Shown here piece by piece: positions 1 through 32,000 of a DNA stretch of 32,000 nt (its first letter is position 1; each line of letters starts with the position of its first letter). Below the pieces are notes generated by a model. It did not search any database. It had not been told where the DNA came from and saw only the letters and a list, made by a program, of their open reading frames with translations. Made by a program: the position numbers and the translations under genes. The stretch is from Candidatus Helarchaeota ASGARD archaeon Hel_GB_B (GTDB taxonomy: Archaea > Asgardarchaeota > Lokiarchaeia > Helarchaeales > HEL-GB-B): positions 31,371 to 63,370 of the forward strand of contig SUPR01000006.1 in assembly GCA_005191425.1 (NCBI GenBank), read 5' to 3'.

Positions 1-178
1 GCATTAACCGTTGTGCAAATGCTCTTCCTATAAATCCAGATCTACCTGCTCCATAAATAAATATTTTTCTCGAATCATAAATATATTTTACAAACTCATT
101 AATATCATGTTCTACTATTTTATCTTTTATTTTATTAATATTATCTGCAATCTGTTCCATTGTTTGTTTAAATCGCAT
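1..178 (-). CDS. hxlB: 6-phospho-3-hexuloisomerase (SIS domain), 5' part; runs off the window edge
   Basis: Manual translation from the ATG at 178: MRFKQTMEQIADNINKIKDKIVEHDINEFVKYIYDSRKIFIYGAGRSGFIGRAFAQRLM. The IFIYGAGRSG...AFAQRLM motif is typical of PHI/HxlB. A GAGGT RBS lies at 189-185. Not in the ORF track. Confidence 0.88.
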   Translation of the reverse strand, partial: MRFKQTMEQIADNINKIKDKIVEHDINEFVKYIYDSRKIFIYGAGRSGFIGRAFAQRLM

Positions 179-342
179 CTAAATACCTCAATTTGATAAT
201 TTGATATAAATTAATCACCATAATTTTTAATAAAAATTATTTTGTTGAACGATATTACTTTAAATAGAATTTTATTATTTAAATTTCTGATTTTCAAATA
301 TTCTATAAAATATTTAAATTAAAATGTTTATTCTCATAAATA

Positions 343-915
343 ATGAATAATTTAAAATTTGGTGATTTGATCTTGACTTTGCCAATTATTAAAGAATGTA
401 AAGTTAATATTTTAAAAAGAATGTTATTTCTAGAAGAAAAATATAATGAGAAAGGTTATATTAGTCCATTTTCACATTATGAAGCGCTTCTTACAGCTTC
501 TAATATAGCCTTTTGGAAAATTGCCAAACGGGGAGTCATAACACCAGAGGATGTCAGGACAGCAATTTATCAGCTAGAGAAAGCTGGTTTAATAGAAATT
601 ATTTCGAGAAATAGTATTAAATTATTAGAGAATGGTCGGAAGGTTGCAAAACAGATAAGAAGTATGGCCGTTTCTGAAGTACCTGATAATTTATTAGAAG
701 GTAAAGTTGAAATAACTGAGGAATCCAATAGAATTCAATCAAATAATAAATTGATATGTCCACATTGTGGCAAATTAAACATGCCCAGTTCAAAATTTTG
801 TGCATTCTGCGGTAAAAAGTTAAAAAAGAAAAATGAATTTTTTTGCCCATATTGTAAAGAAAAAATTGTTGGAAACGTAAAATTCTGTCCAAATTGTGGG
901 GCCAGTTTAGATTAA
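343..915 (+). CDS. Winged-helix-like domain plus C-terminal double zinc ribbon (DZR) protein
   Basis: The C-terminus has CPHC..CAFC and CPYC..CPNC (8 Cys, DZR spacing). The segment VRTAIYQLEKAGLIEIISRNSIKLLENG resembles a wHTH recognition helix and wing. Confidence 0.7.
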   Translation: MNNLKFGDLILTLPIIKECKVNILKRMLFLEEKYNEKGYISPFSHYEALLTASNIAFWKIAKRGVITPEDVRTAIYQLEKAGLIEIISRNSIKLLENGRKVAKQIRSMAVSEVPDNLLEGKVEITEESNRIQSNNKLICPHCGKLNMPSSKFCAFCGKKLKKKNEFFCPYCKEKIVGNVKFCPNCGASLD

Positions 916-1061
916 ATTATTCTTTTTATTATTAAAAAAATATTTGATTTATTGGTTTCTTATTTATTTAATTTCTTTTTAACTATTAACAAAAAACAAC
1001 TAAAATAGGTAATAAATGTCTAATTTTTTTCCATATCAAGTCTTAAGAAAAAGGATATAGA

Positions 1062-1289
1062 TTAAAATGATTTAATTTTAACTGCTATGAATGTTATTAT
1101 CCATGAAATTAACCCTAAACACCAACTTGACCAAACAAGGATTTGGTTATAGTTATGGATTAACTGTGAAATTTCCGTAGGTAAAGTCCCTATAATATCC
1201 AAAAATCCAATAATACCTAAGAATATACCAATAAGCATTATAAACAAAGAAATTATTAATGCTAATTTACTTGGAGGTGTCCAGACCAA
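1062..1289 (-). CDS. Small membrane protein, 2 predicted TM helices
   Basis: 75 aa with two long hydrophobic segments; TTG start preceded by a GGTGA RBS-like motif. Confidence 0.6.
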   Translation of the reverse strand: MVWTPPSKLALIISLFIMLIGIFLGIIGFLDIIGTLPTEISQLIHNYNQILVWSSWCLGLISWIITFIAVKIKSF

Positions 1290-1469
1290 TTAATTCACCT
1301 AAAATTTAAGATTTTAAACGATTTTTTGTTTATCAATTATAAATTAACAAAATTAATTATAAATAATTTTAATATCTATGTTAAGGAAAGTTTTATGTAA
1401 AAATTTTGAAATTAATAATGATGAATGATTGAAAAATATTAATAATTTAATTTCAATTAGTAAATAAAA

Positions 1470-2783
1470 TTAAGAATTCAAATAAGAATTGAAATTTAGA
1501 ATCAAGTTATAATTTTTCCCATTTTTTGCAATTATTATATTAGAATCTTTAATTATTTGTGAAAGAATTTTTCCTTGAAATAAACGAATAATTTTATCAT
1601 TAAATTTAGACCAATGTGGTATACCATTCCAAATAACATTGATTGGTAGGTCTTGAGGATTTTTTTCTTTTAGAAAAAGTTCTATTCGTTCATTTAATGC
1701 AACCCAAAATTGTATTAAGTCGGATTTAACGGTAGTATTTTCATCGATTTTCCAATTCCTTCTTTTGAATCCCCCTAGCGCTAATCGCATTAATATAGGG
1801 AGTCCATAGGTCAATTGAACTCTAACAGTGTTTTTAAAATATTTTTTCTTAATATCATTCCAATTCTTCTCAGAAACTTTAATCCCACTATATTGTTCGA
1901 ATGCACGCCAAATTTTATGGATAAAGAAGTCTTTGGAATATTTGGCATTAATTTTATAATATTGAAAAATTCTAATAGCGCTAGATAATCTCCAATCAAT
2001 TCTATTAAAAGTTAATTCGTCCATTAAAGAATCAAATTTATAAGGGTCGTCCTTAAGCATTAATAATCTATAAAAAATATCCCTTAACTCAAGATATTGT
2101 ATGATATTATTTTCATTTACGACTCCATAAAAATAACCATAAATATCAAGTGTGGCAAAAATTACCAATAAATCTAGATATAAATTTAATAATTGGATAT
2201 TATTATTAATGAGCGAGGTTTCTGCATCATTTACAAAATTTTTCAGATACCATAATGATGATTCACCGTTATAAATAGTCCCCATCATTAAATGATATTC
2301 GATCACTTTGATTACAATTAATTTTTCTTGAAACGATAAATTATAATTATCAAGTAATTTATATTTTTTAACAATTGAAGCGCTTTTTTCAGGGTGGAAT
2401 TTCCTGTCAAATGGTTTACCAATATCATGGAACAACAAAATACAAGGAATTAATTCTTTATTAATATTATTTACCTTACTTATTAAATTGCAGATTTTTT
2501 GAAAAATTTCAATTTTTAAATTTCCAGGAGGATTAAATTTTCCGTTTAATATTTGAAAATAGATTACTATTATTCTGAAAATATGTCTTATAGTTCTTTT
2601 AAATTCAGATTCATCGTGACAAAGAGCACAATCAAATATTCTTTTAATTTTTGGGTCAATTGAGCATATTTCTCTATATATTTCAGTTTTAATTATATCT
2701 ACTCTATTATCATCAATTAATTTTAAAATATCTTGCTCGAATATTGATTTAATTTTTTCATACATCTTAAATTCGATCCACAA
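1470..2783 (-). CDS. HD-domain metal-dependent phosphohydrolase with an uncharacterised C-terminal region
   Basis: Motif series RTIRHIF, LFHDIGK, FHPEKSA, IEYHL, TLDIYG fits H..HD..H..H..D. The true start may be the ATG at 2765 (MYEK). Confidence 0.7.
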   Translation of the reverse strand: MWIEFKMYEKIKSIFEQDILKLIDDNRVDIIKTEIYREICSIDPKIKRIFDCALCHDESEFKRTIRHIFRIIVIYFQILNGKFNPPGNLKIEIFQKICNLISKVNNINKELIPCILLFHDIGKPFDRKFHPEKSASIVKKYKLLDNYNLSFQEKLIVIKVIEYHLMMGTIYNGESSLWYLKNFVNDAETSLINNNIQLLNLYLDLLVIFATLDIYGYFYGVVNENNIIQYLELRDIFYRLLMLKDDPYKFDSLMDELTFNRIDWRLSSAIRIFQYYKINAKYSKDFFIHKIWRAFEQYSGIKVSEKNWNDIKKKYFKNTVRVQLTYGLPILMRLALGGFKRRNWKIDENTTVKSDLIQFWVALNERIELFLKEKNPQDLPINVIWNGIPHWSKFNDKIIRLFQGKILSQIIKDSNIIIAKNGKNYNLILNFNSYLNS

Positions 2784-2919
2784 ATTTTTGAAATCTTTTA
2801 ATTATATTTTTCAGATTAGAATTTTAAATTTAATTTTACATCAAATGTAAAAGAATTGATAGAAAATAAGAAAAATACTATACAAAAGATAAAAAGATTT
2901 TTAATTGATCTTATAATTT

Positions 2920-3090
2920 GTGTTTGAAGAATATGATTTAAATGAATTAGAAACTTTAAAAAGGCTGATGATAAAAAATAATTTAGATACTACAATTTTA
3001 GATAAGTACATTGAAAAAAGGACAGGAAAATCCTCAAAATCTAAGTCAAAAACTGAGAACATTTTATCACCAGTTATAAAAGAGCATTAA
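2920..3090 (+). CDS. Candidate 56-aa small protein (not in ORF track)
   Basis: GTG at 2920 to TAA at 3088-3090: MFEEYDLNELETLKRLMIKNNLDTTILDKYIEKRTGKSSKSKSKTENILSPVIKEH. It fills the gap between two minus-strand genes and overlaps the convergent gene end by 17 bp. No clear RBS. Confidence 0.35.
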   Translation: MFEEYDLNELETLKRLMIKNNLDTTILDKYIEKRTGKSSKSKSKTENILSPVIKEH

Positions 3091-4228
3091 ATTCATTATC
3101 ATTAAGATTTTTAATTAACTCTTGAGCAAGATCTCTGTCAATTTCGACTAATTTTTTTAGTTTGGTTTTAGCAATGAATTTAATTTTTCCTTCGATCGAA
3201 TGAGTTTTATCGAAATTATATTGGACTTCAATATTTGGATAATTGGAATTAATAACATTAATAGTTTTGATTAAATTATACACTTTTGAATATTTTTTTA
3301 TAAAATTTTCAGTTTTATTTTCAGTAATTTTATTAATATCATAAAAGAACATGAATTGTCTGTCCCTAGAAATCCTTTGTGACAAATAAAAATCTAAATT
3401 AAAAATTATATTGATAATTTTCTTTAAATTAACATTTTTTGGGAGCGTTATTCTTATGCTAAATGGGTCTAAAATTACATGTTTATAATATATATTAAAA
3501 ATAAATATAATTCTTGCAAACTTTTTCAAAACAGTAGTATTTGAAACAATCAAATGGAGAAAATATTCCATTTCAATTCCAATTTCTTCATTAAAATCTT
3601 GAATAATTACTTTTGGTGCTCCGATTAATAAAAAAGGATTTTTTCTCAAAAACATCTCACAATTAAAACAATATTTTCCTTTAGCTCTATTAATGCAAAT
3701 TTCATTATAACACCGAGAATGAATTCCAACATGTACCAGCATAACGAATAGATTAATTAAGAATACAATATAAATGAAAATAAGAAGAGAAAAACTTACT
3801 GTAATTATTATACCAAGAAAAGTTTTGGAAAAAATATATGAAAATGTTAAAAAAGAAATCATTGCGATCAAATAAAAAAATTGGAATTTGGTGTTGTTAT
3901 ATTTATAAAAACCTGGCCATATCCCATAGATAGTCCTAGAAATTGGATATTTTGTTAAATAGTCTATTTTATATATTTCGAATTTAATTATTTCATAAGA
4001 GAATATAGGAGGAATTTCAAAATAAATTTTTTTATTCTCAACATAAAAACTATAATCTTTTGCATTGAAATTAATATAAAATTCGAAATTTTTAAGTGTT
4101 GCACTATCATCAATTAATTTTTTAATATAATGTGCAATAACTTTTTCCCTATCTACGAGAGAGTCAAAATCAGTGCATTTTTTAAAATTTTGCATGCACA
4201 GTTGATTATTATTTGAATTAGTTTCCAC
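3074..4228 (-). CDS. Hypothetical membrane protein with TM hairpin and putative Zn-binding motif
   Basis: 384 aa; two adjacent hydrophobic helices followed by HVGIHSRCYNEICINRAKGKYCFNC. Confidence 0.6.
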   Translation of the reverse strand: METNSNNNQLCMQNFKKCTDFDSLVDREKVIAHYIKKLIDDSATLKNFEFYINFNAKDYSFYVENKKIYFEIPPIFSYEIIKFEIYKIDYLTKYPISRTIYGIWPGFYKYNNTKFQFFYLIAMISFLTFSYIFSKTFLGIIITVSFSLLIFIYIVFLINLFVMLVHVGIHSRCYNEICINRAKGKYCFNCEMFLRKNPFLLIGAPKVIIQDFNEEIGIEMEYFLHLIVSNTTVLKKFARIIFIFNIYYKHVILDPFSIRITLPKNVNLKKIINIIFNLDFYLSQRISRDRQFMFFYDINKITENKTENFIKKYSKVYNLIKTINVINSNYPNIEVQYNFDKTHSIEGKIKFIAKTKLKKLVEIDRDLAQELIKNLNDNEFNALL

Positions 4229-4378
4229 GAATTACTAAATAAATTAAGGATTTAAATACTCTTCGGAATATGTAAAAGAAATCAAAATTAAAATGAAAAA
4301 AAATAAATAATTTAATAAAATGCATTTTTATTCTAATAAATTTACCTTTTTTAATTGAAAAAAACTACTATAAGGTTA

Positions 4379-4762
4379 TTAATGGTTCATCATTGCGAGA
4401 ATAGAACCTATTAAATTTAGAAAATAGCCCCATAAATAAATATAAAAGTCCCATGAACTATACCATGGAATATACCAAATATTAAAAACAAGAAAAAAAG
4501 TAATAGAGCCAATTATTATATTTTCTACAAAATTTAATAATCCTGCAGGTTTATTTGCTCTATGAATTGCAGCGATGCCTGCAAAAAAGACAAATCCTTT
4601 AGCAACAAAAAGCCAGATTAAGCGCCATAAAATTTCCCAGTTATAAAAGGTGAAATAATTATAAAATTTAGTTATAAAAATTATAGTGATAATTAGACCG
4701 CCCAATATAATTAAATAGCCACCTAACTTTCCTTTCGGTAAATCTGCTTCCATATTAAACAT
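4379..4762 (-). CDS. Small multi-pass membrane protein (about 4 TM)
   Basis: 127 aa, predominantly hydrophobic and aromatic. Confidence 0.6.
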   Translation of the reverse strand: MFNMEADLPKGKLGGYLIILGGLIITIIFITKFYNYFTFYNWEILWRLIWLFVAKGFVFFAGIAAIHRANKPAGLLNFVENIIIGSITFFLVFNIWYIPWYSSWDFYIYLWGYFLNLIGSILAMMNH

Positions 4763-4962
4763 CCTAAAGAAATGGTTGTAATTGAAAATATGTAAAAGTT
4801 TAAAAATTTGAATCTTTTGATCTTTATTTTACAAGTGGAGAATTTGTTTCAGAATGTTAATAGATCAGAAATTTTAGAGTATCAATTGATCTATATTTAA
4901 TGTGTAAGATATTGACCATCAAAAAATTATGAGTTAAATTAAATTCCTTGAAAATATTTATC

Positions 4963-6327
4963 TTAAAATTCTTTACATAATTGGTAATAAAATTCTGCAC
5001 CTAATTTCAGGTTATTAACGCTTATACGTTCATTTTTCCCGTGAGCAAGTTTACTCATCTCTTCAAAAGGTATATCTACGATCATTGGATGAAAACCATA
5101 AGCGATACATCCTTTCCATCTAAAATATCTATTATCAGTTGTGCCAGGTACCATGTAGGGTAGAATTTTAGCTTGTGGATCAATACTTGCCATAATTTTT
5201 TCAATTATACTGTAAAATTCATTATTAATTTCACTTGCGCTCCCTTCATCCCAATGTATCGGAGTAATCTCTATCATTGAATAATACTTCTCCCCTAAAA
5301 TCTTTTTTAGCTGATTTAACAAATTATCAGCAGTATCTCCCGGCAATAACCTACAATCTAATTCACAAACAGCTTCATCTGGAACAATATTCGTTTTTTT
5401 GCCAGCATGACAAATTGTTGGTGTGATATTCATCTTAATTAATGGTTCAATAAATGACTTAACGCCAGGATATTTTTTTGATAATAAATTAATAATTATC
5501 TTTAAAAACACCCTGTTTTTTAAAAGTCCTTTTAAAAGAAAATTAACGTCTAAATTATCGACCATAATTTTATAATTTGAAGTAATCTGAATTGGAATAT
5601 TATATTTATAAATTTTTGTTATGATCTCTGCCATTTTAGCCAATGCATTATCTCCTGTACCTGGAATTGAGCCATGAGTTGCTACCCCTTTAACTTTAAT
5701 TTTTGTCCAAAATGGCCCTTTTTCAGCGACTTGTAATGTATACTTCTGAAATTGTTTAATTGGTAATTTAAATCCACCACCTTCTCCCAAAACATATTGA
5801 GCTTTGATTTTTTCCCAATGATTATCGACCATAAATTTTGCGCCATAGACCCCACCTTTTTCTTCGTCCGCTACAGATAAGAATTTTATTGTCCTATTTG
5901 GCTTTAGACCTAAGCGTTTCATAGCAATTATAGCGAAAATTTGTGCAGTACAAGTCCCTTTCATGTCTAAAGCTCCGCGTCCCCAGATTTCATTATTAAT
6001 TAACTCTCCCCCAAAAGGGTCATGTTCCCAATTTTCTTTATTTGCTGGTACTACATCCAAATGGTTTATTAGCAATAACTTAGGAAGAGAATCATTTTTA
6101 CCCTCTAATGATGTTAATAAATTACCTCTATCTTGATCTGACTCGAAAATTTCGCATTCAAAACCCTCTTTTGTTAATAGTTCATAAAAATAATTAGCCG
6201 CTTTTATTTCATTTCCTGGAGGATTTGAAGTATTAATCCGAATTAATTCTTGAAGGATTTTTATAATTTCTTTTTCATTATCTTTATTATTTTCAAATAG
6301 TTCAAGTTTAAAGTCCAATATTATCAC
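4963..6327 (-). CDS. M20/M25/M40 family metallo-hydrolase (aminoacylase/PM20D1-like subgroup)
   Basis: Metal-ligand motifs NHLDVVPA, GRGALDMKG, ADEEKGG, GEGG and AHGKNERI; dimerisation-domain motifs THGSIP and KTNIVP. Confidence 0.92.
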   Translation of the reverse strand: MIILDFKLELFENNKDNEKEIIKILQELIRINTSNPPGNEIKAANYFYELLTKEGFECEIFESDQDRGNLLTSLEGKNDSLPKLLLINHLDVVPANKENWEHDPFGGELINNEIWGRGALDMKGTCTAQIFAIIAMKRLGLKPNRTIKFLSVADEEKGGVYGAKFMVDNHWEKIKAQYVLGEGGGFKLPIKQFQKYTLQVAEKGPFWTKIKVKGVATHGSIPGTGDNALAKMAEIITKIYKYNIPIQITSNYKIMVDNLDVNFLLKGLLKNRVFLKIIINLLSKKYPGVKSFIEPLIKMNITPTICHAGKKTNIVPDEAVCELDCRLLPGDTADNLLNQLKKILGEKYYSMIEITPIHWDEGSASEINNEFYSIIEKIMASIDPQAKILPYMVPGTTDNRYFRWKGCIAYGFHPMIVDIPFEEMSKLAHGKNERISVNNLKLGAEFYYQLCKEF

Positions 6328-6353
6328 TTTAAATTTTATCAGAAATCATTGTA

Positions 6354-7853
6354 TCATATTTTAGATTCCATTTTTAAAATACTTTGTTTCCATTTATTAT
6401 AATTCCATAAATTTGCCATAATTTTTGCGCCTTCAGCTGGATAAAAAACTGGAATTCCATATTCTCTTGCAAGTGTAACTCCATCATCTATAGGTCTATC
6501 ATTATATCCAGTCATTATAACGGGTATTTGATATTTTTTAATCATTCGTCTAAGGGCTCTAAAATTTTGATGATAAAGTTCACTCATTCCTGATTCCATT
6601 TCTTTTAGAGAATCACTTTTAAATAAATCATCTCCTTTTAGATGGTCAGGCATATCTTCCATTACTTTTACCCAAAAATTAGTTGAAAATATTCCATAAA
6701 ATATAATTGCATCTACTTCTCCAGATTCTAATAATGTTTTAGGTATATTTTTAAAAAAATTTGACCAATCAGTATCAAAAGTTATATCAACTGGATTTTT
6801 AGAAGAGCCAGTAACGGGTAAATATTTATTTTTAATAATTTCCTGGGTTTTTTCAGATAATAAAGGAACTTTTAACCCATATTTTTCACAAAGATCCGCA
6901 ATTAAAGTACCGGGACCACCACCAATTGTAACCACCCCAACTCGCGGTCCTTTTGGTAATGGAACAGCAGACATTGCATATAATGTATTTAACCATTCAA
7001 TTGTATTTTCAACTTGAATAATTCCTGTTTGGTGGCAGATATGTGAAAATAAATTTGAAGGCGTTGAAATTGCTGCAGTATGAGACAAGGCAGCCCTTTT
7101 ACCAGCTTCACTCTGACCGATTTCAATTGCTACAATTGGCTTCTTTAATGCCACTCGCTTTGCTACTTCTATGAATTTCTTACCTCTGCGAATACCTTCT
7201 ATATATAACCCAATAAATTTTGTTTCGGGATCGTCTTCAAGAGCTTCTAAACAGTCGGTCAAATCGGTGGTTAAACAATTCCCTACCGAAATAACTCTAG
7301 CTAATCGAAATGGAATTTGTTTAATGCCTAATAATATGTGAGCCGCAACACTCCCTGATTGACTAATTATTGAAATATTACCAGGTGGATGATAAATCGG
7401 CATGGGGGACATATAAATTTTGGATTTAGGTACAATCAATCCAATGCAGTTTGGCCCTAACATCGTAATATTATATTTTTCTACTATATTTTTGAGTTTT
7501 CTACTAATCTCATAATTTCCGATCTCATCAGCTCCCGCGGATACAACAATTACATTTTTAACTCCTTTTTTACCTATTTCTTCCATTATTTTATCAGCTA
7601 GCACTTTTATGGGTGCTACATAACACACCATATCAACTTCATCAGGTATATCTAATATTGATTTATATGCCTTAAGTCCCATTATAGTATCATATTTTGG
7701 ATGGATAGGATAGATTTTTCCCTTATATCCACCTATAATTAAATTAATAGTATTAAAACTACCGAACCTCATGAATGATTTCGAAGCGCCATAAACAGCA
7801 ATTGATTTAGGTTTAAAAAATTTCTCAAATTTTTCAAATTTTGAAATTGTCAT
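6354..7853 (-). CDS. Acyl-CoA synthetase (NDP-forming), alpha-subunit-like CoA-binding protein
   Basis: FFKPKSIAVYGAS, GPNCIG, ISQSG, phospho-His motif AALSHTAA, GGGPG and NPVD. No ATP-grasp domain. Confidence 0.88.
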   Translation of the reverse strand: MTISKFEKFEKFFKPKSIAVYGASKSFMRFGSFNTINLIIGGYKGKIYPIHPKYDTIMGLKAYKSILDIPDEVDMVCYVAPIKVLADKIMEEIGKKGVKNVIVVSAGADEIGNYEISRKLKNIVEKYNITMLGPNCIGLIVPKSKIYMSPMPIYHPPGNISIISQSGSVAAHILLGIKQIPFRLARVISVGNCLTTDLTDCLEALEDDPETKFIGLYIEGIRRGKKFIEVAKRVALKKPIVAIEIGQSEAGKRAALSHTAAISTPSNLFSHICHQTGIIQVENTIEWLNTLYAMSAVPLPKGPRVGVVTIGGGPGTLIADLCEKYGLKVPLLSEKTQEIIKNKYLPVTGSSKNPVDITFDTDWSNFFKNIPKTLLESGEVDAIIFYGIFSTNFWVKVMEDMPDHLKGDDLFKSDSLKEMESGMSELYHQNFRALRRMIKKYQIPVIMTGYNDRPIDDGVTLAREYGIPVFYPAEGAKIMANLWNYNKWKQSILKMESKI

Positions 7854-8264
7854 TTTTCTAGAATATAAATTTAAAAATCCAATAAAAATTTTTTATAAAA
7901 TAAAATATTTTGTTATTTGAAATAAATTAAAACTTTAAATTTAGCCAAAAATTAAAAATTATAAAAGATTTACAAATTATTTTATTCTAATTCAGTTTAT
8001 TTCTTATATAAGATAATAATATACAATATTCAAATTAAATTTATTTCGGTCTCCAACCTTTAATAAAATAAATTCTGTATCGCATATCAATATAGACCAA
8101 TGAAAATAAATTCTTAGCAAATGAATTAAAGTCAATATAAGGAATAAAAAACAAATAAATTAATATCTTGCCCTTTTATTATTCAATTTTATTATTTTTT
8201 TAATCAAAAATGAATCTACATATTTAAATAAAATAGTTGATCATTAAATATTAAGGTGTAATCT

Positions 8265-9041
8265 TTGTTTAAAAAAATTGAATTGGTACAAGAAGAATTA
8301 AAAAAATTGATTAAATTGGCAATTTCAGTTTCTCCAATTGATCTAGGTAGGTTTACTGTTAATACTTTAAAAAATATTTTTTTTGAAGTAAAAGAAGAGT
8401 TGGGTTTGAATTTCGATGATGTTAGAATACATCCTGCAGCCCAACCTCGTGAAAGTTCTGATGTAGAATTTATTAAAGATGATATAATAATACAAAAGTT
8501 AAATGTAAAAACAGCTGTTACAGGAAATTTAAGAAATACTATTCGTAATTTAATACGAAGTTTACGGGCAAATGAATCAGGGGCAATCATTTTTTCAGTA
8601 ATCTTTTTTAAAGAAGAAAATATGAAGAATCCCGATGTAAAATTAGTAATTGTGATATTACCTGAAAAAATTTTTAATTTATATGGCCCACTCTCCATTG
8701 AAGATGCAATAAAATCAAAATTAGAACTCAAATTGGAAAAAGAAGGTTATAAAAAATATGAAATTTTTGCTTTGAATGAAGCAATAGCATTAGAACGTTT
8801 GAAAATTGCAGTTATTGCGTTAGAAAATTCCGAAGCTTCATTAAAAGAAGCTGCAGAAGCCAGAAAAGAAGCTGCAGAAGCCAAAAAAGAAGCTGCAGAA
8901 GCCAAAAAAGAAGCTGCAGAAGCCAGAAAAGAAACTATTAAAGCTAATAAAAATATCGAAGAAATTATGAAAGAACTTCAAATTATTAAAGAATTTATGA
9001 ATGATATTTCCAGCTTTATGAATAAATTCGGGAAAAAATAA
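8265..9041 (+). CDS. Hypothetical protein with C-terminal tandem heptad coiled coil
   Basis: 258 aa; TTG start with AAGGTG RBS at 8253-8258; (KEAAEA[R/K])x4 near the C-terminus. Confidence 0.75.
   Translation: MFKKIELVQEELKKLIKLAISVSPIDLGRFTVNTLKNIFFEVKEELGLNFDDVRIHPAAQPRESSDVEFIKDDIIIQKLNVKTAVTGNLRNTIRNLIRSLRANESGAIIFSVIFFKEENMKNPDVKLVIVILPEKIFNLYGPLSIEDAIKSKLELKLEKEGYKKYEIFALNEAIALERLKIAVIALENSEASLKEAAEARKEAAEAKKEAAEAKKEAAEARKETIKANKNIEEIMKELQIIKEFMNDISSFMNKFGKK
8844..8933 (+). repeat. In-frame 21-bp tandem repeat, about 4.3 copies
   Basis: Unit AAAGAAGCTGCAGAAGCCA(G/A)A at 8844, 8865, 8886 and 8907, plus partial AAAGAA at 8928. Only one position varies (R,K,K,R). Confidence 0.95.
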
Positions 9042-9230
9042 TAAATATAAAAAATTCCGTCTTTTTACAGATACTGTTGCTGAAATAAAGTAAAGTTTTT
9101 AAATAAAGATATTTCAACTTAAATGAAAATTAAGAAGTAATTAAAAAAACAATTTATAAAAGTTATTAAAATATTTTTAGATTGTTAACATTTTATTTAG
9201 AATATATTTTAATTAGAATATATTTTAAAT

Positions 9231-10421
9231 TTAAACTAGATTTTCGACTCTTTTAGTATAGTCTAAATAATTTTTAGATTTATAATAATCAAACATTTCT
9301 TCTACAGCTTCTTCAAATGTTTTTTTTGGGATATAATCCAATTCATTTTTAGCCTTCTTGGCGGTATAAAAACTTAGAAAACTTCCCGCCTTAACTGTAG
9401 ACCGGCTCATTATTTCCGTTTGATTGAAAAGTTCCGATATTAATCCTACGAACCATCCTAAACGTTTTCCAATACCTAGAGAGGGGAATTTAATTTTACG
9501 ATCAGAAACTTTAGACTGAATTACTTTTGTAATAATAGAAAGCATATCTTTCATAGTCCTATTGTCTTCGTCTTTACCAGTAATTATATATCGTTCTCCC
9601 AATTTTCCTTTAAGTAATGCTAAAAAATGACCCCTTGCTACATCATCAACATGAGCTAATGGATAACCACCACATTTTATATATCCCGGCATTGAATTAT
9701 GATAAATTCTAAGAAGATATAGACCATTTCCAATCAAATCATCGCCAGGACCAAAACTCGTCCCAGGTAGTATACTGACAACAGGGAGGTTATTTTCTTT
9801 ATAGAACAGATTAACCAATTCTTGAGCTGCCAGTTTAGAGTCAAAATATCCAATTTTTATTTTATTCCACCATTTTTTAATTTTGTTTTTGTGAACAGAT
9901 TCGATAAAATTTAAAGTTTCATCTTTAGAATTAAAAATATGATTTTTAGGAACTTTTTTTCCAATTTCAGGGCGTTCATCTACATAAGGACTGGTATTTT
10001 CATTGCCAAGACTTCCAATTGGATATGGACAACCGAGAGTATTTACAGTACTAGTGTATATGACCTTTTTAATGTCATTTTCTAAAGAAAGTTTCATAAT
10101 ATTTCTAGTACCTTCAACATTAACCAGCCATTGAAGACGTTTTTTCTTGATATCCATAGAAGTATTTCCTGCAAAATGAAAAACAAAATCGACTCCTTTA
10201 AATGCAGGAGATAACATTTTTTTATCTAAAATATCTGCGGGAAAAAGTTTTACCTTAATGTCATTAATTGAACTGGTCAAAGAATTTGGATAATAGACTA
10301 CCTTAATATTAGAAGGATTAATACCATTTAATATTAATTGCCTGATTAATCTAGAGCCTATAAATCCAGTTCCTCCAATTATTAAAAACTTTTTATCTAT
10401 TAAATCATTTATTGATTTCAC
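9231..10421 (-). CDS. NAD-dependent epimerase/dehydratase (extended SDR, dihydroflavonol-reductase-like)
   Basis: GGTGFIG Rossmann motif, VFHFAG, VNVEGT, YTST, catalytic YFDSK (YxxxK), HVDDVARGH. Confidence 0.9.
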   Translation of the reverse strand: MKSINDLIDKKFLIIGGTGFIGSRLIRQLILNGINPSNIKVVYYPNSLTSSINDIKVKLFPADILDKKMLSPAFKGVDFVFHFAGNTSMDIKKKRLQWLVNVEGTRNIMKLSLENDIKKVIYTSTVNTLGCPYPIGSLGNENTSPYVDERPEIGKKVPKNHIFNSKDETLNFIESVHKNKIKKWWNKIKIGYFDSKLAAQELVNLFYKENNLPVVSILPGTSFGPGDDLIGNGLYLLRIYHNSMPGYIKCGGYPLAHVDDVARGHFLALLKGKLGERYIITGKDEDNRTMKDMLSIITKVIQSKVSDRKIKFPSLGIGKRLGWFVGLISELFNQTEIMSRSTVKAGSFLSFYTAKKAKNELDYIPKKTFEEAVEEMFDYYKSKNYLDYTKRVENLV

Positions 10422-10555
10422 AATAAATAAATAATTAATTTATAATTTATTTTTGTTGATCAAATAGTTTTTAACCAAATTTTTAATCTATAAAAAGAAA
10501 GAATGAAAAAAGATCAATTAAAATGTAAAAAAAGATAATTTAGAGTGATTTTAAA

Positions 10556-11713
10556 ATGTCATTAATGCCAATTAAAGTTCCAATCATTTATCATGGAAAA
10601 GGTTCGTTAAAACAATTAAAATCGATGAAACAGAAAAAAGTTTTAATTGTTACAGATAAAATCATAAGGGATATTCATGGGGATATGATTGAGAAATATC
10701 TTAAGAAGAAGGTATTTGCTTATTTTGATGAGGTTGAACCGGATCCAAAAGATAAAACGATAATTAAAGGCGGCGATTTTGCTAGAGAATTTAAGCCGGA
10801 TTTGATTTTAGGGATTGGTGGCGGATCGGTAATGGACAGTGCAAAAGCTATTTATTTTTTATATGAGCGAGAGGACAAAACATTATATGAATGTGATCCG
10901 ATATCATATTTAGGACTAGGTAAAAAGTCAAAATTAATTTTAGTTCCCACTACATCAGGTACTGGATCTGAGAATACACTAGCTGCAGTTATAACAAATA
11001 CACAAACAGGACAAAAGGTAGTAATTGCATCTCAAGAACTTCTTCCAGTCGCAATTATTTTAGACCCCAAACTTCCATTAAAAATGCCTCAAAGATTAAC
11101 AGTTTCGACAGGGGTTGATGCAATTGTCCATGCAGTTGAAGGTATTATCAATAAAATGAATAATGATTTTACTGAAGGATTAAATATACATGCACTTAAA
11201 TTACTATTCGAATATCTTCCACAAGCAGCAGGAGATGGTGCAAACGACCTAAAAGTTAGAGAGAAGGTCCATAATGCAGCATCTATTGCAGGCATTGGGT
11301 TTGGAAATTCAAATTGTGGTATTGCACATTCTTGTGGCCATGCACTGGGTGCTGTACATCATATTCAACACGGGATTGCCGTAGGTACAATGCTACCATT
11401 TGTTTTGGAATTTAATAAACTTGTTAGCGAAAAAAAATACACAGATATACTTAATAGTCTCAATATTCCTATTAATGATAGCCCAACAAATACATTGGTT
11501 AACTTTATTAGAGATTTTATCAAAAAGCTGGGGCTTCCTCTTTCGTTAAAAGAACTCGGTATTTCTCAATCGGATTGGGATCAAAATTTAGACAGATTAG
11601 TAGAATTTGCTAAAACTGATGTAGTAGCAGTCTTTAACCCAAGATCCACTTCAGAAGAAGAATTTAAAAAGATTTTTGAACATGCATGGGAAGGAAAAAA
11701 AATCGATTTCTAA
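10556..11713 (+). CDS. Iron-containing alcohol dehydrogenase
   Basis: GIGGGSVMDSAK, PTTSGTGSE, and metal ligands in DAIVH, AHSCGH and QHG. Confidence 0.93.
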   Translation: MSLMPIKVPIIYHGKGSLKQLKSMKQKKVLIVTDKIIRDIHGDMIEKYLKKKVFAYFDEVEPDPKDKTIIKGGDFAREFKPDLILGIGGGSVMDSAKAIYFLYEREDKTLYECDPISYLGLGKKSKLILVPTTSGTGSENTLAAVITNTQTGQKVVIASQELLPVAIILDPKLPLKMPQRLTVSTGVDAIVHAVEGIINKMNNDFTEGLNIHALKLLFEYLPQAAGDGANDLKVREKVHNAASIAGIGFGNSNCGIAHSCGHALGAVHHIQHGIAVGTMLPFVLEFNKLVSEKKYTDILNSLNIPINDSPTNTLVNFIRDFIKKLGLPLSLKELGISQSDWDQNLDRLVEFAKTDVVAVFNPRSTSEEEFKKIFEHAWEGKKIDF

Positions 11714-11844
11714 AGAATACTATTTTTTTTATTTTTTGGTATCTCATTATTAAAATTTAATTTTTATCAAATTGTAATCATTAATTATAAACTATTTCAT
11801 CTAAACTGTTTATTCTGATTATTTACTTTTAAAATTAACATAAT

Positions 11845-12438
11845 TTATAATCCAGAATAACTTAAACCTATAAATAATATATATTGAATATATGGAAACA
11901 AGAAAATTGTAATTATAACTACAATTATCCCAAGTAAAAAGCCAATAAGAACATCTGTTGGAAAATGTACACCTAAATAAACGCGACTAAAACCAATAAA
12001 TAAAGCAAGAATTATCCAAAATATAATAAACGATATTTGAAAAATACCAGAAGAATATAAAGCAAAAGAAAATAGATATTCCATAGAAAACATGGCATGT
12101 CCACTTGGAAATGATGAATTGCTCTTAGCTTTCATAATATCGCGTTTGTTAATTTTACATTTTGGATAAGGCGAGACAAATGGTCTCCTTCTTTTAAAGA
12201 AAAATTTGCTGGGAAGCTCAATGAACAGATCAATTACCATAGTTGATAAAAGAAATTGTATTAAAACGCTATTTCTAAAAAATAAAATAAATAAAATACC
12301 CCAAATTGGTAGCCAAATGATATTTGAACACAAATGAGTAAAAATTTTAATCACCCATTGTAAAAAGGACGGAATTTGTAAATTGTAAATTTTACAGATC
12401 CATTTGGCATCCCAATTTTTGATATTTTTTAAATTCAT
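11845..12438 (-). CDS. PAP2-family membrane phosphatase
   Basis: C1 KFFFKRRRP, C2 FPSGH, C3 SRVYLGVHFPTDV; several TM helices. Overlaps the tgt 3' end by 47 bp. Confidence 0.9.
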   Translation of the reverse strand: MNLKNIKNWDAKWICKIYNLQIPSFLQWVIKIFTHLCSNIIWLPIWGILFILFFRNSVLIQFLLSTMVIDLFIELPSKFFFKRRRPFVSPYPKCKINKRDIMKAKSNSSFPSGHAMFSMEYLFSFALYSSGIFQISFIIFWIILALFIGFSRVYLGVHFPTDVLIGFLLGIIVVIITIFLFPYIQYILFIGLSYSGL

Positions 12439-13570
12439 TACTTTTATTCCTAAACCATTTTTTTAAAAAGCTTTTTTTGAAATCAAGGAAAGTGCCATTC
12501 CGAATAGAATCCCGTATTTTCCTAGAAAGATCAATTATAAAATGGACATTATGTAATACCATTAATCTTTTACCAAGAGGTTCGTCCGATTTAAATAAAT
12601 GATTAATATATCCTTTGGAATAATTTTTACAAACAAAGCAATTGCAATCAATGTCAATAGGATTTTTATCTCTGGCATAACATCTTTTTGTAATTTTAAT
12701 AAGACCTTCTGATGTAAATGCACTACGATGTCTTCCAGTCCTTGTAGGATATACTGAATCATATAGGTCAATGCCGCGCGAAACAGATTCAAAAATTAAT
12801 TCAGGTGTTCCTATACCCATTAAATATCTTAAACGAGATTTTGGTAAGTTTCGATTTACAACATCTAACATTTTATAGGTAATTTCTTTGGGTTCTCCTA
12901 CACTAAGACCACCGATTGCTATACCAGGAGTTTGTAATTCAGTAGTTTTTTTTGCACTATATTCTCTTAAATCATCAAAAGTACCACCTTGAACAATCGG
13001 AAATAATATTTGTGAAGATTTTCCTTCGTGAAACTTTTTACATCGATCTGCCCATTTTAATGTCCTAAGCATTGATTTTTTCATGTATTCATAATTTTTT
13101 CCATATAAAGTACATTCGTCAAATGCCATAATAATATCTGCGCCGATTTTATGCTGAATACGCATAGACTCTTCAGGTGTCCATTTAAATATTTGATTAT
13201 TAAGCGGATTTCTAAAGGCAATGAAATCATCAGTAATTTTTTTAAAATATCTTGGTTTTTGTACCTGAAATCCACCTGAATCAGAAATAATTGGCTTACT
13301 CCAATTCATGAATTTATGAATTCCGCCATACTCTTCAATTACTTCGACTCCTGGGTTAAAAAATAGGTGTAGTGCATTGGTAATTATTATTTGTGCCCCA
13401 ATTTCTGAAATTTCTTTTGAATGTAGCATTTTAACTGCCCCTTTTGTAGCCACAGGTATAAATGCTGGAGTTTCAATTATCCCGCGATTGGTAATGATTT
13501 TTCCTAATCTGGCATCTGTTTTTTCATCATTTTTAATTATTTCAAATCTAAACAATGAATTTACCTTCAA
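12392..13570 (-). CDS. tgt: tRNA-guanine transglycosylase, bacterial (queuosine-pathway) type
   Basis: TPAFIPVAT, DSGGFQ, MAFDEC, VQGG, GGLSVGE, YLMGIG, DSVYPTR and Zn site CNCFVC...H. 392 aa with no PUA extension. Confidence 0.9.
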   Translation of the reverse strand: MKVNSLFRFEIIKNDEKTDARLGKIITNRGIIETPAFIPVATKGAVKMLHSKEISEIGAQIIITNALHLFFNPGVEVIEEYGGIHKFMNWSKPIISDSGGFQVQKPRYFKKITDDFIAFRNPLNNQIFKWTPEESMRIQHKIGADIIMAFDECTLYGKNYEYMKKSMLRTLKWADRCKKFHEGKSSQILFPIVQGGTFDDLREYSAKKTTELQTPGIAIGGLSVGEPKEITYKMLDVVNRNLPKSRLRYLMGIGTPELIFESVSRGIDLYDSVYPTRTGRHRSAFTSEGLIKITKRCYARDKNPIDIDCNCFVCKNYSKGYINHLFKSDEPLGKRLMVLHNVHFIIDLSRKIRDSIRNGTFLDFKKSFLKKWFRNKSNEFKKYQKLGCQMDL

Positions 13571-13749
13571 ATAAATCGAATCAATATTTGAGAATCAAGA
13601 ATGTAAGAATGATGAAAAAGTAAAATATTTAAACATTATAATTTCTAAAAATATTTCTAATAACTATTAAAAACATAAATTATATTAGATATTCTATTTT
13701 TAAAAGAATATTAAAATTATATAGAAAAGAATATAATAGAAAGAAAATT

Positions 13750-14934
13750 TTAAGGTTTTTTATTTGTAAATATATTGACGCAGCCAATTGCTAGTGGCCC
13801 ACCAAGGTTATGTTGTAGTCCTATTTCGGCGCCATCAACTTGTCTTTTTCTAGCTTCATTCCGAAGTTGAAACCAATTTTCACATATTTGTCCAATACCT
13901 GTTGCACCAATTGGATGGCCTTTGGCTTTTAACCCACCACTTGTATTTACTGGAAGTCGTCCACCCAAGCATACTTCACCTTCAGTTATTAATTTACCAG
14001 CTTCACCAGGTTTACAGAACCCTAAATCTTCATAATCAAGTAATTCTGTAAACGTAAAACAATCATGGACTTCCGCAAAATCTAAATCTTTAGGTTCTAT
14101 TTTAGCCATTTTATAAGCTTCTTTAGCAGCCATTACTGTTGCTAAAGCAGAGGTTAACGATTGGCGATTTGGGATCCAATAAACATCTGCAGATTGCCCA
14201 GTCCCTAATAGATAAATTGGAGAATCAGTATATTTTTTAGCTAATTCAGCTTTACAGAGTATTACCATTGCAGCGCCATCTGTTTGTGGACAACAGTCAA
14301 AAAGTCTGAAAGGATAAGATACAAGTGGAGCTGTACTCGCTTGTTCTTCGGTTATTTCAAACATAAAATGAGAATATGGACATAGAGAGCCATTATGATG
14401 ATTCTTTACAGCTACTTTAGACATATATGTCCTCAATTTTTCATCACTTGCATATTTTTTAGCCCATGCGTTAGCATACATTGCAAAATAGGAAGGAGCA
14501 ATTAGACCACGGTTTAATACTTGCTCTCTACCTGCCACATATCGGAGAAAGTTTTGTGGCTCTTTTTCTCGCATTTTTTCAGCACCTACAGCAATTGCAA
14601 CATCATATACCCCAGAAGCAACAGCAAAAGCCGCATTTCTAAAAGCATCTGAACCTGTAGCACATGCATTTTCGACTCTTGTAACTGGCTTTAATTTCAA
14701 ATATGGAAGTGCAGTTATTAGACCAGCGCCAGATAAGACATCTCGTTGAGCAGAAATTCCACCCATACATGTCCCAATCCAAGCGGCCTCGACTTCTTTT
14801 TCTATATCTATTCCTTTATCTACACTATCAATACAAGCGTTCGCTGCCATTCCTATTAGGTCGTAATAACTTTTATCAAATAATTCGCCAAATTTTATAA
14901 GTCCTGCACCAATAATAGCTACTTTACCGCGCAT
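13750..14934 (-). CDS. Thiolase (archaeal/SCP-x type acetyl-CoA acyltransferase)
   Basis: ENACATG (Cys91), DCCPQTDGAA, EVHDCF, GHPIGATG and HNLGG are all intact. Confidence 0.93.
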   Translation of the reverse strand: MRGKVAIIGAGLIKFGELFDKSYYDLIGMAANACIDSVDKGIDIEKEVEAAWIGTCMGGISAQRDVLSGAGLITALPYLKLKPVTRVENACATGSDAFRNAAFAVASGVYDVAIAVGAEKMREKEPQNFLRYVAGREQVLNRGLIAPSYFAMYANAWAKKYASDEKLRTYMSKVAVKNHHNGSLCPYSHFMFEITEEQASTAPLVSYPFRLFDCCPQTDGAAMVILCKAELAKKYTDSPIYLLGTGQSADVYWIPNRQSLTSALATVMAAKEAYKMAKIEPKDLDFAEVHDCFTFTELLDYEDLGFCKPGEAGKLITEGEVCLGGRLPVNTSGGLKAKGHPIGATGIGQICENWFQLRNEARKRQVDGAEIGLQHNLGGPLAIGCVNIFTNKKP

Positions 14935-15333
14935 TTATTTTTCCTCCTTTTTTAATGGTCTGATTTTAGGCCCATAATAATTTAGTCCATCTTTTGTTGA
15001 CATCCTTCTAATAACAATTTCAATTGGCATCCCGATTTCAATATCTTTCTCCGATTCAATTTCTGTAAATTGCGTCATCAACCTTCCACCACCGTCCATC
15101 TCTATAACACCTTGTCCTAGAGGTCTATCGAATTCATCAGGCATATAATAATTTACAATATATGTTAGAACTCGTCCAGTACGAGCAAGTTGTACCTCCT
15201 CAAGTTCTTCACTCCCGCATTCTATACATTTTAATGTTTTAGGATAATTAACTCTCTCACATCTTTTACATTTGTACCCTTTAAACTGTAAATATGCATT
15301 CTTTTGTCTCCAAACATAGGGTAAATCGGTCAA
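14935..15333 (-). CDS. DUF35-family Zn-ribbon/OB-fold protein (thiolase partner)
   Basis: CKRC..YP...CIEC rubredoxin-like ribbon, then G.V..Y and OB-fold IGMPIE.VIRR. Abuts the thiolase start with a 0-nt gap. Confidence 0.92.
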   Translation of the reverse strand: MTDLPYVWRQKNAYLQFKGYKCKRCERVNYPKTLKCIECGSEELEEVQLARTGRVLTYIVNYYMPDEFDRPLGQGVIEMDGGGRLMTQFTEIESEKDIEIGMPIEIVIRRMSTKDGLNYYGPKIRPLKKEEK

Positions 15334-15350
15334 TTTTATCTTTAACTCCT

Positions 15351-16355
15351 TTATATTTGTCCTAAAAATTGTAAATATTTTGAATAATTTACTATTATTT
15401 TATTTTCTATAAAATATTGGACAGGAGGATTACTTCTGAAGGTCTTTATATTATCTGTAACTTTTAGACTTATTGCCTGGCTTCCTCCAGAACTATAAGC
15501 AACAATTAATATTTCATCACCAGAATTAGCAGAGTCCAAGACTTTAGCAAGCCCAATAAAAACAGAGGCAGCCCCCAGGTCTCCAAAATAATTGGCAATA
15601 TTTCCTTCTTTTAGTTTGTTTTTATCAAATTTCATACTCTTCGCAATATATTCAGGAGCTTTTCCATTGGGTTGCTGTATAACTATATGTTTAAAGTCAT
15701 TTAAATCTTTATTAGTACTCTCTAAAAGCCCAAGAATAGCATTTTTAATTGAGGGGATAAACCCAAATTCCCTTGTAAATCGCTCATCGCCGACTTTATA
15801 ATCCGAATTAACGCCTTTCCAACGATCTGAAATTTCTATAGAATATGAATAATTACCAGTAATTGATGCTACTGGATTATCATTCCCAATTAAAATGGAA
15901 ATTGCTCCAGCACCAAGAGACCTTTCTAGAACTGAACCAGGTCTTGATTTTAAACAATCTGAAATTATTATTAAACCATTTGAATTTGTATTAAAGACCA
16001 TATTTTTACAATTTATTAACGCCATTGCCCCTGCTTGAGCAGACCCACCAAAATCACTTGTAAAAACATTTTCATTAAGTCCTAACATGGAAACTAATAA
16101 AGTAGATACTGGCTTGTCAATATATGGCGATGAAATACTTGCAAAATATAAAGAACCAATTGTAGTCAAGTTAAGTTCTAAATTATTTAATAGATTTAAT
16201 GCAGATGCTAACCCCATTGATATTGAATCTTCATCCTTATAAGGAACTGATTTCTCATTGATACCAGAAGCACTTAATCCCCATATTGCTCGAATTTCTT
16301 TACTTGTTATTCGATAACGGGGGATGTATATTTGATAACCAATAATTCCTGTCAT
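15351..16355 (-). CDS. HMG-CoA synthase-like (KAS III fold) protein lacking catalytic residues; PhlA-like
   Basis: Colinear with archaeal HMGS (GI.GY..YIPRYRI, EKSVP..DED, PY..KP, GAGA, QPNGK, IVNY.KY), but the Glu/Cys/His/Asn positions read I74, A106, Q227 and D259. Confidence 0.85.
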   Translation of the reverse strand: MTGIIGYQIYIPRYRITSKEIRAIWGLSASGINEKSVPYKDEDSISMGLASALNLLNNLELNLTTIGSLYFASISSPYIDKPVSTLLVSMLGLNENVFTSDFGGSAQAGAMALINCKNMVFNTNSNGLIIISDCLKSRPGSVLERSLGAGAISILIGNDNPVASITGNYSYSIEISDRWKGVNSDYKVGDERFTREFGFIPSIKNAILGLLESTNKDLNDFKHIVIQQPNGKAPEYIAKSMKFDKNKLKEGNIANYFGDLGAASVFIGLAKVLDSANSGDEILIVAYSSGGSQAISLKVTDNIKTFRSNPPVQYFIENKIIVNYSKYLQFLGQI

Positions 16356-16799
16356 AATATTTCACTTAATTTTTTTTCTAATTCATTGTAATTTTTGATA
16401 AAAATATTTTGTTTCATAAATTAAAATATATTTAAAATAATTAAATCTATCAAGAATAAGTCCATCTTAATAAAAAATTTCTTTAAAATAAATTTTTTAA
16501 AAATATAATTGCAACTTAAAAAACCATAAATTTTCATATTTTTATTAATTTTGAAAATCTCTTAACTGAATAACCAAATAAATAAATTTTTATCAATTAT
16601 AATAATAATATGATTTTTTAATTTAAAATAATTAATTGAAAAAATTATTATTGTTAAAGAAAGTTCAGAACTTACAAAATTTCCCGAATTTCTTTAAATT
16701 AATTTCGCCTTGTTTGGACTAAATTAAATCATAAATATTACGAAAATGTTTATATATACAAAGCAAGTTCTCACTAATGCAATATTTTCGAAAAAATAA

Positions 16800-18437
16800 A
16801 TGAAGTTGGGTATAAAATAGGAAATATAGAAATATTTTTAGAAAATATATAATATTGGTAGCTTTATTTTTGGGTTTATTAATGATAATATCATCATTCA
16901 TTAATATAACAAATGTTCAATTACAAGGAAAACTGGTAACAATAGAAGTAAATAATAAAAAATGGGATGCTGGAGGAGTTCCACTCTGGAATTATTTTAT
17001 TAATGCCAAAAATATTGATTTTAAAGATATTGATAAAATGTTAGATCTTGGAAATGATGCAGTCGCAGAAATCGTAGTGGGTGGGATGAATATATCTTCC
17101 AATAAAGGTATTATATTAGTTCTAAATGGCTTAACTGGGGCAGTAGTCCGGATGAAACATGTTCCACATAAAGTCTCACAAATAATTGCAGTTCAAGATT
17201 ATACTGGAGATAGTCAACAAGAAATAGTTTTTTTTGATAATAATTATGATGTACATTGCTTAAATGGTATAAATGGAAGTTATATTTGGAATTTTAAAGG
17301 AACAGCAATAATATATTATATTTCAGAAGGAGATGATGCTAATAATGGTGGATATAGGGATATATTGGTTGAGTTTGGGCCATTACATAAATTGTTCTGC
17401 TTAAATGGTCTTAGCGGCATTGAAATTTGGAATTCTACCTTTACTGATCAAGTTGTTAAAGTAAAGAAATTCCAAGATGTTAATAGCGATGGAATAAGTG
17501 AAGTAATGGTCGGTTAGGGTTTCATTAATCCAACATTTGTTAGTCATCTATATGGAAATACTGGAACTAAAATTTAGAATGTTTCTACAAAAGACCAAGT
17601 TTATGACCTTATATCAGTTCCCGATATTGATAATGATGGATATAAAGATATAATATATTTAACATCGTCTATCGATCATCGAACTGTGGGTTTAAATTCT
17701 AGAACCGGAGCTGTAAAATGGAATGTAAGTGAACTGAAACAAGGAAATTCTCTTGAATATAATATTGATAATACGTTTTTTGATTGCGCAGGAAATTTAC
17801 GAAATACTATAGATGGATCAAAAATTTCAGATGTCGGATTGTTTGTAATACCCCACCTATTGTTTCAAATTTTAAAGGATTAGTTGCATCTGGAGATAAT
17901 TGGGGCAAAATTCATGTCAGAAGTATTCACAATGGAACAAGATTTATTTACAAAAAAGTAAGCGATTATCAAATAGAGGATTTAATAGCAAACATTGATG
18001 TTAATGAAAATGGTATAGACGATTTTATCTGGTCTGATAGTGGTGGAAGAGTTTCAGTTTTAAGTGGAGGCGTTGTTGGGCCAACATTAGGTTCACCAAA
18101 AGATAAAACAATAATTCGAGGCACTACAGGTAATGAAATTAAATGGTCTGTTATTACTAAATTACATAAATCACGAACAATAACTGAAAATAGACAATCT
18201 TATAGTTCAGGAAATTTAGTGGATGATACATTGACATTAAATATTGATAATTTGGGTTTAGGTGTTCACGTAATTAATTTAACAGTTACTGATAAATATG
18301 ATCTAATGAATTATGATATTGTCATGGTTAATGTTCAAAATATGCCCATCACGGCGGCAATTCCTGGATTTGAAGTACTATACGCATTTTTAGCGATAAT
18401 GTCTTTTGGATTATTATATATTTTCTTGAAAAAATGA
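16800..18437 (+). pseudogene. Disrupted secreted FG-GAP/PQQ-like beta-propeller + Ig-like domain surface protein with IPGF-TM-KK sorting signal
   Basis: One frame runs 16855-17883 through in-frame TAGs at 17515 and 17575, then shifts near 17835-17850 into the frame of ORF 17784-18437. Repeated DxxxDGxxD/E and LNG.(T/S)G..W motifs; C-terminal IPGFEVLYAFLAIMSFGLLYIFLKK. A likely original ATG at 16800 is out of frame by 1 nt. Confidence 0.75.
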
Positions 18438-18657
18438 TTTAAAATTTAAGATTTCTTATTAATTTTTTCTATTTTTTAATTGAATTTCTAAAACACATTA
18501 GAAAAATATTAAAAAGAAGTAAATGTAATTTATATCTACCGTAAATAAGAAAATCTAATGATATATTCCAGAATATAAAATTTGGAGATATTTCACAACT
18601 TTTTATAATAAAAAAAGTGGAAAATTTTTTAGAATTTAACTTTTACTTCTAAATAAT

Positions 18658-18870
18658 TTATTTTCCTTCATATTTAAATGAAAGTCTGGCTCTTACTCGG
18701 TAAAGAACTATTTTATTTTTGTCAATTTTTACATCCATTTCTACTACTTCTGCAATCCTAAGATCACGAAGAGTTTTTGATGCTTCATCGATTAAATTCT
18801 TCATAGCATCTTCCCAAGATTTCTCAGAAGAGCCTACTAATTCTATAATTTTATAAACACTTTCAGTCAA
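18658..18870 (-). CDS. Dodecin family protein
   Basis: VYKIIELVGSSEKSWEDAM..LIDEASKTLR.LR.AEV.EMDV.I......YRVRARLSFKYE is the dodecin consensus. A TTG at 18870 gives a typical 70-aa length (the track extends to 18906). Confidence 0.92.
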   Translation of the reverse strand: MTESVYKIIELVGSSEKSWEDAMKNLIDEASKTLRDLRIAEVVEMDVKIDKNKIVLYRVRARLSFKYEGK

Positions 18871-19047
18871 TTTTATCTTCTCACAACTTTTTGAAAATAA
18901 AAACAAAATAATATTGTGATATATTCTTATATTTATAATTTACTGAAAATTTAAGGAAAAATGCATTAATAAATTAAATTTAAAAAATTTATATTTAAAA
19001 ATAAAACAATTTAGAACTAAATATATGAAATCAAATGGACAAATCTT

Positions 19048-19308
19048 TTATTCATATAATTTAGAAAATGAATTTTCTAATTCTTCTTTTTCTTTATCAA
19101 TTTTTTCTTGTAAATTTATCATACATTTTTCTATATATTCAATACAGTCTGATTCTATTGTTTTATCATTTATCTGGTTTGCTAAGTATCCAGCTTTTTT
19201 AAAAATTTCAGATGCTTTATCCCATTTTTCATCTCTATAAAGACGCATTGCTTTTTGGAATAATTTATAGAGTTTAGTTTTGGTTTTATCATCTTTACTG
19301 TAATTCAT
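19048..19308 (-). CDS. Small all-helical TPR/MIT-like protein
   Basis: 86 aa; LFQKAMRLYRDEKWDKASEIFKKA matches a TPR/MIT helix-pair pattern. Confidence 0.55.
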   Translation of the reverse strand: MNYSKDDKTKTKLYKLFQKAMRLYRDEKWDKASEIFKKAGYLANQINDKTIESDCIEYIEKCMINLQEKIDKEKEELENSFSKLYE

Positions 19309-19385
19309 AAAATCAAGACCATCTTCAACAAAATTAAATTAATTTTTATAATAGTTAAATATTAATAATTCATAGATGATTAAAA

Positions 19386-20144
19386 ATGATTTCTGGTTGG
19401 AATATATTTTTTGCAATGATTTTTGAAATTTGCATTTCTTCCGGTATTATAATTATTTCGGGATTATTTATATATAAATATTTGAAAAATAGGACTAAAC
19501 CAAGGCTTTATATGGCAATTACTATGATATGGTGGATATTGAGTGGTGTCTTCACATCTTCAGGAAGAATTGTAAAATTTATGGATTTAATCAATACAGG
19601 GACTTTCTATTCATATACTGCACCAACTTATGTACCAGATTTTTTTATAGTTATAGCATTGACTTGTTTTGCTATAGGAAACTCGTTTTTGATGATTTTT
19701 CTCCAGAATTTTTTTAAGAAAAGTAAAGTTCTGTTAATAATTTATTTAATAATTAATGCATTTGCTATAATTTCAATGTCTTGGTTATCATTTACAATAA
19801 CTTATCTTGGAACAAATGCAGAACAAATTTTTACGGATATTTGGAGTTTTAATGCATTATGTACATTATTTGTTACAATTTATATGGCATTTATTTCATT
19901 TCGCAGTGCTTCAAGGACTAACAAAATGGTAATTAAAAGAGGAAGTCAATTTATAGGACTTTCTGGAGTTTTTATGTTATTTATTAACATTTTTTTTGTT
20001 CTTGATGAAATAATAACTCCTGGATTTGGCGGAGCATTTACTATTTTTTATTATCTTGCCTGGATTTTCGTAGTTTTGAGCGAGTTATTTGTGTACCTTG
20101 GTTTTATCCTCCCAAAATGGTTAAGAAGACGCTGGGAAAAATAA
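19386..20144 (+). CDS. 7-TM membrane protein of unknown function
   Basis: Seven hydrophobic segments; basic loop after TM1; C-terminal YLGFILPKWLRRRWEK. Confidence 0.75.
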   Translation: MISGWNIFFAMIFEICISSGIIIISGLFIYKYLKNRTKPRLYMAITMIWWILSGVFTSSGRIVKFMDLINTGTFYSYTAPTYVPDFFIVIALTCFAIGNSFLMIFLQNFFKKSKVLLIIYLIINAFAIISMSWLSFTITYLGTNAEQIFTDIWSFNALCTLFVTIYMAFISFRSASRTNKMVIKRGSQFIGLSGVFMLFINIFFVLDEIITPGFGGAFTIFYYLAWIFVVLSELFVYLGFILPKWLRRRWEK

Positions 20145-20184
20145 ATTTAAAAATCTCATCTATTTTTTTTATTCTGGTGATATT

Positions 20185-21591
20185 TTGAAAATAAAAGAGT
20201 ATATTGACAAATTATTTCACCCAAAATCAATTGCTATAATTGAGGCATCTACTAAAATTCCGTGGTACATTCAAGGCATTATTGAAAGAAATTTTGAGGG
20301 TAATCTATATTTGGTTTCTAAAAAAGAAGATAATATTTTTGGAATTAAATGCTTTAAAGATATTTCAAAAATACCTGACAAAATAGACCTCGCAATAATA
20401 GCTGTTAATCGAAATAAACTGATTGACGTAATAAAAAAATGTATAGAAAAACAATTTTTTAATTTACACATATTTTCAGCTGGACTTGGAGAATATGATG
20501 AGAAAGGTATTGAAATTGAAAATGAAATTTACAATTTATTGAAAAATAGTAATACAAAAGCCATAGGACCGAATTGCATGGGAATTTATTCCACTGAAGG
20601 TAGACTCTCTTATAGCCCATATTTTTCAAAAGAAGAATGCAAAAAAAGATGCGTTTCATTTGTATCTCATTCCGGAGATTTAACTACACGATATGTTATC
20701 CGGACTAATGACTATGGGGTAAATTTTCATAATGTTGCTAGTATAGGAAATTCTATTAGCTTAAAGTTTTCCGATTTTATTTCTTATTTTAGCGAAATCG
20801 ATAGGGCAGATATAATTGCCGGTTATTTCGAGGGTTTTTCTCGGTTCAATGAATTGGAGGGTAAAATATTAATTGATATACTTAAAAAAAATAAAAAACC
20901 AATATTATTATTAAAAGGAGGGACCACATCCGATGGTAAAAGAGCTGTATCATCTCATACTGGGACAATTGCATCGAATTCTAACTTATGGAATTGTATT
21001 TTTAAGCAATCAAATGCCATTAAAATAGAAACATATGAAGAACTCATCGATTCTACGATTGCTTTTTATTTTTGTAAAGAATATTACCCAACTGTAAAAA
21101 GTCTTCTTATAATTACTTGGAGCGGCGGTAAAGCTGTATTGGGAGTTGATCGGACTATAAATCTGGGAATAAAGGTACCAGAAATCCAAGAACCGACTAA
21201 AACAAAAATGAAATCCATGATCTCAATTGGGAGTATTTCAAACCCTCTTGACCTACCTTGGATTGGAAGATCTGAAAAATTTTCTGAAATATGTAAGTTA
21301 GCTATTAGCGAGCCCTATATTGGTGGAGTAATTTTCGAAACATATGCACCCCGTCAATTTGATGAGAGATATGAAATCTATTTTCAAAATATTCTAAAAA
21401 TATTCAATCATTGTAAAAATTATAAAAAACCATTTTTAATGTCTTTACCCTTTGCAAATATAAAACAACGAGAAAAATTAAAAGAGAAATTTATTAAATA
21501 TTCTATACCAATTTTCCCAAGTATAGAACGAGCCGCAAAAGCATTTTTAAATCTTTATTATTTTAAACATCATCAAAATAATGTAATTTAA
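20185..21591 (+). CDS. Second acyl-CoA synthetase (NDP-forming) alpha-like CoA-binding protein
   Basis: LFHPKSIAII, IGPNCMG, VSHSG, AVSSHTG (phospho-His), NPLD. No ATP-grasp domain. Confidence 0.85.
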   Translation: MKIKEYIDKLFHPKSIAIIEASTKIPWYIQGIIERNFEGNLYLVSKKEDNIFGIKCFKDISKIPDKIDLAIIAVNRNKLIDVIKKCIEKQFFNLHIFSAGLGEYDEKGIEIENEIYNLLKNSNTKAIGPNCMGIYSTEGRLSYSPYFSKEECKKRCVSFVSHSGDLTTRYVIRTNDYGVNFHNVASIGNSISLKFSDFISYFSEIDRADIIAGYFEGFSRFNELEGKILIDILKKNKKPILLLKGGTTSDGKRAVSSHTGTIASNSNLWNCIFKQSNAIKIETYEELIDSTIAFYFCKEYYPTVKSLLIITWSGGKAVLGVDRTINLGIKVPEIQEPTKTKMKSMISIGSISNPLDLPWIGRSEKFSEICKLAISEPYIGGVIFETYAPRQFDERYEIYFQNILKIFNHCKNYKKPFLMSLPFANIKQREKLKEKFIKYSIPIFPSIERAAKAFLNLYYFKHHQNNVI

Positions 21592-22011
21592 AATTTTTAC
21601 GTCTTGTAATAACAATTTTTAAGATAGATTACCCATTTTGAAGCCTAAATTCACTTCAATTACAAATTTATTTTTGTGATATTACTCTAAATATTATAAA
21701 TTTATTAAATAAAAATCATAAAAAGTAAAATATATAGTTATTTAAATAATATATATGATTTTATATGATTTCTTTATTTTAAAATAAATTGAGATAATTA
21801 AAAATTAAAATAATGAAAGCAACGGAAATTAAAAAAACTCAAATATAATTAAATTATAAATTATTTCGTTCTTAGTTTTTCTTAATTCCATTGCAAAATA
21901 TCTATGTGAATAGTAAATGATTTAAATAGAATTTTCTAATTTTTTAAAAAATTTCTATAAAATTTTGTGAATCAGATATTTAGACGCAAATTTAAAATAA
22001 TAGTGATTTTA

Positions 22012-23358
22012 ATGAACGAAGAAATCAAACTTGTAGTGGCACAAGCTAGAAGTCGGGACGATAATCGAAATATAGTTAGAGTTAATGAGGATACTATGAA
22101 TAGTATAGAGATATATACAGGAGACATAATAGAAATTTCAGGAAATAGGACAACATGCTGCGTTGCATGGCCAGCATATCCGGAAGACCAAGAAAAAAAA
22201 ATTATTAGATTAAATAAATGGACTATGACTAATGCTAAGGTAGAAGTGGGAAAAAAAGTGTCTATCAGGAAAGCATTTACAAAAAATGCCAATACAGTTG
22301 TTCTTGAGCCCATAAATATGAAACTAAAGGAAGACAATTATCTGGAAAGATTTATCCAAAGTAAATTGATAAATTATCCAATAATTGAAGGAGATATTGT
22401 TTTAGTTACTATTGGACTGAATAAAGAAATTATTTTTAGAGTAAAAAAGACTTTACCAAAAGGTATTCTTGTAATTTCTACCAATACAAATATAAATATT
22501 ATAAATAAAAAACAATTATATTTGAATTCGGATGATGACCTAAATAATTATGAAAATCTCGGAGGATTAAATGATAAAATTCGAGAATTACGAGAAATCA
22601 TTGAAATACCAATTAATCACCCCGAGATCTATGACTATCTAAATATTAGAAAATTCAAAGGAATTTTATTATATGGCCCATCTGGGTGTGGTAAAACATC
22701 TTTAATAAAATCAATAGTAGATCAAACGGCAGTTAATTTTATTTCGCTCAATTTTTTAGATATTTTTGGTAAATATGCCGAGGAATTTGAAAAAAAGTTA
22801 ATAGATATTTTTAGAGAGGCTGTAAATAACCAACCAACTATAATTCATATCCCAAATATTGATTTACTTGCTCCGAATAATCCTAATAATATATTAGTCC
22901 CTGAAAAAAGGGTCATTTCCTTAATTCTCGAATTAATAGATAAAATTGATCCAAAATATACTATATTTTTAATTGGTGAAACTAATGATATTAATGCAGT
23001 AAATCCCTCACTATTACAGCCTGGAAAATTTGATATCTTGATAAATATAGACAGACCAGACGAAAAAAAGAGACTTGAAATTTTAAAAAATTTGACTAAA
23101 AATGAATTTTTATATGATAAAATTGACTTTCATGAATTAGCAAGAATGACGGAAGGTTTTACTGGTGCATCACTTAAACTCATGATTGATAATGCAAAAT
23201 TAAATGCAATTAAACGTAATTTCTCAAATATCTTGGACATTCAAGAAGAAATATCCTTAGACCGACTCAATGGACTTAAAATTATAAGTGATGATTTTAA
23301 TATATCTCTTAAAAAAATTAAAGAATTGATGGCACTCAATAATTCCACTGAAAAATAA
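22012..23358 (+). CDS. CDC48/VCP-like protein, N-domain plus a single degenerate AAA domain
   Basis: N-domain LVVAQA..RD..R.IVR; linker YENLGGL..KIRELREIIEIPINHPE; Walker A GPSGCGKT; degenerate Walker B IIHIPN. ATG at 22012 has a GTGAT RBS (the track starts at GTG 21967). Confidence 0.88.
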   Translation: MNEEIKLVVAQARSRDDNRNIVRVNEDTMNSIEIYTGDIIEISGNRTTCCVAWPAYPEDQEKKIIRLNKWTMTNAKVEVGKKVSIRKAFTKNANTVVLEPINMKLKEDNYLERFIQSKLINYPIIEGDIVLVTIGLNKEIIFRVKKTLPKGILVISTNTNINIINKKQLYLNSDDDLNNYENLGGLNDKIRELREIIEIPINHPEIYDYLNIRKFKGILLYGPSGCGKTSLIKSIVDQTAVNFISLNFLDIFGKYAEEFEKKLIDIFREAVNNQPTIIHIPNIDLLAPNNPNNILVPEKRVISLILELIDKIDPKYTIFLIGETNDINAVNPSLLQPGKFDILINIDRPDEKKRLEILKNLTKNEFLYDKIDFHELARMTEGFTGASLKLMIDNAKLNAIKRNFSNILDIQEEISLDRLNGLKIISDDFNISLKKIKELMALNNSTEK

Positions 23359-23426
23359 GAATGATAGAAATTTTTTTGAATATGTTAATACTAATTTAAT
23401 TAAATAAATAAAAAAGTGGCGTTATA

Positions 23427-23924
23427 ATGAATAAAAGTTCCCAATATCGATTAAAAATTAAACAACTTCAAGATATCTTTATAACAATCGATGGAATTTG
23501 GTTTTTAGAATGTGAAAAAAGATTTGGCTTTAAAAAAACGTTTGATATTGATTGTGAGGTTTGGAAGATTTTTGGAAAAATTATGATGAAGAGACTTAAA
23601 AAACAACAAAATATAGAAAATAATTGCACAATAGATGAAGCTATCAGAATTTTAGAAATTTATTATGATTTAGAAGGTACTAATGCAATAATCAGTAAAG
23701 TTTCAGAGAAAGAATTCAAAATTATTGTTAAAAATTGCATCTGGTATAATAATTTAGTAAAATCAAACAGAGATCAAGTAGTAAGATGTGATGAAGTAGA
23801 TAAACAGATATATCCAACATGGTTTAAGATATTAAATGAAGGTTTTGAACTAGAATTACTCAAGTCTATGCCAAGTGGAGATAATTTTTGTGAATTTAGA
23901 GTTAAGTTAGTAAATCCTAAATAG
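23427..23924 (+). CDS. DUF6125-like / V4R-fold protein
   Basis: IDGIWFLECEKRFG...DIDCEVW N-terminal motif and Cys pattern KNCIWY, RCDEVD, FCEF. Confidence 0.65.
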   Translation: MNKSSQYRLKIKQLQDIFITIDGIWFLECEKRFGFKKTFDIDCEVWKIFGKIMMKRLKKQQNIENNCTIDEAIRILEIYYDLEGTNAIISKVSEKEFKIIVKNCIWYNNLVKSNRDQVVRCDEVDKQIYPTWFKILNEGFELELLKSMPSGDNFCEFRVKLVNPK

Positions 23925-24054
23925 AATTTTGTTTTGAAATCTTATTTTCTTTAATTATTTTTCCATAAATTTAATTGTTCATTAATAAAACTAGTTTTAA
24001 CTTATTTTAAATGTATTTTTTACCATTTGTCCCTATTTATTTTTATTATCTCAA

Positions 24055-24783
24055 TTATTTTAATTTAAGAACATTTAAGAAACTCCAAAATATTAGAATT
24101 ATCCCTATAATTATTGATATCGGCGATGTAATATTTAAAAAATCAATTAATTGATCTAATATGGGATTAATGTTTAAATATCCAATTAAATTTTCATATC
24201 TAAATAAAAATCCAAGTCCAATAAATACAGCACCTGCCGATACTTTTAATGAATTATACCTAACCTCCCCCCCTGATTTTACAGCCAAATATAAATAAAT
24301 AATTGGAAATATCGAAAATCCAGCAAATATGAAAATAATAAAGATAATCTGAATGATACTAAATGTTTTTAATAATGATGGAGAAATAAAGACCATTATT
24401 ATCATTACAATTAACATCAAAATAGAAAAATAATAACCTTTATAATTTTTTGATTCATTTAATACTTTTTCTACATCATATACTTTTATTAAACAAGCCA
24501 AAAAAATTAATATATTAGATATTCTTTCTACAATATCTTTAATCTCATAATCCCAATAATTATAATTAATTTTCCATATCAATATTATAATTGATGTTAT
24601 TATTATTATTAGAAAAAAATACCCCCAAATAATAATATTTCTTCTTGTCGTTCCATCATATTTTGTCTTCTTTTTATTATAATTATAAAGGACAATCATC
24701 AATAAAATTGATTCAATGATTATTACTGAAATAAATAAATACACATTTGTATCGAAATATTGACTTACATATGATTGGACCAT
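24055..24783 (-). CDS. 7-TM membrane protein of unknown function
   Basis: About seven hydrophobic segments; same overall layout as 19386-20144. Confidence 0.7.
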   Translation of the reverse strand: MVQSYVSQYFDTNVYLFISVIIIESILLMIVLYNYNKKKTKYDGTTRRNIIIWGYFFLIIIITSIIILIWKINYNYWDYEIKDIVERISNILIFLACLIKVYDVEKVLNESKNYKGYYFSILMLIVMIIMVFISPSLLKTFSIIQIIFIIFIFAGFSIFPIIYLYLAVKSGGEVRYNSLKVSAGAVFIGLGFLFRYENLIGYLNINPILDQLIDFLNITSPISIIIGIILIFWSFLNVLKLK

Positions 24784-25066
24784 TTAAATCATCTTCATTT
24801 TCTTTATTGTATTATATATATAAATGATTTTTGATTTTGAATGACTTATAATTTGGGAAAAAATATATGATTTTTATGATTTCTAAACAATATTGGAATA
24901 TACACAAAAAATCTATAAAATCTATTGGTAATTTTGCTAATTTAATTAATTAAATTTTTATTTTTTGAAAATTAATCATAAAAAGATTAAGTATTACAAT
25001 AATAAGGGAAAAAACTCAATGAAAATCTGTATCTGACTTAAATTTAATTCAATATATATCTTTAAT

Positions 25067-26086
25067 CTAAGATATTGATAATTCTCCTAATGCAATTCGA
25101 CATAAATCAGTTATAAATAAAGGTATTAATCCATTCTTTTCACATTGGGCTTTTAAAGTATCATAACACATTGGACATATAAATATCATCGCTTCAGCTC
25201 CATTGTCAAGAGCATCTTTAATATTTTTATTTTGGTTCTCGATAGCTAATTCCTTTTTATTTAAGAAACCTAATAACGGTGCTTGACAACACATTGCATT
25301 CTCATAATCAAATTTTCTTTTAACACGTTCTACACCTATCAATCTAAAAATCTCGTCCAAAAAATCGTCTTTCTCAGGTGTTAATCTCGTTGAACATGAT
25401 CTCTGAAATGCTATTTTCATTTTAAGTAAATTTACTTTTTCTTTATTTTTTTGCAAATATCTCACAAGGTATTCATATAGATGAATTGGCTTGAATGGAA
25501 CATCTATCCCAAATGCAGGTGCAAATTTCTGAAAAAAAAGATAACATTCGTCATGAAAACAGATCAATTCTTTGCTAATAAAGTTCTTTAACGCCTTTTT
25601 AACATTTTCAACAATCAATGGTGCCCTTTTTTCTATCAGGCTATATTGACCAGTATGCAAATAAATCAAATTACAAAAAACAGACCTTCCACCTATTAAA
25701 GTTAAATTTTCAAATAAATCTCCTTTAAATAATTTACTATGACTTTTAAAAAACGCACATTGAGACATTAAAGGACCCTTGTTTTCCAAATTTAATGTAA
25801 ATTCATATGGCTCATATTGTTTCTCTAACATTTTAAGCAAATTTTTGTCAATATTAAATGTATTATTTATTTCCTGTAAACTTGCAATTAAATCAAAAGG
25901 ATTTGCATTCTCTTTACAATACTCATTACACGCATAACAAGTTACACATTCCGATAAAATAAATGAATCACCCAAATCTATCAAATTTATTATTTCCTTC
26001 TTTGCTTCTTCTAAATCTAAATCTAAATAATTACATTTATATAAACATTCACCGCATCTTGTACACTTTTCTTGTATAAATCGCAT
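25067..26086 (-). CDS. (Fe-S)-binding protein, HdrD/GlpC-like (2x[4Fe-4S] plus CCG-type domain)
   Basis: CTRCGECLYKC and CVTCYACNEYC ferredoxin motifs; C-terminal QRSC, MCC and ICPMC pattern. Confidence 0.85.
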   Translation of the reverse strand: MRFIQEKCTRCGECLYKCNYLDLDLEEAKKEIINLIDLGDSFILSECVTCYACNEYCKENANPFDLIASLQEINNTFNIDKNLLKMLEKQYEPYEFTLNLENKGPLMSQCAFFKSHSKLFKGDLFENLTLIGGRSVFCNLIYLHTGQYSLIEKRAPLIVENVKKALKNFISKELICFHDECYLFFQKFAPAFGIDVPFKPIHLYEYLVRYLQKNKEKVNLLKMKIAFQRSCSTRLTPEKDDFLDEIFRLIGVERVKRKFDYENAMCCQAPLLGFLNKKELAIENQNKNIKDALDNGAEAMIFICPMCYDTLKAQCEKNGLIPLFITDLCRIALGELSIS

Positions 26087-26410
26087 CTAATAAACACCTT
26101 AACAAAATTGTAATTAAATATACCATGTCTTTTATTTTTTAAGCAATATTTTAGCTATCTATGAAAATTTAAATTTAATCAAATAGATATTTTTCACTTT
26201 TTGAAATAAATAAATAATAACAAATTCACTTTTTTGGACTAATACAATAAAGTTATTAATTTCTAAATTTATTTTAAATATAATTAGGAAAAATTAAATT
26301 GATTTTTGGAAACTAGAAAATATAAATTTTTTATATAAATTTTAACTTTTTAATATGAAAATTTGATTTGGTTAAAATAAAATATTCGATGATAAAAAAC
26401 AAAAAAATAA

Positions 26411-27289
26411 TCACATTATTTTTATAGAAGATCCAGGATCTACCAAACTCAAGGTTTCTAATAAATTGATTAAATTACAGATATAAAGACCTCTCTGTGT
26501 AAGACTATATAATCGGCCATTTTTTGAAATTATATTTTCTTTTAATAAAATTTTAATGTGGTAAGCTAAATTTGAAGATCTTACAAGAGGAATATTATAA
26601 AATATTTCATTGTAATTTAGAGAACTTTTTTGCATCAATAGCTTAATAATAATTCTTCTAATTGGATGTGATAATAAATCTATAATGTTAGAATAAGGAA
26701 ATTCAATTAATGAAGACATTATCTTATTAAATTTGATTTGTTGAGATTCTTTCATTGAATTTAAATTTTCATAAATCAAAAAAACCAGTGTAAATTTAGT
26801 TTTATTTAATTTATATTTAATTGAATGAAAAAAATTCTCAATTGATTGAAAATCATAATAATCTAAAAATTTAATTAATTCACTAAAAACTAATAAAATA
26901 TTATTCTGTTTATGATTTTTTTTTAAAATTAAGTCTACTTTTTTTTCTACATTTTTCAAGTTAGAAAAATATACATCATTTTCTTTAAAATAATCGAAAT
27001 CAATTCTATATACTGGTTTTATTGTTATTTTTTCAAATTTATCAATAATTTTAGAGTTTTTACTTGAGACAAATAAGATTGTATCAAAATGTTTTTCAAT
27101 CTCTTGAATATTCTGTTCAATTAAATTTTTAATATCTTTCATATAAGAAAAATAAATTTTTTCTAAAAAACTTGTTTCTTTATAAATCAATTTGTTTAAA
27201 TTATGATTTTCATCTTCATTTAATTTACTTATTAATTTATAATAATTATTATCACTTAACAAAAATTTATTAGCATACATATTTATCAA
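26411..27289 (-). CDS. DUF835/KaiC-like domain fused to a C-terminal ArsR-type winged HTH
   Basis: C-terminal LLSHPIRRIIIKLL...LNYNEI...SSNLAYHIKILLKENII..NGRLYSLT..G (clear wHTH). The middle LLVFSELIKFLDYYDFQSIENFFHSIK resembles DUF835 (tentative). Confidence 0.65.
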   Translation of the reverse strand: MINMYANKFLLSDNNYYKLISKLNEDENHNLNKLIYKETSFLEKIYFSYMKDIKNLIEQNIQEIEKHFDTILFVSSKNSKIIDKFEKITIKPVYRIDFDYFKENDVYFSNLKNVEKKVDLILKKNHKQNNILLVFSELIKFLDYYDFQSIENFFHSIKYKLNKTKFTLVFLIYENLNSMKESQQIKFNKIMSSLIEFPYSNIIDLLSHPIRRIIIKLLMQKSSLNYNEIFYNIPLVRSSNLAYHIKILLKENIISKNGRLYSLTQRGLYICNLINLLETLSLVDPGSSIKIM

Positions 27290-27519
27290 AATTAAATTTT
27301 GTTAAAATTTTATTTGTGAAAATTATCTTTTTTTACTTAAAATCTTTTATAAAGTTTTAATCCATGAATAAATTATCATTATGAAATATTTAAGTGTTTC
27401 GAATTTCGTCATTTGCCCGGATATTGCAACATTACAAATATTTTATACAAATTTTCAAAAATGAAAAAAATATTGGAAAATTGAAAAAAATCAGTGAATA
27501 AATTAAAAATCGTGCTTGT

Positions 27520-27798
27520 ATGTTGGATAAAATTTTTGGTAATAATAGTGTAATTTTAATACTTAATACATTTCTTAAGAAAGAAAATCGTGAAAAATGG
27601 CTTAATGTACGAGAAATTGGAAGACGTTCAGGTATATCATCTGGAACAGTTTCAAGAAGAATTAATGAATTGGTAGAAAATGGTGTTTTAATAGAAGAAA
27701 ACCCTTCAGAATATAGAAGAATTTTTAAATTAAATATTCAAAACCCATATGTGCCTATTTTAATAAATTTTTTTGATCAATTATGCGAAATAGAATAA
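27520..27798 (+). CDS. Winged HTH transcriptional regulator
   Basis: LNVREIGRRSGISSGTVSRRINELVENGVL HTH followed by a wing. Confidence 0.85.
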   Translation: MLDKIFGNNSVILILNTFLKKENREKWLNVREIGRRSGISSGTVSRRINELVENGVLIEENPSEYRRIFKLNIQNPYVPILINFFDQLCEIE

Positions 27799-27912
27799 AA
27801 AAGAAACGATTTAAAAATTATAAAATTTATTTTATTATGAATAGATTATAATCCGTATTAATTTTTGATCTAAAACGAGATATCGCCAATCTAAATTTTT
27901 TTTATTTTAAAG

Positions 27913-27940
27913 ATTTTTTGAAAATTATTTTTTGAAAATT
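27913..27940. repeat. 14-bp perfect tandem direct repeat upstream of the GTPase cluster
   Basis: ATTTTTTGAAAATT x2 at 27913-27926 and 27927-27940. Low complexity, so it may be chance. Confidence 0.4.
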
Positions 27941-28090
27941 TTTGAGTTATCGAATTTGATATAATATGTTTTACCAATTTAATTTGACAGAAGAAAATAA
28001 ACATTATTATTTAAATTTCCTTTTTATTCAAAATTAATCATATCTAATTTAAAAAAATAAAAAAAATTACATAGTAATTTGGTGATTATC

Positions 28091-28564
28091 ATGGAAATGA
28101 GAAAATTAATAGATTTTCTGAATTTTGTTGTAGTTGCATATAATGAGGCGCTAGAAAATGTTGGTCTAGATTCGCAACTTATTAATGCTCAAATGGCCAG
28201 AGCATTCAAAGAAAAAGCTGCACATATAATTCAAGATGATTTTGCCTTAGATATAACAGGTGATAATATTCAAGATATTATTAAATCATTTAGTGAAAGA
28301 ATTAAAGAAACAGGAATTTGTCAAAAGACTGAGATTATTGAGATAAGCGATACAAATTTAACTTTAAAAACAGGGGATAGCATTCTCAATCAAGCAGATA
28401 AAATACTATTAAGAGATAGGCCTAACGATTATATACCAGCTAGTCCGATTATTTCAATGTTAAGCTCATTTCTCGAAGAGAAAACAGGAAAAAATTGTAT
28501 AATACAAAAATATGAATTCATTCCGGAAGAAAATTCTTCTCAATTCACAATAACATTGGAGTGA
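28091..28564 (+). CDS. V4R/Bet3(TRAPP)-fold-like hypothetical protein
   Basis: Apparent helix-rich N-half, then IIKSFSERIKETGIC..TEII...LTLKTGDS, PASPIISMLSSFLEEKTG and a terminal strand QFTITL, which recalls V4R topology. ATG at 28091 follows GGTGAT at 28081. The fold call is inference. Confidence 0.5.
   Translation: MEMRKLIDFLNFVVVAYNEALENVGLDSQLINAQMARAFKEKAAHIIQDDFALDITGDNIQDIIKSFSERIKETGICQKTEIIEISDTNLTLKTGDSILNQADKILLRDRPNDYIPASPIISMLSSFLEEKTGKNCIIQKYEFIPEENSSQFTITLE
28558..28564 (+). promoter_or_regulatory. Shine-Dalgarno-like site GGAGTGA for the Cys4 miniprotein, overlapping the upstream stop codon
   Basis: GGAGTGA lies 6 nt before ATG 28571. Confidence 0.6.
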
Positions 28565-28570
28565 TGTGAA

Positions 28571-28699
28571 ATGGGAAATTGTTTGGATTGTAAATTTGTA
28601 GGAACAAAAAATTCGAATGGACAAGTATGGTGTGAAAAAAAGAAAATCTATGTTAATATTGATTCACAATCCTCTTGTAATGATTTTGAAAAGAAGTAA
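28571..28699 (+). CDS. 42-aa Cys4 miniprotein (not in ORF track)
   Basis: MGNCLDCKFVGTKNSNGQVWCEKKKIYVNIDSQSSCNDFEKK: CxxC-x13-C-x14-C. It has an RBS and fills the gap between two operon genes almost exactly. Confidence 0.8.
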   Translation: MGNCLDCKFVGTKNSNGQVWCEKKKIYVNIDSQSSCNDFEKK

Positions 28700-28710
28700 A
28701 TGTGATGAAA

Positions 28711-29076
28711 ATGAGTGCAAAATCTGAAAAATTAATTAAAATTTTGAAAGATTTGGAAAAGGAAAGTGTTATAGAAGGAAGTGCCATAGTTTCACCGAGA
28801 GGACAGGTTTTTGCTAGCGCATTACATTCAGATGCAGATGAAAAAGCTATTGCTGCGATGGCAGCAGCTTTAGGCTCAGTTGGTGCTAAAGTGAGTAATA
28901 CCTTAGGGGCTGGAAAACTAAATCAAATGGTATTAAATGGTACAGATAAATTAATTCTAATGCATACAATGAAAAATGCAGTATTAATTACTATGGCACC
29001 TAGCGATGCTAAAGAGGGATTACTACAATTTGAAATTGAACAAGCAATAAACAAAATAAAAATGACTCTTGGATAA
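28711..29076 (+). CDS. Roadblock/LC7 (MglB-like) protein 1
   Basis: L.KILKDL...IEGSAIVSPRGQVFASAL...AIAAMAAAL...L..GKLNQM.LNG...EGLLQFEIEQA: canonical roadblock pattern. Alternative starts at 28702 and 28705. Confidence 0.92.
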   Translation: MSAKSEKLIKILKDLEKESVIEGSAIVSPRGQVFASALHSDADEKAIAAMAAALGSVGAKVSNTLGAGKLNQMVLNGTDKLILMHTMKNAVLITMAPSDAKEGLLQFEIEQAINKIKMTLG

Positions 29077-29085
29077 ATTTACAAA

Positions 29086-29113
29086 TTTTCTTTTTATTTT
29101 TTATTTTTTATTT
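29086..29113 (+). terminator. Oligo-T tract between Roadblock 1 and the GTPase (possible archaeal terminator)
   Basis: TTTTCTTTTTATTTTTTATTTTTTATTT begins 10 nt after the stop codon. Confidence 0.35.
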
Positions 29114-29129
29114 GAGTAGGTAAAATAAA

Positions 29130-29786
29130 ATGGTTATTAAAAAAGGAAAAACTTATGATTATAAGATTTATGTATGTGGGTATTTTCAAGCAGGGAAAAC
29201 TACTTTAATTCATTCTCTGGATCCAAACGCTATGTCAATAGAAAAAAAGTTACGGGAATTATATTATGGAAAAGAATCTTCAACAACAGTTGGATTTGAT
29301 TTAGGACATCTTGTTTGGGCACGACCAAGAGAAAATACAGATGGTATTTTAATGAGTTGGTTTGAATTTGAAAAAGAACGTGATGAATATAAAGATTGGA
29401 TCTGTAAACTTATTGAATTAAAGGGTAGTCCTGGACAATTACATTTTAAAGATATGCGAAATATTGTAAGTAAAGGAAGTGATGGCATATTGTTTGTAAT
29501 TGATAGTTCAGATCCTGGATCAATAGGATATGCTTTAACATTAATTGAAGAATCTCGTTGTTTTTTAGGCAAATCTATTCCACTAGTTGTGTTAGCAAAT
29601 AAACAAGACCTAGAAATTGCTCTCCCCCCTGAAAAAGTTTCAGACCTCATAAAATTTGAAACATTCGGAGGATCAGCAAAAAATAATTTTGGAGTAAAAG
29701 AAGCTCTTATTCGATTATTAAGAATAATAGTAAAAGAAATTAAACAAGATTATCAAAACTATTTAATAAAAGAGGAGATTCAATGA
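29130..29786 (+). CDS. Small GTPase, MglA/CvnD-like
   Basis: G1 GYFQAGKT, switch I STTVGFDLG, G3 GSPGQ (no DxxG Asp, as in the MglA family), G4 NKQD, G5 SAK. Confidence 0.92.
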   Translation: MVIKKGKTYDYKIYVCGYFQAGKTTLIHSLDPNAMSIEKKLRELYYGKESSTTVGFDLGHLVWARPRENTDGILMSWFEFEKERDEYKDWICKLIELKGSPGQLHFKDMRNIVSKGSDGILFVIDSSDPGSIGYALTLIEESRCFLGKSIPLVVLANKQDLEIALPPEKVSDLIKFETFGGSAKNNFGVKEALIRLLRIIVKEIKQDYQNYLIKEEIQ

Positions 29787-30223
29787 TATCTGAAAAACCT
29801 TTACAAAAATTTTTAAATGAATTAAAAATAAATAGTGGTATTTCAAGGTCAATTCTAATAACAGAAGATGGACTTTTAATAACCAGAGATGATGAAAATA
29901 GTAATTCAAATGATCTTATGCAAAATATGGAAATTGGAGCAATTACAGCCGGCATATTATCAATGTCAGAACGATTAGTCGATCTTCTCACTAAACAAAA
30001 ATTAAATCAAATTTTAATTAAAACAGAACTTGATAGTGAAGAAAATGGGTTAACAACTATTATTACCTTGGTCTATAATAATATAATTTTGTTAGTTTTT
30101 TTTCCATCTAAATTAAATGTTGGTCTGATATTATTTGAAATAGAGGAAACTAAACAAAAAATATCTGATTATTTAAAGAATCAAAAAGGAGATTTTATAT
30201 TAAATCCAGAGAGTGTATTATAA
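29783..30223 (+). CDS. Roadblock/LC7 protein 2
   Basis: SILITEDGLLI...IGAITAGILSMSERL..LL..QKLNQILIK...LNVGLILFEI. ATGA overlap with the GTPase stop indicates translational coupling. Confidence 0.88.
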   Translation: MISEKPLQKFLNELKINSGISRSILITEDGLLITRDDENSNSNDLMQNMEIGAITAGILSMSERLVDLLTKQKLNQILIKTELDSEENGLTTIITLVYNNIILLVFFPSKLNVGLILFEIEETKQKISDYLKNQKGDFILNPESVL

Positions 30224-30224
30224 A

Positions 30225-30782
30225 ATGATGAAGAATCACAAAAAGTTTAATTCTAAATTTAATAAATACAATTCAAATGAAAATCGACATATCGCTCTAA
30301 CAAAAATATTATCAGAATTGGGTAATAAGGAAAATATATCTGCTTGCCTAATAATTGATGAGAACGGATTATTAGTATCAGAGTTTATTAATGATTCAAT
30401 AAATAAAGACATACTTACAGTATTTTCATCATCACTAAATATTAATTTGAATAAATTTAAAGGTAATCTTAATTTAGCAGACATTAATTTTTTAATGTTA
30501 AATACAAAAAATGGAATAATATTTTTGAAAGAAATTCCACTTAAAAAGCATAAAAGAAGATTTTTATTGAGTATATTTTTCAAAAAAAGCAATAATAATT
30601 TCGAAAAAAGTAATATAAAATCACTGAAAATTCATTATAGATTTTTGGAATATCTATATAAATTGTTTAGATTAGAATATATTTTCAAAGATCATTATTT
30701 TAATGGAACATATCTTAATAATAAGATATTAAAAGAAATAGAAAATGTAATTTTTAAAATTCAATTTATTTTCAATCAATAA
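30225..30782 (+). CDS. Divergent Roadblock-like protein 3 with a long insertion
   Basis: LTKILSEL...ISACLIIDENGLLVSE...L.L.DINFLMLNTKNG.IF roadblock core. ATG lies 1 nt after the Roadblock 2 stop (the track starts at GTG 30213). Confidence 0.7.
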   Translation: MMKNHKKFNSKFNKYNSNENRHIALTKILSELGNKENISACLIIDENGLLVSEFINDSINKDILTVFSSSLNINLNKFKGNLNLADINFLMLNTKNGIIFLKEIPLKKHKRRFLLSIFFKKSNNNFEKSNIKSLKIHYRFLEYLYKLFRLEYIFKDHYFNGTYLNNKILKEIENVIFKIQFIFNQ

Positions 30783-30868
30783 AGTAATTTCAAAAAGATA
30801 AGACAGGAAATGGGTCTATTAAAAGGTAATTTTAAATGGAAAGGTTTTAATATGAAAATGGAAGATGA

Positions 30869-30897
30869 AAGATAAGACCATTTTATCTTCTTTTTTT
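30869..30897 (+). terminator. Weak hairpin plus T7 tract downstream of the cluster
   Basis: AAGATAA-gaccatt-TTATCTT (7-bp AT-rich stem) followed by C and TTTTTTT. Confidence 0.3.
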
Positions 30898-31286
30898 CAA
30901 TTTAATTAATAATCCCCCTCCCTCCAACCCCTTAACTAGGTTTTATCCATCAAATTCCATTTTTTATTTTTTTATTTATTTATTAATAGAATAAAGTTAA
31001 ATGAAAACTTTTTAGAAAATTTAAACAATAAAAACAACTCATAATAAGAAATAGATTATAATATAATATATATAATTTAGTTATTCTGTATTTTTAAATC
31101 AAATAAAGGTTATTTAATTTATGAAATGCCATACATAAATTTCCATTTAAAATTTTTATAAAAAGTATTGAATTAGATTTATAAAGAATTTTGTTAATAT
31201 TTTAGATAAATCAGATTTTTAAAAATTAAATTTCCAAATTTTATAGTATTAAAAATCATATATTTAGATTTAGGACGGCGATTTAA

Positions 31287-31748
31287 ATGGTTTCTTTTGA
31301 AGATATTAAAGAGATAGGGCAAAAATGGACTAAAGAATATTGTAAAGTATTAAACGAATCTCCAGAATATGAAGAAGCAGCTAAGGGGTGGGGCATTGAT
31401 TTTGAAGGGTCAATGTTATTTATAATGCTACCAAGTGGAGAAATAAATTTTGAAATTGTAAGTTTTTTAGATTTAAAGGATGGAAAGTGTCTTGGAATAA
31501 AACTCCTTGAGCCGGGTGAAGATCCACCTCAGGAGCCAGGTATGATCTTAAAAGCACCGATGTTAATCTGGAAAAAATTGGCATTTAAAGAAATGAACCC
31601 AGTACAAGCCTTAATGAGTGGTGATTTACAGTTAGAAGGTGACATGTCGTTAGCCATGAAATATAGTCAAGCTGCTATGATGCTTGCGGATTTGACAGAA
31701 AAGACAGATAGAAGTTTATTTACAAAATTTGATCTTGGAGATGATTGA
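31287..31748 (+). CDS. SCP2 sterol/acyl-carrier domain protein
   Basis: W...Y...LN....Y...AKGW, LDLKDGKC, A....W..L.....NP..ALMSG.L.LEGDM..AMKY. Confidence 0.9.
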   Translation: MVSFEDIKEIGQKWTKEYCKVLNESPEYEEAAKGWGIDFEGSMLFIMLPSGEINFEIVSFLDLKDGKCLGIKLLEPGEDPPQEPGMILKAPMLIWKKLAFKEMNPVQALMSGDLQLEGDMSLAMKYSQAAMMLADLTEKTDRSLFTKFDLGDD

Positions 31749-31751
31749 AAA

Positions 31752-32000
31752 TTGGCTAAATATGAAGTTTTAGATTATTCAATGCCAAGACAATGTGGCC
31801 ATTATCCACCACCACCATATATTTATCCTAAAATGCGAGCAATGGTCTGTTTATTTAAAGCTCCGCTTGAATTAAAAAAGAAATTTTTACCATCAGAATT
31901 GAAAGCAATTGAATTTCCTTTTGATGCGATTTTTATTGCGGAGTATCCAGATTCTACTATAGGTCCATATAATGAAAACTTAATTTTACTATATTGTGAG
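31752..32000 (+). CDS. Acetoacetate decarboxylase-family protein, 5' part; runs off the window edge
   Basis: Manual translation from TTG 31752: MAKYEVLDYSMPRQCGHYPPPPYIYPKMRAMVCLFKAP...FLPSEL...FIAEYPDSTIGPYNE. The SMP..YP.PPY and YPDST.GPY.E motifs are ADC-like. Starts 3 nt after the SCP2 stop. Confidence 0.8.
   Translation, partial: MAKYEVLDYSMPRQCGHYPPPPYIYPKMRAMVCLFKAPLELKKKFLPSELKAIEFPFDAIFIAEYPDSTIGPYNENLILLYCE

Follow-up and report, generated by a model that had tools for sequence, protein, structure and literature searches.

An Asgard archaeal thiolase/DUF35 operon whose HMG-CoA synthase-like subunit has lost the catalytic tetrad

Three abutting minus-strand open reading frames (ORFs) of a 3.5-Mb Asgard archaeal genome, spanning positions 13750 to 16355 of the 32-kb window (the whole stretch of DNA analysed), encode an HMG-CoA synthase (HMGS)-like protein, a DUF35 protein and a thiolase. 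We consider it probable that these proteins work as a thiolase/DUF35/HMGS-like complex with one functional active site, that of the thiolase, and complex formation itself we infer only from gene order and homology. The operon is a new archaeal case of an already known type of thiolase-only complex. Such HMGS/ACAT/DUF35 complexes were defined in 2026 from bacteria only, with the archaeal ones treated as mevalonate enzymes (Liao et al., Nat Commun 2026, PMC12960953), and in the literature searched we found no description of tetrad-less triads in archaea. The first assay of a thiolase-only complex dates from 2026 and concerned a bacterial one, so the usual database name of the HMGS-like protein is wrong but the kind of system is already known. 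The three features are as follows.

13750..14934, minus strand: P0003, SCP-x/archaeal-ACAT-type thiolase, 394 aa (PF22691 and PF00108), predicted sole catalytic subunit
14935..15333, minus strand: P0002, DUF35 protein, 132 aa (PF12172 and PF01796), predicted thiolase/HMGS-like clamp
15351..16355, minus strand: P0001, HMGS-like subunit, 334 aa, lacking the Glu-Cys-His-Asn tetrad, predicted non-catalytic partner

Residues 3 to 334 of P0001 align end to end with the HMGS of M. thermolithotrophicus (6ESQ_I; HMMER E value 1.8e-52), and this alignment verifies the four replacements that an earlier note on this DNA had read in the full-length, uninterrupted ORF. GSES of 6ESQ_I becomes ASIS (Glu to I74), EFACKAG becomes GGSAQAG (Cys to A106), FHQPNGK becomes IQQPNGK (His to Q227) and GNTYS becomes GDLGA (Asn to D259). 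In the M. thermolithotrophicus enzyme, a quadruple mutant of the equivalent E82, C114, H238 and N270 abolishes HMG-CoA formation (PMC12960953). The HMGS-conserved F104, H189, Y261 and D293 are also gone from P0001, and 28 of the 49 columns conserved among catalytic HMGSs are replaced. With all four tetrad residues lost as well, the sequence indicates that P0001 cannot be a canonical HMG-CoA synthase, as the earlier note had held, and "HMG-CoA synthase" is the wrong name for it. P0001 fails the TIGR00748 model (214 bits against a cut-off of 353) and passes NF003274 (292 bits against 244). Because it lies above this "equivalog" cut-off, P0001, a paralog on contig C105 that carries an HMG-CoA synthase annotation, and their orthologs are named "hydroxymethylglutaryl-CoA synthase" in public records. 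Where Asgard isoprenoid or lipid metabolism is reconstructed by counting genes of this kind, entry into the mevalonate pathway will be assigned wrongly.

The two partners retain their motifs, as also noted earlier from the sequences. P0003 keeps C91, HDCF (290-293) and GHP (339-341), and its Asgard relatives also read HDCF. P0002 combines a rubredoxin-like zinc ribbon, with both cysteine pairs in place (C22-x2-C25 and C36-x2-C39), and an OB fold. Its best solved relative is the DUF35 chain 6ESQ_E of the M. thermolithotrophicus complex (E value 3.4e-15, compared with 1.1e-6 for PhlB), while P0003 matches 6ESQ_A (7.3e-70) ahead of BbsB (7PXP_C, 5.5e-46) and PhlC (1.3e-27). The AlphaFold2 model of P0001 (pLDDT 96.1) superposes on 6ET9_I with a TM-score of 0.95, on PhlA with 0.94 and on MucA with 0.90 to 0.91, so that the three complex-forming relatives, and no others, head its list of structural matches.

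Among known systems, the P. fluorescens PfACAT/HMGS-DUF35 complex comes nearest. It only cleaves acetoacetyl-CoA, making neither HMG-CoA nor acetoacetyl-CoA, and depends on the His of its HDxF motif (PMC12960953). Roughly 1,000 "minimal" bacterial HMGS-ACAT-DUF35 loci have been counted (PMC12960953). Shared with the P. fluorescens complex are an HMGS-like part without the E-C-H-N residues, a thiolase with the Cys, HDxF and GHx motifs, and the absence of secondary-metabolism neighbours; in maximum-likelihood trees P0001 also groups with the HMGS-like::DUF35 fusions within one broad tetrad-less clade. The differences are the Asgard archaeal host, the separate HMGS-like and DUF35 genes where P. 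fluorescens has a fusion, and the greater sequence similarity of P0001 to real archaeal HMGS.

The earlier note had likened the operon to PhlABC, and one alternative is accordingly a Friedel-Crafts C-acyltransferase of the PhlABC/MucABC type, in which the thiolase Cys is acylated and the acyl group passed to a phenolic or other non-CoA acceptor. As far as architecture goes the likeness stands: PhlACB (PpATase, PDB 5M3K/5MG5) and MucABC (SmaATase, PDB 9VBO) have the same three folds, P0001 models closely on PhlA and MucA, and in both systems the HMGS-like subunit is non-catalytic, with His replaced by Gln and Asn by Asp, and the only active Cys lies in the thiolase-fold subunit, as predicted here. 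These PhlA substitutions, which the earlier note had named, are correct, since 5M3K_A reads C/G/Q/D at the tetrad and the published account agrees (PMC12960953). For the chemistry the likeness finds no support. PhlC and MucB have no HDxF motif (PMC12960953) and PhlC from two genomes reads YDLL at this position, in contrast to the HDCF of P0003. Six of eight PhlC active-site residues are absent from P0003 (H56, Y124, T132, D137, H144 and W211 correspond to C, F, E, a gap, A and Q), only C88 and E116 being common to both. P0003 scores 239 bits to archaeal ACAT against 100 to PhlC, and each of the three subunits resembles the archaeal mevalonate complex more than it does PhlABC. PhlACB and MucABC sit in PKS/NRPS clusters, with phlD following phlACB in Pseudomonas loci, whereas a Pfam scan of the ORFs found no PKS, NRPS or other secondary-metabolism genes beside the operon in the 32-kb window. 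True PhlA-like proteins moreover belong to another clade (see below), and for the bulky substrate also envisaged in the earlier note we found nothing in favour. An acyltransferase of this type is thus quite unlikely.

A search of the genome for a separate intact HMGS, which the earlier note had proposed as a check, found one with the full E/C/H/N tetrad on contig C95, next to mevalonate decarboxylase, HMG-CoA reductase and mevalonate kinase. A K in its His column in the large alignment is a misalignment, the dedicated alignment reading FHAP. The mevalonate pathway is entered through the C95 enzyme and not through the operon, which lies away from the mevalonate genes. The same genome holds two more tetrad-less triads, so that three triads in three gene arrangements stand beside the genuine HMGS, and contig C93 carries a paralog in which the HMGS-like protein is fused to DUF35. 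Another four DUF35/thiolase pairs are present as well, as are four thiolases of the classical type. We also considered whether relatives without a C95-type HMGS rely on the dead copies. This was ruled out, given that a different intact HMGS with the ECHN tetrad and an N-terminal extension is encoded in G004, G005 and G006. In G003 (94% complete) and G002 (82% complete) no intact HMGS was found with the queries used.

Of the solved structures, the M. thermolithotrophicus mevalonate complex is the nearest relative for each of the three subunits. It has the same co-located SCP-x-type thiolase, DUF35 and HMGS fold, the same thiolase motifs and the same DUF35 zinc ribbon; what sets the Asgard operon apart is the change of the HMGS tetrad to I/A/Q/D and the presence of another gene for the mevalonate role. 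The operon might accordingly be a vestigial mevalonate module, whose thiolase still supplies acetoacetyl-CoA to the C95 HMGS while the displaced archaeal HMGS persists as an obligate structural subunit. This would suit the high similarity of P0001 to real HMGS, the greatest among the tetrad-less lineages (its NF003274 score lies above the cut-off and QPNGK is retained), and the zinc-knuckle tail that the C95 HMGS carries itself. We regard it as unlikely, however. The three triads and four classical thiolases of the genome imply that this triad is not needed for acetoacetyl-CoA supply, the operon is distant from the mevalonate genes, condensation is unfavourable unless its product is channelled to an HMGS site, and no acetoacetyl-CoA was obtained with the P. 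fluorescens complex (PMC12960953).

Phylogeny bears on the same question. In maximum-likelihood trees the P0001 clade falls inside a tetrad-less clade (98 SH-aLRT; 100/99 and 96/93 under LG+C20) that is large, comprises fused and unfused as well as bacterial and archaeal members, and takes in the HMGS-like::DUF35 fusions, while the PhlA-like sequences (CGQD) form a separate clade. P0001 and the tetrad-less clade have the derived residues A72, S105, D/E80, S141, D259 and G261 in common, with D at the Asn position in 59% of the clade, G261 in 94% and S105 in 83%. Derived residues and a tree position held in common with a broad clade that includes bacteria argue against a vestigial mevalonate module. 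An AU test does not reject a placement of the P0001 clade beside the catalytic HMGSs (p = 0.435), as that reading would allow. One ancient loss of the tetrad is therefore favoured, though not proven, and the tetrad may instead have been lost separately and more recently from what was once a genuine mevalonate module.

The HMGS-like gene is not decaying but is under purifying selection. In eight P0001 orthologs of 49 to 67% identity the tetrad positions read [I/T/V][A/S]QD. The dN of P0001 is 0.257 with a dS of at least 1.39, giving an omega of at most ∼0.19, which is an upper bound only since dS values (1.4 to >2.5) are saturated, with errors for more distant pairs. For the thiolase, which is 92.6% identical to its same-genus ortholog, dN is 0.056 and omega ∼0.02, so the HMGS-like subunit evolves 4.6 times faster. 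That the gene is a pseudogene in decay, yet without stops, is extremely unlikely. In favour of decay, no catalytic residue is left and the gene is less conserved than the other two of the operon. Against it, at least eight lineages, with identities as low as 49%, have a full-length ORF with the same substitutions, the omega bound and a pLDDT of 96 speak for constraint, and the genuine HMGS, compared across the same pair of genomes, is only a little more conserved (73% identity, against 65% for the HMGS-like protein). P0001 is thus a clean case of a pseudoenzyme subunit maintained by purifying selection.

Much of the tetrad-less clade likewise has Q in place of the His and D in place of the Asn, which is more order than pure decay would predict. 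The retention of Q227 and D259 could reflect residual ligand binding or some other role and not pure scaffolding. A stronger version, in which P0001 has gained another catalytic or regulatory activity through the conserved Q227/D259/S105 pocket, we hold to be very unlikely: P0001 has no nucleophile or general base left, all measured chemistry in PhlABC and the P. fluorescens complex maps to the thiolase, and the rapid evolution of P0001 relative to the thiolase does not fit. Examples of such an activity would be effector or acyl-CoA binding, or decarboxylase- or hydrolase-type chemistry.

The mechanism we favour for a complex with the thiolase as its one working site is modelled on the solved (A2C2)2B4 dodecamers. 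C91 of P0003 would be the acyl-accepting nucleophile, acting with the His and Cys of HDCF and with the GHP motif, in CoA-dependent thiolysis of a short 3-oxoacyl-CoA, for which acetoacetyl-CoA is the default guess. Alternatively, P0003 may run the reverse Claisen condensation if pulled by a downstream enzyme. P0002 would clamp thiolase dimers to HMGS-like dimers, and P0001 would do no chemistry; we propose that it is kept because a CoA chamber common to the subunits is completed by it and the thiolase needs it to stay folded and soluble. PhlA and PhlB are required only for a properly folded dodecamer (PMC6392133). The scaffold role that the earlier note had assigned to the HMGS-like protein fits the published PhlA and P. 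fluorescens complexes, and it is by analogy that we infer this role, the substrate and the direction of the reaction for P0001-P0003.

The gene order HMGS-like, DUF35, thiolase recurs in the relative genomes G001, G003, G004, G005 and G006. Outside the three genes, no conservation of the flanking genes was seen among G000, G001, G003 and G005, so the neighbourhood yields no clue to the substrate.

Two further assemblies pair an HDxF-type thiolase with DUF35 for CoA-dependent cleavage or formation of C-C bonds, namely the BbsAB benzoylsuccinyl-CoA thiolase (PDB 7PXP) and the ketothiolase/DUF35 of S. acidocaldarius. The third, HMGS-like subunit of the Asgard operon is absent from BbsAB and from the S. 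acidocaldarius fatty-acid-synthase assembly (Schmerling et al., bioRxiv 2024), and the Sulfolobus DUF35 recruits a reductase and a dehydratase, neither of which is found in the P0001-P0003 operon. Several DUF35/thiolase pairs per Asgard genome are typical (mean 3.8), this genome having seven. A wider reading, which we think improbable, is that the dead-synthase triads of this Asgard order, P0001-P0003 included, are not housekeeping ketothiolases. They would be dedicated to condensation or acyl handling in an archaeal fatty-acyl pathway, and their HMGS-like subunit would determine which chain lengths or acceptors are used. If correct, this would be relevant to fatty-acid lipids in those archaea that are related to eukaryotes. 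A hint in this direction is an LpxL-like acyltransferase gene that adjoins the type-A triad in G003 and the type-B triad in this genome.

The interval 13750-16355 holds three abutting ORFs, all on the minus strand, whose folds (HMGS-like, DUF35 and thiolase) are supported by Pfam and NCBIfam matches:

P0001, minus strand, 334 aa, HMG-CoA synthase (HMGS)-like protein
P0002, minus strand, 132 aa, DUF35 protein, starting 17 nt past the end of P0001
P0003, minus strand, 394 aa, thiolase, its ATG immediately after the DUF35 stop

P0001 matches chain 6ESQ_I, the HMGS of the M. thermolithotrophicus complex, over its full length (HMMER, E 1.8e-52), and in this alignment the catalytic tetrad Glu-Cys-His-Asn (ECHN), numbered E82/C114/H238/N270 by Liao et al. 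(Nat Commun 2026, PMC12960953), falls on I74, A106, Q227 and D259. The loss of the tetrad described in the earlier note is thus borne out, and its statement that PhlA carries His>Gln and Asn>Asp was also correct, the same HMMER output giving C/G/Q/D at the PhlA positions. The accompanying description of an intact thiolase and DUF35 held as well, with C91, HDCF and GHP all located in P0003 and both CxxC pairs in P0002. P0001 is real and is mis-annotated as HMG-CoA synthase.

A search of the source genome with the NCBIfam HMG-CoA synthase equivalog NF003274 returned four HMGS-fold genes, three of them tetrad-less:

Window operon, P0001, tetrad-less
Contig C105, tetrad-less, gene order thiolase, HMGS-like, DUF35, tetrad sites VEQD
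Contig C93, tetrad-less HMGS-like::DUF35 fusion followed by thiolase, tetrad sites TTYN
Contig C95, intact HMGS, 545 aa, with Glu, Cys, His and Asn in GTET, NACAA, FHAP and GNMYS

The separate intact HMGS that the earlier note had suggested looking for therefore exists, immediately 5' of genes for the mevalonate-pathway decarboxylase, class-II HMG-CoA reductase and mevalonate kinase, and the mevalonate pathway of this organism has no need of P0001. That the window operon is a vestigial mevalonate module supplying the C95 HMGS is unlikely. The C95 HMGS is the first gene of its operon (C95:11000-22000; L016:1459-6591), ends in a conserved CxxC...CxxH tail and has orthologs of 73% (G001, same genus) and 66% (G032) identity. 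Three genomes of the same order (G004-G006) instead encode a different ECHN HMGS, likewise intact, that is extended at its N terminus by ∼160 aa (L048, L049, L052); their type-A (orthologous to the window operon), type-B (C105-like) and type-C copies are all tetrad-less. Two tetrad-less proteins pass the NF003274 cut-off of 244 bits (P0001, window 15351-16355, 292 bits; C105:13774-14802, 268 bits), and such genes are consequently mis-named in Asgard genomes; the true C95 HMGS scores 188.

The 3.5-Mb source genome encodes seven SCP-x-type thiolases, each adjoining a DUF35 domain (C150, C105, C93, C96, C121, C139 and C169), with DUF35 genes likewise numbering seven; four classical thiolases also exceed the TIGR01930 cut-off (C153, C180, C109 and C83). 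According to Schmerling et al., Asgard genomes typically contain several ketothiolase/DUF35 pairs.

The HMGS-like gene is a conserved pseudoenzyme and no wreck. Its tetrad sites read [I/T/V][A/S]QD in eight orthologs of 49-67% identity, and the arrangement HMGS-like, DUF35, thiolase is shared by G001 and by G003, G004, G005 and G006 of the same order. Between the source genome and G001, the HMGS-like proteins share 65% identity, the DUF35 proteins 84.5% and the thiolases 92.6%, with a dN of 0.257 for the HMGS-like gene versus 0.056 for the thiolase. Because dS is saturated (at least 1.39), the omega of the HMGS-like gene, at most ∼0.19, is an upper bound only; a pseudogene is scarcely credible here. 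The true HMGS is 73% identical between the same genomes, so that the dead copy, at 65%, is evolving just moderately faster. The AlphaFold2 model of P0001 (pLDDT 96.1, pTM 0.94) best matches archaeal HMGS (TM 0.95), PhlA (0.94) and MucA (0.90-0.91), all three complex-forming relatives. Orthologs at ≥49% identity were found in 2 of 60 related species genomes and a handful of metagenomic proteins; of 61 class genomes examined, the source genome counted, 45 contain at least one tetrad-less copy.

Among 217 relatives gathered from two very large protein libraries, just ∼20 carry E-C-H-N, the others being tetrad-less, both unfused (∼340 aa) and DUF35-fused (∼480 aa). In maximum-likelihood trees the window's clade (100/100) is nested within a tetrad-less clade (98 SH-aLRT, 72 rows), a placement retained under LG+C20 (100/99 with 40 rows; 96/93 with 47 rows including PhlA-like proteins). 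A single branch separates the catalytic HMGSs in 80% of bootstrap trees, and true PhlA-like (CGQD) proteins form a clade of their own. The window clade retains 21 of the 49 columns that are ≥90% conserved among catalytic HMGSs; its replacements matching the consensus of other tetrad-less proteins (A72, S105, D/E80, S141, D259 and G261) are read, from the alignment, as probable shared derived characters. Since grouping the window clade with the catalytic HMGSs was not rejected by the AU test (delta lnL 7.9, p 0.435), the tetrad may have been lost separately and later in this clade.

No HDxF motif survives in the Friedel-Crafts enzymes PhlC and MucB, and ∼1,000 bacterial loci encode a tetrad-less HMGS together with a thiolase retaining Cys, HDxF and GHx; one of these systems, the P. 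fluorescens complex, for which the HDxF His is essential, cleaves acetoacetyl-CoA and makes neither HMG-CoA nor acetoacetyl-CoA (PMC12960953). We aligned PhlC from retrieved phlACBD loci with six Asgard thiolases. All six have HDCF where PhlC has YDLL, and PhlC H56, Y124, T132, D137, H144 and W211 correspond to C, F, E, a gap, A and Q in P0003. P0003 scores 239 bits against the archaeal complex thiolase versus 100 bits against PhlC, and P0002 gives an E of 3.4e-15 to the archaeal complex DUF35 versus 1.1e-6 to PhlB. These differences point to a catalytic subunit that is, as predicted from sequence, a CoA-dependent thiolase of the PfACAT/BbsB/archaeal-ACAT type. Of the PhlABC-like acyltransferase proposed earlier, the three-fold architecture thus stands but the chemistry does not, and a Friedel-Crafts acylase is very unlikely. 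The proposal that P0001 is a scaffold draws on PhlABC, because there PhlC residues alone contact the substrate, with PhlA and PhlB helping the (A2C2)2B4 dodecamer to fold (Pavkov-Keller et al., PMC6392133).

We consider a thiolase-only complex the probable reading. C91 of P0003 would carry out thiolysis of a short 3-oxoacyl-CoA, or condensation in reverse, DUF35 would hold the dimers together as a clamp and P0001 would be a partner without catalysis. A neofunctionalised pocket in the HMGS-like subunit seems quite improbable. Such HMGS-like/DUF35 complexes were already described in bacteria in 2026, and the window operon is probably an archaeal member; the literature searched contained no report of tetrad-less complexes for Asgard or other archaea.

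Neighbors of the operon within the window include tgt, PAP2, Fe-ADH and an SDR, together with two genes for ADP-forming acyl-CoA synthetases; the genes around the triad are not conserved in relatives and so indicate neither substrate nor reaction direction. The synthetase genes (CoA_binding_2/Succ_CoA_lig) lie on both sides (6354-7853, minus; 20185-21591, plus) and, with the Fe-alcohol dehydrogenase (10556-11713), could reflect a local theme of acyl-CoA turnover, though not one conserved in relatives. The tgt gene (12392-13570, minus), 180 bp downstream of the thiolase, specifies a tRNA-guanine transglycosylase of the bacterial/eukaryal queuosine type. The protein reaches 441 bits on TIGR00430 (cut-off 307) against just 150 bits on archaeosine TgtA. 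Such an enzyme is unusual in an archaeon; a normal archaeosine TgtA is also present (C111, 484 bits). A gene of the LpxL/HtrB-like "lipid A biosynthesis acyltransferase" family adjoins the type-A triad in G003 (L037:3281-4759) and the type-B triad on C105 (L014:1351-2520), a recurrent association in two cases; C105 alone carries such genes in the source genome, in two copies.

The window has a G+C content of ∼26%, and the nearest relatives of P0001 are labelled Helarchaeota or Lokiarchaeota in public records. Asgard hallmarks are a small Arf/Ras-like GTPase followed by two Roadblock/LC7 genes (29130-30782, plus), a grouping typical of Asgard "eukaryotic signature" clusters, and a CDC48-like AAA ATPase (21967-23358). 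Two ORFs divergent from the operon (16855-17517 and 17784-18437, both plus) have no Pfam match and are beta-rich, with a repeat-like sequence; the tail of the second, PGF...hydrophobic...KK, is similar to a PGF-CTERM archaeosortase signal, and the two may be halves of one split surface protein.

Follow-up and report, generated by a model that had tools for sequence, protein, structure and literature searches.

Asgard genomes encode dozens of small GTPases together with Roadblock, longin, and TRAPPC3-like proteins, and the partnerships among these proteins are obscure. In MK-D1, the scarcity of operons hampers the matching of GTPases to their regulators (Tran et al. 2024, PMC10933270), and operon analysis of Loki GTPases has been named as an open question (Dey et al. 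2016). The DNA analyzed here, a 32,000-nucleotide stretch from Candidatus Helarchaeota archaeon Hel_GB_B (the window), contains an operon of six plus-strand genes at 28091-30782, which an earlier note had read as a candidate proto-Ragulator/TRAPP-like signaling complex. Which proteins does this operon bring together, how constant is their association, and do they foreshadow a eukaryotic complex or belong to a prokaryotic switch? The features of the operon are as follows.

28091-28564, + strand: O1, predicted V4R/Bet3 (TRAPPC3)-fold protein, 157 aa
28571-28699, + strand: O2, cysteine miniprotein, 42 aa; 6-nt gap after O1
28711-29076, + strand: O3, Roadblock/LC7 paralog A, 121 aa; 11-nt gap after O2
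29077-29129, + strand: O3-O4 spacer, 53 nt, T-rich; the operon's only sizeable gap
29130-29786, + strand: O4, putative MglA-type small GTPase, 218 aa; 53-nt gap after O3
29783-30223, + strand: O5, Roadblock/LC7 paralog B, 146 aa; ATGA overlap with O4
30225-30782, + strand: O6, divergent Roadblock paralog C, 185 aa; 1-nt gap after O5

The genes share one strand and are mostly tightly packed, with exactly the spacings that the earlier note had given. The ATG at 28711 as the start of O3 agrees with the family N-terminus, MSAK. Spacers of 46-67 nt are present at the O3-O4 junction in all 14 collinear relatives described below, several of them with inverted repeats. Contigs from four vent/sediment metagenome runs cover the stretch, and indels are listed only upstream of O1.

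Lokiarchaeia and Thorarchaeota together supply 14 other loci with the order and orientation O1-O2-O3-O4-O5-O6, so that the loss of gene order in relatives, which the earlier note would have taken as a refutation, was not observed. Because this order is retained across at least two Asgard classes, the synteny is not a product of chance. The other neighbors of the Hel_GB_B module are not conserved with it in relatives. Occurrence of the families is patchy: of the 301 Asgard genomes searched, 29 yielded the O1 family and 49 the O4 family. A pattern search of genome contigs recovered two loci only, both from Helarchaeota, as its patterns were too specific. In three complete Loki loci (L037, L046, and L048), the GTPase gene is flipped upstream and divergently transcribed, and thus strict co-transcription is not universal. 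Despite this displacement, O1 and O2 remain attached in all three.

Association of V4R, Roadblock, and GTPase genes also recurs independently of the six-gene module. A paralogous Thor module begins with a canonical V4R+XylR_N protein (PF02830, 7e-10) and continues RoblA-GTPase-RoblB-RoblC-RoblA', and in a Baldrarchaeia locus O1-like and Roadblock genes are interleaved downstream of the GTPase gene. The neighbors of a distant Freyarchaeia O1 relative include neither GTPase nor Roadblock genes. The operon is undescribed in the literature that we examined, including the 2020 preprint of Liu et al., in which other Asgard operons are given.

O4 is matched by the Pfam families Arf (3.7e-8) and Ras (1.7e-6), both above cutoff, and in its AF2 model (pLDDT 87.1) the 218 aa form one G domain, with an insert of ~25 residues between β2 and β3. 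The family alignment (A4) shows an intact P-loop G1 (GxxxxGKT), a TT pair in G2, a GxPGQ G3, NKQD, and SAK. The G3 motif lacks the Asp: G99-x-P101-G102-Q103 is invariant in 16 family members, with S, V, A, or C, not T, at the second position. The G2 residues T52 and T53 never vary and have no Arg beside them. These features agree with MglA groups 2-5 as described by Wuichet and Sogaard-Andersen (2015, PMC4316618), termed MglA2-5 in Asgard GTPase surveys (bioRxiv 10.1101/2024.02.28.582541), in which G3 is Asp-less and of the GTPGQ type, a Thr replaces the intrinsic Arg finger beside the G2 Thr, and the genes are coupled to MglB/Roadblock genes. The neighbors of O4 fit such coupling, with O3 before it and O5 and O6 after it in a conserved arrangement. 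The G2 and G3 motifs therefore bear out the earlier designation of an MglA-type enzyme, and by these motifs O4 appears MglA-like in the style of groups 2-5. The class is not clean, however. The top VIA matches are MglA (3t12/3t1q, Z 21.1, 29% identity), but Arf6 and Rab4 trail by no more than 1 Z unit, and in comparisons of the family profile to the PDB, the Arf-type scores (Asgard ArfR 8oun, 1.6e-13; ARF1, 7e-12) exceed that of MglA (2.5e-9). RecA matches of O4 in the PDB were rejected as artefacts of concatenated constructs.

The claim that three distinct Roadblock paralogs surround the GTPase gene was upheld, by Pfam for O3 and O5 and by profile comparison for O6. O3 scores 37.3 bits (2.2e-9) against Robl_LC7 (PF03259; cutoff 23 bits) and matches the PDB entry 7f8m at 5.5e-11. 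O5, which carries an invariant Asp-Gly pair, scores 28.3 bits (1.4e-6) and aligns with the O3 family in hhalign with 98.0% probability (E 2.6e-13); the PDB matches of its family profile are 7f8m (1.9e-11), CvnB5 (2.6e-3), and MglB (3.7e-3). O6, in which an insertion precedes the last helix, falls just under the cutoff at 21.5 bits. Its family (A5) aligns with the O3 family (A6) with 97.2% probability (E 4.5e-11), and profile A5 matches the PDB Roadblock proteins 9jue (1.6e-7) and 7f8f (2.7e-5). By these matches, O3, O5, and O6 are all Roadblock proteins. They represent three distinct orthologous families, each of which is kept in relatives.

O1 is matched by nothing in Pfam or NCBIfam, O1 and five relatives are unmatched by the V4R model (PF02830) at E up to 1, and members of its family are annotated merely as "hypothetical protein". 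The AF2 model (pLDDT 74.5; topology HHH-EE-HH-EE) nevertheless points to the V4R/Bet3 fold that the earlier note had proposed for 28091-28564, and so the lack of a structural match there, one of the outcomes by which that note would have been refuted, did not occur. It matches Thor-TRAPPC3 (7yh2) with VIA Z 10.1 (rmsd 3.9, 145 aligned) and Bet3-TPC6B (2cfh) with Z 10.0, and the Foldseek top match is the TRAPP core subunit 7b6d_G (E 1e-4). The model also matches the bacterial V4R sensor PoxR (5fru, Z 9.6), YslB (Z 9.6), and MJ1460 (2oso, Z 8.1); in fold, O1 is about as close to bacterial V4R sensors as to Bet3. An atlas cluster with PF02830 V4R in 46% of its members was matched at TM 0.65, while the highest-scoring entries (TM 0.70-0.74) carried other Pfam families or none. 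Up to E 10, neither TRAPP nor Thor-TRAPPC3 chains were among the PDB matches of the O1 family profile (A3); the tie of O1 to Bet3/TRAPPC3 is one of fold, with no detectable sequence relationship. One remote relative of O1 and an atlas cluster bear a record of Pfam RdxA_C (PF27323). A 1494-aa match in the representative search was rejected as a spurious hit to an annexin-repeat protein, and a Rosetta-stone search of longer proteins with profile A3 found no fused forms of O1, which is weak evidence.

Cysteine is frequent at three positions of alignment A3: position 97 (33/36), position 118 (32/36), and position 150 (14/36). Most relatives carry Cys there, whereas O1 of the Helarchaeota-like clade has Ser at all three, and the Cys metal site found in Thor-TRAPPC3 and PoxR is thus absent from Hel_GB_B O1.

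The gene that follows O1 encodes a miniprotein that the earlier note had described as Cys4. Hel_GB_B O2 does carry four Cys, but only C7, C21, and C36 are invariant among 21 homologs, most of which have Ser in place of the first; D6, G11, W20, K23, and Y27 are also conserved. By this pattern, O2 belongs to a 3-Cys family and lacks the four conserved metal-binding Cys of a Cys4 zinc ribbon or rubredoxin-like protein. The homologs are 38-44 aa long, with a single exception of 77 aa. No Pfam family matches O2, and an assignment to DUF6472 (protein-atlas feature score 0.91) was dropped, as it lacked HMM support.

The O2 gene directly follows O1 in 21 of 21 related loci, one of which lacks the GTPase part. 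Complex prediction for O1 and O2 gave a score of 0.52 (best control, 0.17). Of 80 solved complexes, 58 reached this mark, as did 2 of 110 mismatched pairs, although scores of 0.60 or below without a strong prior are wrong more often than right. Agreement of contacts between the runs was 95% or higher, with partner pLDDT of at least 80. The prediction lends weak support to binding of O2 by O1. Donation of Cys in trans from O2 to a Cys-less O1 was rejected as a family rule, because O2 accompanies both Cys-type and Ser-type O1 and because the presence of the fourth O2 Cys varies without regard to whether O1 is of the Cys or the Ser type.

Taken together, we consider it probable, if far from assured, that this Asgard-specific operon encodes a sensory switch built on an MglA-type GTPase and a heteromeric platform of Roadblock proteins. 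From its motifs, O4 would be a small GTPase of the prokaryotic MglA type, equipped for catalysis. O3, O5, and O6 are MglB-like Roadblock paralogs that, by analogy to MglB and CvnB, most likely form hetero- and homodimers, and these dimers would, most likely, dock on O4 and govern either its hydrolysis of GTP or its nucleotide exchange. O1, with O2 as its invariable partner, may serve as the head of the module, for input or regulation. Relatives probably have a metal site and a ligand cavity in this head. Without the Cys ligands, Hel_GB_B O1 is a doubtful candidate for a metal-dependent sensor, and the metal- or redox-sensing input suggested earlier is weakened both by the Ser substitutions in this clade and by the 3-Cys nature of O2. 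A bolder version of the model, which we regard as doubtful, places all six proteins in one stable particle, with a miniprotein-capped Bet3-fold dimer seated on mixed Roadblock dimers and controlling exchange on the GTPase. Were this correct, a prokaryotic complex would share the architectural logic of TRAPP and Ragulator, and a Bet3-fold plus Roadblock/longin platform on a small GTPase would predate eukaryotes in Asgard archaea, first serving an MglA-type switch.

Other readings assign the same genes different roles. The GTPase and Roadblocks might act, as in conservons, with a kinase and a DNA-binding protein that are encoded elsewhere in this genome, giving a transcriptional output. Indeed, a PAS histidine kinase gene follows the third Roadblock gene in six Thor loci (L033, L034, L036, L042, L045, and L050; HATPase_c matches of 1e-11 to 5e-19) and is itself followed in L034 by a gene for a MarR-type HTH protein, to which a 92-aa MarR-like protein encoded 290 nt upstream of the Hel_GB_B module shows a marginal match (E 0.008). 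Conservon GTPases, moreover, belong to MglA group 2 (PMC4316618), and the O5 family profile matches CvnB5. However, no histidine kinase gene lies in or adjoining the Hel_GB_B module, other Thor loci and the Loki loci of the module lack the kinase, no match to DUF742/CvnC was found at any locus looked at, and the genes flanking the Hel_GB_B module are not conserved with it; we judge such a circuit unlikely here. At the other extreme stands a plain MglA-MglB pair, a GTPase with one Roadblock GAP, the other four genes being unrelated or redundant. The usual prokaryotic pattern is an MglA-MglB pairing in which the coupled MglB genes number one or two (PMC4316618), and the mean column identity of O3 (67%, A6) is far above that of O5 (47%) or O6 (28%). 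This arrangement is disfavored by the synteny, as order and orientation stay constant in the 14 other loci while the flanks change; each of the three Roadblock families is retained, and O1 and O2 remain attached where the GTPase gene is displaced. A plain pair is thus extremely improbable.

The reading with the greatest evolutionary reach takes the operon for a Bet3-fold plus Roadblock GEF or scaffold that was the direct forerunner of eukaryotic TRAPP or Ragulator. The Thor-TRAPPC3, Bet3-TPC6B, and TRAPP core subunit matches of O1 are consistent with it, as is the absence of a Cys metal site from mouse TRAPPC3 (PMC10933270), a trait shared with Hel_GB_B O1. The multiple Roadblock subunits of the operon recall the five Roadblock-fold subunits of Ragulator, and the O6 family profile weakly matches LAMTOR2 (E 0.07-0.36). 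Against these likenesses, the Asp-less G3 places O4 with the MglA family and not with Rab or Rag motifs, and O4 has no Rag-type C-terminal Roadblock domain; none of the six genes encodes a longin-domain subunit. PoxR and YslB tie with Bet3 as fold matches of O1, the O1 profile matches no TRAPP protein by sequence, and the head of related modules is the plainly bacterial-type V4R+XylR_N protein. Direct descent is therefore distinctly unlikely: nothing shows the module to be an ancestor of TRAPP or Ragulator, and the proto-Ragulator/TRAPP label given earlier is reduced to an analogy.

The module narrows the candidate partners in an archaeal G-protein switch to six, a set that is well defined and conserved, and among them are a miniprotein that had escaped notice and a Bet3-fold family so far annotated as "hypothetical". 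Compared to the eukaryotic systems, it contains the fold-level parts of the TRAPP core and Ragulator, namely a predicted Bet3-fold protein, Roadblock-fold subunits, and a small GTPase. It differs from both in its putative MglA-type GTPase, from TRAPP in having Roadblock partners in place of longins, and from Ragulator-Rag in that the module contains no LAMTOR1-like anchor gene. The comparisons made gave no evidence of direct descent of either complex from the module. Of the Asgard structures determined by Tran et al. (2024, PMC10933270; 7yh2, 7yh1, and 7f8m), Thor-TRAPPC3 shares its fold with the O1 model but shows no detectable sequence relationship to the O1 family, and Hel_GB_B O1 has no Cys4 zinc site; the Roadblock 7f8m is a sequence relative of O3 and O5. 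According to the same study, the GTPase genes of MK-D1 do not as a rule share an operon with genes for Roadblock, longin, or TRAPPC3 proteins; the six-gene module is, by contrast, such an operon.

Further parallels are bacterial. Actinobacterial conservons, which encode the CvnA histidine kinase, the CvnB Roadblock, CvnC, and the CvnD GTPase, and the mfp operon of mycobacteria likewise couple an MglA-family GTPase, Roadblock(s), and a sensory component in one operon, and six Thorarchaeota versions of the module carry the kinase and, in one case, the MarR-type protein as well. The Hel_GB_B copy differs in lacking the kinase and CvnC/DUF742 and in having a V4R-like sensor fold and several Roadblocks. 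With MglA-MglB, the module shares the Asp-less GxPGQ G3, the Thr-Thr G2, and Roadblock/MglB-like genes adjoining the GTPase gene, and the best structural matches of O4 are MglA chains from MglA-MglB complexes. Unlike MglA, O4 has the β2-β3 insert and a C-terminal half that scores higher with Arf-type proteins. Whereas MglA-MglB systems have one or two Roadblocks, there are three distinct paralogs here and four in some modules, and the predicted V4R/Bet3-fold protein and the 3-Cys miniprotein are fixed members of the Asgard module. The module thus ties Asgard systems to bacterial MglA/MglB and conservon signaling, a tie that counsels caution in taking every Roadblock or Bet3-fold gene for a trafficking precursor.

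The six genes O1 to O6 lie on the plus strand of an Asgard MAG of 3.5 Mb and 94% completeness, whose nearest protein relatives bear the labels Helarchaeota or Promethearchaeota. They are packed as the earlier note had described, with gaps of 6, 11 and 53 nt, an ATGA overlap and a 1-nt gap, and their G+C content is 28–30%, against about 19% in the flanks.

28091–30782, plus strand: six called ORFs, namely O1 (V4R/Bet3 fold), O2 (Cys miniprotein), O3, O5 and O6 (Roadblock paralogs RoblA, RoblB and RoblC) and O4 (GTPase)
27520–27798, plus strand: MarR-like winged-helix gene (92 aa), 290 nt upstream of O1

The flanking genes in the window encode a MarR-like HTH protein, a DUF7347 wHTH protein, an SCP2 protein and a CCG/4Fe-4S protein, none of which was found with the module at the other loci; the module borders are therefore those of the six genes. 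The 92-aa MarR-like protein is marginally similar (E 0.008) to the MarR-type protein encoded last in Thorarchaeota modules. About 500 nt of A+T-rich non-coding DNA (30783–31286) follow O6, with a lone C-rich tract near 30914–30931 that is unusual for a stretch of 20% G+C.

When 301 Asgard genomes were scanned with family profiles, members of the O1 family turned up in 29 and members of the O4 family in 49. To compare gene orders, the ORFs of 20 retrieved loci and one metagenome contig were scored with HMMs of the six families, and the exact order O1>O2>O3>O4>O5>O6 recurred in 14 loci from Thorarchaeota, Lokiarchaeia and one Helarchaeota-like contig, bearing out the proposal of a conserved multi-gene module. 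In three complete Lokiarchaeia loci the GTPase gene lies immediately upstream in divergent orientation and the rest reads O1>O2>O3>O5>O6, and tblastn indicates the same flip at two more, L039 and L041, which end at contig ends. An additional O5-type Roadblock gene is present at the Harpocratesius locus, one Thorarchaeota locus is without O5 and one locus has O1 and O2 only. Beside GTPase-Roadblock genes of another Lokiarchaeia locus (L063:4558–5118) lies a gene for a 186-aa protein, matched by no Pfam family, with a twice-repeated Cys-rich motif, C-W-x-[FY]-K-K-C-G-R-E.

The sole sizeable gap in the operon, between the RoblA and GTPase genes (29077–29129), is 46–67 nt long in 14 of 14 collinear loci, and might serve as an internal attenuator, terminator or promoter through which stoichiometry is set. 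The spacer consists of T runs in the window; in several relatives (L040, L043, L044 and L050) it contains a clear inverted repeat with a Shine-Dalgarno-like GGAGG after it.

O4 matches Arf and Ras in Pfam. Across its family alignment (n = 16), G1 reads GxxxxGK[TS], G4 NKQD and G5 SAK-like, while T52-T53 of G2 and G99-x-P101-G102-Q103 of G3, which is without Asp, are invariant; an insert of about 25 residues between β2 and β3 is modeled with high confidence. MglA groups 2–5 are defined by a GTPGQ G3 motif and by a Thr in place of the Arg finger beside the G2 Thr (Wuichet and Sogaard-Andersen, PMC4316618), and O4 has both. The best match to its AlphaFold model (pLDDT 87.1) is Thermus MglA (Z 21.1, rmsd 2.1 over 158 residues, 29% identity), with Arf6 and Rab4 at most one Z unit behind, and in sequence comparison with the O4 family profile GerdArfR1 and ARF1 score above MglA. 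Relatives of O4 are labeled “ADP-ribosylation factor-like” by NCBI and “SRP receptor beta” by JGI. We provisionally call O4 MglA-type because of its motifs and gene context, in agreement with the earlier assignment; “MglA2-5” GTPases are a recognised Asgard group (bioRxiv 10.1101/2024.02.28.582541).

The three distinct Roadblock paralogs reported for the window were all recovered. Pfam assigns O3 (37.3 bits) and O5 (28.3 bits) to Roadblock/LC7, for which the cutoff is 23, and O6 falls slightly under it at 21.5 bits. Alignment of 15 O6 homologs reveals a Roadblock domain with an insertion ahead of the last helix, and the O6 family profile matches the O3 family (97.2% probability, E 4.5e-11) and solved Roadblock chains (9jue, 1.6e-7). 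The match of O5 to the O3 family stands at 98.0%, and weak matches of its profile include CvnB5 and MglB. Mutual identity in the window is at most about 31%, over partial alignments, and judged from sequence O3, O5 and O6 are old, distinct families without recent duplication.

O1 matches no Pfam family. In a set of 1.84 billion proteins, no more than 34 cluster representatives score at E ≤ 0.001, the named ones being “hypothetical protein” entries of Loki-, Hel-, Frey- and Baldr-archaeal MAGs. The AlphaFold model (pLDDT 74.5, from an 8-sequence alignment) has the order HHH-EE-HH-EE. In Foldseek searches of the PDB its top matches were TRAPP core subunits (7b6d_G, 1e-4; Naegleria TRAPPC3), ahead of PoxR/MopR V4R sensors and H-NOX. 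An exhaustive aligner gave Z values of 10.1 for Thor-TRAPPC3 (7yh2), 10.0 for Bet3-TPC6B, 9.6 for PoxR and YslB and 8.1 for the V4R protein MJ1460. The predicted fold of O1 is thus V4R/Bet3, as had been proposed, with tied Z values and without preference for the eukaryotic branch. At the sequence level the O1 family profile (36 sequences) detected no TRAPP chain and did not detect Thor-TRAPPC3, and O1 is therefore a separate family of this fold. A distant Freyarchaeia relative (L072:3425–3910), loosely near one small GTPase gene and two Roadblock genes, has a precomputed match to Pfam PF27323 (RdxA_C, “rubredoxin C-terminal domain”), a family also on the top row of a protein-atlas structure search with O1. 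If bacterial proteins fuse rubredoxin to the RdxA_C domain, this would parallel the O2–O1 pair.

O2 likewise matches no Pfam family, and its gene is often overlooked by gene callers, being uncalled on two JGI contigs. Homologs of 38–44 aa (one of 77 aa) are encoded directly 3′ of O1 in 21 of 21 related loci, including the closed Lokiarchaeia genome of Candidatus Harpocratesius repetitus, where the annotation reads “50S ribosome-binding GTPase” for the GTPase and “hypothetical protein” for O1.

L047:1405–1530: O2 homolog of Candidatus Harpocratesius repetitus, on record from Logan only, not NCBI

The Cys4 description holds for the window copy, which has four cysteines, and not for the family, whose invariant residues are C7, C21, C36, G11, K23 and Y27; the first Cys of the window copy is Ser in most homologs. 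D6 and W20 are conserved in at least 90% of sequences. Six of the 14 collinear loci, all Thorarchaeota (L032–L036, L042), have a second O2-type gene about 250–300 nt upstream of O1, encoding 38–41 aa with 46–50% identity to the window's O2, so that O1 lies between two miniprotein genes. Complex prediction for O1–O2, zinc included, gave a median score of 0.52 against 0.17 for the best control, which counts as weak support: without a good prior, most passes at ≤0.60 are wrong, and custom alignments and the zinc ligand place the run outside the score calibration, in which 58 of 80 solved complexes and 2 of 110 mismatched pairs attained the mark. Agreement between runs covered at least 95% of contacts, with partner pLDDT of at least 80. 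Given this prediction and the adjacency in all 21 loci, O1–O2 binding is likely but unproven.

The earlier note had read the module as a candidate proto-Ragulator/TRAPP-like complex with a metal- or redox-sensing input. TRAPP/Ragulator ancestry is not borne out, the O1 model matching bacterial V4R sensors about as closely as TRAPP subunits and its profile finding no TRAPP chain. Metal sensing fares no better for the window. Of the 36 aligned O1 sequences, 33 have Cys at position 97, 32 at position 118 and 14 at position 150; the window and its closest relatives have Ser or Thr at these positions, and the O2 family keeps just three Cys throughout. Four Cys hold zinc in Thor-TRAPPC3, and in mouse TRAPPC3 a Ser-Asn hydrogen bond replaces the site (Tran et al., PMC10933270); a comparable replacement may have occurred in the window's O1. 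The data lend no support to O2 supplying a metal site in trans: O2 cysteines are kept with both Cys-type and Ser-type O1, and their count is independent of that of O1.

What argues most strongly for O1 as a functional part of the GTPase switch is that V4R-fold proteins recur with Roadblock-GTPase sets. In genomes without an O1 match, O4-family genes are found within a sister module (head, RoblA, GTPase, RoblB, RoblC and a second RoblA) with four Roadblocks. Three Thorarchaeota sister loci, which have no O2-like miniprotein, begin with a canonical V4R+XylR_N head protein (PF02830, 7e-10 to 1.4e-8) akin to MopR/PoxR phenol-sensor domains.

L059:2397–5489: sister module with V4R+XylR_N head
L064:2453–5507: sister module with V4R+XylR_N head
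L066:2199–5249: sister module with V4R+XylR_N head

A Baldrarchaeia locus has the order GTPase, Roadblock, O1-like, Roadblock, O1-like. These modules indicate that the link between V4R fold and Roadblock-GTPase arose or persisted several times. In the literature, MK-D1 GTPase genes generally do not share operons with genes for Roadblock, longin or TRAPPC3 proteins (Tran et al. 2024, PMC10933270), the Liu et al. preprint gives ESCRT and LAMTOR1-like/Rab-like/DENN operons and not the O1–O6 operon, and the ArfR preprint and the Asgard Arf paper leave gene neighbourhoods undiscussed.

The analysis shows the parts, their folds or families, the order in which they are conserved and that O4 is catalytically equipped. 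By analogy with MglA-MglB and conservons, Roadblock dimers would bind the GTPase and adjust its hydrolysis or exchange; with three or four distinct paralogs, mixed dimers such as RoblB/RoblC together with RoblA would be expected. Fold and context suggest that the V4R-fold head and the miniprotein could couple a signal to this Roadblock platform; in Cys-bearing relatives the signal would be a small hydrophobic ligand or a metal. In six Thorarchaeota loci the next gene 3′ of the O1-type module encodes a PAS histidine kinase, followed in L034 by a 185-aa MarR-type HTH protein, and output in some Thorarchaeota probably runs through this kinase and regulator.

L034:3980–5931: PAS histidine kinase
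L036:3768–5654: PAS histidine kinase
L042:3930–5090: PAS histidine kinase
L045:3447–5441: PAS histidine kinase
L050:1032–2270: PAS histidine kinase
L033:100–1527: PAS histidine kinase

We class the module, which supplies defined, testable partners in Asgard archaea, as a variant G-protein system of the MglA-Roadblock/conservon kind. The actinobacterial conservon comprises a kinase, a Roadblock protein, CvnC and an MglA-group-2 GTPase (PMC4316618); whereas no kinase was found in the window, the Thorarchaeota module with its PAS kinase, and in L034 its MarR-type protein, recalls this arrangement.
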